Part shown: one piece after another, positions 1 to 64,000 of the stretch
How the letters are laid out: every line of letters begins with the position of its first letter
Position numbering within the stretch: position 1 is the first letter of the stretch
From: Malacoraja senta
Lineage: Eukaryota
Direction: 5' to 3'
DNA: 64,000 bases
Assembly: GCA_038087875.1 (NCBI GenBank)
Contig: CM075991.1
Coordinates: forward strand, 5,766,001-5,830,000
Notes under the pieces: generated by a model
The model's input: the letters and a program-made list of their open reading frames with translations, nothing else
Told to the model about the DNA's origin: nothing
Databases searched by the model: none
Program-made: the position numbers and the translations under genes

Positions 1-21
1 AATAAGAATGTTTAAGAATTA

Positions 22-1141
22 TTTTCCTCTGCATTGGTCCACGCTTGCTTCTGGCATATTCGAGTAGCGTGGCAAACAGTATCTGGTTTTTGTTGACTCG
101 TATTCGGGCTGGTTCGAAATCGACCTGCTCCAAAGCCCAACATCCGCTGCAGTAATCCAAAAGCTGGCGCGCCATTTCGCCATACACGGTGCCCCCGCAC
201 GCCACTTGTCAGATAACGGCAGTCAGTCAACTAGCCAGTGTTTTAGAAATTTTGCTCAACGACGGGATTTTCGCCATGTCACCAGCAGTCCAGAATTCCC
301 ACAATCAAGCGTACTTGCAGAACGGGCTGTCCGGAGCGCCAAGCAATTGATGGAGCGCTCACACTTTGCTAAATCCGATGTTTCACCTGCGAAACCTGCG
401 AAACATCGCCTGTGACCCAATACTCGGGTCTCCTGCCCAACGCCTGATGTCCCGACATCCCGTGGTATACTTCCTGTGCCCCAACATCTACTGCAGCCAC
501 AGGTTCGTTCACCAATTGCCATCAGAAACAACTCGAACTGAAACGCGATACCCAAACACGATTTTTTGACCACTTAAACCTCTATCCAGTGGCCAAGTCA
601 CTCGCCTTCAAACCAACAAGGATTGGGCCGTTTGGGCTTCATCCACAATTCCGAAAAAGAGTCGCGCTCATGCCTGGTAAGTGCAGAGGGGGGATCTACA
701 GGCGCAACCGTCAACATCTCCTTCCTGTCAAGGAACCACGTCCTGCTGTCTCGTATCCGGATGCGACACGTTCGATCTACACATCTACTGACCGACTTTC
801 TCCTCTCTCACGACGTGCAGCTGCAGACCAACCATTGATTGTGACTCCAGCTCCCTCACCACCACGCTCGGTGCTCCGCCTGCCTGCCTCGCCGTGTTTG
901 TCCCCCGGGTCCCCAGTGCTCCCGCCGCACGGTGAAGGGAGGAGATGCGGATCTGTACCGATGCGCGCGGGATGGGTTTGTAGGCCGCCCCTTAGATATG
1001 GGGACTTTGTTTGTATCAATAGTACGTATGCGCTATTACCGTTTCGGTTACATTATTAATCAGTCAGCACCTAGTAACGTGCTTCTACATATATATCACT
1101 TTTTTGTAGATGTGTTTCACTTTATATTCTTACAAGAAAGA
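22..1141 (+). mobile_element. Ty3/Gypsy integrase 3' fragment, degenerate
   Basis: Frameshifted integrase motifs: YLVFVDSYSGWFE, SDNGSQ, HVTSSPEFPQS..AERAVRSAK, LRN...GSPAQRLM, YRRNRQHLLP. Confidence 0.85.
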
Positions 1142-1350
1142 TGTAGTTTTGTTACTTTACCTGCTAACTAATGTAGTGCTTTATTATTTAAAGCCACACC
1201 TACTACCACGCCATTAATATTATGGCAACCCGACATGCGCTGTCAGTCAGTACTTCTGCATGATAGGAGTAACATGCTGAAGTGTTTTGTATACGTTTCT
1301 TAATAAATATTGTTAAACCAGATCTGTGAGTATGTGTGATTTACTCAACA
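1142..1350 (+). mobile_element. Putative 3' LTR of the Gypsy element
   Basis: Purine tract aagaaaga (1134-1141), then TG...CA ends, with AATAAA at about 1303. Boundaries are inferred. Confidence 0.5.
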
Positions 1351-1992
1351 AGCTTTTTGCCTGTTCCGCATCTCCTCCCGCTTACCTCAATGTTTTTCCG
1401 ACTTGTTCCCGGAGCCGCGCTCCCATCGTTGTTGCCGCGGATCGCTCTCATGATCTCTGCCGGCCATGCTGGATCGGTGAATAAAGTGTCTACAAACAAA
1501 TGGGTTATGCTAAAGTATAAGTTTAAAAGTGTTTTACGGTCGACGAGTGTTAGTGCTGATGTGCTAGTCTGAAAGATATTAAAAATATAACTGATAGTTT
1601 AAAAAACTCACAATCTCCACGGAGCTGCCATGACTGCAACTGGAGCAGGCCGCGCCATCTTGAGAGGGCGTTCCTTCAGGAGCTGACTGTGACTGGACCC
1701 GTCGCGCCATCTCTTATACTTCTTTTACTTCGCGCATTCATATATAATACTTTTAATCCATTACTCGCCTCACCTTTCACATCGATTCTTATTTCACTTG
1801 GTTATACCTATCCCTTCGTGAGCTTTCTGCCCCGTTAATTCTGGTGTCTTTCTAAACTTTTCCTATCCTTTCTATCCCTTTAACTCGATCCTTATATTTC
1901 CAATATGGCTGCCCCCCCCACACACACACACACACACACACCTCCCCCCACTATTTAGTTTACACCCACGTGTAGCAGTGGCAAACCGTCCT

Positions 1993-2142
1993 GGGATACT
2001 GAGTTGGATGAGGGATACTGAGTTGGATGAGGGATACTGAGTTGGATGAGGGATACTGAGTTGGATGAGGGATACTGAGTTGGATGAGGGATACTGTTGG
2101 ATGAGGGATACTGAGTTGGATGAGGGATACCGAGTTGGATGA
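1993..2142 (+). repeat. Minisatellite (GGGATACTGAGTTGGATGA) x8
   Basis: Eight head-to-tail units, one of them 17 bp. Also present at about 48334-48483. Confidence 0.95.
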
Positions 2143-2231
2143 TCAGCCATGATCATATTGAATGGCGGTGCAGGCTCGAAGGGCCGAATGGCCTATTCCT
2201 GCACCTATTTTCTATGTATCTATGTATCTAT
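1994..2231 (+). mobile_element. 5'-truncated CR1 3' tail with an amplified 19-bp repeat, nested in the CR1 above
   Basis: Matches the CR1 3' end at about 9126-9232 and ends in an octamer-repeat tail. Flanked by gtcctg at 1988-1993 and 2232-2237. Confidence 0.8.
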
Positions 2232-3099
2232 GTCCTGCCAGTATGCTGGTCCACCGCCTGTTAAGGTACAACAAGTGCGTTCTGTACAACTCACCCTTAC
2301 CTCAAAACAGATACCTGTGGTCTAAGATTCTACATCCCTGCCTCCTGCATCAGCTCCTCAGCCACACATTCAGATCCCCTATCTCCCTGTTCCCGCCCTC
2401 ACGAGCACAGGGAACTGGAAGCAAACCAGACATAACCACCCTGGAGGTCCTGTTTTCAGCCTTCTTCCGCGCTTTCTGAAGTCACGCTGCAGAATCTCTT
2501 TCCTCATTTCCCGCCGTCATTTGTGCCGACATGCACTACCACTTCCGGCTGCTCACTTTCCGCCATGAGGATGCTCTGTAATCGGTCCATGGCGACCTGG
2601 ATCTTGGCACCAAGGAGGCAACACACCTTCCTTGAATCCCGCCTGTTATCGCAGAAACCCCTGTCTGTACCTTTCGCGATCGTTCCCGATTACTACGGCT
2701 CTGCCTGACGTCTGTCACTTCGGCTTTGCTTCAGCGCTACGATTTGACTCGCAGGCCTATCCCCCACTCAGAATGGCTGTCTCTTCTGTCCCGACAGCTT
2801 CCAAGAGGGTGAACCTGTTTTTCAAGAGGTACATCCCCCGGGGTCTCCTATACTCTCCACCTTCCTTCCCTTCGTCATCGTCACCCACCTTCTCTCTTCA
2901 GGTACCTTCGGTGTAACGATCTCGCTGTATGTCCTGTCCAGCAAACCCTAGAGCAAGCCTTGCTTATATTGGCTGATAAATTGACCGATTAGCTAACTTA
3001 CCATTTTTTGGTAATTACATTCCTCAGCCAATACCCTCACTCACTCTTTCACCTGCCGCTCCTCTGCCGACCTTGACTAACCTGCGCTTGGTCCCTATC

Positions 3100-3510
3100 C
3101 CTCCAAACCTGTATTAACCTTGCACCTGTCTAACTGTTTCTTAAAGTATGGGATAGTCCCAGCCTCAACCACCTCTTCTGGCAGCTTGTACCACACACTC
3201 ACTATCCTTTATGTGAAAAGGTTACCCCTCGGATTCCGATTCAATCATTTCCTTAAACCTAAGTCTTCTGGCAATCGATAGATCTATTCTGGGCCAGAGA
3301 CTCTGTGCACCTACCCGATCTATTTCTCTCATGATTTTGTACACCTCTATAAGACCACCCGTCATCCTCCTGCTCTGCATGGAATAGACTACTCAACCTC
3401 TCCCTAAAGCTCACACCCTCCATTCCTAGTAACATCCTCATAAATCTTTTCTGAATATGACAATATCTTTCCTATAACATAGTGCCCAGAAATGGACACA
3501 ATATTCTAGC
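3100..3510 (-). mobile_element. CR1 ORF2 3' fragment
   Basis: Minus strand reads RMLLGMEGVSFRERL, a typical CR1 C-terminal region. Confidence 0.75.
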
Positions 3511-3513
3511 TGC

Positions 3514-4544
3514 TCAGGTATAGGGTGGCATTCAAATGTTCGCTACCCACCAAGTCCCCAATTTGATATCGAATCAACAACTGGAAAAAATGAGTCAAGA
3601 TATGCAATATGACTGTCACGTAAGATCGTTGTCTATAGCGAGCAAAATGGATCGGATATACCAAGATGCTCAGGGAACATATATTTTTGGGGTCGTTCTC
3701 CATGTCCCACGCCAGCTGAAGAATAAGACGTTTATCCTATACCAGTTGCATATTATTGGGCAGTATAAACAAGGAGCTTCGATAACAATGCACTATGCTC
3801 TTGAAAATAATGTGATAATTGATAAAGTATCAAGGGGCATCATAATGTACCGATGTCATCAAACAAGGAATAATGAGTAGGATGGAGTTTGGTTCATCAT
3901 TTACTCATTATAATAACGGTAAGCTTTCGATTGATGTAAAACCCAATGCTTCTTTTGCCAGTGTTGCCCATCAATGGGAAAATATGAGGTCGCTGCCTCT
4001 GCTAAGTGGCATTGAACGAGTGGTCGGAAATGTACTCTACGTTGGCATAATATTGTAAACCGGAGTCTTACGAGACAGATCACTATACGAGACAAGAAAT
4101 TAATGGTACCGTGGGTGGGAAAATCGATAACAGTAAGCTTCATTGTCGTACGGAATGACTCGGACGAGACATTAAGAAGATTTATCGCAAACATATTTCA
4201 ACCAATACCACACCTCCATGCTGATTGGAAGTTACTGACTAAGGAGGGTGAAATGGTTATACATGACTGGGATGAGAGCACTAAGCCTATTCGGATGCAT
4301 GGCAGAGAAGCAGAGGACATATTGGAGAAAATGGACTTGGTGGGAAAGAGCCTGGAACTGGGGACTGAATACTAACGTGCATCCTTTGATTAGTTGTTGT
4401 ACATAATCATTCATAGCGATTACTTTGTTCTTATTTTTGGTTTCACAGGATAAGTTGAAAACCCTGATGTTAGTTAGGCAGGTGGGAAGAGGGGATAACA
4501 GACAACAATTAGTTTCAGTAGGTGTATTAGTGGGTGCTGTTTAA
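3514..4544 (+). pseudogene. Env-like fusion glycoprotein, C-terminal part (frameshifted), from an LTR retroelement
   Basis: YIFGVVLHVP...TFILYQLHIIG, Cys pair, WTWWERAWNWGLNTNVHPLI, then hydrophobic SFIAITLFLFLVS. Paralogous to 42246-43627 and 49855-50885. Confidence 0.6.
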
Positions 4545-4553
4545 TATGGATTA

Positions 4554-7500
4554 TACTTCGCAGTCACGTGAGTGACTACGTGAAGAACCCGCCAGCCCGC
4601 AGGCGCGTATTACGTCTAACGCATGGCGCAGCGACTAAGTTTAAAGACCTCCAGGTAAGTTCTCGAACTTAGCTTGCGGTTGTTTATCTTCGTTCTTATT
4701 ACAGGTTAAGAACGAACAACTATGGACAAGGCGGGGGTGAAGTCCAGACGGGCCGCGAGGAAAACTGCTACGGAAGACCGCGGCAGTGCGATTAGCGGGC
4801 GGTCGTCGGTTTCACCATCACGGTCACTGACAGCACACACCCAGCAACCGCGCCTCGCTAAGAGTTCTGGCCGTAAATAGCTCCATTTGTAGTTACATGG
4901 GTGGAGGCATAAAGATTCAGGAGGTTAAACTCCAAAGGATCCTGAGCCTTCTGGCATCCGGGGTCAAGGCCTTCGCCAGGTCAATGGACGGGAGCTCCCT
5001 GTCTGAGGTTCAACCGGACGCATTGGCACTGATGTGCAATGCACATTTTCAGATAAATTGCTTTTGCAAGAATGCCATTCGTCCTGTCCTCAATCCCAAG
5101 TTTGCTGGTCGAGCAATGTGCAGCCGGCCAATTATTTATTTGGGGAAGACCTGTCCAAACAAGTCAAGGACCTGTAATCTACCAGCAACAGATGGTCTAC
5201 AGGAGCCAGTACCAGCTCAAGGACCGAAAGAACCAGCCAAAGGTCTTTTATAGGACAAGGTTCAGGCCGGCCGACATCGAAGATGCGCAGTTGGCGCACT
5301 CCAGTACCCTTACCCCTCAAACATCGAGGGCGGATATAAACATCGCAGATCCATCAATATCCATGGAGGTAGGTGGGTCTGGTTCTCTATGGAACATGCG
5401 GTGTGTGGGTCAATCACATGTTGGTGGGAGATTACGTTTCTTTTTGAATGAATGGCGTTCGATAACATCGGATATGTTCATACTGCACAGTATAGATGAT
5501 TTCCAAATTGAATTTTCTGATTCACTTCCACCCACACAGCATACTCCAAACCGTACTTTGGTCCGTCACAACAAGACGGTTTGGATGTACAAATTGAAAT
5601 TCAATCATTATATCCAAAAGTGTAATTGAGAAGTCGAATCATGAATCTCACCAATTTGTGTCCAATATATTTACAAAACAAAAGAAAGATGGGGGATGCC
5701 GAGTCATCCTGGACTTGACCCGACTCAGCACCTTTGTGCAGTACAGACATTATAAAATGGAAAATGTTGTTACTGCCAAACAATTGATTTCCAAAGGATG
5801 TTATATGGCATGCATCGATCTTAAAGATGCATACTATTCGGTGCCTATTCATAAGGATCACCGGAAATACTTAAAATTCAACTGGACGGGGCAGCTTCGG
5901 CAGTTTAAAGCATTGCCTAATAGGTTAACTTCAGCTCCCAGATTATTCACGAAATTATTAAAACCAGTTCTTGCTTTTTTAAGAGCTCAAAAACACATAG
6001 TAATGGCGTACTTGGACGATATCCTTATTATAGGCAAGACTCTGGAATTGTTTTTTTCAGCGGTCTGAGCCACCAAGCTCTTATTTGAGCGATTGGGATT
6101 TCTCATCCATCCAGTTAAATCCAAGTTGACACCATCCAAAGTTATGGAATATTTGGGATTCACTATTAACTCTGTTCATATGTCTGCAACTCTGCCTTGA
6201 AGCAAGATATTGGAGTTAATAGAGTGCTGTAATTACATCTTTACGAAGCAGCAGCCTTCCATCCGACAAGTGGCCAGTTTAATTGGAAAATTAAATAATT
6301 GTATAAGGGGTAAGAGTGTTGTAAAAACAAGCCTGAAGGCTTTGTGTCTCAATGCAAGGAGTATTTGTAATAAGGTGGATGATTTGAATGTGCTGATAGA
6401 TATTAATGACTATGATATAGTTGGGATCACGGAGACATGGCTCCAGTGTAACCAAGGCTGGGAGCTGAACATCCAGGGATATTCAATATTCAGGAGGGAT
6501 AGACGGATAGGAAAAGGAGGTGGGGTAGCATTGATGGTTAGAGAGCAGATTTACGCAATAGAAAGGAAGAACATTAGCTTGGAGGATGTGGAATCGATAT
6601 GGGTAGAGCTGCGAAACACTAAGGGGCAGAAAATGCTAGTGGGAGTTGTGTACAGGCCACCTAACGGTAGTAGTGGAGTTGGGGATGGCATCAAACAGGA
6701 AATTAGAAATGCGTGCAACAAAGGTAAAACAGTTATAACGGGTGACTTAAATCTACATATAGATTGGGTGAATCAAATTGGCAAGGGTGATGAGAAAGAG
6801 GATTTCTTGGAATGTATGCGGGATAGTTTTCTAATCCAACATGTAGTGGAACCAACGAGAGAGCAGGCTATTCTAGATTGGGTATTGAGTAATGAGGAAG
6901 GGTTAGTTAGCAGTCTTGTTGTGCGTGGCCCCTTGGGCAAGAGTGACCACAATATGGTTGAGTTCTTCATTAGGATGGAGAGTGATATTGTTAATACAGA
7001 AACAAGGGTCCTGAACTTAAAGAAAGGTAACTCTGAGTGTATGAGAAGTGAATTGGCCAAGATAGACTGGCAATTGATTCTTAATGGGTTGACGGTAGAT
7101 ATGCAATGAAAGGCATTTAAAGACTGTATGGATGACCTAAACAATTGTTCATCCCAGTTTGGCAAAAAAATAAATCAGGGAAGGTAGTGCATCCATGGAT
7201 AACAAGGGAAATCAGGGATAGTTTCAAAACAAAAGATGAAGCGTACAAATTAGCCAGAAAAAGCAGCCTTCCTGAGGACGGGGAGAAATTCAGAGTCCAG
7301 CAGAGGAGGAGAAATGGCTTAGTTAGGAAAGGGAAAATAGGTTATGAAAGAAAACTGGCAGGGAACATAAAAACTGACTGCAAAAGCTTTTATAGATATG
7401 TGAAGAGAAAAAGATTAGTTATAACAAATGTAGGTCCCTTGCAGTTAGAAACGGGTGAATTGATCATGGGGAACAGGGACATGGCAGACCAATTGAATAA

Positions 7501-9965
7501 CTACTTTGGTTCTGTCTTCACTAAGGAAGACATAAATAATCTGCCGGAAATAGCAGGTGACCGGTGGTCAAATGAGATGGAGGAACTGAGTGAAATCCAG
7601 GTTAGCCGAGAAGTGGTGTTAGGGAAATTGAATGGATTAAAGGCCGATAAATCCCCAGGGCCGGATAGGCTGCATCCCAGAGTACTTAAGGAAGTAGCCC
7701 CAGAAATAGTGGATGCATTAGTGATATTTTTTCAAAACTCTTTAGATTCTGGAGTAGTTCCTGAGGATTGGAGGGTAGTTAATGTAACCCCACTTTTTTA
7801 AAAGGGAGAGAGAAAACGGGGAATTACAGACAAGTTAGTCTAACGTCGGTAGTGGGGAAACTGCTAGAATCAGTTATTAAAGATTGGGTAGCAGCACATT
7901 TGGAAAGTGGTGAAATCATTGGACAAAGTCAGCATGGATATATGAAAGGTAAATCATGTCTGACGAATCTTATAGAATTTTTCGAGGATGTAACTAGTAG
8001 AAAGGATAAGGGAGAACCAGTGGATGTGATATATCTGGACTTTCAGAAGGCTTTCCACAAGGTCCCACATAAGAGATTAGTATACAAAGTTAAAGCACAC
8101 GGTATTGGGGGTTCAGTATTGATGTGGGTAGAGACTTGGCTGGCAGACAGGAAGCAAAGAGTAGGAGTAAACGGGTCCTTTTCACAATGGCAGGCAGTGA
8201 CTAGTAGGGTACCGCAAGGCTCCGTGCTGGGACGCCAGCTATTTACGATATATATTAATGATTTGGACGAGGGAATTGAATGCAACATCTCCAAGTTTGC
8301 GTATGACACGAAGCTGGGGGGGCAGTGTTAGCTGTGAGGAGGATGCTCGGAGGCTGCAAGGTGACTTGGATAGGCTGGGTGAGTGGGCAAATGCATGGCA
8401 GATGCAGTATAATGTGGATAAATGTGAGGTTATCCACTTTGGTGGCAAACACTGGAAAGTAGACTATTATCTGAATGGTGGCCGATTAGGAAACGGGGAG
8501 ATGCAACGAGACCTAGGTGTCATGGTACACAAGTCATTAAAAGTAGGCATGCAGGTGCAGCAGGCAGTGAAGAAGGCGAATGGTATGTTAGCATTCATAG
8601 CAAAAGGATTTGAGTATAGGAGCAGGGAGGTTCTACTGCAGTTGCACAGGGTCTTGTTGATACCACATCTGGAATATTGCGTACAGTTTTGGTCTCCTAA
8701 TCTGAGGAAAGATATTCTTGACATAGAGAGAGTACAGAGAAGGTTCACCAGACTGATTCCTGGGATGTCAGGACTTTCATATGAAGAAAGACTGGATAGA
8801 CTCGGTTTGTACTCGCTAGAATTTAGAAGATTAAGGGGCGATCTTATAGAAACGTACAACATTTTTAAGGGGTTGGACAGGCTAGATGCAGGAAGATTGT
8901 TCCCGATGATGGGGAAGTCCAGAACAAGGGGTCACAGTTTAAGGATAAGGGGGAAATCTTTTAGGACCGAGATGAGGAAAACATTTTTCACACAGAGAGT
9001 GGTGAATCTCTGGAATTCTCTGCCACAGAAGATAGTTGAGGCCAGTTCATTCGCTATATTTAAGAGGGAGTACGGTGTGGCCCTTGTGGCTAAAGGGACC
9101 AGGGGGTATGGAGAGAAAGCAGGTACAGGATACTGAGTTGGATGATCAGCCATGATCATATCGAATGGCGGTGCAGGCTCGAAGGGCCGAATGGCCTACT
9201 CCTGCACATATTTTCTATGTTTCTATGTTTCTAAATTAGTGGCTGCTTTCCCAGCTGTACAATTTGGACCTTTGTATTATCAACAATTACAATGAGCAAT
9301 GGTGCAGGCACTCAAACATCATTTAGGTCACTTTGACAGGCCCATGCAATTGACGGCTGAAGCCATTTCTGAATTACAGTGGTAGAAGTCCAATATTCAG
9401 CATTGCTCTAGCAATATTTCGGTTGATAGTCGACCAGTTATTTTACAAACGGATGCCAGTGCTCTGGGATGGGGCGCTACTGACACCATCTCTAGCTGCG
9501 GTGGCAGATGGAACATGCATGAGCTATCATTATTTCAGTTACATGGTGTTAATTATTTGGAGTTACTGGCAGCTCTCTGTGGATTGAGGGCTTATTGCGG
9601 GTATATGCACATCTGCATGTTCGATTACAGATTGATAACACCACAGCGGTGGCATACATAAATCACATGGGTGGAATCAAGTCAGTATCCTGTGATAAAT
9701 TGGCTAACCGCATTTGGCACTGGTGCATTGCAAGATATATTTGGGTTTCAGCTACCCACCTGCCAGGTAGGTTTAATACGGTGGCGGACAGTAGGTCATG
9801 CAAATTCAATGACAACACCGAATGGATGTTGAATCATAGAGTGTTTAAGGATATTATTTCTAAGTATGGAACACAGGATATAACTTTGTTTGCATCCAGG
9901 CTAAATCATCCGTTACTGAAGTATGTTGCATGGGAACCAGACCCAGGGGCTGTAGCGGTAGATGC
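4554..9965 (+). mobile_element. DIRS-type retrotransposon (gag-like, RT, RNase H, methyltransferase-like), 3'-truncated and split by a CR1
   Basis: RT: CRVILDL, IDLKDAYYSVPI, SAPRLFTK, AYLDDILI. RNase H: LQTDASALGWGA, LQIDNTTAVAYINHMGG. MT-like: LFASRLNH..KYVAWEPDPGAVAVDA. No recombinase ORF is seen. Confidence 0.9.
6294..9232 (+). mobile_element. CR1 LINE, near-complete ORF2 (APE+RT), inactive
   Basis: [25 protein letters not shown], catalytic FADD changed to FAYD, octamer-repeat tail. TSD aaatta at 6288-6293 and 9233-9238. Removing it restores the DIRS frame LIGKL|VAAFP. Confidence 0.95.
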
Positions 9966-10250
9966 AATCCAAACCACTTTTGTCTCATCTGCAAACTTTC
10001 TAATCTTGCCATGTACATTCTCATACTGTAATGTATATACATGCGAAACAGAAATGGGCCAAGCATAGCACTCTGAGGCACACCACGGGCCTCCAGTCCG
10101 AGAAACAACCTTCCACTATTACCCTCTGTTTCCTTCCATGAAGCCAATTGTCTATACATCCGGTTATTTTTCCTTGAATCCCATGCGATCTAACCTTCCA
10201 AAGCAGCTTATCATGTGGAACTTTGTCAAATGTTTTGCTGAAGTCCAAAT
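9966..10250 (-). mobile_element. CR1 RT fragment
   Basis: VYLDFSKTFDKVPH...NWLHGRKQRV. Confidence 0.8.
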
Positions 10251-10770
10251 ACACTGTATACAACATCTGCAGCTCTGCCCTCGTCAACATTTTTGGTCGC
10301 ATCTTAAAATATGAATATTTCCTATCCTGTGTAACCTATCCCTCAGAATGCTCTCTAGTAACTTTGCAACTGCAGATGTTAAGTTCACTGGCATGTAGTT
10401 CCCAGAATTTTCCATCTTTCCTTTCTTGAGAGCTAAACTCCCCACGTGATTTCTTTTAACAGCCGCTCCGTATTCCTCACAAGTGATTCCAATATCTGCT
10501 TGGATGTGTTGATATCATTGGAAGTCAGGAAATGCATCCATTGGTTAATTAGCATCGTCAGTGACTGTTGATCCTACGAATAATAACTTCCGAGTGGCAA
10601 GATGGTGGCGTGAATCATTCCTTTCAAGGAAGACGTATGTCTAACGTTACTTCCCAAACTAAGATCCTTATTGTTAAAGAAGGAACTGCAGATGCTGGAA
10701 AATCGAAGGTACACAAAAATGCTGGAGAAACTCAGCGGGTGCAGCAGCATCTATGGAGCGAAGGAAATAG

Positions 10771-10802
10771 GTAACGTTTCGGGCCGAAACCCTTCTTCAG
10801 AC
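10771..10802 (-). ncRNA. Minimal hammerhead ribozyme motif (inverted copy)
   Basis: Exact reverse complement of 11195-11226. Confidence 0.65.
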
Positions 10803-11194
10803 TGATAGGGGGTGGGGAGAAGAAAGGAAAAAAGGAAAAGGAGGAGGAGGAGCCCGAGGGCTGGGGGAGGGGAGGAGACAACCAGATGGCTGATGAAGGG
10901 GAGGGGACAGCCAGGGCTAGCAGAATTGGGAGAATTCAACGTTCAGGCCAACAGGATGTAGACTGCCCAAGCGGAATATGAGGTGCATTTCCTCCAATTT
11001 ACGGTGTTGCTCGCTGTGGCCATGGAGGAGAAAGTCTACATCCTGTTGGCCTGAACGTTGAATTCTCCCAATTCTGCTAGCCCTGGCTGTCCCCTCCCCT
11101 TCATCAGCCATCTGGTTGTCTCCTCCCCTCCCCCAGCCCTCGGGCTCCTCCTCCTCCTTTTCCTTTTTTCCTTTCTTCTCCCCACCCCCTATCA

Positions 11195-11226
11195 GTCTGA
11201 AGAAGGGTTTCGGCCCGAAACGTTAC
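11195..11226 (+). ncRNA. Minimal type I hammerhead ribozyme motif (Penelope-associated)
   Basis: gt-CUGAAGA-a-GGGU-uucg-GCCC-GAAA-C-GUU-ac: conserved core, UUCG-capped stem II, loopless palindromic stem III, very short stem I. Confidence 0.65.
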
Positions 11227-11707
11227 CTATTTCCTTCGCTCCATAGATGCTGCTGCACCCGCTGAGTTTCTCCAGCATTTTTGTGTACCTAAGATCCTTA
11301 TTGCTTGATTTGACTAAATCACACTGTGCAACTAATGCTATTAATGTTACATATTTGAAGTTCATTGTTCAGGTTAGAAATAATATTGTTCGCAGGAATA
11401 ATTACATTTAAGAAACCTTTAACCTTGTGTCACAGAAATAGAGTTTTCAACATTCCCTTTTATAAAATGTGACAAAAACATTAAAATTAACAGTTCGTGT
11501 AATCCCTCGAAGACAGAAATTCCTTGCGCAATGAAAAAAAACAGTTACGGTTGATGTTTGTTAAGTGGGCTGAGGGTGATGTGCCAGAGGTCACGCTAAT
11601 TGTCTCAGAGTAATGTCCTCTTTTGTATAAATCTGTGCTAAATCAATCACCACTACAGATGGACAGTTGGAAAGTTATGTGTGATTGTTCGCTGCTTCAC
11701 ATGGAAG

Positions 11708-13667
11708 ATGGAATATCCAGCAATTTACTGCATAGCCGCCACTTTCTACCCTGTACTTGTGGCGGTCAGTATTCCTGGTAAGATACTGGGACCAGTACGT
11801 TTAGTTTTGTACAGAAAAACTGCGCGGAAAGAGGCCCTTCGATCAACCGAGTCCGCGCCAACCAGCAATCCCCGCACACTGACGGCACACGCTACGGACA
11901 ATTTTCAATTGTACCATCCCAATCAGCCTACAAACCTGTGCATCTTTGGAGTGTGGGCGGATACCGGAGATCCCGGAGAAAACCCAATAAGATCGCGGGG
12001 AGAATGTACAAACTCCGTGCAGGATCAAACCCGGGTGGTTGGCGCTGTCAGGCAGCACATTTAATGCTGCGCACCGTGCCGTACTGCGTGCAGTTCTCCT
12101 TCCTTTCTGTATCTGCTACTCTGAAGAATAGTCGCTTTGATACCCAGCCCACATGCTACCTCAGCTGACGAGTGTCTTCGGAAGGTTCAGGCTTCAGAGT
12201 CTGTTTTATTTCTGGCATTTTTTTCTTGTTAATGTGTGGTTCTTTTGTCAATCAGGTCAGTTAATTTAGAGCTTATGTTTACATTTTTTCAGCATGTAAC
12301 CGTATTCATATTGTTTCTGGCGCATATTCTTCAAGCTCTGGGTCTGATTAATACAGACTTTTCCACCAAGAGTCAGCGAATGAGACATGTATACATGTCT
12401 GTCAACATGCCTGTTGAATTATCACAACTAGCTGAAAAACCTTCCGGGTTTTCGTTCTCTGATTCATTTGCCAGTTTTGATTTTAGGGCTGTGTTTCCAC
12501 TTGCTAGGTCTGATATGCCTGAGGAGGCAGTTCTTTCTGAGTTTAATGCTCTCTGATACGAGTTCATTTCGATTGACGCAACGACTCGAAATGACTGAGG
12601 TGATCAGTGCATCGTAGACATTAGGAGGCCGGCTGTAAATTGCTGCAAATTACCGACACATCTGCCTCTTCGATCAGCACCGCTCTAAGTATTTCTCCGA
12701 ACGGAAATTTAGTAAACTGGATCAGGTTTTTGCTCATTGAAACTAACGTTTTATTTTGTTTCTTGCAGTTAATTTAACGGCGATTGTGATCCTCTCCCGG
12801 GGAAAATATGGTCTCTCCAAATGCATCACCCGTTACCAAGTGGGAATGGCAACAGCGGATCTAATGGTAGTTGTCATTGTTGCTGCCATTGAACAAGTTA
12901 ATAACATATACGTTTACGCTAGTTCCTTGCTCATTACACCGGTTTGCGCTCTGACACTAATACTAAGGGTTGTAACAATCGACTGTTCCATTTGGTTCAC
13001 CGTCAGTTTCACTTGCGATCGTTTTATGGCGATCTGTTGTCAAAAGCTACGTGAGCGCTACAGCACCGAGAGAGCAGCCTGTGTGATTATGGTGACTGTG
13101 GCTGTCGTCAGCTGCGCCCGATCGTTTCCCTTTTACTTTGCCGTGGAGCCTTCTGTCATAATTGACAATGTGCCTTGGCGTTGCGTCTTCTCAGAGGAGT
13201 ACGCCACTTTGTCGGTATGGAAAGGTTATGATTTACTTGACAGCATCTTAGCACCGTTGTTACTTATCGGTTTAATCCTGTTGTTCAATGGGTTAACTTC
13301 CAGACATATCATAGCGGCCAATAGAGTTCGCAGACGACTTCGGAACAGCCATGAGAACCAGAAGGATACAGAGGTGGAGAACCGGAGGAAAGCGATGATT
13401 TTGCTCTTCGCTGTATCAGGCAATTTCATATTATTTTCGATACCCAATGTGGTTCATTCTCTGACATGGTAAACACGTAATTTCTTTTACACGGATAGAT
13501 ATTTGAGCAGCTCGGTATATATCCTGCAGCAGTTTGGATTTATGTTGCAGATTGGCAGTATGTGCACAAACACGTGTATCTATACACTGACACAGAGGAA
13601 ATTCAGGGACCAGCTGAAGAGTGGAGTGAAATATCTACTCACATTGAATGGCCAATTATGTAGTTGA
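11708..13667 (+). pseudogene. GPR139/GPR142-like GPCR pseudogene (exons 11708-11777, 12769-13667)
   Basis: GT-AG intron in phase 1 and 7TM motifs. CAA to TAA at 13470-13472 removes ECL3, TM7 and helix 8. The frame continues to the original TGA at 13665-13667. Confidence 0.88.
11798..12082 (-). mobile_element. tRNA-derived SINE (HE1/V-SINE-like) in the GPCR intron
   Basis: Minus strand starts cggcacggtgcgcagc...acccgggtttgatcctg (A/B-box-like), then gagtttgtacattctcccc core and a CR1-like tail. The same insertion occurs at about 38154-38440 and 58035-58319. Confidence 0.75.
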
Positions 13668-13891
13668 CGTGTAACTCTGATAGCAACTTGGATGAAATTT
13701 CAAATAAATGTATTTTACAATTCGTACCTTCGGTAAAATACCATAAAGTCAATGCAGGCGTGCGCTTGAGAACCGAGAGCTCGGTATACTCACGTCACGA
13801 TATTGGTCACGTTTGGAAAGTGTGGACACATTCAACGTGTTGCAGTTGTGATGTTGCATTGGTGGAATTATATTCCAAACCACTGGATCTT

Positions 13892-16800
13892 TCTTAAATA
13901 TTTTATTTTATTAGAAGTAAGTACAGTCATATGGCACCAAAGTGCCTAATATATATTTGCATAATACATTTTATGTACATCTTCTTATTTTTTTAAATTA
14001 TAATAAAGAAGAACAAGAAAAAGAAATTAGATAATAAAGAATAGAAAAACGTGAGATATATAGTGTCTGAAAAAGAATAAAATGAGAATGCAAGAAGAAA
14101 GTTGAAGAAAAGAGAATAGGAAAAAGAGAGTAAAAAATACAAATAAAAAAGAAATAAGGAGATCATTATTTATAATCTTGACCATCCCTCACCCAGTCCT
14201 GAAACAGTTCGTTTCTACAATTATGTTGCACCATATGATTCCAAAAGGACGACAAATGGAGACCAACTCGTTAAGAATTGGTCTGATTTTTCTATTAGGA
14301 GGAATCGCATTTCTTCAAGATGTGCGGTGTCCAACATGCTTGCGATCCACATTTTAAGCATTGGTATTGGTGTATATTTCCAAAATTTAAGTATTCGTTA
14401 TTTTGCTATTATTAAACCATAATTAAAAAATAAATGTTGAGATAAGTTCAATTTATTCCCATCTTCCATTACTCCAAATATAATCATTTCAGTATTAGGT
14501 TCCATTCTTATTGTGAATAATTTTGTAAATATATCAAAAAATCACTCCAAAATCTATAAAGTTTTATGCAGGAAACAAAAGAGTATGTTATAGTTGCGTT
14601 TTGAGATAGACATTTATCACAAATGGGGGATATATTTGGATGGAATTTGTTCAAACTTGTTTTTGAATAATATAATCTATGTAAAATGTTTAATTGAATT
14701 AGATTATGTCTTGCATTAATCGAACATTTGTGTATATATATCAAATACTTATCCCATGTAACCTTCGTAATTTTTATCATTAATTCCCGTTCCCACTCTT
14801 CTCTAAGTACCTTTGTCGATGGTAAATCTATATTTAAAATACTATTATATAAATATGATATTAATTTTTGTGAGTCAGCTTTAATATTCATTGCTTCTTC
14901 CAATAAGTCAGAAGTTACTTTTTGATATCCTTGTATGTATTTCTTCATGAAATCGCAAATCTGAAGATATTTAAAATATTGGTTATTTTTCAATTAAAAT
15001 TTTAATTGTAATTGTTGGAATGATAATAGATTTCCCATTTCATACATATCCCCGGTCCTTTTAATTCCTAAACTTTCCCATTGGTTATATATTTTATCAA
15101 TAAGAGATGGTTTAAATAAAGTGTTTTTCGCTATAGGCGTTAACAATTATAAATTTCTTAATTTTAAGGATAATTTTATGTGTTTCCAAATTCTTATTGT
15201 ATCGTGTATAATTGGGTTCTTCTTATATATTGTGTTGTTCAGTTTTTTCGGAGAGAAGAGGATCGTTCCTATATTACAAGGAAAACAATCCTCTTTCGCC
15301 ATTGTTATCCATTCTGTCTGTTGGGTAGAACTGTCCAACCAATAAATTATATTCTTAATATGCGCTGCCCAATAATAATACAAAAAATTCGGGAGTGAGT
15401 ATCCCCCGACATCTTTTGGTTTACATAAATGTTTGTTTTAAATTCTATGTGATCTATAATCCCAAATAAAATTGGTAATATTAGAGTCAAATTTTTTAAA
15501 GAAGTATTTTGGTATATATAATGGTATAGACTGAAATAGGTATAATAATTGTGGTAGAAAGATCATTTTTATAGCATTTATTCTACCTATTAATGATAAA
15601 GAAAGTGTTTTCCAAAATTTAATCAACATATTGAGTTTATTAGTAAAGGTATAAAATTAGCGTTGAATATTGCTTTATATTTTCTCGTAATTTGAATACC
15701 CAAATATTTATTTTTTTCTGTTGCAATTTTAAAGGGGAACTTCAGTAAAATTCCTCTATTAAATTTAATAAATTTGGTATTCTCGTTTGTGACTTTGTAA
15801 CATATAAAATTATATCATCTGCATATAATGAAATTTTATTATTTGAGTCCCTAGTGTTGTAGCCATGAATATTCGGATGAATTCTTATACTTTCAGCCAA
15901 AGGCTCTATCATAAGGGCAAATAGCAGGGGTGATAACGCACATCCCTGCGTACTGCCCATTGATAATTGAAAATTTTAAGATAACATATTATTAGTTAAT
16001 ATTCTTGCCATCGGGTTATCATATAATAGTTTTAACCGTGTAATAAAATTCTCTCCCATATTAATTTTTTGCAGTACTTTATATAAGTACTGCCACTCTA
16101 CCTGATCAAATGCTGTCTCTGCCACCAGAGAAATAATTGATATATCTTCTTCCTCCCTTTTATGCGAGTACATTATGTTAAACAGGCGTCTCAAATTATT
16201 AAATGAGTATCTTTTCTGTATTAACCCCGTTTGATCAGGATTTATCAGTTTACTAATATATTTGCATAATCTTCTTGCTAAAGTCTTCTCTAAAATTTTC
16301 TGGTCTGTATTTAAAAGTGATATAGCTCTATATGAGCCCGGATCGTCTAAATCTTTATCTTTTTTGGAATAAGCGTAATAGTTGATTCTACTAATGTTTC
16401 AGGTAGTTTATTTTCTTTAAAAGCATGAGTATATAAATGAAATAAATAAGGAGTCGTTATCTCATGAATTTTTTTATAAAATTCATTACTAAAACCACCT
16501 GGTCCCAATCTTTTACCATTTTTCAGCGATTTTATTGTTTCACCTATTTATTCAATTGCAATTTGAGCTCCAAGTTCTTCTTGTTCCAAAAGGACAAGTG
16601 TTGGAAGATTACAGTTATGAAAAAAAAATTGTTTTACTATCTTCTATTTTAGATTTAGATGCATATAAATTTTTGATAAAATTGAGCAAATCTATTGATA
16701 ATATCTTTAGGTAGTATTAATAATTCACCTTTCTATGATTTAATTTTAGTTATAGTATTTTCCTTTTCTTGTTTTTTCAATTGACGAGCTAAAAGTTTAT

Positions 16801-18900
16801 GTGGTTTGTCACCAAACTCAAAATGTTCCTGTTGTGTATTTTGGAATAGTCTTATTACTCTTGCTGATAAAATTCGATTAAGTTTAAATTTCAGTAACAT
16901 TATCTTATTATGTTTATCTGTAGTGGAATCTTTGGCATTATCTAACTCTAACTGTCTAATTTCTTGTTCTAACAGCATTTGTTCTGTCTTATTCTTTATA
17001 TTTTGAAAAATTTGATATGAAATTATAATTCCTCTAATAAATGCCTTTAAAGTTTCCCATAATAAAGAAGGCGAAGGACCTGGTGTATCATTTGTCGCCA
17101 AAAAAAAAATAATTGTTGTTTTAAGAATTGATAACCTTGTAAGTCATTTAAAATATGTGTATTAAACCTCCAAAAAAAGATTTTACCCGGCATTCCCTCA
17201 AATTTTACTGAAAATGTCAACGGAGAGTGATCAGAAATACCACTAATGTGGTATATTGGATTAATTGTATATGGCATTCATTTCATATCCACTAAAAAGT
17301 AATCAATTCTTGAATAAGTTTATGTACCGAAGAGTAAAACGAGTATTCCCTTCCTACTGGATTAGCAGATCTTCATACATCTGTTATATTAGTATTTTTT
17401 ATATATGTATTTAGAAGTTCACTAGTCTTAGATTTTAAATTACTCCTCCTTTGTTTTACTGATTTGTCTAAGTATGGATCTAACACACAGTTGAAGTCAC
17501 CCCTATTATCACATTTTGGTAATTAAACTCTAATATGATATCTATAATTTTACCAAAAAAATTGGGGGTTGTCAAAATTCGGAGCGTAAATATTTATCAT
17601 AGTTAGTGGGGTTGCATAAATTTCTCCCGAATCTATAATATACCTTCCCTCTTTATCTGATATAGTATTCTTTAATTTGAAAGGTATACCTTTTCGAATA
17701 TGAATAGCCGTACCTCTAGATGTGGAAGTAAATGACGAATAGTATGTTTGACCTATCCACTTCGCCTTTAATCTCATTTGTGTTTGTTGTTTCATGTGGG
17801 TTTCCTGTAAAAACATTATGTCGCTTTTCAAAGATTTTAGTTGAGCAAAAATGTTACCCCTCTTTATTGGTTCATTGGCACCCGTTAAATTCCAACTACA
17901 GAATGTGATTCCTCCATTCTTTATTTGTCTATCGTCTTGCATTATATATCAAAATAGTATTCCTGAATCATATGGTGCAAGCAAATACCTCAGAGTTATG
18001 GGTGTTGGGTGGTCATCCCAAGTTTTTAGATTTATATTACATCTCCTTCTTGAAAAGTACCTTAATAAAAGAGAGAAAAAATGTGATATAAAGTTGAATA
18101 CAAACAAAATAAGCAAATACAAGTCTTTCTAGTGATTTAAAAAAAATAGTGATGTTAAGGTATCTAACAAAAGATACCTTAAAGGCAAGTAGCCACCTAA
18201 GGTGGCGAAACATTTATGGACTTCCGTTGATGTTGTTTTACATTGAGCTCCAATCCCTTAATAAAACCTCATAAAAAGCTACAGACCGTTTCATATCTTA
18301 TTTATTCTTATTTAATTTTATCAAACTGGCACCAGTGAAAACAGAAAACATTCAGACAAAAATATTTTAAAGAATATATATATATATAAATATAAGTATA
18401 TATGCCTTTCCAATTTATCTAACCTTAATCTAGTCTAAACTTTACCATAAATGTCCACCCAAGATTCTTACGTAATTCTTACCCATCCTTTAACTACCAT
18501 ACAAGCAGGTACCAAGGGGTTAAACAAAACCTAATTCCTGGATCTTTTCCAGGTTTATGCTGCGCCTAACTCCTTCCCACACCAGAAAAGTAGGTTAGTA
18601 ATGTTATAAACATTTTGCTTGGTTACTATTTATAAGCATATATAATTTATAAGTATATATCATTAATATTAATTCATTTCCCTTTTTGAATATATAAAAT
18701 CATAATTATATACACTCCCATTATCTCCTTCCCCGTCTCATGGTTTATTCATGATTTGTTCATTTTACTACATACATTCACGAGTAATTAGTATTATTAA
18801 ATTTGTTAAAATAATTGGTTAATTATAATTAGAATATAATGGTTAGATATTTTCTTAAATCAACAGTTTTTATATTCCAATTAGTATTATCTCGTTCCAT
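13892..18900 (-). mobile_element. L1/Tx1-clade LINE, degenerate ORF2 plus spacer, 5'-truncated
   Basis: ORF2 begins at 17942 (TFCSWN, FLQETH, INIYAPN), with QGCALSPLLF, SLYADD and CDKC further on. Many frameshifts. The 5' boundary is approximate. Confidence 0.88.
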
Positions 18901-19240
18901 GTCCATTATACATTCCCTCATTACTTCTGTATCTTCAACGTCAATTCAACGTCAACGTCAATCTTCAATGAGATGTTTTTTGTAGCCTCTTCCTGACCCT
19001 CCAATTGAACTTGAACTAACTTATCAATGGACTTATCAAAACTTATCAAAAGACTTGGAATCTGATGAAGAATATTCAGATGAAGATCAGATGTAATGTA
19101 AACAAATAAATTGGGGAAATAAATGATTATATAAAGTTTTATTTTAATGTCGATGGTTTCACTGTTTATTTGGTCAAATTATTTAAACAATTAGTGAATT
19201 ACTTGTGATCATGACGTGCTGGTGAATGACAGTGCGACAG

Positions 19241-19415
19241 TCCACCCACCCATCCATACATGCATACATACACACATCCACACACATATCCATCCGTACG
19301 TACACTTCCGTACATGCACACACACATACATTCATACATACATCCACACATCCATCCACACATCCATCCATCCACATATACATACACACTTAAATCCACA
19401 CATCCACAGATACAC
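19241..19415. repeat. Degenerate CA/CATA/CATC microsatellite
   Basis: Directly visible low-complexity run. Confidence 0.9.
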
Positions 19416-19806
19416 CTTTGATAGTTAATAATAATAATACATTTTATTTGTACAGCGCATTTCTTTTTTTTATTTTTTTTTATTTTATTAGAAGTTAATA
19501 CAATACAAAACAATACAGTGGCACCTAATTTGGGTGCCAACTATGTCATAACGTAATGCATTCTATGTACAACCTCTAGTTTTATGTTTTTGAAAAGGAG
19601 GTAAAAAATAAAAAATAAAAAATAAAAAAATAGAGAAAAGAAAGTGGAAAAATAAATAGTAGAAAATAGAAAAACGTGAAGTGTGTATATAAGAAAAGAA
19701 AAAATAGAAAGTAGAAATAGTAGAAAAAGACCCTTAAAAAAGAAAATTTCAAATCTTTGTTTGGAGATGTAAATCTATCCACGACCTGACCTGAAATCAG
19801 TAATCT

Positions 19807-22800
19807 TTACGGTACTGCTGCATCACATGATTCCAAAAAGTCGATGAAAGGGGACCAACTCCTTAAGAATTGGTCATATTTATCTATTAGGCCGAGTCTC
19901 ATTTCTTCAAGGTGTGCTATGTCCGTCATATTCCTAATCAACATTTTAATAGTTGGTATAGCTGTATTTTTCCAAAATTTATGTATCAATTTATTTCCAA
20001 TTATTAACCCATAATTAAAGAATACTTTTTGGTCTTTGTTTAAATTGATATCTTCTAATATTATTCCAAATATAATCCATTCCATATTAGGTTCTATTCT
20101 TGACTTGAAGAGCTTTGTAAATATATCAAATATATCGCTCCAATTCAACTTTGTACATCCTACAAATGAATGTGTTATATTGGCATTTTGAAACAAACAT
20201 TTATCGCATCTGGGAGAGACATTTGGGTAAAATTCATTCAACCTCGTTTTTGAATAATATATTCTATGTAATAATTTAAATTGAATTAAATTATGTCTTG
20301 CATTAATGGAACAATTATGTGTATTCATCAGATACTTTTCCCATCTATCTTTCGGGATCTTTAACATTAGTTCATGTTCCCAATCTTCTCTTAGTGCCTC
20401 TGTTGAGGGTAATTCTCTATTTAATATACTATTATAAAAATATGACATTCGTTTTTCTGAATCAGCCTTAATATTCATTGCTTCTTCTAAAGGGTCTAAA
20501 AATATAGTTTGAAATCTATATATATATTTCTTCATAAAGTCACATATCTGTATATATTTAAAATATTGATTATCATTCAGTTTAAATTTTAATTTTAATT
20601 GTTGAAATGATAACAATTTGCCCAGTTCATACATATCTCCTACTTTCCTAATCCCCAATCTATCCCATTGTTTATATGTTTTGTCGATAAGAGATGGTTT
20701 GAATGCAGGATTATTCAGAATTGGGGTTAATACTGATAGGTTATTTAATTTCAAGGATAATTTTATTTGTTTCCAAATTCTTATTGTATTGTGAATAATT
20801 GGGTTCTTCTTATATATTATACTATTCAATTTTATTGGTGAGAACAAGATCGTTCCTATATCATACGGGAAACACTCCTCTTTTTCCATTCTTATCCACT
20901 CCGACGGGTGAGTTGAACTATCCAACCAGTACATTATGTTCTTAATATGCACTGCCCAGTAGTAATACGTAAAGTTAGGCAGTGATAAACCCCCAGCTTC
21001 TTTAGGTTTACACAAATGCTTTCGTTCAATTCTGTGTGCTCTATAATCCCATATAAAATTAGTGATATTAGAATCTAGTTTTTTGAAAAAATATTTCGGA
21101 ATATATATTGGGATCGCTTGAAACAAATATATTAATTGTGGTAAGAAAGTCATTTTTATAGCGTTAATTCTACCTATCAATGAGAGTGGGAGCGTTTTCC
21201 AAAATTTAATCATAACATTCAATTTATTTAATAGTGGCATAAAATTGGCGCTAAATAATGATTTGTGTCTTCTCGTAATTTGAATACCTAAATACTTGAA
21301 TTTTTCTGTTGCAATTTTGAAAGGGAATTTTAATAAGTGTCTCGCATCCTATGGTTTTAAAGACATGATTTCGCTTTTATTCCAATTTATTCTATATCCT
21401 GAAAAAGAACCAAATTCCTCAATTAGTGTTAATAAGGTGGGAATACTCGTTTGTGTATTAGTAATATATAAAAGAATATGATCAGCATATAATGAAATTT
21501 TATTCTTTGAGTCCTTGGTGTTATAACCATGAATATTCGGATGATTTCTAATCCTTTCAGCCAGCGGTTCTATCATAAGGGCAAATAGCAATGGTGATAA
21601 GGCACAACCCTGCCTATTACCCCTTGATAAATAAAAATTTGAAGATAACATATTGTTAGTTAATATTCTTGCCGTAGGTTTATCATAAAGTAGTTTAACC
21701 CATCTAATAAAATTTTCTCCCGTATTAAATTTTTCGAGTACCTTATATAAATACTGCCATTCTACCTGATCAAATGCCTTCTCTGCATCCAGCGTAACGA
21801 CTGAAATATCTTCAATGTCCTCTTTGTGAGAGTTCATTATATTGAAAAGCCTTCTCAAGTTATTAAATGGTTGTCTTTTGGGTATAAATCCCGTTTGATC
21901 CGGGTTTACCAATTTATTAATATAATTATTCAGTCTTCTTGCTAGAATCTTTGCTAAAATTTTCTGATCCGTATTTAAAAGTGATATAGCTCTGTAAGAA
22001 CCCGGTTCATCTAAATCTTTATCTTTTTTTGGTACAAGCGTTATTGTTGATTCTGCTAAAGTTTCTGGTAGTTTATTTTCGGTATAAGCCTGCGTGTATA
22101 AGTTGAGTAATCTTGGTACAAGTGACTCCTGAAAGCGTTTATAAAATTCATTACTAATACCATCTGGTCCTGGGGTCTTCCCAATTTTCAATTAGTTTAT
22201 TATTTGTTTTATTTCTTCACTAGTAATCCGTGCTCCTAATTCCTCTTGTTCTAAACTATCCAATTTAGGGAGGTTGCAAATATCTAAACAATTTGTAATT
22301 TTACTATCATCTGTATTTATTTTAGTTGTGTATAAATTATGATAAAATTGGGCAAACATTTTATTAATATCCTTTGGTAATGTTAGAAGCTCACCCTTAT
22401 CAGATTTAATTTTAGTGATAGTATTTGCCTTTTCTTGTTGCTTCAGTTGCCTCGCTAATAATTTATGTGGCTTATCCCCAAATTCGAAGTGTGCCTGTTT
22501 TGTAATTTGGAATAGCCTTATTACTCTACCCGATAATATTCTATTGAGTTTATATTTCAATAAGGTTATCTTATTATGTTTATCTATAGTTGGGTCACTT
22601 GCATTGTCCAGTTCTAGTAATTTTATTTCCTGTTCTACCCTCTGAAGTTCACTTTTATTTTCTTTATTTTGATAACTTTCATAAGAGATTATAACACTGC
22701 GAATGTATGCCTTAAAGGTTTCCCATAATAGCGATACAGAAATACCCGGCGTATCATTTGTCTCGAAAAAAAATGGTGTTTCTTCTTTTATATACTCATA

Positions 22801-23610
22801 ACCCTGCGGGTTATTTAATATTTGTGCGTTGAATTTCCAAAAAGATTTTATACCCGGCATTCCCTCGATTTTAAGTATAAAAGTCAGTGGTGAATGATCG
22901 GAAATAATACTATTATGATATGATGGTTTAATTGTATACGGGATTAATTTTGTATCCACTAAGAAATAGTCAATTCGTGAATAAGTTTTATGAGGCGACG
23001 AGTAAAACGAATATTCCCTTCCAATTGAGTTTGCTATTCTCCAAACGTCAGTTATGTTATTATTTTTTATATAAGTATTTAAAAATTCACAGGTCTTAGT
23101 TTTAACTAGACGCTTCCCTACCTTTATTGATTTATCTAAGTATGGATCTATAACACAATTAAAATCTCCCCCCATTATAATATTTTGATAATTATGCTCT
23201 GCAATTATATCTAGTATTTTCTTAAAAAATTGGGGATTATCAAAATTAGGCGCATAAATATTTATCATAGTTAATGGTGTATTGTAAATTTCTCCCGTGA
23301 CTATAACGTATCTTCCCTCTTTATCAGATATGGACTTCTTTAATTTAAAAGGTATACCTTTCCGAATTATAATGACCGTGCCTCTTGCTTTAGAAGTGAA
23401 TGAGGAGTAGTAGGTTTGACCTATCCAGTTTGCCCTTAATCTGATCTGCGTTTGTTGTTTCAAATGCGTTTCTTGTAGGAAAGCAATATCAATGTTTAAT
23501 GATTTTAATTGTGCCAGAATTTTACCCCTCTTAATTGGCTCATTCGCACCTCTAATGTTCCAACTACAAAAAGTGAGACCTCCGGTGTTTATTCGACTAT
23601 TATCTTGCAT
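19807..23610 (-). pseudogene. L1 ORF2p (APE-RT-Cys domain) in a single frame with two nonsense codons
   Basis: 1268 codons in one frame, with stops at 22192-22194 and 21349-21351. Catalytic YADD reads YADH. Confidence 0.9.
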
Positions 23611-24525
23611 TGGCTATTATTACCAGAATGTATAATTCATGTGATGCAGCCAAGTACCTCGAAATCCCGAGTCCAGGGTTGTCCTTCATAATTTCTGCAC
23701 TAGTTTTACATCTCCTGACACTATTAAACATAATTAAGGGAAAAAGAAAAACATAAAATGAAGTGTTCATAAAGATTGTTAAATCATACAACGCATAATA
23801 GTGAATAAACAAAAAAAGTGAATGTAAGTTATCAAAAAGGCGATATCTTACAAAAAAGCTACCTACGGTGGCTAAGATTTGTTTTAAATTGACCTCCGTC
23901 GATGGAATTATGCACTGGGCTTTGTCCCCCTAGTAAAATATCATCCAACATTAGTTGGTTTCCTCCACATAACCAAAATTATCATGTCAGGTCGATTAAT
24001 AGCCAAAAAATTTAAAATAAAATAGAAGAAAAGCTAGAAGATTTACAATAAAATAAAATAGAATTATTATCGTCATTAATCAGACTTTTCATTAGCCTGT
24101 ATGTTAGTTGATTCGTAATTAGTATTTAGAATATCTGTCTAACCTCCCCCATCCTTCCTACTATATAGTTAGTCATGTTAGTATAATACATTAAACCTTT
24201 AGGGTTAATTTAGTTTATTGCGTATATATAATTAATTAGTTAGTTAGTTATATGCTGTATATCTAAATAATAGATCATATAGTACTAAGACAAAGGCAGA
24301 CCAACAAGACTGTTATAAATTCAAAAAAGAACAGTCAATAAAACTCAGGGCTGAAAAACTTGGCGCAGAGCCTGCGACCTTGAACTTTCCATCTGTTGAG
24401 CCTCAGTTTTTCAATTCAAGATAAAGTTGGGACTCTGTTATTAAAAAACACATTCTGGCCAAATAAGTATGTCTGAAAACCGTCTAAACAAAGTAAAAAA
24501 CAAGTTCAGCCGGCGTAGTGTCTCG

Positions 24526-25641
24526 TTATTCTTTTCCTTGAATTTTATTTAAAATCTCCTGGGCATATTTGCAAGCTGAATCCGGATCCGTGAATGAACG
24601 TTGCTTAGCATTGTACGTAATTAACATTTTAGCAGGGTAGATAACTCCGTAACGAACTTCAGAATGTCCTTGTACGATACTGCTTGCACTTTTAAACTGG
24701 CGTATTTTTGCCAGTATTTCCCGAGGGTAGTCTCTGTAAAATCTAACAATATTATCAGCGAATGTAAGATTTTCTCCATAAGATATCTTGTTTAATAAAT
24801 TTTCCAAAGTCGAAATGTCTAAGAACTTTACAATAATTTGACGTGGTGGAGCATTCGCTCCTCTTTGGAAGCGACCAACACGATGAGCCACATCTATCTT
24901 TGGTTTTTCTGGCAGTTTGAAAACATCTTTACGTAAATTAGTGATAAAATCACCCATTTCAGAGCCGTGCTCTGCCCCCTCTTTAACTCCTATTATTCTC
25001 AAATTCTGCCTCCTTGACCTGGCTTCCAAATCTTGACATTTCTCATTCAGTTTATTCGTCAGCTCCCAATTCGCGTCGTGTTCTTTTTTCAAACCTGTTA
25101 TTTCCTGGCCCATCTGCTGCATTTCACCCTCCATCTCTTCCATCAATGTTTCAGTCTTTGTTAATTGCTTCAGCAGGGAGTCATGTTTATTGTTATAATC
25201 TCTCTGCATTCTTTCCAATTCCTTAGCAGTCCTCGACTCCAAATCTTTGAACTGCTGGTTCAGGGATACGTAAAGTTCCTTTAATTCTCCACAGCTAGTG
25301 TCAATTTTCTCAGAGAGATTATCCTCCATTGAAGAAAAATTGTTCTGCATTCTGGAATTCATTTTAGCAAATTGCTTCTGAAGATCTTTAGTAATGTCTT
25401 TAGTAATATTAACTCTTACCGATGCTTCCCAGCTTTTCATTTCTTTCTCCCTTTCTTTTAACTCTTTTGTTTCAGCACTTGCAGCCATTTCGACTGTTGG
25501 TTGTTGAGATTCTAGCTCCTCTTCCAAACTTTCAAATGTAGATTCAGGAGTGGTTTCAAGCTCATCCAGAGCTTTTTGGAGCTGGAGCTGGAGACTGATT
25601 GTAGTCTTCTTGGGTCCTCTCTGACCTCTTCCCTTTTTCAT
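24526..25641 (-). CDS. L1 ORF1p (coiled coil + RRM/CTD), open, 371 aa
   Basis: DLEARSRRQNLRIIGVKEG, IDVAHRV, PPRQIIVKF, FYRDY, YPAKM. Confidence 0.9.
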   Translation of the reverse strand: MKKGRGQRGPKKTTISLQLQLQKALDELETTPESTFESLEEELESQQPTVEMAASAETKELKEREKEMKSWEASVRVNITKDITKDLQKQFAKMNSRMQNNFSSMEDNLSEKIDTSCGELKELYVSLNQQFKDLESRTAKELERMQRDYNNKHDSLLKQLTKTETLMEEMEGEMQQMGQEITGLKKEHDANWELTNKLNEKCQDLEARSRRQNLRIIGVKEGAEHGSEMGDFITNLRKDVFKLPEKPKIDVAHRVGRFQRGANAPPRQIIVKFLDISTLENLLNKISYGENLTFADNIVRFYRDYPREILAKIRQFKSASSIVQGHSEVRYGVIYPAKMLITYNAKQRSFTDPDSACKYAQEILNKIQGKE

Positions 25642-25852
25642 CCGATTTTTACCGGTAAAATCGTTTTAAATCCCGATTCCACCGGCACCGTCTGATGACA
25701 TCAGTACCCACGAGGTTCAGCAATCCCGGTAAGAGTTTTTAAATCGATCCTGGCGTAGGAACCGAGTTTATACACGATTTGTCGGGAGCAGAGCTCTGTG
25801 CAGCTGTCTTACTGCTTCATAGCAGCCACCGGAAGTCCGTACAGCGCATTTC

Positions 25853-27000
25853 AAGGACTCAAAGTCGCTTTACATGGAGAGTCAAGAACAAAATATAATA
25901 GAACAAAATAGGGCAATAAGACAGAGATGAAAAGGAGAGGGGGACATGGGACTAAGGGTATGCCGAGGTGAAGAGATGGGTCTTGAGGCGGGACTGGAGG
26001 ATGGTGAGGGACTCAGAATTTCGGATCAATTGTGAGAGGGAGTTCCAGAGCCTGGGAACTGCCCTGGAGAAGGCTCTGTCTCCAAAAGTGCAGAGGTTGG
26101 ATTTCGGAATGGAGAGGAGACCTACTGATATGGATCTGAGGGACCGAGAGGGTTGGTAGGGGGAGAGGAAGTCAGTGAGATAAGGGGGGGGGGCAAGTGG
26201 TTGAGGGCTTTGTAAATGAGGACCAGGATTTTGTAGATGATCCGGTGGGAAATGGGAAGGCAGTGAAGTTCTTTGAGAACTGGGGTGATGTGGTGCCATG
26301 ATTTGGTGTGGGTGATGAGTTGCGCGGCTACATTCTAGAACAGTTGGAGTCTGTTGATGTTGCTGGAATTAATGCGAAAGAGAAGAGAGTTACAGTAGTC
26401 CAGTCGGGAGGAGATGAAGGCATGGATGAGTCTTTCAGCAGCGGGGGGTGTGAGAGCGGGTCTGATTTTGGCAATGATGCGGAGGTGAAAAAATGATGTT
26501 TTGATAACATGGCGGATGTGAGGCTCAAGGGAGAGTGTTGAGTCAAAGATCACGCCAAGGTTGCGGGCCTGAGGAGATGGGGAGACAGTGGTGCCGTCAA
26601 ATGTGAGAGTGGTGTTGTGAATTTTGGTAAGTGTTGATTTGGAGCCAATGAGGAGAAATTCTGTTTTGTTACTGTTTAATTTAAGGAAGTTGAGTTGCAT
26701 CCAAGATTTGATGGCTGACAGGCAGGAGTTGATATGGGAGAGAGGGGGTAGTGGGAGGACTTGGTGCTGAGATAGATCTGGGTGTCATCAGCATAGCAAT
26801 GGAAGTCCACATTGAAGTGACGGAGTATATGACCATGGGGGAGGATGTAATGATGAAGAGGAGGGGACCGAGAACGGAGCCTTGGGGAACGCCTTGAGTG
26901 ACAGTGGCTGTGGCAGAGCTGTGGTTATGGAGAGAGATGAAGTGGGATCGGTTGGAAAGGTGAGGAACGGAGCCAGCTGAGAGCAGAACCTTCGTGCCAA
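25853..27000 (-). mobile_element. L2 LINE 3' fragment (its extreme 3' tail lies at about 19426-19463, displaced by the L1)
   Basis: [57 protein letters not shown]. Tail reads tgtaaagcgactttgag..gcgctgtacaaataaaatgtattatta across the insertion. Confidence 0.88.
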
Positions 27001-27250
27001 GGTCTTTAAGTCTGGTAAGCACAGACACACACACAAACTAGATACTCAAACAAAGCAACACTTTTAGGGTTATTTTAGGTTAAAGGTAATAGCCCTCATT
27101 TGCAAAGGCACCATCGGTGGGTCTCTAACATAAATATAGGCTCATTTTAGCTTAAAATGAATACTCATCGAGAAAACATCAGAGCATTCGATTCTTGGTC
27201 AGGATTGACAATTATATCAGAAATCAGACAGGTCTCTTACAGGTCTGTCA

Positions 27251-27620
27251 CCCAGCCTGGCACTGCCCCAGTCCCACTATGGCAGTTAACCCTACACTCC
27301 ACACTATGGCAGTCAATGGGGTTCAGTAAACGGGGTAACACAGAGGATCTGCCCTGACCCTTAAATTAGGCAGGTTCATGAACCCTTAAAACCTGGGACC
27401 TCTGCTGCAGTCTCATTAAATCTCCTATTAAAGCGACAGGAAGATGCCTTGCAGGACTGCCCCCCAGCCTGGAACTGCCGCAGTCCCATCATGGCCGCGA
27501 CCCCACCTCTGCACAATGGCAGTCAGTGAGGTTCTGTAAAGAGAGGAAACCACAAGAACTGCCCTCACCCATTAATTAGGCTGGTTCAGGAGCAGGACCT
27601 CTGCGACAGTGTCATTAAAA
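27251..27620. repeat. Two diverged direct repeats, period about 210 bp
   Basis: cccagcctgg.actgcc.cagtccca...ggacctctgc...tcattaaa at about 27251-27420 and 27462-27620. Confidence 0.6.
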
Positions 27621-27988
27621 AAGTACTCACAATTATATTCATCATATTATTTTTATATTATATTATTATACTTAATTATATATTATTACAGTCATATTTG
27701 TCATATATATATATATATAGGTATAATAATATATAGTTTAAATGGACTGCAACACGGAAATAGGCTGCCCATGGTGTAATATGGGCATTGGCTACTAGAT
27801 GGCGCTTACTTTGCCGATCATATTTTCTATTTAGTTTAATTAATTAATGTGCAACATTTGGCACTGACGAGTTATGGCATCCTTCTCAATTATATTTCAT
27901 CTAAATCTGTGGAAAATTCCATGTAGTTCCGTGAGGTGGGTCACGAAAATCGATTTCTAGACACATTTTTGATGCTCGGCCCACAGCC

Positions 27989-28583
27989 TATATGTGTTTT
28001 TATTCCTTTCCACTTCAACTGTTCTATTAAAAAGATATGGAATAATTCCCACGTGGGTGTTGAGCACCATTCCGCAATTTCCAACCCCGGAAGGTTCAAC
28101 GTCACCAGAATGTGACGGGAATGGGGAACAGAAGTTACCTTTTCTTCCTTCGGGGGCATCACGTACCCGTGACCATCTACCACCTTAACATCCTCATCAT
28201 AGAGGGTTGGGCGTACGGCAGTTGTGGCTCTGGATAAGGGAGTTGACCATCTATTTAACCACACCATGCCACCTTGATCTCCACATACTACAGTAATGGG
28301 GTCTTTGGAATTACTTCGATGTATAATAAACCGCATTTGACTCTCTCTCCTTTGATCCCCAGGGAGCCCCAAACACTACAATTCCAAAAATTCCACGCAT
28401 CATTTTTGCCATTCGCAACGCACCGCTTGCTCTGTCAATAATGTAGCTCAATTTGTGCAAGTGACTGTATTTACATCATTAACAACCGTACTCATTCCAT
28501 CAATTTTCAGTTAGGGTTTCTGATGATTAAATGTTGTGCCGTTGACTCTTAACTCCAGCCTGATGCATGCATTATTTGAATCC
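27989..28583 (-). pseudogene. Env-like glycoprotein, N-terminal part
   Basis: GYVMPPKEEKVTSVPHSRHILVTLNLP...WC..PTWELFHIFL. Its end (gaagtggaaaggaataaaaacacata) is homologous to the start of the 43627 fragment. Confidence 0.55.
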
Positions 28584-28630
28584 CTGTGGAAATAAAAACA
28601 AATCCAGCCCCTTGCCAGTTGTGTTAGTTC
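28584..28630 (-). promoter_or_regulatory. Candidate env splice acceptor
   Basis: Minus strand: actaac (branch-like) ... tttgtttttatttccacAG, immediately after the integrase stop. Confidence 0.45.
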
Positions 28631-28640
28631 AATTCTTCCT

Positions 28641-28975
28641 TTATGGTTTATACTGTTTCTACTGAGTTCAATGTTTCCGTTTAGCAGTCCTTTTCATGTC
28701 CATGAGAAAACATATTTCAACTTCCAATTTTACACCATGTAGCCCACCCACCAGGGCTGGAGACCAGCCCATTCCGGGAGAATTCTAACCATTACCTGAT
28801 TTCCGTTCTTCCACATTTTAGCTTAAATTCTTACTTTTCCTTTTCCTAATATTTGATCCTCTACTGAACAAATAACTCATAATTAAGTTGAAGACATTTA
28901 TTTACTAACTCTTGTATGTACCCAATATTTTTCCATTTCCATTGCAGGCATGTGCTCCTATTGTTTTTACATCTT
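28641..28975 (-). mobile_element. Integrase C-terminus of the env-bearing LTR element
   Basis: Hand translation across frameshifts: YIQELVNK..., GNQVMVRILP..GLQPWWVG (GPY/F-like), KRKH*TQ*KQYKP*. Confidence 0.6.
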
Positions 28976-29650
28976 CAGTAGGTGGATAACTCACTGATAT
29001 ACAGAGAATTGTGAGCTGTTGCATTTTGGGACGTCGAACAAGGGAAGGACATACACAGTAAATGGTAGGACTCCGGATAGTGTTGTAGAACAGAGGGATC
29101 TAGGAGTACGTGCATCGTTCCTTGAAGGTCGAGTCGCAGGTAGATAATGTGGTCAAATAGGCTTTTGGCACTTTGGCCTTCATCAGTCAGAGTATTGAAT
29201 ATAGAAGTTGGGAGTTCATGTTGCAGTTGTATAAGACGTTGGTGCGACCGCATCTAGAATATTATGTTCAGTTCTGGGCACTATGTTATAGGAAAGATAT
29301 TGTCAAGCTTGAAAATGTTCAGAAAAGATTTACGAGGATGTTGCTAGGACTGGAGGGTGTGAGTTATAGGGAGAGGTTGAGTAGTCTATTCCATGCAGAG
29401 GAGGAGGATGAGGGGTGGTCTTGTAGAGGTGTACAAAATCATGAGAGAAATAGATCGGGTAGATGCAGAGAGTCTCTGGCCCAGAATAAAGCTATCGATT
29501 GCCAGAAGACTTAGGTTCAAGGAAATGATTTAATAGGAATCCGAGGGGCAACTTTTTCACACAAAGAGTGGTGAGTGTGTGGAACAAGCTGCCAGAAGAG
29601 GTAGTTGAGGTTGGGACTATCCCATATTTTAAGAAACAGTTAGACAGGTT
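28976..29650 (+). mobile_element. CR1 ORF2 3' fragment
   Basis: LYKTLVRPHLEYYVQFW...VQKRFTRML. Confidence 0.85.
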
Positions 29651-29679
29651 TGGAGGGATAGGGACCAAGCGCAGGTTAG

Positions 29680-30600
29680 TCAAGTCGGCAGAGGAGCGGC
29701 AGGTGAAGGAGTGAGTGAGGGTATTGGCTGAGGAATGTAATTACCAAAAAACGGTAAGTTAGCGAATTGGTCAATTTATCAGCTAATATAAGCAAGGCTT
29801 GCTGTAGGGTAGCGGCCTGTCGGGGAGCGGCTTTCAATAGCGAATAACCTTGTGAGAAAAGTGGGAGTCGTTTGATCGTGAGTCTTGTGAGAAAAGTACG
29901 AGTCTTTGGCTCGAGAGTCTTCATCGAGGAGGCTGAGTCGCAGAGAAGAAATGTCAGGTACGCTGATTCAGTGCGATGCTTGCACGATGTAGGAGGATAG
30001 GGACACTGCTGGTACTTCTGGCTGTTACAAGTGTGGAAATGTTCTGGTTCAGCTCCTGAAGGACCGTGTTGGGGCACTGGAGAGGCAACTGGATGACCTC
30101 AGGATCATCCAGGAAAACGAGAGTTTGCTGGACAGGATATACAGCGAGATCGTTACACCGAAAGTACCAGAAGAGAGAAGGTGGGTGACGACGAGGAAGG
30201 AAAGGAAGCTGGAGAGTATAGGAAACCCCGGGGGATGTACCTCTTGAAAACAGGTTCACCCTCTTGGAAGCTGTCGGGACAAAAGACACTGCCATTCTGA
30301 GTGGGGAACAGGTCTGCGAGTCAAAACGTAGCGCTGAAGCAAAGCCGAAGTGACAGACGTCAGGCAGAGTAGTCGGGGACGATCGCGAGAGGTGCCAAGA
30401 GAGCCAAATTGGAAATATAACAGTGGAATTAAGGAGAAAGATAGGAAAAGTTAAGAAAGTCACCAGAATTAACGGGGCAGGGGCCACACAAAGGGATAGG
30501 AGAGTATGACCACGTGAAATAGGAATCGATGTGACAGGTGAGGTGAGTAATGGATTAAAAGTAATATATATGAATGCGCGAAGTAAAATAAGTATAATGG
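29680..30600 (+). mobile_element. CR1 5' part (5'UTR, Cys-rich ORF1 N-terminus, APE start), internally deleted
   Basis: MSGTLIQCDAC...YKCG, NRFTLLE, YMNARS. Inverted paralog of 1720-3075. Confidence 0.7.
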
Positions 30601-30960
30601 ATGGCGAGGCCGGTTCCAGTCGCCGTCAGCTCCTGAAGAAGCGCCCTCTCAAGATGGCGCGGCCTGGTCCTGTTGCCGTCGTGGCAGTTCCGCGATGATT
30701 GTGCGTTTTTTAAACTATTACTTTTATTTTTAATATCTTTCAGACTAACACATCAGCACTAACACTCTCCGATCGTAAAACACTTTAAAACTTTTAAAGC
30801 ATAACCAATTTTTTTGTAGACACTTTATTCACCGATCCAGCATGGCCGGCAGAGATCATTTGAGCGATCCGCGGCAACAAAGATGGGAGCACGGCTCCGG
30901 GAACAAGTCGGAAAAAAACATTGAGGTAAGCGGGAGGAGATGCGGAACAGGGAAAAAGCT

Positions 30961-33900
30961 TATTGAGTAAATCACACATACTCACAGATCTGGTTTAACA
31001 ATATTTATTAAGACACGTATACAAAACACTTCAGCATGTTACTCCTATCATGCAGAAGTTCTGACTGACAGCGCTGGTCGGGTTGCCATAATATTAATGG
31101 CGTGGTAGTAGGTGTGGCTTTAAATAATAAAGCTACATTAGTTAGTAGGTAAAGTAACAAAACTACATCTTTCTTGTAAGAATATAAAGTGAAACACATC
31201 TACAATAAAGTGATATATATGTAGAAGAACGTTACTAGCAGCTGACTGATTAATAATGTAACCGAAACGCTAATAGCGCATACGTACTATTGATACAAAC
31301 AAAGTCCCCATATCTAAAGGGCGGCCTACAAACCCATCCCGCGCGCATCGGTACAGATCCGCATCTCCTCCCTTCACCGTGCGGCGGGAGCACTGGGGAC
31401 CCGGGGGACAAACACGGCGAGTAAGATGAGCGGAGCACCGAGCGCGGTGGCGAGGGAGCTGTAGTCACAATCAATGGTTGGTCTGCAGCTGCACGTCGTG
31501 ACAGAGGAGAAATTCCGTCAGTAGATGTGTAGATCGGAATCGTCGCATCAGGATACGAGACAGCAGGACGTGGTTCCTTCACAGGAAGGAGATGTTGACG
31601 CCTGTAGATCCCTCCGTCTGCACTCACCGGGCATGAGCGCGGCTCTTTTTCGAAATTGTGAATGGAGTTCAAACGGTCCTAGCCCTTTTTGGTTTGAACG
31701 CGAGCGACTTGGCCACTGGAGAGAGGTTTATGTGGTCAAAAAAATCGTGTTTGGTTATCGCGATTCAATTGATGTTGTTACCGAATGGCTAGTGGTGAAC
31801 GAACCTGTGGCTGCAGTAGTTGTTTGGGCACAGGAAGTTCAGCACGGGTCTGTCGGGACATCAGGCGTTGGGCAGGAGACCCCAGTTTTGGGTCACAGGC
31901 GATGTTTCTCAGGTTTAGCAGGTGAGACATCGGATTTAGCGAAGTGTGAGCGCTCCATCAATTGCTTGGCGCTCCGGACAGCCCGTTCTGCAAGTCCACT
32001 TGATTGTGGGAATTCTGGACTGCTGGTGACATGGCGAAAATCCCATCGTTGAGCAAAGTTTCTAAAACACTGGCTAGTGAAATGACTCCGTTGTCTGACA
32101 AGTGGCGTGCGGGGGCACCGTGCACGGTGAAATGGTCGCCAGCTTTTCGATTACTGCAGCGGATGTTGGACTTTGGAGCAGGTCGATTTCGAACCAGCCC
32201 GAATACGAGTCAACGAGAACCAGATACTGTTTGCCATGCCACTCGAATATGTCAGTAGCAGGCGTGGACCAAGGCAGAGGAGAAACAGGGTGTGAGAGCA
32301 GGGGATGCTTCTGTTCGTGTGGCATCAGGCTGCTGCAGATAGCACAGGCTTAAACTTCCTCACGCATGAATTTGGTAATTCCGGGATAGTAAAAGATGCT
32401 CTGTGCTCGGAGTATGGTTGCTTACAAGCCGGGGTGACCCCCTGTGAACGACATCAAATGATTTATCTCATATGGCAGTTGGGATGACAGCTCAGTGACC
32501 CTTGATTATGACACCGCCCTGCAGCACCAGTTCATCGCGGACCAGGTAGTATGGGCAAATAGGAAGTGGAGCGTGATATGGTTTATCCTGCCAGCCACGC
32601 CGGATGACAGAAGACAATAGCTGTAAAGTTGTATCCGCAGCCAGATGCTCTGCCAGGTCACTTAAACATTCTGTAGGTGCGTACAACACCATCATTACTG
32701 TGAAATGGTAATTTTCAGACAGCTGTTGTTCGCAGGTTGTTCGTGGGGTTGTTGATGTGTCAGCCAGATACATATCCTTGTCCCTTTTGTAGACTAGGGT
32801 GAAATCGAAACTCTGTAGCTGCATCATCATCCGTTGCAGGTGAGCAGGAGCTGCAAGAATGGATTAATTCTGAATAGTGAGAAACCGTTGGTGGTCTGTT
32901 TCGACAACCACGGACTTCCGAAAAATTAAGTCCTTGAATTTTGTGCGGGTAAAAACCACGGCTAGTAATTATTCTTTCGATCTTCAGTCCCAGACAAGGT
33001 ACGGGAGGCGTAAGCAATAGGTCTGCAGTCTCCTTCGACGGAATTCTGTGGGCAAGCACCTCCAAGTCCATATTGGGAAGCATCACACGTGAGTGTCACC
33101 GGTAGGTTTAAGGGTAGGGGCACAGGACAATAGTAATTTAAGCATTTCGAATGCCCTCTGGTGTTGTGGGTACCAAGACCATGTAGCGTCCTTGTGAGTT
33201 AGTTGTCGCAGAGGGGCAGATATTTTGTTGAGGTTGGGAATTAATTTCCCCAAGTAGTTAACCGTTCCCAGGAATCTCTGCAAACTTGTCACGTCAGTGA
33301 GAACTGGTATCTCATTGATGCCAATGGTCTTGGAGAGGTCAGGTCTGTGGCCGTCACTGGTGAATACGTGTCCGACATACAGGACCTCCTTGACCTGGAA
33401 TCTGCTCTTCAGAGTGTTGAGCTTGCGGTGGATGTCTTTTGCACGGTCCAGTACTTTTTTTAATTTGCATCATGTTCAGCCATGTCGCGTCCAGCAACGA
33501 GAATGTCATCAAAAATGATGCCACGAGGATACCCAGTAAATAATTGCTCCATTGTACGCTGGAATACTTCGCTAGCAGAGTTGAAGTCAAAGGGCACCGC
33601 AAGAATTTGTACCGGCCAAACGGGGTGCCGAACGTGGCGAGTTTGGACTAATCGGGGTCCAGCGGGATCTCCCCGAACGAGCTGTTGGCATCCATAAAAG
33701 AAAACGCAGAGGCATTGCCCAGTTGAGCAGCGAATTCCTCCATCGTGCGCATTGGGTAGTGCGGGCGTTTGATCGCTGAGTTCAGGTCTCTGGTGTTGAT
33801 ACAAATTTGGATTTCTTCTTTAATTTTCTCCGTTGCGACCACCATGGTGGAAATCCAGTTGGTTGGGTCAGTAACCGTGGCAATGACACCCAGGGGCACC

Positions 33901-34256
33901 ACCATCTGGTGCTTATTGTGTACTCTGCCACGCATAGCATGTGGCATGCGGTGCGGTGCTCGTACCACAGGTAAGACATTTGCATCATTGACGATGTTGC
34001 CTCTGATGGGTAGCTTCCTAAACTTATCGTCAAAATGTTCCTTGCACTGGGAAGTATCTGCTGGGTGGTGCCCTCGGCAGGAGAGATTTGATGGACAGCA
34101 GGCCCAAAAGTTACCAGTCCAAGGTCCTGGCATGCGTTAATGCCATGCAGAGTTTCCCACAGAGTTGCAACTTTCCCACAGCCTGTGAAGTTGTGACGCT
34201 AGGTGGTATTTCAGCTCAGCTTTTCCAATTGGGTGCACCTCCCCCCCATCCCCCAT
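30961..34256 (-). mobile_element. Ty3/Gypsy element: degenerate protease-RT-RNase H-integrase plus putative 3' LTR (30961-31167)
   Basis: ICINTRDLNSAIKRPHYP, SASEVFQR, IFDDILV, LQRFLGTVNYLGK, LVLVDSYSGWFE. Confidence 0.9.
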
Positions 34257-35610
34257 TGTAAATATTTGCTGTCCCAGCAGCGAGTCATGCGGTACCCCAC
34301 AAGTCACTGCCTGCCATTCTGAATTGGATCCGTTAATCCCTACTCTTTGTTTCCTGTCTGCCAACCAATTTTCTATCCATGTCAGTACCTTACACCAAAT
34401 AACATGTGATCTAATTGTGCCCACTAATCTCCTATGTGGGACCTTATCAAAGGTTTTCTGAAAGTCTACGTACACTACATTCACTGACTCTCCCTTGTCC
34501 ATATTTCTAGTTACATCCTCAAAAATGTCCTGAAGATTAGTCAAGCATGATTTCCCCTTCATAAATCCATGCTGACTCGGACCGATCCTGTTACTCCTAC
34601 CCAAATGTGCCGCTTCTTCATCTTTTATAATTAACTCCAGCATCTTCCCCACCACCAATGTGAGGTTAACTGGTCTTTAATTCCTTGTTTTCTCTCTCCC
34701 TACTTTCTTAAAAGGTGGGATAACATTAGATACCTTCCAATCCACAGGAACTGATCCTGAATCTATTGAACATTGGAAAATGATCACCAATGCATTCACG
34801 ATATCTAGAACATCTTCCTTAAGTGCCCTGGGGTGCAGACCATCAGGCCCAGGGGATCTATCACCCTTCAGTCCCATATACGCAACACAATTTCCTGCCT
34901 ATGTGAATTTCCTTCACTTCCTCAGTCACCCGAGGCCATCTGGCCGCTGGTACACAGTGGATAATTGTTTGTGTCTTCCTTAGTGAAGTCATATCCAAAG
35001 TACAAGTTCAACTCGTCTGCCATTTCCTTGTTCCCCATTATAAATTCACCTGTTTCTGTGTTCAAGGGACCCACTTTTAATATCAAGTCCTACAAGCTCA
35101 ACTTATTAACTATTTTTCCCTCTTCACATACCCAAAGAAGCTTTTGTAATCCCCCTTCATATTCTTGGCTAGCTTACCTTCCTACCGCATCTTTTCTCCC
35201 CGTATTGCCTTTTTAGTTATCTTTTGCTGCTCTTTAAACGTTTCCCAATCCTCTGGCTTCCCGCTCATCTTTACTATGTTATACTTCTTCTCTTTTATTT
35301 TTATACTGTCCTTGAATTCACTTGTCAGCCACGGTCGCCTCTTACCACCCTTTAGAATCTTTCTTCCTGTTTGGAATGAACTGATATTGCACCTTCTGTA
35401 TTATTCCTAGAAATACCCTCCATTGTTGTTCCACTGTCATCCCTGCTAGGGTCTCTTTCAAATAAACTTTGGCCAGCTCCTCCCTCATGCCGCCATAGTC
35501 CCCTTTCCTCAACTGTAATAATGACTCTTCCGATGTTCCCTTCTCCCTCTCAAATTGCAGATGAAAACGTATCATATTATGGTCACTACCTCCAAATGGC
35601 TCTTTTAGCT
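34257..35610 (-). mobile_element. CR1 ORF2 internal fragment
   Basis: [43 protein letters not shown]. Confidence 0.9.
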
Positions 35611-35614
35611 TGAG

Positions 35615-36455
35615 CCAAGAAGTACTTACAAGAGCAACCGCAGTTCTGGAAAAAGGTCTTGTGGACATATTAGGCGAAGATTGGCATATCAGAGTGATAG
35701 CAAGAGCAAAGTATTGAGGAGAGAAGGAACTGCCCAAGATCCAAAGCATACCACCTCATCTGTGAAACGTGGTGGGGGGTGTGATGACCTGGGCATGTAT
35801 GGCTCCTGGCTCTCTTATCTGCATTGATGATACAGCTGCCAATGGTAGTTGTATAGTGAATTCTGAATGGTATAGACACATCCGATCTGTTCAAGTTCGA
35901 ACAAATGCCTCAAAGAATTGCAGATGCTGGAAAATCGAAGCTAGACAAAAATGCTGGAGAAACTCTCCGGGTGAGGCAACATCTATGTTCGGAGGGAGGA
36001 GGAGAACTTTTTCAAGTTGCTGCCTCACCCGCTAAGTTTCTCCAGCATTTTTGTCTACCCTCAAAACTCATTGGCCGGAGGTTCATTCTGCAGCAACACA
36101 ATGATCCTGAACATGCCGCTGAAGCAAGAAATGAGTTTTACAAAGGAAAAAACGGCCAATTCTTGAGTAGTCAAGTCAATCACCCAATCTGAAACCAACT
36201 GAGCATGCCTTCACAGATTTCAAACAGTCATTACATGCAAAGGATATGCAACATAATACAAAACATTACTACTTTCATTTACATGACATTGCTGTGTCCC
36301 AAATATTACAGTGCCCTGCAATAGGGGGACTATGTATAATCATTGCTGTAATCTCTACATGGTGAAACCAAATTGTATAAAAATGTCCTTTATTAAAATT
36401 ATGGAGTACAGAGGCAAATAAATAAATGATGTCCCAAACATTATGGAGGGCACTG
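35615..36455 (+). mobile_element. Tc1/mariner DNA transposon, 3' part
   Basis: DPKHTTSSVK.GGG.VMTWACMA and FILQQHNDPEH (Tc1 DDE region). Right terminus ...gtcccaaacattatggagggcactg, whose reverse complement starts CAGTG. Confidence 0.8.
35915..36058. mobile_element. Miniature inverted Penelope-end insertion in the Tc1
   Basis: Same terminal sequence as 10681-10750. Imperfect inverted arms at about 35942-35984 and 36015-36057. TSD cctcaaa at 35908-35914 and 36059-36065. Confidence 0.7.
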
Positions 36456-36997
36456 TTCCAGACCCGAACTTAAATCTGAATCAATATGAAACCACATCTC
36501 CTCAATTAAGAGTGCTCATATTGAAGGCTGATGTGCCACGCGCAATCTTCACCACTGTGTCTCCTTGCATTGCAACTTTAAGGGAATTATGTACATATAT
36601 TAATTGTTCTCGCTGCACTTTCTTTTACAACACTCTGTGTGTCCCTATCATTCACAATGCAGGTCTTGCCATTGGTTATCTTGTAAAATAGCGACGCGAC
36701 TCATTTGCAGGAGTTAAATTCCATCTGCCTTTCCTTGGCCTACTTCCCAGGTCTTTCGGTTCATTTTCTAATTTCAGATAATTCGTCTTACGATATGAAC
36801 CGATTGTTTCACACACGTGATCACAATTTTACAACAGTAAATGATCACAACTTTGTTCCTTGCCACATACTGTGTCGAAATTGGATACCTTAAACCACAT
36901 AAGGTAAGCAGCAATGCTCTTCAAAATTATCTTTATCGTGTTCCTTAATCCCTCACCATATGTTTTCCTTGACACGCTGCCTCACATTCCGTATCAT

Positions 36998-37232
36998 TAG
37001 AAACATAGAAACATAGAAACATAGAAAATAGGTGCAGGAGTAGGCCATTCGGCCCTTACCGCCATTCAATATAATCATGGCTGATCATCCAACTCAGTAT
37101 CCTGTACCTGCCTTCTCTCCATACCCCCTGATCCCTCTAGCCACAAGGGCCACATCTAACTCCCTCATAAATATAGCCAATGAACTGGCCTCAACTACCT
37201 TCTGTGGCAGAGAATTCCAGAGATTCACCACA
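36998..37232 (-). mobile_element. CR1 3' tail
   Basis: (agaaacat)n tail and the reverse complement of about 9000-9232. Confidence 0.88.
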
Positions 37233-37259
37233 CTACGCTTTCCAACGACATCTTCCCCA

Positions 37260-37705
37260 TAAAAAGGTGCCCAGAACTAAACACGGTCTAAATGCGGTGT
37301 TATCAATGTCCTGCATAACTGCAACATGACCTCTCAACTTCTATGTACCTGCATTCCCAGATCCCTCTGCTCTATAACACTCTGCTGAGCCCTGAGTAGG
37401 TCATGGCCATGTAAGACTTTCCAAAATATACCAACTCACATTTCTGTGTATTAATTTCCATCCACCATTCCTAATCGATTATGATCCCGCTGCAATGTTT
37501 GACATCCATCTTCGCTATCTGCAATCCAACCTACTTTTGTATCTGCAAACTTTCTAATCTTGCCATGTACATTCTCATACTGTAATTTATATACTTGTGA
37601 AACAGTAATGGGCCAAGCATCGAACTCTGAGGCACACCACAGGCCTCCAGTCCGAGAAACAACCTTCCACCATTACCCTCAGCTTCCTTCCATGAAGCCA
37701 ATATT
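37260..37705 (-). mobile_element. Old CR1 RT/3' fragment, partly paralogous to 9962-10150
   Basis: Direct similarity: tgcaatccaa...tttctaatcttgccatgtacattctcatac. Confidence 0.65.
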
Positions 37706-37981
37706 CTATTTGAAATTCATTGTTCAGGTTAGAAATAATATTGTTCGCAGGAATAATTACATTTAAGAAACTCTAACCTCGTGTCATAGAAATAGAGTTT
37801 GCAACATTCCCTTTTATAAAATGTGACAAAATACATTAAAATTAACAGTTCGTGTAATCCCTTGAGGACAGAAATTGCTTGCGCAATGAGAAAAAAACAT
37901 TTACGGTTGATGTTTGTTCAGTGGGCTGTGGCTGATGTGCCAGAGGTCACGCTAATTGTCTCAGAGGAATGTCCTCTTTTG

Positions 37982-37988
37982 TATAAAT
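37982..37988 (+). promoter_or_regulatory. Candidate TATA box of the GPCR gene
   Basis: TATAAAT 76-82 nt upstream of the ATG, kept in all three copies (11626, 57863). Motif evidence only. Confidence 0.35.
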
Positions 37989-38063
37989 GTATGCTAAATC
38001 AATCACCAGTACAGATGGACAGTTGGAAAGTTATGTGTGATTGTTCGCTGCTTCACATAGAAA

Positions 38064-40021
38064 ATGGAATATCCAGCAATTTACTACATAGCCGCCACTT
38101 TCTACCCTGTACTTGTGGCGGTTGGTATTCCTGGTAAGATACTGGGACGAGTAGGTTTAGTTTTGTACAGAAAAACTGCGCGGAAAGAGGCCCTTCGATC
38201 AACCGAGTCCGCGATAACCAGCAATTCACGCACACTGACGGCACACGCTAGCGACAATTTACAATTGTACCAAGCCAATCAGCCTACAAACCTGTGCATC
38301 TTTGGAGTGTGGGCGGATACCGGAGATCCCGGAGAAAAACCCAAGAAGATCACGGGGAGAATGTACAAACTCCGTGCAGGATCAAACCCGGGTGGTTAGC
38401 GCTGCCAGGCAGCACATTTAACGCTGCGCACCGTGCCGCCCTGCGTGCAGTTCTCCTTCCTTTCTGTATCTGCTGCACTGAAGAATAGTCGCTTTGATAC
38501 CCAGCCCAGATGCTGCCTCAGCTGACGAGTGTCTTCGGAAGGTTCAGGCTTCAGCGTCTGTTTTATTTCTGGCATTTTGTTCTTATTAATGTGTGGTTCT
38601 TTTGTCAATCAGGTCAGTTAATTTAGAGCTAATGTTTACATTTTTTCAGCATGTAACCGTATTCAAATTGGTTCTGGTGCATATTCTTCAAGCTCTGGGT
38701 CTCATTAATACAGACTTTTCCACCAAGAGTCAGCTAATGAGGAATGTATACATGTCTGTCAACATGCCTGTTGAATTATCACAACTAGCTGAAACACCTT
38801 CCGGGTTTTCGTTCTCTGATTCATTTGCCAGTTTTGATTTTATGACTGCGTTTCCACTTGCTACGTCTGATATGTCGGAGGAAGCAGTTCTCCCTGAGTC
38901 TAATGCTCTCTGATACAAGTTAATTTCGATTGACGCAACGACTCGAAATGACTGTGATCAGTGCGTCGTAGACTTTAGGAGGCCGACTGTAAATTGCTGC
39001 AAATTACCGACACATCTGCCTCTTCGATCAGCACCGCTCTAAGTATTTCTCCGAACGGAAATTTGGTAAACTGGATCAGGTATTTGCTCATTGAAACTAA
39101 CGTTTTTTTTGGTTTCTTGCAGTTAATTTAACGGCGATTGTGATCCTCTCCCGGGGAAAATGTGGTCTCTCCAAATGCATCACCCGTTACCTAGTGGGAA
39201 TGGCAACAGCGGATCTAATGGTAGTTGTCATTGTTGCTGCAATTGAACAAGTTAATTACATATACGTTTACGCTAGTTCCTTGTTCATTGCACCGGTTTG
39301 CGCTCTGAACCTAGTACTAAGGGTTGTAACAATCGACTGTTCTGTTTGGTTCACCGTCAGTTTCACTTGCGATCGTTTTATGGCGATCTGTTGTCAAAAG
39401 CTACGTGAGCGCTACAGCACCGAGAGGGCAGCGTGTGTGATTATGGTGACTGTGGCTGTCGTCAGCTGCGCCCGGTCCATTCCCTTTTACTTTGCCGTGG
39501 AGCCTTCTGTCATAATTGACAACGTGCCTTGGCGTTGCGCCTTCTCAAAGGAGTACGCCACTTTGTCGGTTTGGAAAGGCTATGAGTTACTTGACAGCAT
39601 CTTAGCACCGTTGTTACCGATCGGTTTAATCCTGTTGTTCAATGGGTTAACTTGCAGACATATCATAGCGGCCAATAGAGTTCGCAGACGACTTCGGAAC
39701 AGCCATGAGAACAAGAAGGATACAGAGGTGGAGAACCGGAGAAAATCGATGATTTTGCTCTTCGCTGTATCAGGCAATTTCATAATATTTTCGATACCCT
39801 ATGTGGTTCATTCTCTGACATGGCAAGCATATAATTTCTTTTACACTGATAGATATTTGAGCAGCCCGGTATATATCCTGCAGCAGTTTGGATTTATGTT
39901 GCAGATTGTCAGTATGTGCACAAACACGTGTATCTATACACTGACACAGAGGAAATTCAGGGACCAGCTGAAGAGTGGAGTGAAATATCTACTCACATTG
40001 AATGGCCGATTATGTAGTTGA
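38064..40021 (+). CDS. GPR139/GPR142-like class A GPCR, intact, 322 aa (exon 1 38064-38133, exon 2 39123-40021)
   Basis: CCTG|gtaag donor and ttcttgcag| acceptor, both in frame (969 nt). GIPVNLTAIVILSRGKCGLSKC, MATADL, SVWFTVSFTCDRF.AIC, PFYF, NRRKS, CTNTCIY..TQRKFR. AATAAA at 40057-40062. Confidence 0.92.
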
Positions 40022-40244
40022 CGTGTAACTCTGATAGCAACTTGGATGAAATTTCAAATAAATGTCTTTAACAATTCGTACGTTCGGTAAAATACCATAA
40101 AGTCAATGCAGGCCTGCGCTTGACAACCGAGAACTCGGTATACTCACGTCACGGTATTGGTCACGTTTGGAAAGTGTGGACACATGCTACCTGTTGCAGT
40201 TGTGATGTTGCATTGGTGGAATTATATTCCAAACCACTGGATCT

Positions 40245-40990
40245 TTTTCTTATTTTAATATTTAATTTTATTAGAAGTAAGTACAGTCATATGGCACCAA
40301 AGTGCCTAATATATATTTGCATAATACATTTTATGTACATCTTTTTTTTATTATAATAAAGAAGAATAAGAAAAATAAATTAGATAATAAAGAATAGAAA
40401 AACGTGAGGTATAGTGTGTGAAAAAGAAAAAAAGAGAATGAAAGAGGAAAGTTGAAGAAAAGAGAATAGGAAAAAGAGTAAAAAATACAAATAAAAAGAA
40501 ATAAGGAGATCATTATTTATAATCGACCATCCCCCACCCAGTCCTGAAACAGTTCGTTTCTACAATTATGTTGTACTATATGATTCCAAAAAGACGACAA
40601 ATGGAACTAACTCGTTAAGAATTGGTCTGATTTTTCTATTAGGAGGAATCACATTTCTTCAAGATGTGCGGTCCAACATGCTGGCGATCCACATTTTAAG
40701 CGTTGGTATTGGTGTATTTTTCCAAAATTTAAGTATTAGTTTTTTTTGCAATTATTAAACCATAATTAAAAAATAAATGTTGAGGTAAGTTCAATTTATT
40801 CCCATCTTCCATTACTCCAAATATAATAATTTCAGTATTAGGTTCCATTCCTATCTTGAATAATTTTGTAAATATATCAAAAATATCACTCGAAAATCTA
40901 TAACGTTTTATGCACGAAACAAAAGAGTGTGTTATAGTTGCGTTTTGGGATATACATTTATCACAAATGGGGGATATATTTGGATAGAAT
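40245..40990 (-). mobile_element. L1 3' fragment, the same insertion as at 13892
   Basis: Same junction after ccactggatcttt. Reads PICDKC..H.FVSC. Confidence 0.88.
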
Positions 40991-41007
40991 TTGTGATTTG
41001 GATAGAA

Positions 41008-41232
41008 CCCTATTTGGTTCATTCTCTGACATGGCAAACACGTAATTTCTTTTACATCGATAGATATTTGAGCAGCTCGGTATATATCCTGCAGAAGTTT
41101 GGATTTAAGTTGCAGATTGTCAGTATGTGCACAAACACGTGTATCTATACACTGACACAGAGGAAATTCAGGGATCAACTGAAGAGGGGAGTGAAATATC
41201 CACTCACATTGAATGGCCGATTATGTAGTTGA
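41008..41232 (+). pseudogene. Orphan 3' fragment of a fourth GPR139-like copy (TM6 end to stop, plus 3' flank to about 41452)
   Basis: PYLVHSLTWQTRNFFYIDRYLSSSVYILQ...CTNTCIYTLTQRKFR...LCS*. Confidence 0.88.
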
Positions 41233-41688
41233 CGTGTTACTCTGATAGCAACTTGGATGAAATTTCAAATAAATGTCTTTAACTATTCGTACGTTCGGTA
41301 AAATGCCACCAAGTCAATGAAGGTATGCACTTGATAACCGAGAACCCGGTATACTCACTTAAATTGGTCACGTTTGGAAAGTGTAAACACATGCTGCCTG
41401 TTGCAGTTGTGATGTTGCCTTGGTGGAATTATATTCCAAACCACTGGATCTTTGATCGCTGCAACATACTTTGAGATATCTGGAGAATATATTATAACTC
41501 AGAACTGGAACTCTGATGTCAGATGAATTGAACCGGAATATTTCGGTTTTCCATAGAATTACATCATTCCTGTGGACTAATGGTTCCTCAGTGAAACATT
41601 TCGCCGCTCATAACACAACTAAAATGTAGCAGCTGGTGAAAGAACACTCTAACGCGGAGATTGTAGTTTTTGCTTGTTTTAGTATAAA

Positions 41689-41780
41689 CTTGACTAAGTG
41701 GGACCCGCTGGGTCCCATGTTCACACGGGAGGGCTGGTCCCCCAACGCAATATTTCACCTCTATCCACCAATTCCAATAT
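41689..41780 (-). mobile_element. Possible Helitron-type 3' terminus
   Basis: Hairpin tgggaccc-gct-gggtccca at 41699-41717, followed on the minus strand by cttagtCAAGt (CTAG-like). Confidence 0.35.
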
Positions 41781-41789
41781 TAATAAATG

Positions 41790-42215
41790 TCTCTGTAACC
41801 TTTTATCTTTGTCTTTCCCCAAAGCTAATTTTAAACTTACGTTTCTTGTTGTTTAGAAATCTCCCTCCCATATATCTAACATGTATTTACCATAAATGTC
41901 CAGATTGAGTCCGCTCGTAAAATAAGTCGTAAGTTAAACTTTGGGAGACTTGCCTGCTAAACACAATGACCAAAAGCACCTCTAATGCAAAATTGCAACG
42001 GATAAGAACGTAGACAGTACTAAAAAGGGCTATCATCCCCGACTGATAAGAATGCCCGCTCCTCAGCAGAATGTTTCATTTTTAGCTATTTTAACTACGT
42101 TCTATCTTGGCCATTTTCCCGTCATGCTCGCCAGTATGTGAGCTCCAGGGTTACTCAAACTATAACCTACTCATCTTCCTTATAATTCTCACAACTCTCT
42201 ACCTTTCCCCCTTTT
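41790..42215 (-). mobile_element. Polypurine tract and putative 3' LTR of the env-bearing element
   Basis: Minus strand aaaagggggaaaggtagagag (42215-42195), then TGTGAG at 42193. The far end of the LTR is not defined. Confidence 0.45.
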
Positions 42216-42245
42216 GGCAATTGGTCACACCCAATTAATCCATAT

Positions 42246-43627
42246 TTAACAGCACCCACTAATACACCTACTGAAAATAATTGTTGTCTGTTAACCCCTC
42301 TTCCCACCTGCCTAACTAACATCAGGGTTTTCAACATCCTGTGAAACTAAAACAAGAACAAAGTAATCACTATCAATAACTGTACAAAAACTAATCAAAC
42401 GGTGCACGTTAGTATTCAGTCCCCAGTTCCAGGCTCTTCCCCACCAAGTCCATTTTCTCAATATGTCCTCTGCTTCTCTGCCATGCATCCCAATAGGCTT
42501 AGTGCTCTCAGGCCAGTCAAGTATAACCATTTCACCCTCCTTGGTCAGTGTCTTCCAATCGGAATGGAAGTGTGGTATTTGTTGAAGTTGGTTTGCGATA
42601 AATCTTCTTAATGTCTCGTCCGAGTCATTCCGCACGACAAAGAAGCTTACTGTTATAGATTTTCCCACAGACAGTACCATTAATTTCTTGTCTCGGATAG
42701 CGATCTGTCTCGTTAAACCCCGGTTTACAATATTATGCCAACGTAGAGTACATTTCCGAGCAATCGTTCAATGCCACTTAGCAGAGGCAGCGACCTAATA
42801 TTTTCCCATTTATAGGCAACACTAGCAAAATAAGAATTAGGTTTTACCTCAATCGAAAGCTTACCATTATATAGTGAATAAATCCACAACCATCATACTC
42901 ATTATTTCTTATTTGATGACTCGGTCCAATATGATGCCCCTTGGTACTTTATCCATTATCACATTACTTTCAATAGCATTGTGCATTGTTATCGAAGCTC
43001 CTTGTTTATACTGCCCAATAATATGCAACTGGTGTAGGATAAATGTCTTATTCTTCAGCTGGCGTGGGACATGGAGAACAACTGCAAAAATAAATGTTTC
43101 CTGAGCATCTTGGTATATCCGATCCACTTGCCTCGCTATAGACAACGATCATACGTGACAGTCATATTGCATATGTTGACTCCAATTTTCCAGTTGATGA
43201 TTCGATATAAAATTGGGGACTTGGTGGGTAGATACCATTAGAATGCCACCATGCACCTGACACATTAGCCAGTTGGAATAAATACCACATACCTGTTCCC
43301 TACGCGCATTCTGAGAAATATTACTCAGTAGATTACTCAGTCTATCGTTCTGTTTATTGTGTCCTCATAGGGTTTAAGAATTTTATCTCCCGTAAGAAAG
43401 ATTTGCAATGCTAAGTGTCTCGGCATCTTTAAATCCCAGTACGGCCACTTTACACATCTTCTTTCAAACTGTTCTAATGTCACAATAAGTTCAGCTACAT
43501 CCATCACATTAACCCGTGGATAACTCTGTTGCACATCCAGCGCCCATTATCTCTATAAATTCCCTTCATGTTCTATGTGTTTTATTCATTTCAACTTCAC
43601 GTTCCTTTCCACTTCCACTTCCACTTC
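42246..43627 (-). pseudogene. Env-like fusion glycoprotein from the furin site to the TM/tail
   Basis: HRT*R/EFIEIMGAGCATELST(fs)VNVMDVAELIVTLEQ ... EQVCGIYSNWLMCQ ... HQVPNL ... FIFAVVLHVP ... WTWWGRAWNWGLNTNVH. Confidence 0.65.
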
Positions 43628-43639
43628 TCGAATCAATGA

Positions 43640-46340
43640 CAAGGAAAGATTGACAATGGACAACAGAGTAAGGTCAGGTCCAATTGCGAGCGGTGCGAGG
43701 GTGGAAGTGAATACGGAGGTCAAAGTACTGTGTATGAATGCGCGAAGTATATGGAATAAAGCGGACGAGTTTGAGGCTCAGTTAGAAACTGGCAAGTTTG
43801 ATGTTGTGGGAATTACTGAGACATGGCTGCAAGGGGGCCAGGGCTGGGAACTGAATATTCAATGGTATACCTCCTTACGAAAAGACAAACAGGTGGGCAG
43901 AGGGGGTGGGGTTGCCCTGTTGGTGAGGAATGGAATTCAGTCCCTTGCAAGGGTTGACATTGAAACACGAGATGTGGAGTCAGTATGGATAGAACTAAGG
44001 AATTGGAATGGTAAAAATACCCAAATGGGACTAATCTACAGGCCCCCAAACAGTAGCCTGGACATAGGGCGCAAGTTGAATCAGAAGTTAAAATTGGCAT
44101 GCAGCAAAAGTAATGCTGTGGTTGTTATGGGAGATTTCAACGTGCAGGTAGACTGGGAAAATCAGGTTGGTACTGGACCCCAAGAAGGGGACTTTGTAGA
44201 GTGCCTTCGTGATGGATTCATCGAACAGCTTGTATTGGAGCCTACCAAGGAAAAGGCAATCTGGATTTAGTGTTATGTAATGAACCGGATTTGATAAAGG
44301 ACCTCGAGGTTAATGAGCCATTTGGAGGCAGTGACCATAACATGGTCAGGTTTAATCCACAGTTGGAGAGGGCGAACAGTACATCGGAGGTGTCAGTGTT
44401 GCAGTTGTATAAAGGGGACTATGGGACCATGTGGGAGGAGCTGGCCAAAGTTGACTGGAAAGATACACTAGCAGGGATGACAGTGGAACAAAAATTGCAG
44501 GTGTTTCTAGGAATAATACAGAAGGTGCGGGATCAGTTCATTCCTAGGAGGAAGAATGATTCCAAGGGGAGAAAGGGACGACCATGGCTGATAACGGACG
44601 TCAGGGACAGTATAAAAATTAAAGCGAAGAAGTACAAGGTAGCAAAGATGAGCGGGAAGCAAGAGGATTGGGTAATGTTTAAAGAACAACAGAAGATAGC
44701 CAAAAAGGCAATACGGGGAGAAAAGATGAGGTACGAAGGGAAGCTAGCCAAGAATATAAAGCAGGATAGTAAAAGCTTCTTTAGGTATGTGAAGAGGAAA
44801 AAATTAGTTAAGACCAAAGTTGGACCCTTGAATACCGAAAAGGGTGAATTTATTATGGGGAACAAAGAAATGGCAGATGAGTTGAACAAGTACTTGGGAT
44901 CTGTCTTCACTAAGGAGGACACAAACAATCTTCCTGATTTAATAGTCGCCAGAGGGTCTGGGGTGACAGTGGAACTGAAGGAAATCCACATTAGGCAGAA
45001 AATGGTGTTGGATAGGCTGATGGGACTGAAGGCTGATAAATCCCCAGGGCCTGATAGTCAGCATCCCAGGGTACTTAAGGAAGTGGCTCTAGAAATCGTG
45101 GATGCATTGGTGATAATTGTCCAATGTTCTATAGACTCGGGATCAGTTCCTGTGGATTGGACGGTAGCTAATGTTATCCCACTTTTTAAGAAAGGCGGGA
45201 GAGAGAAAACGGGTAATTATAGACCACTTAGCCTGACATCGGTGGTGAGGAAGATGCTGGAGTCAATTATAAAAAATGAGATAGCCGCACATTTGGATAG
45301 CAGTAACAGGATCGGTCCGAGTCAGCATGGATTTGCGAATGGGAAATCATGCTTTACTATTCTTCTGGAATTTTTTGAAGATGTAACGAGGAAAATGGAC
45401 AATGGAGAGCCAGTGGATGTAGTGTACCTGGACTTTCCGAAAGCATTTGATTAGGTCCCACATAGGAGATTCAATTATGGCACATGGTATTGTGGGTAGA
45501 GTGTTGACATGGGTAGGGAAGTGATTAGCAGACAGGAAACAAAGAGTAGGGATTAACTGGTCCCTTTCAGAATGGCAGGCAGTGACAAGTGGGGTACCAC
45601 AAAGCTCTGTACTGGGACCGAGGCTATTTACAATATACATCAATGATTTGGATGAAGGAATTCAAAGTAACATTAGCAAATTTGCAGATGACACAAAGCT
45701 GGGTGGCAGTGTGAAGGGTGGGGAGGATTTTATGAGAATGCAGGGTGACCTGGGCAGGTTGGGAGAGTGGGCAGATGCATGGCAGATGAAGTTTAATGCG
45801 GATAAATGTGAGGTTATCCACTTTGGTAGCAAAAACAGGAAGACAGATTACTATCTAAATGGTGTCAAGTTGGGAAAAGGGGAAGTACAACGGGATCTGA
45901 GGGTCCTTTTATATCAGTCTATGAAAGTAAGCATGCAGTTACAGCAGGCAGTGAAGAAAGCAAATGGCATGTTGGCCTTTATAACAGGAGGAATCGAATA
46001 TAGGAGCAAAGAGGTCCGTCTGCAGTTGTACTGAGCCCTAGTGAGACCACATCTGGAGTATTGTGTGCAGTTTTGGTCCCCAATTTGAGGAAGTACATTC
46101 TTGCTATTGAGGGTGTGCAGCGTAGGATTACAAGATAAATTCCCGGGATGGCGGGACTGTCATATGCTGAGAGAATGGAGCAGCTGGGCTTGTGCACTAT
46201 GGAGGATGTGCACACTGAGAAGGATGAGAGGGTATCTCATTGAAACATATAAGATTGTTAAGGGCTTGGACAAACTAGAGGCAGAAACATGTTCCCGATG
46301 TTGAGGAAGTCCAGAACCAGGGGCCACAGTTTAAGAATAA
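43640..46340 (+). mobile_element. CR1 LINE ORF2 (APE+RT), degenerate, 3'-truncated
   Basis: LCMNARS, GITETW, GDFN, SDHN, KFADDTKL. It stops at cacagtttaagaataag with no 3' tail. Confidence 0.93.
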
Positions 46341-46356
46341 GAATGTTTAAGAATTA

Positions 46357-47685
46357 TTTTCCTCTGCATTGGTCCACGCTTGCTTCTGACATATTCGAGT
46401 AGCGTGGCAAACAGTATCTGGTTTTTGTTCACTCGTATTCGGGCTGGTTCGAAATCGACCTGCTCCAAAGCCCAACATCCGCTGCAGTAATCCAAAAGCT
46501 GGCGCGCCATTTCGCCATACACAGTGCCCCCGCACGCCACTTGTCAGATAACGGCAGTCAGTCAACTAGCCAGTGTTTTAGAAATTTTGCTCAACGACGG
46601 GATTTTCGCCATGTCACCAGCAGTCCAGAATTCCCACAATCAAGCGTACTTGCAGAACGGGCTGTCCGGAGCGCCAAGCAATTGATGGAGCGCTCACACG
46701 TTGCTAAATCCGATGTTTCACCTGCGAAACCTGCGAAACATCGCCTGTGACCCAATACTCGGGTCTCCTGCCCAACGCCTGATGTCCCGACATCCCGTGC
46801 TATACTTCCTGTGCCCCAACATCTACTGCAGCCACAGGTTCGTTCACCAATTGCCATCAGAAACAACTCGAACTGAAACGCGATACCCAAACACGATGTT
46901 TTGACCACTTAAACCTCTATCCAGTGGCCAAGTCACTCGCCTTCAAACCAACAAGGATTGGGCCGTTTGGGCTTCATCCACAATTCCGAAAAAGAGTCGC
47001 GCTCATGCCTGGTGAGTGCAGAGGGGGGATCTACAGGCGCAACCGTCAACATCTCCTTCCTGTCAAGGAACCACGTCCTGCTGTCTCGTATCCGGATGCG
47101 ACACGTTCGATCTACACATCTACTGACCGACTTTCTCCTCTCTCACGACGTGCAGCTGCAGACCAACCATTGATTGTGACTCCAGCTCCCTCACCACCAC
47201 GCTCGGTGCTCCGCCTGCCTGCCTCGCCGTGTTTGTCCCCCGGGTCCCCAGTGCTCCCGCCGCACGGTGAAGGGAGGAGATGCGGATCTGTACCGATGCG
47301 CGCGGGATGGGTTTGTAGGCCGCCCCTTAGATATGGGGACTTTGTTTGTATCAATAGTACGTATGCGCTATTACCGTTTCGGTTACATTATTAATCAGTC
47401 AGCACCTAGTAACGTGCTTCTACATATATATCACTTTTTTGTAGATGTGTTTCACTTTATATTCTTACAAGAAAGATGTAGTTTTGTTACTTTACCTACT
47501 AACTAATGTAGTGCTTTATTATTTAAAGCCACACCTACTACCACGCCATTAATATTATGGCAACCCGACATGCGCTGTCAGTCAGTACTTCTGCATGATA
47601 GGAGTAACATGCTGAAGTGTTTTGTATACGTTTCTTAATAAACATTGTTAAACCAGATCTGTGAGTATGTGTGATTTACTCAACA
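46357..47685 (+). mobile_element. Gypsy integrase fragment plus putative LTR (copy B)
   Basis: Duplicate of 22-1350. Confidence 0.85.
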
Positions 47686-49854
47686 AGCTTTTTGCCTGTT
47701 CCGCATCTCCTCCCGCTTACCTCAATGTTTTTCCGACTTGTTCCCGGAGCCGCGCTCCCATCGTTGTTGCCGCGGATCGCTCTCATGATCTCTGCCGGCC
47801 ATGCTGGATCGGTGAATAAAGTGTCTACAAACAAATGGGTTATGCTAAAGTATAAGTTTAAAAGTGTTTTACGGTCGACGAGTGTTAGTGCTGATGTGCT
47901 AGTCTGAAAGATATTAAAAATATAACTGATAGTTTAAAAAACTCACAATCTCCACGGAGCTGCCATGACTGCAACTGGAGCAGGCCGCGCCATCTTGAGA
48001 GGGCGTTCCTTCAGGAGCTGACTGTGACTGGACCCGTCGCGCCATCTCTTATACTTCTTTTACTTCGCGCATTCATATATAATACTTTTAATCCATTACT
48101 CGCCTCACCTTTCACATCGATTCTTATTTCACTTGGTCATACCTATCCCTTCGTGAGCTTTCTGCCCCGTTAATTCTGGTGTCTTTCTAAACTTTTCCTA
48201 TCCTTTCTATCCCTTTAACTCGATCCTTATATTTCCAATATGGCTGCCCCCCCCCCCCCCACACACACACACACACACACACCTCCCCCCACTATTTAGT
48301 TTACACCCACGTGTAGCAGTGGCAAACCGTCCTGGGATACTGAGTTGGATGAGGGATACTGAGTTGGATGAGGGATACTGAGTTGGATGAGGGATACTGA
48401 GTTGGATGAGGGATACTGAGTTGGATGAGGGATACTGTTGGATGAGGGATACTGAGTTGGATAAGGGATACTGAGTTGGATGATCAGCCATGATCATATT
48501 GAATGGCGGTGCAGGCTCGAAGGGCCGAATGGCCTACTCCTGCACCTATTTTCTATGTATCTATGTATCTATGTCCTGCCAGTATGCTGGTCCACCGCCT
48601 GTTAAGGTACAACAAGTGCGTTCTGTACAACTCACCCTTACCTCAAAACAGATACCTGTGGTCTAAGATTCTACATCCCTGCCTCCTGCATCAGCTCCTC
48701 AGCCACACATTCAGATCCCCTATCTCCCTGTTCCCGCCCTCACGAGCACAGGGAACTGGAAGCAAACCAGACATAACCACCCTGGAGGTCCTGTTTTCAG
48801 CCTTCTTCCGCGCTTTCTGAAGTCACGCTGCAGAATCTCTTTCCTCATTTCCCGCCGTCATTTGTGCCGACATGCACTACCACTTCCGGCTGCTCACTTT
48901 CCGCCATGAGGATGCTCTGTAATCGGTCCATGGCGACCTGGATCTTGGCACCAAGGAGGCAACACACCTTCCTTGAATCCCGCCTGTTATCGCAGAAACC
49001 CCTGTCTGTACCTTTCGCGATCGTTCCCGATTACTGCGGCTCTGCCTGACGTCTGTCACTTCGGCTTTGCTTCAGCGCTACGATTTGACTCGCAGGCCTA
49101 TCCCCCACTCAGAATGGCTGTCTCTTCTGTCCCGACAGCTTCCAAGAGGGTGAACCTGTTTTTCAAGAGGTACATCCCCCGGGGTCTCCTATACTCTCCA
49201 CCTTCCTTCCCTTCGTCATCGTCACCCACCTTCTCTCTTCAGGTACCTTCGGTGTAACGATCTCGCTGTATGCCCTGTCCAGCAAACCCTAGAGCAAGCC
49301 TTGCTTATATTGGCTGATAAATTGACCGATTAGCTAACTTACCATTTTTTGGTAATTACATTCCTCAGCCAATACCCTCACTCACTCTTTCACCTGCCGC
49401 TCCTCTGCCGACCTTGACTAACCTGCGCTTGGTCCCTATCCCTCCAAACCTGTATTAACCTTGCACCTGTCTAACTGTTTCATAAAGTATGGGATAGTCC
49501 CAGCCTCAACCACCTCTTCTGGCAGCTTGTACCACACACTCACTATCCTTTATGTGAAAAGGTTACCCCTCGGATTCCGATTCAATCATTTCCTTAAACC
49601 TAAGTCTTCTGGCAATCGATAGATCTATTCTGGGCCAGAGACTCTGTGCACCTACCCGATCTATTTCTCTCATGATTTTGTACACCTCTATAAGACCACC
49701 CGTCATCCTCCTGCTCTGCATGGAATAGACTACTCAACCTCTCCCTAAAGCTCACACCCTCCATTCCTAGCAACATCCTCATAAATCTTTTCTGAATATG
49801 ACAATATCTTTCCTATAACATAGTGCCCAGAAATGGACACAATATTCTAGCTGC

Positions 49855-50885
49855 TCAGGTATAGGGTGGCATTCAAATGTTCGCTACCCACCAAGTCCCC
49901 AATTTGATATCGAATCAACAACTGGAAAAAATGAGTCAAGATATGCAATATGACTGTCACGTAAGATCGTTGTCTATAGCGAGCAAAATGGATCGGATAT
50001 ACCAAGATGCTCAGGGAACATATATTTTTGGGGTCGTTCTCCATGTCCCACGCCAGCTGAAGAATAAGACGTTTATCCTATACCAGTTGCATATTATTGG
50101 GCAGTATAAACAAGGAGCTTCGATAACAATGCACTATGCTCTTGAAAATAATGTGATAATTGATAAAGTATCAAGGGGCATCATAATGTACCGATGTCAT
50201 CAAACAAGGAATAATGAGTAGGATGGAGTTTGGTTCATCATTTACTCATTATAATAACGGTAAGCTTTCGATTGATGTAAAACCTAATGCTTCTTTTGCT
50301 AGTGTTGCCCATAAATGGGAAAATATGAGGTCGCTGCCTCTGCTAAGTGGCATTGAACGAGTGGTCGGAAATGTACTCTACGTTGGCATAATATTGTAAA
50401 CCGGAGTTTTACGAGACAGATCACTATACGAGACAAGAAATTAATGGTACCGTGGGTGGGAAAATCGATAACAGTAAGCTTCATTGTCGTACGGAATGAC
50501 TCGGACGAGACATTAAGAAGATTTATCGCAAACAAATTTCAACCAATACCACACCTCCATGCTGATTGGAAGTTACTGACTAAGGAGGGTGAAATGGTTA
50601 TACATGACTGGGATGAGAGCACTAAGCCTATTCGGATGCATGGCAGAGAAGCAGAAGACATATTGGAGAAAATGGACTTGGTGGGAAAGAGCCTGGAACT
50701 GGGGACTGAATACTAACGTGCATCCTTTGATTAGTTGTTGTACATAATCATTCATAGTGATTACTTTGTTCTTATTTTTGGTTTCACAGGATAAGTTGAA
50801 AACCCTGATGTTAGTTAGGCAGGTGGGAAGAGGGGATAACAGACAACAATTAGTTTCAGTAGGTGTATTAGTGGGTGCTGTTTAA
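49855..50885 (+). pseudogene. Env-like C-terminal part (copy B)
   Basis: Duplicate of 3514-4544. Confidence 0.6.
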
Positions 50886-50894
50886 TATGGATTA

Positions 50895-53800
50895 TACTTC
50901 GCAGTCACGTGAGTGACTACGTGAAGAACCCGCCAGCCCGCAGGCGCGTATTACGTCTAACGCATGGCGCAGCGACTAAGTTTAAAGACCTCCAGGTAAG
51001 TTCTCGAACTTAGCTTGCGGTTGTTTATCTTCGTTCTTATTACAGGTTAAGAACGAACAACTATGGACAAGGCGGGGGTGAAGTCCAGACGGGCCGCGAG
51101 AAAAACTGCTACGGAAGACCGCGGCAGTGCGATTAGCGGGCGGCCGTCGGTTTCACCATCACGGTCACTGACAGCACAGCCAGCGATTTCGGACGCGGTG
51201 CCCGTAGAAAGCACCTTGGCTACCCAGAGAGTTGGCAAGTCAAAAAATAGTCCGACAGACCGGTTGACTCGCACGAGCCCAGTCGGGAGGGTTCGCCTCC
51301 TTCAGCAGGGAACGTCCTCGGACATCTTTCCCGTATGGAGCATCTAATGGAGGAGATGCTCCAATATGATATACTCTTTGGACGGGATTCATGTCAGCGC
51401 GGGTCTCTAGCGCCCGCGGCTGCGCCTGGTGCAGGGCTGCATTGTATCTCCCTATCTAAGGAAGGGAGTGTAGGTCATCAGTCCTGGGTTGGCTCACACT
51501 ACAGTGGTATGTCGAGGGAACGCTACAAGACACAAGATCTGCGTGAAGCAGAGATACCCACTATGGTGTCGACATTTGCATTGCCGGCGCAAATCGACGA
51601 GCCACTGGACGAATAACTAGCGGCCTGCATCAATTACCTGGCTTCTCACCAGCTACGGGAAGAGGTAATGATGGAGACGGCCACGAAATACCACACACCC
51701 AGCAACCGCGCTTCGCTAAGAGTTCTGGCCGTAAATAGCTCCATTTGTAGTTACATGGGTGGAGGCATAAAGATTCAGGAGGTTAAACTCCAAAGGATCC
51801 TGAGCCTTCTGGCATCCGGGGTCAAGGCCTTCGCCAGGTCAATGGACGGGAGCTCCCTGTCTGAGGTTCAACCGGACGCATTGGCACTGATGTGCAATGC
51901 ACATTTTCAGATAAATTGCTTTTGCAAGAATGCCATTCGTCCTGTCCTCAATCCCAAGTTTGCTGGTTTATGCAGGTCGAGCAATGTGCAGCCGGCCAAT
52001 TATTTATTTGGGGAAGACCTGTCCAAACAAGTCAAGGACCTGTAATCTACCAGCAACAGATGGTCTACAGGAGCCAGTACCAGCTCAAGGACCGAAAGAA
52101 CCAGCCAAAGGTCTTTTATAGGACAAGGTTCAGGCCGGCCGACATCGATGATGCGCAGTTGGCGCACTCCAGTACCCTTACCCCTCAAACATCGAGGGCG
52201 GATATAAACATCGCAGATCCATCAATATCCATGGAGGTAGGTGGGTCTGGTTCTCTATGGAACATGCGGTGTGTGGGTCAATCACAAGTTGGTGGGAGAT
52301 TACGTTTCTTTTTGAATGAATGGCGTTCGATAACATCGGATATGTTCATACTGCACAGTATAGATGATTTCCAAATTGAATTTTCTGATTCACTTCCACC
52401 CACACAGCATACTCCAAACCGTACTTTGGTCCTTCACAACAAGACGGTTTGGATGTACAAATTGAAATTCAATCATTATATCCAAAAGTGTAATTGAGAA
52501 GTCGAATCATGAATCTCACCAATTTGTGTCCAATATATTTACAAAACAAAAGAAAGATGGGGGATGCCGAGTCATCCTGGACTTGACCCGACTCAGCACC
52601 TTTGTGCAGTACAGACATTATAAAATGGAAAATGTTGTTACTGCCAAACAATTGATTTCCAAAGGATGTTATATGGCATGCATCGATCTTAAAGATGCAT
52701 ACTATTCGGTGCCTATTCATAAGGATCACCGGAAATACTTAAAATTCAACTGGATGGGGCAGCTTCGGCAGTTTAAAGCATTGCCTAATAGGTTAACTTC
52801 AGCTCCCAGATTATTCACGAAATTATTAAAACCAGTTCTTGCTTTTTTAAGAGCTCAAAAACACATAGTAATGGCGTACTTGGACGATATCCTTATTATA
52901 GGCAAGACTCTGGAATTGTTTTTTTCAGCGGTCTGAGCCACCAAGCTCTTATTTGAGCGATTGGGATTTCTCATCCATCCAGTTAAATCCAAGTTGACAC
53001 CATCCAAAGTTATGGAATATTTGGGATTCACTATTAACTCTGTTCATATGTCTGCAACTCTGCCTTGAAGCAAGATATTGGAGTTAATAGAGTGCTGTAA
53101 TTACCTCTTAACGAAGCAGCAGCCTTCCATCCGACAAGTGGCCAGTTTAATTGGAAAATTAAATAATTGTATAAGGGGTAAGAGTGTTGTAAAAACAAGC
53201 CTGAAGGCGTTGTGTCTCAATGCAAGGAGTATTTGTAATAAGGTGGATGATTTGAATGTGCTGATAGATATTAATGACTATGATATAGTTGGGATCACGG
53301 AGACATGGCTCCAGGGTAACCAAGGCTGGGAGCTGAACATCCAGGGATATTCAATATTCAGGAGGGATAGACAGATAGGAAAAGGAGGTGGGGTAGCATT
53401 GATGGTTAGAGAGCAGATTTACGCAATAGAAAGGAAGAACATTAGCTTGGAGGATGTGGAATCGATATGGGTAGAGCTGCGAAACACTAAGGGGCAGAAA
53501 ATGCTAGTGGGAGTTGTGTACAGGCCACCTAACGGTAGTAGTGGAGTTGGGGATGGCATCAAACAGGAAATTAGAAATGCGTGCAACAAAGGTAAAACAG
53601 TTATAACGGGTGACTTAAATCTACATATAGATTGGGTGAATCAAATTGGCAAGGGTGATGAGAAAGAGGATTTCTTGGAATGTATGCGGGATAGTTTTCT
53701 AATCCAACATGTAGTGGAACCAACGAGAGAGCAGGCTATTCTAGATTGGGTATTGAGTAATGAGGAAGGGTTAGTTAGCAGTCTTGTTGTGCGTGGCCCC

Positions 53801-56800
53801 TTGGGCAAGAGTGACCACAATATGGTTGAGTTCTTCATTAGGATGGAGAGTGATATTGTTAATACAGAAACAAGGGTCCTGAACTTAAAGAAAGGTAACT
53901 CTGAGTGTATGAGAAGTGAGTTGGCCAAGATAGACTGGCAATTGATTCTTAATGGGTTGACGGTAGATATGCAATGAAAGGCATTTAAAGACCGTATGGA
54001 TGACCTAAACAATTGTTCATCCCAGTTTGGCAAAAAAATAAATCTGGGAAGGTAGTGCATCCATGGATAACAAGGGAAATCAGGGATAGTTTCAAAACAA
54101 AAGATGAAGCGTACAAATTAGCCAGAAAAAGCAGCCTTCCTGAGGACGGGGAGAAATTCAGAGTCCAGCAGAGGAGGAGAAATGGCTTAGTTAGGAAAGG
54201 GAAAATAGGTTATGAAAGAAAACTGGCAGGGAACATAAAAACTGACTGCAAAAGCGTTTATAGATATGTGAAGAGAAAAAGATTAGTTATAACAAATGTA
54301 GGTCCCTTGCAGTTAGAAACAGGTGAATTGATCATGGGGAACAAGGACATGGCAGACCAATTGAATAACTACTTTGGTTCTGTCTTCACTAAGGAAGACA
54401 TAAATAATCTGCCGGAAATAGCAGGTGACCGGTGGTCAAATGAGATGGAGGAACTGAGTGAAATCCAGGTTAGCCAAGAAGTGGTGTTAGGGAAATTGAA
54501 TGGATTAAAGGCCGATAAATCCCCAGGGCCGGATAGGCTGCATCCCAGAGTAGTTAAGGAAGTAGCCCCAGAAATAGTGGATGCATTAGTGATAATTTTT
54601 CAAAACTCTTTAGATTCTGGAGTAGTTCCTGAGGATTGGAGGGTAGTTAATGTAACCCCACTTTTTTAAAAGGGAGAGAGAAAACGGGGAATTACAGACC
54701 AGTTAGTCTAACGTCGGTAGTGGGGAAACTGCTAGAATCAGTTATTAAAGATTGGGTAGCAGCACATTTGGAAAGTGGTGAAATCATTGGACAAAGTCAG
54801 CATGGATATATGAAAGGTAAATCATGTCTGACGAACCTTATAGAATTTTTCGAGGATGTAACTAGTAGAAAGGATAAGGGAGAACCAGTGGATGTGATAT
54901 ATCTGGACTTTCAGAAGGCTTTCCACAAGGTCCCACATAAGAGATTAGTATACAAAGTTAAAGCACACGGTATTGGGGGTTCAGTATTGATGTGGGTAGA
55001 GACTTGGCTGGCAGACAGGAAGCAAAGAGTAGGAGTAAACGGGTCCTTTTCACAATGGCAGGCAGTGACTAGTAGGGTACCGCAAGGCTCCGTGCTGGGA
55101 CGCCAGCTATTTACGATATATATTAATGATTTGGACGAGGGAATTGAATGCAACATCTCCAAGTTTGCGTATGACACGAAGCTGGGGGGCAGTGTTAGCT
55201 GTGAGAAGGATGCTCGGAGGCTGCAAGGTGACTTGGATAGGCTTGGTGAGTGGGCAAATGCATGGCAGATGCAGTATAATGTGGATAAATGTGAGGTTAT
55301 CCACTTTGGTGGCAAAAACTGGAAAGTAGACTATTATCTGAATGGTGGCCGATTAGGAAACGGGGAGATGCAACGAGACCTAGGTGTCATGGTACACAAG
55401 TCATTAAAAGTAGGCATGCAGGTGCAGCAGGCAGTGAAGAAGGCGAATGGTATGTTAGCATTCATAGCAAAAGGATTTGAGTATAGGAGCAGGGAGGTTC
55501 TACTGCAGTTGCACAGGGTCTTGTTGAGACCACATCTGGAATATTGCGTACAGTTTTGGTCTCCTAATCTGAGGAAAGATATTCTTGACATAGAGAGAGT
55601 ACAGAGAAGGTTCACCAGACTAATTCCTGGGATGTCAGGACTTTCATATGAAGAAAGACTGGATAGACTCGGTTTGTACTCGCTAGAATTTAGAAGATTA
55701 AGGGGCGATCTTATAGAAACGTACAACATTTTTAAGGGGTTGGACAGGCTAGATGCAGGAAGATTGTTCCCGATGTTGGGGAAGTCCAGAACAAGGGGTC
55801 ACAGTTTAAGGATAAGGGGGAAATCTTTTAGAACCGAGATGAGGAAAACATTTTTCACACAGAGAGTGGTGAATCTCTGGAATTCTCTGCCACAGAAGAT
55901 AGTTGAGGCCAGTTCATTCGCTATATTTAAGAGGGAGTACGGTGTGGCCCTTGTGGCTAAAGGGACCAGGGGGTATGGAGAGAAAGCAGGTACAGGATAC
56001 TGAGTTGGATGATCAGCCATGATCATATCGAATGGCGGTGCAGGCTCGAAGGGCCGAATGGCCTACTCCTGCACATATTTTCTATGTTTCTATGTTTCTA
56101 AATTAGTGGCTGCTTTCCCAGCTGTACAATTTGGACCTTTGTATTATCAACAATTACAATGAGAAATGGTGCAGGCACTCAAACATCATTTAGGTCACTT
56201 TGACAGGCCCATGCAATTGACGGCTGAAGCCATTTCTGAATTACAGTGGTAGAAGTCCAATATTCAGCATTGCTCTAGCAATATTTCGGTTGATAGTCGA
56301 CCAGTTATTTTACAAACGGATGCCAGTGCTCTGGGATGGGGCGCTACTGACACCATCTCTAGCTGCGGTGGCAGATGGAACATGCATGAGCTATCATTAT
56401 TTCAGTTACATGGTGTTAATTATTTGGAGTTACTGGCAGCTCTCTGTGGATTGAGGGCTTATTGCGGGTATATGCACATCTGCATGTTCGATTACAGATT
56501 GATAACACCACAGCGGTGGCATACATAAATCACATGGGTGGAATCAAGTCAGTATCCTGTGATAAATTGGCTAACCGCATTTGGCACTGGTGCATTGCAA
56601 GATATATTTGGGTTTCAGCTACCCACCTGCCAGGTAGGTTTAATACGGTGGCGGACAGTAGGTCATGCAAATTCAATGACAACACCGAATGGATGTTGAA
56701 TCATAGGGTGTTTAAGGATATTATTTCTAAATATGGAACACAGGATATAACTTTGTTTGCATCCAGGCTAAATCATCCGTTACTGAAGTATGTTGCATGG

Positions 56801-56832
56801 GAACCAGACCCAGGGGCTGTAGCGGTAGATGC
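50895..56832 (+). mobile_element. DIRS-type retrotransposon (copy B, with longer gag-like region)
   Basis: Duplicate of 4554-9965, plus 517 bp and 10 bp that are missing from copy A. Confidence 0.9.
53162..56099 (+). mobile_element. CR1 LINE nested in DIRS (copy B)
   Basis: TSD aaatta. RT ORF 54720-56003 is open (G6 run versus G7 in copy A) but still reads FAYD. Confidence 0.95.
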
Positions 56833-57944
56833 AATCCAAACCACTTTTGTCTCATCTGCAAACTTTCTAATCTTGCCATGTACATTCTCATACTGTAATG
56901 TATATACATGCGAAACAGAAATGGGCCAAGCATAGCACTCTGAGGCACACCACGGGCCTCCAGTCCGAGAAACAACCTTCCACTATTACCCTCTGTTTCC
57001 TTCCATGAAGCCAATTGTCTATACATCCGGTTATTTTTCCTTGAATCCCATGCGATCTAACCTTCCAAAGCAGCTTATCATGTGGAACTTTATCAAATGT
57101 TTTGCTGAAGTCCAAATACACTGTATACAACATCTGCAGCTCTGCCCTCGTCAACATTTTTGGTCGCATCTTAAAATATGAATATTTCCTATCCTGTGTA
57201 ACCTATCCCTCAGAATGCTCTCTAGTAACTTTGCAACTGCAGATGTTAAGTTCACTGGCATGTAGTTCCCAGAATTTTCCATCTTTCCTTTCTTGAGAGC
57301 TAAACTCCCCACGTGATTTCTTTTAACAGCCGCTCCGTATTCCTCACAAGTGATTCCAATATCTGCTTGGATGTGTTGATATCATTGGAAGTCAGGAAAT
57401 GCATCCATTGGTTAATTAGCATCGTCAGTGACTGTTGATCCTACGAATAATAACTTCCGAGTGGCAAGATGGTGGCGTGAATCATTCCTTTCAAGGAAGA
57501 CGTATGTCGAACGTTACTTCCCAAACTAAGATCCTTATTGCTTGATTTGACTAAATCACACTGTGCAACTAATGTTATTAATGTTACATATTTGAAGTTC
57601 ATTGTTCAGGTTAGAAATAATATTGTTCGCAGGAATAATTACATTTAAGAAACCTTTAACCTTGTGTCACAGAAATAGAGTTTTCAACATTCCCTTTTAT
57701 AAAATGTGACAAAAACATTAAAATTAACAGTTCGTGTAATCCCTCGAAGACAGAAATTCCTTGCGCAATGGAAAAAAACAGTTACGGTTGATGTTTGTTA
57801 AGTGGGCTGAGGGTGATGTGCCAGAGGTCACGCTAATTGTCTCAGAGTAATGTCCTCTTTTGTATAAATCTGTGCTAAATCAATCACCACTACAGATGGA
57901 CAGTTGGAAAGTTATGTGTGATTGTTCGCTGCTTCACATGGAAG

Positions 57945-59904
57945 ATGGAATATCCAGCAATTTACTGTATAGCCGCCACTTTCTACCCTGTACTTGTGGC
58001 GGTCAGTATTCCTGGTAAGATACTGGGACCAGTACGTTTAGTTTTGTACAGAAAAACTGCGCGGAAAGAGGCCCTTCGATCAACCGAGTCCGCGCCAACC
58101 AGCAATCCCCGCACACTGACGGCACACGCTACGGACAATTTTCAATTGTACCAACCCAATCAGCCTACAAACCTGTGCATCTTTGGAGTGTGGGCGGATA
58201 CCGGAGATCCCGGAGAAAACCCAATAAGATCGCGGGGAGAATGTACAAACTCCGTGCAGGATCAAACCCGGGTGGTTGGCGCTGTCAGGCAGCACATTTA
58301 ATGCTGCGCACCGTGCCGTACTGCGTGCAGTTCTCCTTCCTTTCTGTATCTGCTGCTCTGAAGTATAGTCGCTTTGATACCCAGCCCACATGCTACCTCA
58401 GCTGACGAGTGTCTTCGGAAGGTTCAGGCTTCAGAGTCTGTTTTATTTCTGGCATTTTTTTCTTGTTAATGTGTGGTTCTTTTGTCAATCAGGTCAGTTA
58501 ATTTAGAGCTTATGTTTACATTTTTTCAGCATGTAACCGTATTCATATTGTTTCTGGCGCATATTCTTCAAGCTCTGGGTCTGATTAATACAGACTTTTC
58601 CACCAAGAGTCAGCGAATGAGACATGTATACATGTCTGTCAACATGCCTGTTGAATTATCACAACTAGCTGAAAAACCTTCCGGGTTTTCGTTCTCTGAT
58701 TCATTTGCCAGTTTTGATTTTAGGGCTGTGTTTCCACTTGCTGGGTCTGATATGCCTGAGGAGGCAGTTCTCCCTGAGTTTAATGCTCTGTGATACGAGT
58801 TCATTTCGATTGACGCAACGACTCGAAATGACTGAGGTGATCAGTGCATCGTAGACATTAGGAGGCCGGCTGTAAATTGCTGCAAATTACCGACACATCT
58901 GCCCCTTCGATCAGCACCGCTCTAAGTATTTCTCCGAACGGAAATTTAGTAAACTGGATCAGGTTTTGGCTCATTGAAACTAACGTTTTATTTTGTTTCT
59001 TGCAGTTAATTTAACGGCGATTGTGATCCTCTCCCGGGGAAAATATGGTCTCTCCAAATGCATCACCCGTTACCAAGTGGGAATGGCAACAGCGGATCTA
59101 ATGGTAGTTGTCATTGTTGCTGCCATTGAACAAGTTAATAACATATACGTTTACGCTAGTTCCTTGCTCATTACACCGGTTTGCGCTCTGACACTAATAC
59201 TAAGGGTTGTAACAATCGACTGTTCCATTTGGTTCACCGTCAGTTTCACTTGTGATCGTATTATGGCGATCTGTTGTCAAAAGCCACGTGAGCGCTACAG
59301 CACCGAGAGAGCAGCGTGTGTGATTATGGTGACTGTGGCTGTCGTGAGCTGCGCCCGATCGTTTCCCTTTTACTTTGCCGTGGAGCCTTCTGTCATAATT
59401 GACAATGTGCCTTGGCGTTGCGTCTTCTCAGAGGAGTACGCCACTTTGTCGGTATGGAAAGGTTATGATTTACTTGACAGCATCTTAGCACCGTTGTTAC
59501 TTATCGGTTTAATCCTGTTGTTCAATGGGTTAACTTCCAGACATATCATAGCGGCCAATAGAGTTCGCAGACGACTTCGGAACAGCCATGAGAACCAGAA
59601 GGATACAGAGGTGGAGAACCGGAGGAAATCGATGATTTTGTTCTTCGCTGTAGCAGGCAATTTCATATTATTTTCGATACCCAATGTGGTTCATTCTCTG
59701 ACATGGTAAACACGTAATTTCTTTTACACGGATAGATATTTGAGCAGCTCGGTATATATCCTGCAGCAGTTTGGATTTATGTTGCAGATTGTCAGTATGT
59801 GCACAAACACGTGTATCTATACACTGACACAGAGGAAATTCAGGGACCAGCTGAAGAGTGGAGTGAAATATCTACTCACATTGAATGGCCAATTATGTAG
59901 TTGA
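57945..59904 (+). pseudogene. GPR139-like GPCR pseudogene, copy B (exons 57945-58014, 59006-59904)
   Basis: Same TAA at 59707-59709. Additional changes DRF to DRI and KLR to KPR. Confidence 0.88.
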
Positions 59905-60128
59905 CGTGTAACTCTGATAGCAACTTGGATGAAATTTCAAATAAATGTATTTTACAATTCGTACCTTCGGTAAAATACCATAAAGTCAATGCAGGCGTGC
60001 GCTTGACAACCGAGAATCGGTATACTCACGTCACGATATTGGTCACGTTTGGAAAGTGTGGACACATTCTACGTGTTGCAGTTGTGATGTTGCATTGGTG
60101 GAATTATATTCCAAACCACTGGATCTTT

Positions 60129-63100
60129 CTTAAATATTTTATTTTATTAGAAGTAAGTACCAAAGTGCCTAATATATATTTGCATAATACATTTTATGTA
60201 CATCTTCTTATTTTTTAAAATTATAATAAAGAAGAACAAGAAAAAGAAATTAGATAATAAAGAATAGAAAAACGTGAGATATATAGTGCCTGAAAAAGAA
60301 TAAAATGAAAATGCAAGAAGAAAGTTGAAGAAAAGAGAATAGGAAAAAGAGAGTAAAAAATACAAATAAAAAAGAAATAAGGAGATCATTATTTATAATC
60401 TTGACCATCCCTCACCCAGTCCTGAAAAAGTTCGTTTCTACAATTATGTTGCACCATATGATTCCAAAAAGACGACAAATGGAGACCAACTCGTTAAGAA
60501 TTGGTCTGATTTTTCTATTAGGAGGAATCGCATTTCTTCAAGATGTGCGGTGTCCAACATGCTTGCGATCCACATTTTAAGCATTGGTATTGGTGTATAT
60601 TTCCAAAATTTAAGTATTCGTTATTTTGCTATTATTAAACCATAATTAAAAAATAAATGTTGAGATAAGTTCAATTTATTCCCATCTTCCATTACTCCAA
60701 ATATAATCATTTCAGTATTAGGTTCCATTCTTATTGTGAATAATTTTGCAAATATATCAAAAAATCACTCCAAAATCTATAAAGTTTTATGCAGGAAACA
60801 AAAGAGTATGTTATAGTTGCGTTTTGAGATAGACATTTATCACAAATGGGGGATATATTTGGATGGAATTTGTTCAAACTTGTTTTTGAATAATATAATC
60901 TATGTAAAATTTTAAATTGAATTAGATTATGTCTTGCATTAATCGAACATTTGTGTATATATATCAAATACTTATCCCATGTAACCTTCGTAATTTTTAT
61001 CATTAATTCCCGTTCCCACTCTTCTCTAAGTACCTTTGTCGATGGTAAATCTATATTTAAAATACTATTATATAAATATGATATTAATTTTTGTGAGTCA
61101 GCTTTAATATTCATTGCTTCTTCCAATAAGTCAGAAGTTACTTTTTGATATCCTTGTATGTATTTCTTCATGAAATCGCAAATCTGAAGATATTTAAAAT
61201 ATTGGTTATTTTTCAATTAAAATTTTAATTGTAATTGTTGGAATGATAATAGATTTCCCATTTCATACATATCCCCGGTCCTTTTAATTCCTAAACTTTC
61301 CCATTGGTTATATATTTTATCAATAAGAGATGGTTTAAATAAAGTGTTTTTCGCTATAGGCGTTAACAATTATAAATTTCTTAATTTTAAGGATAATTTT
61401 ATGTGTTTCCAAATTCTTATTGTATCGTGTATAATTGGGTTCTTCTTATATATTGTGTTGTTCAGTTTTTTCGGAGAGAAGAGGATCGTTCCTATATTAC
61501 AAGGAAAACAATCCTCTTTCGCTATTGTTATCCATTCTGTCTGTTGGGTAGAACTGTCCAACCAATAAATTATATTCTTAATATGCGCTGCCCAAAAATA
61601 ATACAAAAAATTCGGGAGTGAGTATCCCCCGACATCTTTTGGTTTACATAAATGTTTGTTTTAAATTCTATGTGATCTATAATCCCAAATAAAATTGGTA
61701 ATATTAGAGTCAAATTTTTTAAAGAAGTATTTTGGTATATATAATGGTATAGACTGAAATAGGTATAATAATTGTGGTAGAAAGATCATTTTTATAGCAT
61801 TTATTCTACCTATTAATGATAAAGAAAGTGTTTTCCAAAATTTAATCAACATATTGAGTTTATTAGTAAAGGTATAAAATTAGCGTTGAATATTGCTTTA
61901 TATTTTCTCGTAATTTGAACACCCAAATATTTATTTTTTTCTGTTGCAATTTTAAAGGGGAACTTCAGTAAAATTCCTCTATTAAATTTAATAAATTTGG
62001 TATGCTCGTTTGTGACTTTGTAACATATAAAATTATATCATCTGCATATAATGAAATTTTATTATTTGAGTCCCTAGTGTTGTAGCCATGAATATTCGGA
62101 TGAATTCTTATACTTTCAGCCAAAGGCTCTATCATAAGGGCAAATAGCAGGGGTGATAACGCACATCCCTGCGTACTGCCCATTGATAATTGAAAATTTT
62201 AAGATAACATATTATTAGTTAATATTCTTGCCATCGGGTTATCATATAATAGTTTTAACCGTGTAATAAAATTCTCTCCCATATTAATTTTTTGCAGTAC
62301 TTTATATGAGTACTTCCACTCTACCTGATCAAATGCTGTCTCTGCCACCAGAGAAATAATTGATATATCTTCTTCCTCCCTTTTATGCGAGTACATTATG
62401 TTAAACAGGCGTCTCAAATTATTAAATAAGTATCTTTTCTGTATTAACCCCGTTTGATCAGGATTTATCAGTTTACTAATATATTTGCCTAATCTTCTTG
62501 CTAAAGTCTTCTCTAAAATTTTCTGGTCTGTATTTAAAAGTGATATAGCTCTATATGAGCCCGGATCGTCTAAATCTTTATCTTTTTTGGAATAAGCGTA
62601 ATAGTTGATTCTACTAATGTTTCAGGTAGTTTATTTTCTTTAAAAGCATGAGTATATAAATGAAATAAATAAGGAGTCGTTATCTCATGAATTTTTTTAA
62701 TAAAATTCATTACTAAAACCACCTGGTCCCAATCTTTTACCATTTTTCAGCGATTTTATTGTTTCACCTATTTATTCAATTGCAATTTGAGCTCCAAGTT
62801 CCTCTTGTTCCAAAAGGACAAGTTTTGGAAGATTACAGTTATGAAAAAAAAATTGTTTTACTATCTTCTATTTTAGATTTAGATGCATATAAAGTTTTGA
62901 TAAAATTGAGCAAATCTATTGATAATATCTTTAGGTAGTATTAATAATTCACCTTTCTATGATTTAATTTTAGTTATAGTATTTTCCTTTTCTTGTTTTT
63001 TCAATTGACGAGCTAAAAGCTTATGTGGTTTGTCACCAAACTCAAAATGTTCCTGTTGTGTAATTTGGAATAGTCTTATTACTCTTGCTGATAAAATTCG

Positions 63101-64000
63101 ATTAAGTTTAAATTTCAGTAACATTATCTTATTATGTTTATCTGTAGTGGAATCTTTGGCATTATCTAACTCTAACTGTCTAATTTCTTGTTCTAACAGC
63201 ATTTGTTCTGTCTTATTCTTTATATTTTGAAAAATTTGATATGAAATTATAATTCCTCTAATAAATGCCTTTAAAGTTTCCCATAATTAAGAAGGCGAAG
63301 GACCTGGTGTATCATTTGTCGCCAAATAAAAAATAATTTGTTGTTTTAAGTATTGATAACATTGTAAGTCATTTAAAATATGTGTATTAAACCTCCAAAA
63401 AAAGATTTTACCCGACATTCCCTCAAATTTTACTGAAAATGTCAACGGAGAGTGATCAGAAATACTACTAATGTGGTATATTGGATTAATTGTATATGGC
63501 ATTCATTTCATATCCACTAAAAAGTAATCAATTCTTGAATAAGTTTATGTACCGAAGAGTAAAACGTGTATTCCCTTCCTACTGGAGTAGCAGATCTCCA
63601 TACATCTGTTATATTAGTATTTTTTATATATGTATTTAGAAGTTCACTAGTCTTAGATTTTAAATTACTCCTCCTTTGTTTTACTGATTTGTCTAAGTAG
63701 GATCTAACACACAGTTGAAGTCACCCCTATTATCACATTTTGGTAATTAAACTCTAATATGATATCTATAATTTTACCAAACAAATTGGGGGTTGTCAAA
63801 ATTCGGAGCGTAAATATTTATCATAGTTAGTGGGGTTGCATAAATTTCTCCCGAATCTATAATATACCTTCCCTCTTTATCTGATATAGTATTCTTTAAT
63901 TTGAAAGGTATACCTTTTCGAATATGAATAGCCGTACCTCTAGATGTGGAAGTAAATGACGAATAGTATGTTTGACCTATCCACTTCGCCTTTAATCTCA
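60129..64000 (-). mobile_element. Degenerate L1 (copy B, runs off the window)
   Basis: Duplicate of 13892-17776. Confidence 0.88.

Follow-up and report, generated by a model that had tools for sequence, protein, structure and literature searches.

The envelope protein (Env) of the lokiretroviruses is described by Wang and Han as similar to the F protein of Mononegavirales and unlike canonical retroviral Env, and two independent gains of env are favoured (PMC7947760, PMC9040795). In the first of these papers a match of loki Env to PF00523 is reported at E 2.2e-7 and the loki RNase H is grouped with that of foamy viruses (group I); its supplement gives reverse transcriptase (RT) motifs reading CPFGYANSP in Loki-Str and LPFGY in Loki-Xla. 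Published work also relates foamy Env to F by structure. Endogenous retroviruses (ERVs) related to the snakehead retrovirus (SnRV) are known in elephant shark, namely CmiERV lineage I (PMC4422223). Foamy virus aside, an F-type env combined with a canonical-type pol was not described in the literature that we searched, including PMC10435555, PMC11521997, PMC13709493, PMC9967133, PMC12583693 and bioRxiv 2023.10.26.564294 and 2021.11.23.469661; subscription papers and Repbase or Dfam may hold one.

In this study, we analysed a window of 64,000 nucleotides of Malacoraja senta DNA (contig CM075991.1, positions 5,766,001 to 5,830,000). An earlier note, made from the letters of the window alone, had proposed that it harbours a lokiretrovirus-like relic with an F-style envelope. 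We conclude that the element is a defective ERV with a likely F-type env and pol remnants resembling those of canonical retroviruses, likely related to SnRV (class III, clade Huo-like) rather than a lokiretrovirus. The window, in a genome of 1.94 Gb, is a tandem unit of ~46 kb with GPCR-like genes, LINEs and LTR/DIRS-like debris, classes which we presume from the motifs of the open reading frames (ORFs). GPCR-like ORFs are located at 12747-13472, 39101-40021 and 58984-59709, and the array continues on contigs C15 and C1302 with units ~99% identical. The window also contains a near-complete L1/Tx1-like LINE (19807-25665, minus strand), whose ORF1 and ORF2 are interrupted by stops only, DIRS-like (5.0-6.1 kb, 9.4-10.0 kb) and Gypsy-like (31.9-34.1 kb) remnants, and an inverted repeat (10702-11295) with 263-base arms, 99% complementary and 68 bases apart.

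The decayed 3' part of env occupies 43587-42216 on the minus strand and is followed by a polypurine tract (42204..42215) and by the LTR. It begins with the end of the surface subunit and a basic cleavage site of furin type, into which a stop codon has come (43563..43587). The H-R-T-stop-R reported in the earlier note at 43574-43563 is present, and RTRR as its original form is backed by the copies L036, L037 and L077. In the paralogous L036 and L037, which are 93-95% identical over this stretch, RTRR is followed by [IL]IEIMGAG in a single frame. The putative fusion peptide and first heptad-repeat region follow, frameshifted, at 43340..43562; the hydrophobic small-residue peptide EFIEIMGAGCATELST is indeed found there, with a frame change to VNVMDVAEL, and copies L026/L021 give a weak colinear match to the younger env described below.

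The env core (42912..43340), with one stop, comprises a Cys-bearing helix, a (Q)VP..ISN motif and beta-rich strands. VCGIYSNWLM..HQVPN reads as announced up to its last residue: the window has QVPNF, and QVPNL belongs to the copy at 3.5 kb. Both FIFAVVLHVP..TFILHQLHIIG and the Trp-rich WTWWGRAWNWG were recovered from the minus-strand translation. A beta region with Cys and the stem follows with several frame changes (42450..42911); profile A2 of this region reaches only 6.7 bits against the env of L128, a copy of the younger element, the remaining correspondence being by eye. The membrane-proximal Trp-rich stretch and the transmembrane segment lie at 42350..42450. The hydrophobic segment of the earlier note exists (~42394-42350, Kyte-Doolittle 2.7) but stands in another frame than the Trp-rich stretch; in L021 it reaches 3.1 and is in frame with it. 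Between the cleavage site and the far side of the membrane anchor we count ~405 codons, in agreement with the more than 400 codons previously given for the cleaved subunit. The polypurine tract was likewise correctly recognised, but the TG assigned to position 42193 lies ~10 bases inside the LTR, which starts at ~42203, since other copies read TG right after the tract. Of this 3' LTR the 5' part is retained (41775..42203, minus strand, ~430 of ~700 bases), matching both LTRs of L024/L025 at 79-85%.

Further pieces of the same family are scattered over the window. An integrase C-terminal remnant (28602..28941, minus strand) matches the integrase C-terminus of P0007, a related pol, with scores of 61 and 57, each reached by 0 of 300 shuffles. 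The env 5' part (27991..28640, minus strand) encodes a putative signal peptide and a surface subunit of ~215 codons, in which no Ig-type motif was seen by eye. This 28 kb piece and the 43 kb piece are apart in the window but contiguous in the dispersed copy L021, the former directly preceding the latter. A second env fragment on the plus strand (3514..4553) is 90% identical to 43260-42236 and has a tandem-array duplicate at 49855..50894 (plus strand). The 5' side of the element is cut by a LINE (43626..46236, plus strand, end approximate) which lies outside the element and, from the motifs of its endonuclease and RT ORFs, is presumably of CR1 type.

Dispersed copies allowed us to establish the layout of the family as LTR, tRNA-Ser primer site, gag stub, RT thumb/tether, RNase H, integrase, env, polypurine tract and LTR. 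Tether, RNase H, integrase, env and LTR occur in that order in L076/L077. L024/L025 have two LTRs of ~700 bases that differ by 4.8% (K2P, 691 sites), a primer site and, by eye at this one locus, a probable 5-bp target duplication. At four distinct loci the primer site equals the 3' end of a tRNA-Ser gene of the same genome at 18/18 or nearly all positions. Paired LTRs, primer binding site, polypurine tract and target-site duplication, the features of an integrated LTR retrovirus, were thus all found, and the link of env to pol and LTRs bears out the proposal of an enveloped LTR retroelement relic. A host gene was considered and rejected on the same linkage to LTR, primer binding site and pol.

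A search with the window DNA gave at least 42 matches (40 scored of 84 candidates), among them eight full-length ones at ~100%, which represent the array, and nine at 70-85% on other contigs; further protein and DNA searches gave at least 65, 43 and 39 matches. A protein search with the window env core found no match among 27 candidates. Not one of the 45 loci examined with P0007 holds an RT palm of the family, which therefore appears non-autonomous; as these loci include neighbouring stretches and duplicates, independent insertions are fewer. Unrelated Gypsy/DIRS-like RT (23-35% identity) occurs in five of the 45, a gag stub is kept in two, and the family pol begins no earlier than residue 379. 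Sequence spanning the deletion aligns unbroken in L076, L077, L090, L093 and L095. A helper was not found in the genome, the best RT matches to P0003 reaching 34-42% (68 scored of 17,640 candidates). The env is broken in every family copy examined.

That the env remnant is real follows from its match to an uninterrupted env which a second element of this genome carries. The window core frame scores 79 against L128 env, a score reached by none of 300 shuffles (best 45), and lies beyond chance; the surface piece 28171-28016 scores 52, with 1 of 300 shuffles reaching it. Fusion peptide/heptad region, Cys region and stem/anchor are each, taken alone, not significant by shuffling against the same env. 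Profile A1, built from the env core, gives 28.6 bits against L128 env (785 aa; E 3e-10 among six envs) and stays below zero on the five others (snakehead, three epsilon-like and one gamma-type). By hhalign, env core and younger env match at E 3e-4 and probability 40.

The env of the window family is likely an F-type class I fusion protein. Since Pfam, PDB and fold comparisons gave no support, the assignment runs over two links, the homology to L128 env and a moderate resemblance of L128 env to F. The second link comes from the ESM Atlas: the L128 ectodomain falls with Fusion_gly F0 clusters (paramyxo/pneumovirus F) at 0.91 with 196/256 features, in a comparison in which 4-10 of 100 shuffled proteins score 0.9. 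Its best family matches, 10 of 10, belong to one family or clan, with Baculo_F second. The window's own 118-aa frame gave no usable Atlas match. In Pfam nothing relevant was obtained for the window pieces or the L128/L103 env, PF00523 and PF12259 included, and no PDB match supports the F fold. Two AlphaFold models had pLDDT 36 and 30, and both Foldseek lists were noise; a genome search with PF00523 matched nowhere, controls included, and is uninformative. By eye, Loki-Str Env shows the same order of motifs (helix then [IV]P, G-hydrophobic-P strand, LxxVxNVG, Cys pair). The long cleaved subunit of the earlier note is confirmed, and its F-style envelope is probable by way of the homologous L128 env; the class I similarity check proposed there gave no support in Pfam, PDB and fold comparisons and was positive for the homolog in the Atlas.

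One part of the earlier argument has to be abandoned. A long cleaved subunit is not specific to paramyxo/pneumovirus F, baculovirus F and errantivirus Env, as 509 residues follow the basic site in snakehead retrovirus Env. In Pfam the family env gave no TLV_coat match, and its subunit of ~400 codons likewise departs from gamma-type Env, which has a short TM subunit with ISD and CX6CC; the control L101 env matches PF00429. The env might represent a separate type of class I fusion protein with a long subunit, F-like in layout only. Every direct F test (Pfam, PDB, folds) being negative fits such a protein, walleye and snakehead Envs likewise have long subunits, and WDSV is marked in Viro3D source data as having no RSV-F-like match. 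Against it stand the Atlas result for the homolog L128 and the ordered motif match to loki Env, itself reported to match PF00523, and we regard an own-type env as unlikely. No sequence link emerged between family env and snakehead Env: the score is -1.8 bits, and out of 300 shuffles 136 were reported, 23 of which equal or exceed it. A match of profile A9 to snakehead Env at probability 100 was discarded as circular, since A9 contains snakehead sequence and the signal disappears without it. By eye, snakehead Env (L129:6131-9532) has motifs in F-like order, with a score that is not significant.

Concerning pol, family profiles of tether, RNase H and integrase were scored on 20 rows, 10 chosen from 34 loci. 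L129 was recognised as snakehead retrovirus because it is identical to the published RT row of SnRV; the labels of the other reference rows, taken from motifs, are assumed. P0007 scores 142 bits with the tether, 90 with the RNase H and 167 with the integrase profile, and P0004 (Heterodontus francisci) 127 with the tether; the best reference scores are 61, 53 and 104 bits. Gamma/epsilon pol gives 40-61 bits with the tether profile on eight of nine rows (25 on the ninth) and 38-53 bits with the RNase H profile on all eight rows holding RNase H. Snakehead retrovirus reaches 28, 32 and 54 bits, foamy virus at most -1.3 (tether) and 1.5 (RNase H), and the Gypsy row 1.8 (tether). The pol of L103, a copy of the younger element, gives 2.9 bits with RNase H and 94.5 with integrase, the integrase scores not separating retrovirus classes. 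In the PDB the tether profile hit solely what we take from the entry names to be MLV/XMRV-type RT (E 6e-14), with no match to Ty3 or foamy RT, and the RNase H profile hit the same type alone at E<0.3. Among named sequences the closest homologs are those of Rhinoraja, Pristiophorus and Heterodontus, which points to a shark or ray host.

These results argue against the lokiretrovirus-like character claimed beyond env: tether and RNase H score as gamma/epsilon-type, and the RT of the relatives reads LPQG. A true lokiretrovirus relic, which would take the group into cartilaginous fishes, would agree with the F-like layout, the by-eye motif match to Loki-Str Env, the 94.5 bits of integrase on the loki-like L103 pol and an RT tree that held no loki RT. 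It would also agree with the dual RNase H, detected by Pfam in L076 (RT_RNaseH_2, E 0.017; RNase_H, E 2e-5) and common to all retroviruses. The family RNase H is nevertheless of the non-foamy YTDSRYAF type and scores no better than 1.5 bits on foamy virus and 2.9 on L103, its tether has no PDB counterpart in Ty3 or foamy RT, and the nearest relatives have LPQG, not PFG. Moreover, none of six chondrichthyan genomes was positive in Wang and Han 2020 (PMC7947760). We regard a lokiretrovirus relic as unlikely.

The placement of the family by RT is borrowed from P0007 and P0004, known here from pol alone, whose motifs (LDIANGFW/LPQGFHNSP-type) resemble those of the snakehead row. The RT of P0007 is 41% identical to snakehead retrovirus and 36-39% to epsilon-like rows. 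In the RT tree P0007 and P0004 form a pair (99/99) that lies outside gamma+epsilon (98/97). This pair is not joined with SnRV, and the tree does not resolve how it branches relative to L103 and snakehead retrovirus. The tree contained no loki, ERV-L or HERV-S rows and depends on one long Gypsy branch, with deep forks at 84/81. Because of these missing rows, the meeting of long branches and a foamy virus placed nearer to gamma/epsilon than SnRV, its deep order is not reliable.

Alternatively, recombination may have furnished a class I (epsilon-like) ERV with an F-type env, the loki-like L103 lineage being one conceivable donor. Among the named references tether and RNase H do score best on gamma/epsilon rows, which also counts against an SnRV-related lineage (up to 61 and 53 bits as compared to 28 and 32 on snakehead); epsilon-like families are abundant in the same genome, and anamniote ERVs are described as frequently exchanging env and pol. 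P0007 and P0004, however, score about twofold above every class I row, and their RT lies outside the 98/97 clade. The tRNA-Ser primer and the 5-bp duplication, traits of class III as in HERV-S, likewise speak against class I, and we give such a captured env little credence, about as little as an own-type env. The SnRV-related reading with a likely F-type env thus remains the one we prefer. Epsilon-like families represented by L101, L174, L175, L182 and L184 have an open pol and a gamma-type env with ISD motif; in the L101 pol, protease and RT are separated by an insert that bears two HxT motifs and is reminiscent of a 2H phosphodiesterase.

In the progenitor, a protease of the furin type would have cleaved the Env precursor to yield a surface subunit of ~215 and a membrane-anchored subunit of ~400 residues. 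The latter would have fused membranes like paramyxo/pneumovirus F, with the fusion peptide thrust out and the heptads zipping up, as class I fusion proteins generally do. A derivative without most of gag, protease and RT palm would have kept all cis signals and then been copied in trans by a helper; at some loci the shared deletion may reflect later duplication rather than helper mobilisation. Among defective ERVs, a family that keeps env and lacks gag and RT is unusual. Afterwards the copies would have decayed, and the window copy would have been cut by the CR1 LINE and passively multiplied with the tandem array of GPCR-like genes.

The copies appear to have decayed neutrally. Env copies diverge at 21-27% of sites, third- versus first/second-position divergence ratios are 0.98-1.14 for three env pieces with all intervals spanning 1, and LTR and leader controls show the same lack of third-position excess. 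Values of dN/dS of 0.38-0.65, suggestive of constraint, were rejected as an artefact of filtering for well-aligned codons, the unfiltered test giving no codon signal. The window locus is dead, with no sign of host use. The LTR pair of L024/L025 dates to ~11 My at 2.2e-9 or ~110 My at 2.2e-10 (Han 2015 rate), a loose date as it comes from one pair and two rates. In four other organisms, contigs of all four runs cover all 30 bins at >=80% likeness with many loose contig ends at the LTR start, which indicates that the family is common to them and its LTR frequent.

The younger element is present in many copies, e.g. on C1:148.86 Mb, C2:182.27 Mb, C8:7.0 Mb and C23:0.39 Mb. It has an open pol of ~1400 aa and an F-like env. 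As loki and canonical traits occur in it side by side, it may lend itself better to testing than the window family does. L103 as a plain lokiretrovirus was rejected, as its RT reads LPQG. A regular expression for the Ig-type motif (C..W..D/N-x-G/T-x-Y-x-C) hits L128 env at residues 104-170 and the env ORF of L129 (snakehead retrovirus) at residues 43-92, in both cases near the N-terminus, and Pfam does not support this motif in either Env. If real, the domain would also be present in a virus that is already published. In P0002, a sawshark 'Niban 1-like' protein, the first ~260 residues are 68% identical to the young element env, reflecting either a mis-joined gene model or a host-captured env exon.

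If the F-type assignment is true, cartilaginous fish are added to the hosts of F-type retroviral Env. The pairing of a canonical-type pol with an F-type env would bear on the origin of retroviral envelopes: a loki-related env on canonical tether/RNase H pol makes a single ancient F-type Env, later replaced, testable by a tree. We raise tentatively, as a conceivable but rather doubtful reading, that a deep elasmobranch lineage (window family, P0007, P0004) near the canonical root with loki-type F Env reflects an ancestral F-type Env, later replaced by gamma-/beta-type Env. This idea draws also on the younger element, a loki-like family with F-type env that this genome contains as well, and runs against the published independent gains.

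Compared with known systems, the family shares with lokiretroviruses or lokiorterviruses that it is a vertebrate LTR element with tether and RNase H (PMC7947760, PMC9040795). Their Env likewise combines a basic cleavage site with a fusion peptide of small residues, heptad repeats and a long anchored subunit, with motifs that match by eye. Lokiretroviruses are further defined by an RT clade sister to canonical retroviruses and by an integrase grouped with CGIN1, and some have an SMC-like coiled coil before gag, a gene of which the window family keeps a stub. In contrast, the RNase H and tether of the family are gamma/epsilon-type and its relatives' RT reads LPQG, its surface subunit is about twice as long, and its tether matches MLV/XMRV-type RT whereas that of lokiretroviruses is closest to Ty3 RH. 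With paramyxo/pneumovirus F, baculovirus F, errantivirus Env and foamy Env the family would have the class I fusion architecture in common (PMC13524379, PMC11468914), and the Atlas neighbours of the homolog L128 are PF00523 and PF12259 clusters; its pol is retroviral with dual RNase H and neither Gypsy- nor foamy-type. The younger element (L103, L105, L108-L112, L128) has a homologous env core and surface-subunit end, with 22-27% identity in the aligned pieces, and the RT motif LPQGFHNSP of P0007; coiled-coil gag, Ig-type Env motif, open pol and, by eye, a loki/foamy-like tether and RNase H are found in it and not in the window family. Snakehead retrovirus and SnRV-related ERVs (clade Huo; PMC6001957) differ in that the window family is gag/RT-deleted and its relatives are not joined with SnRV in the RT tree, and share with it the occurrence in cartilaginous fish, the YTDS-type RNase H, the long post-cleavage Env subunit and the RT motifs of its nearest relatives.
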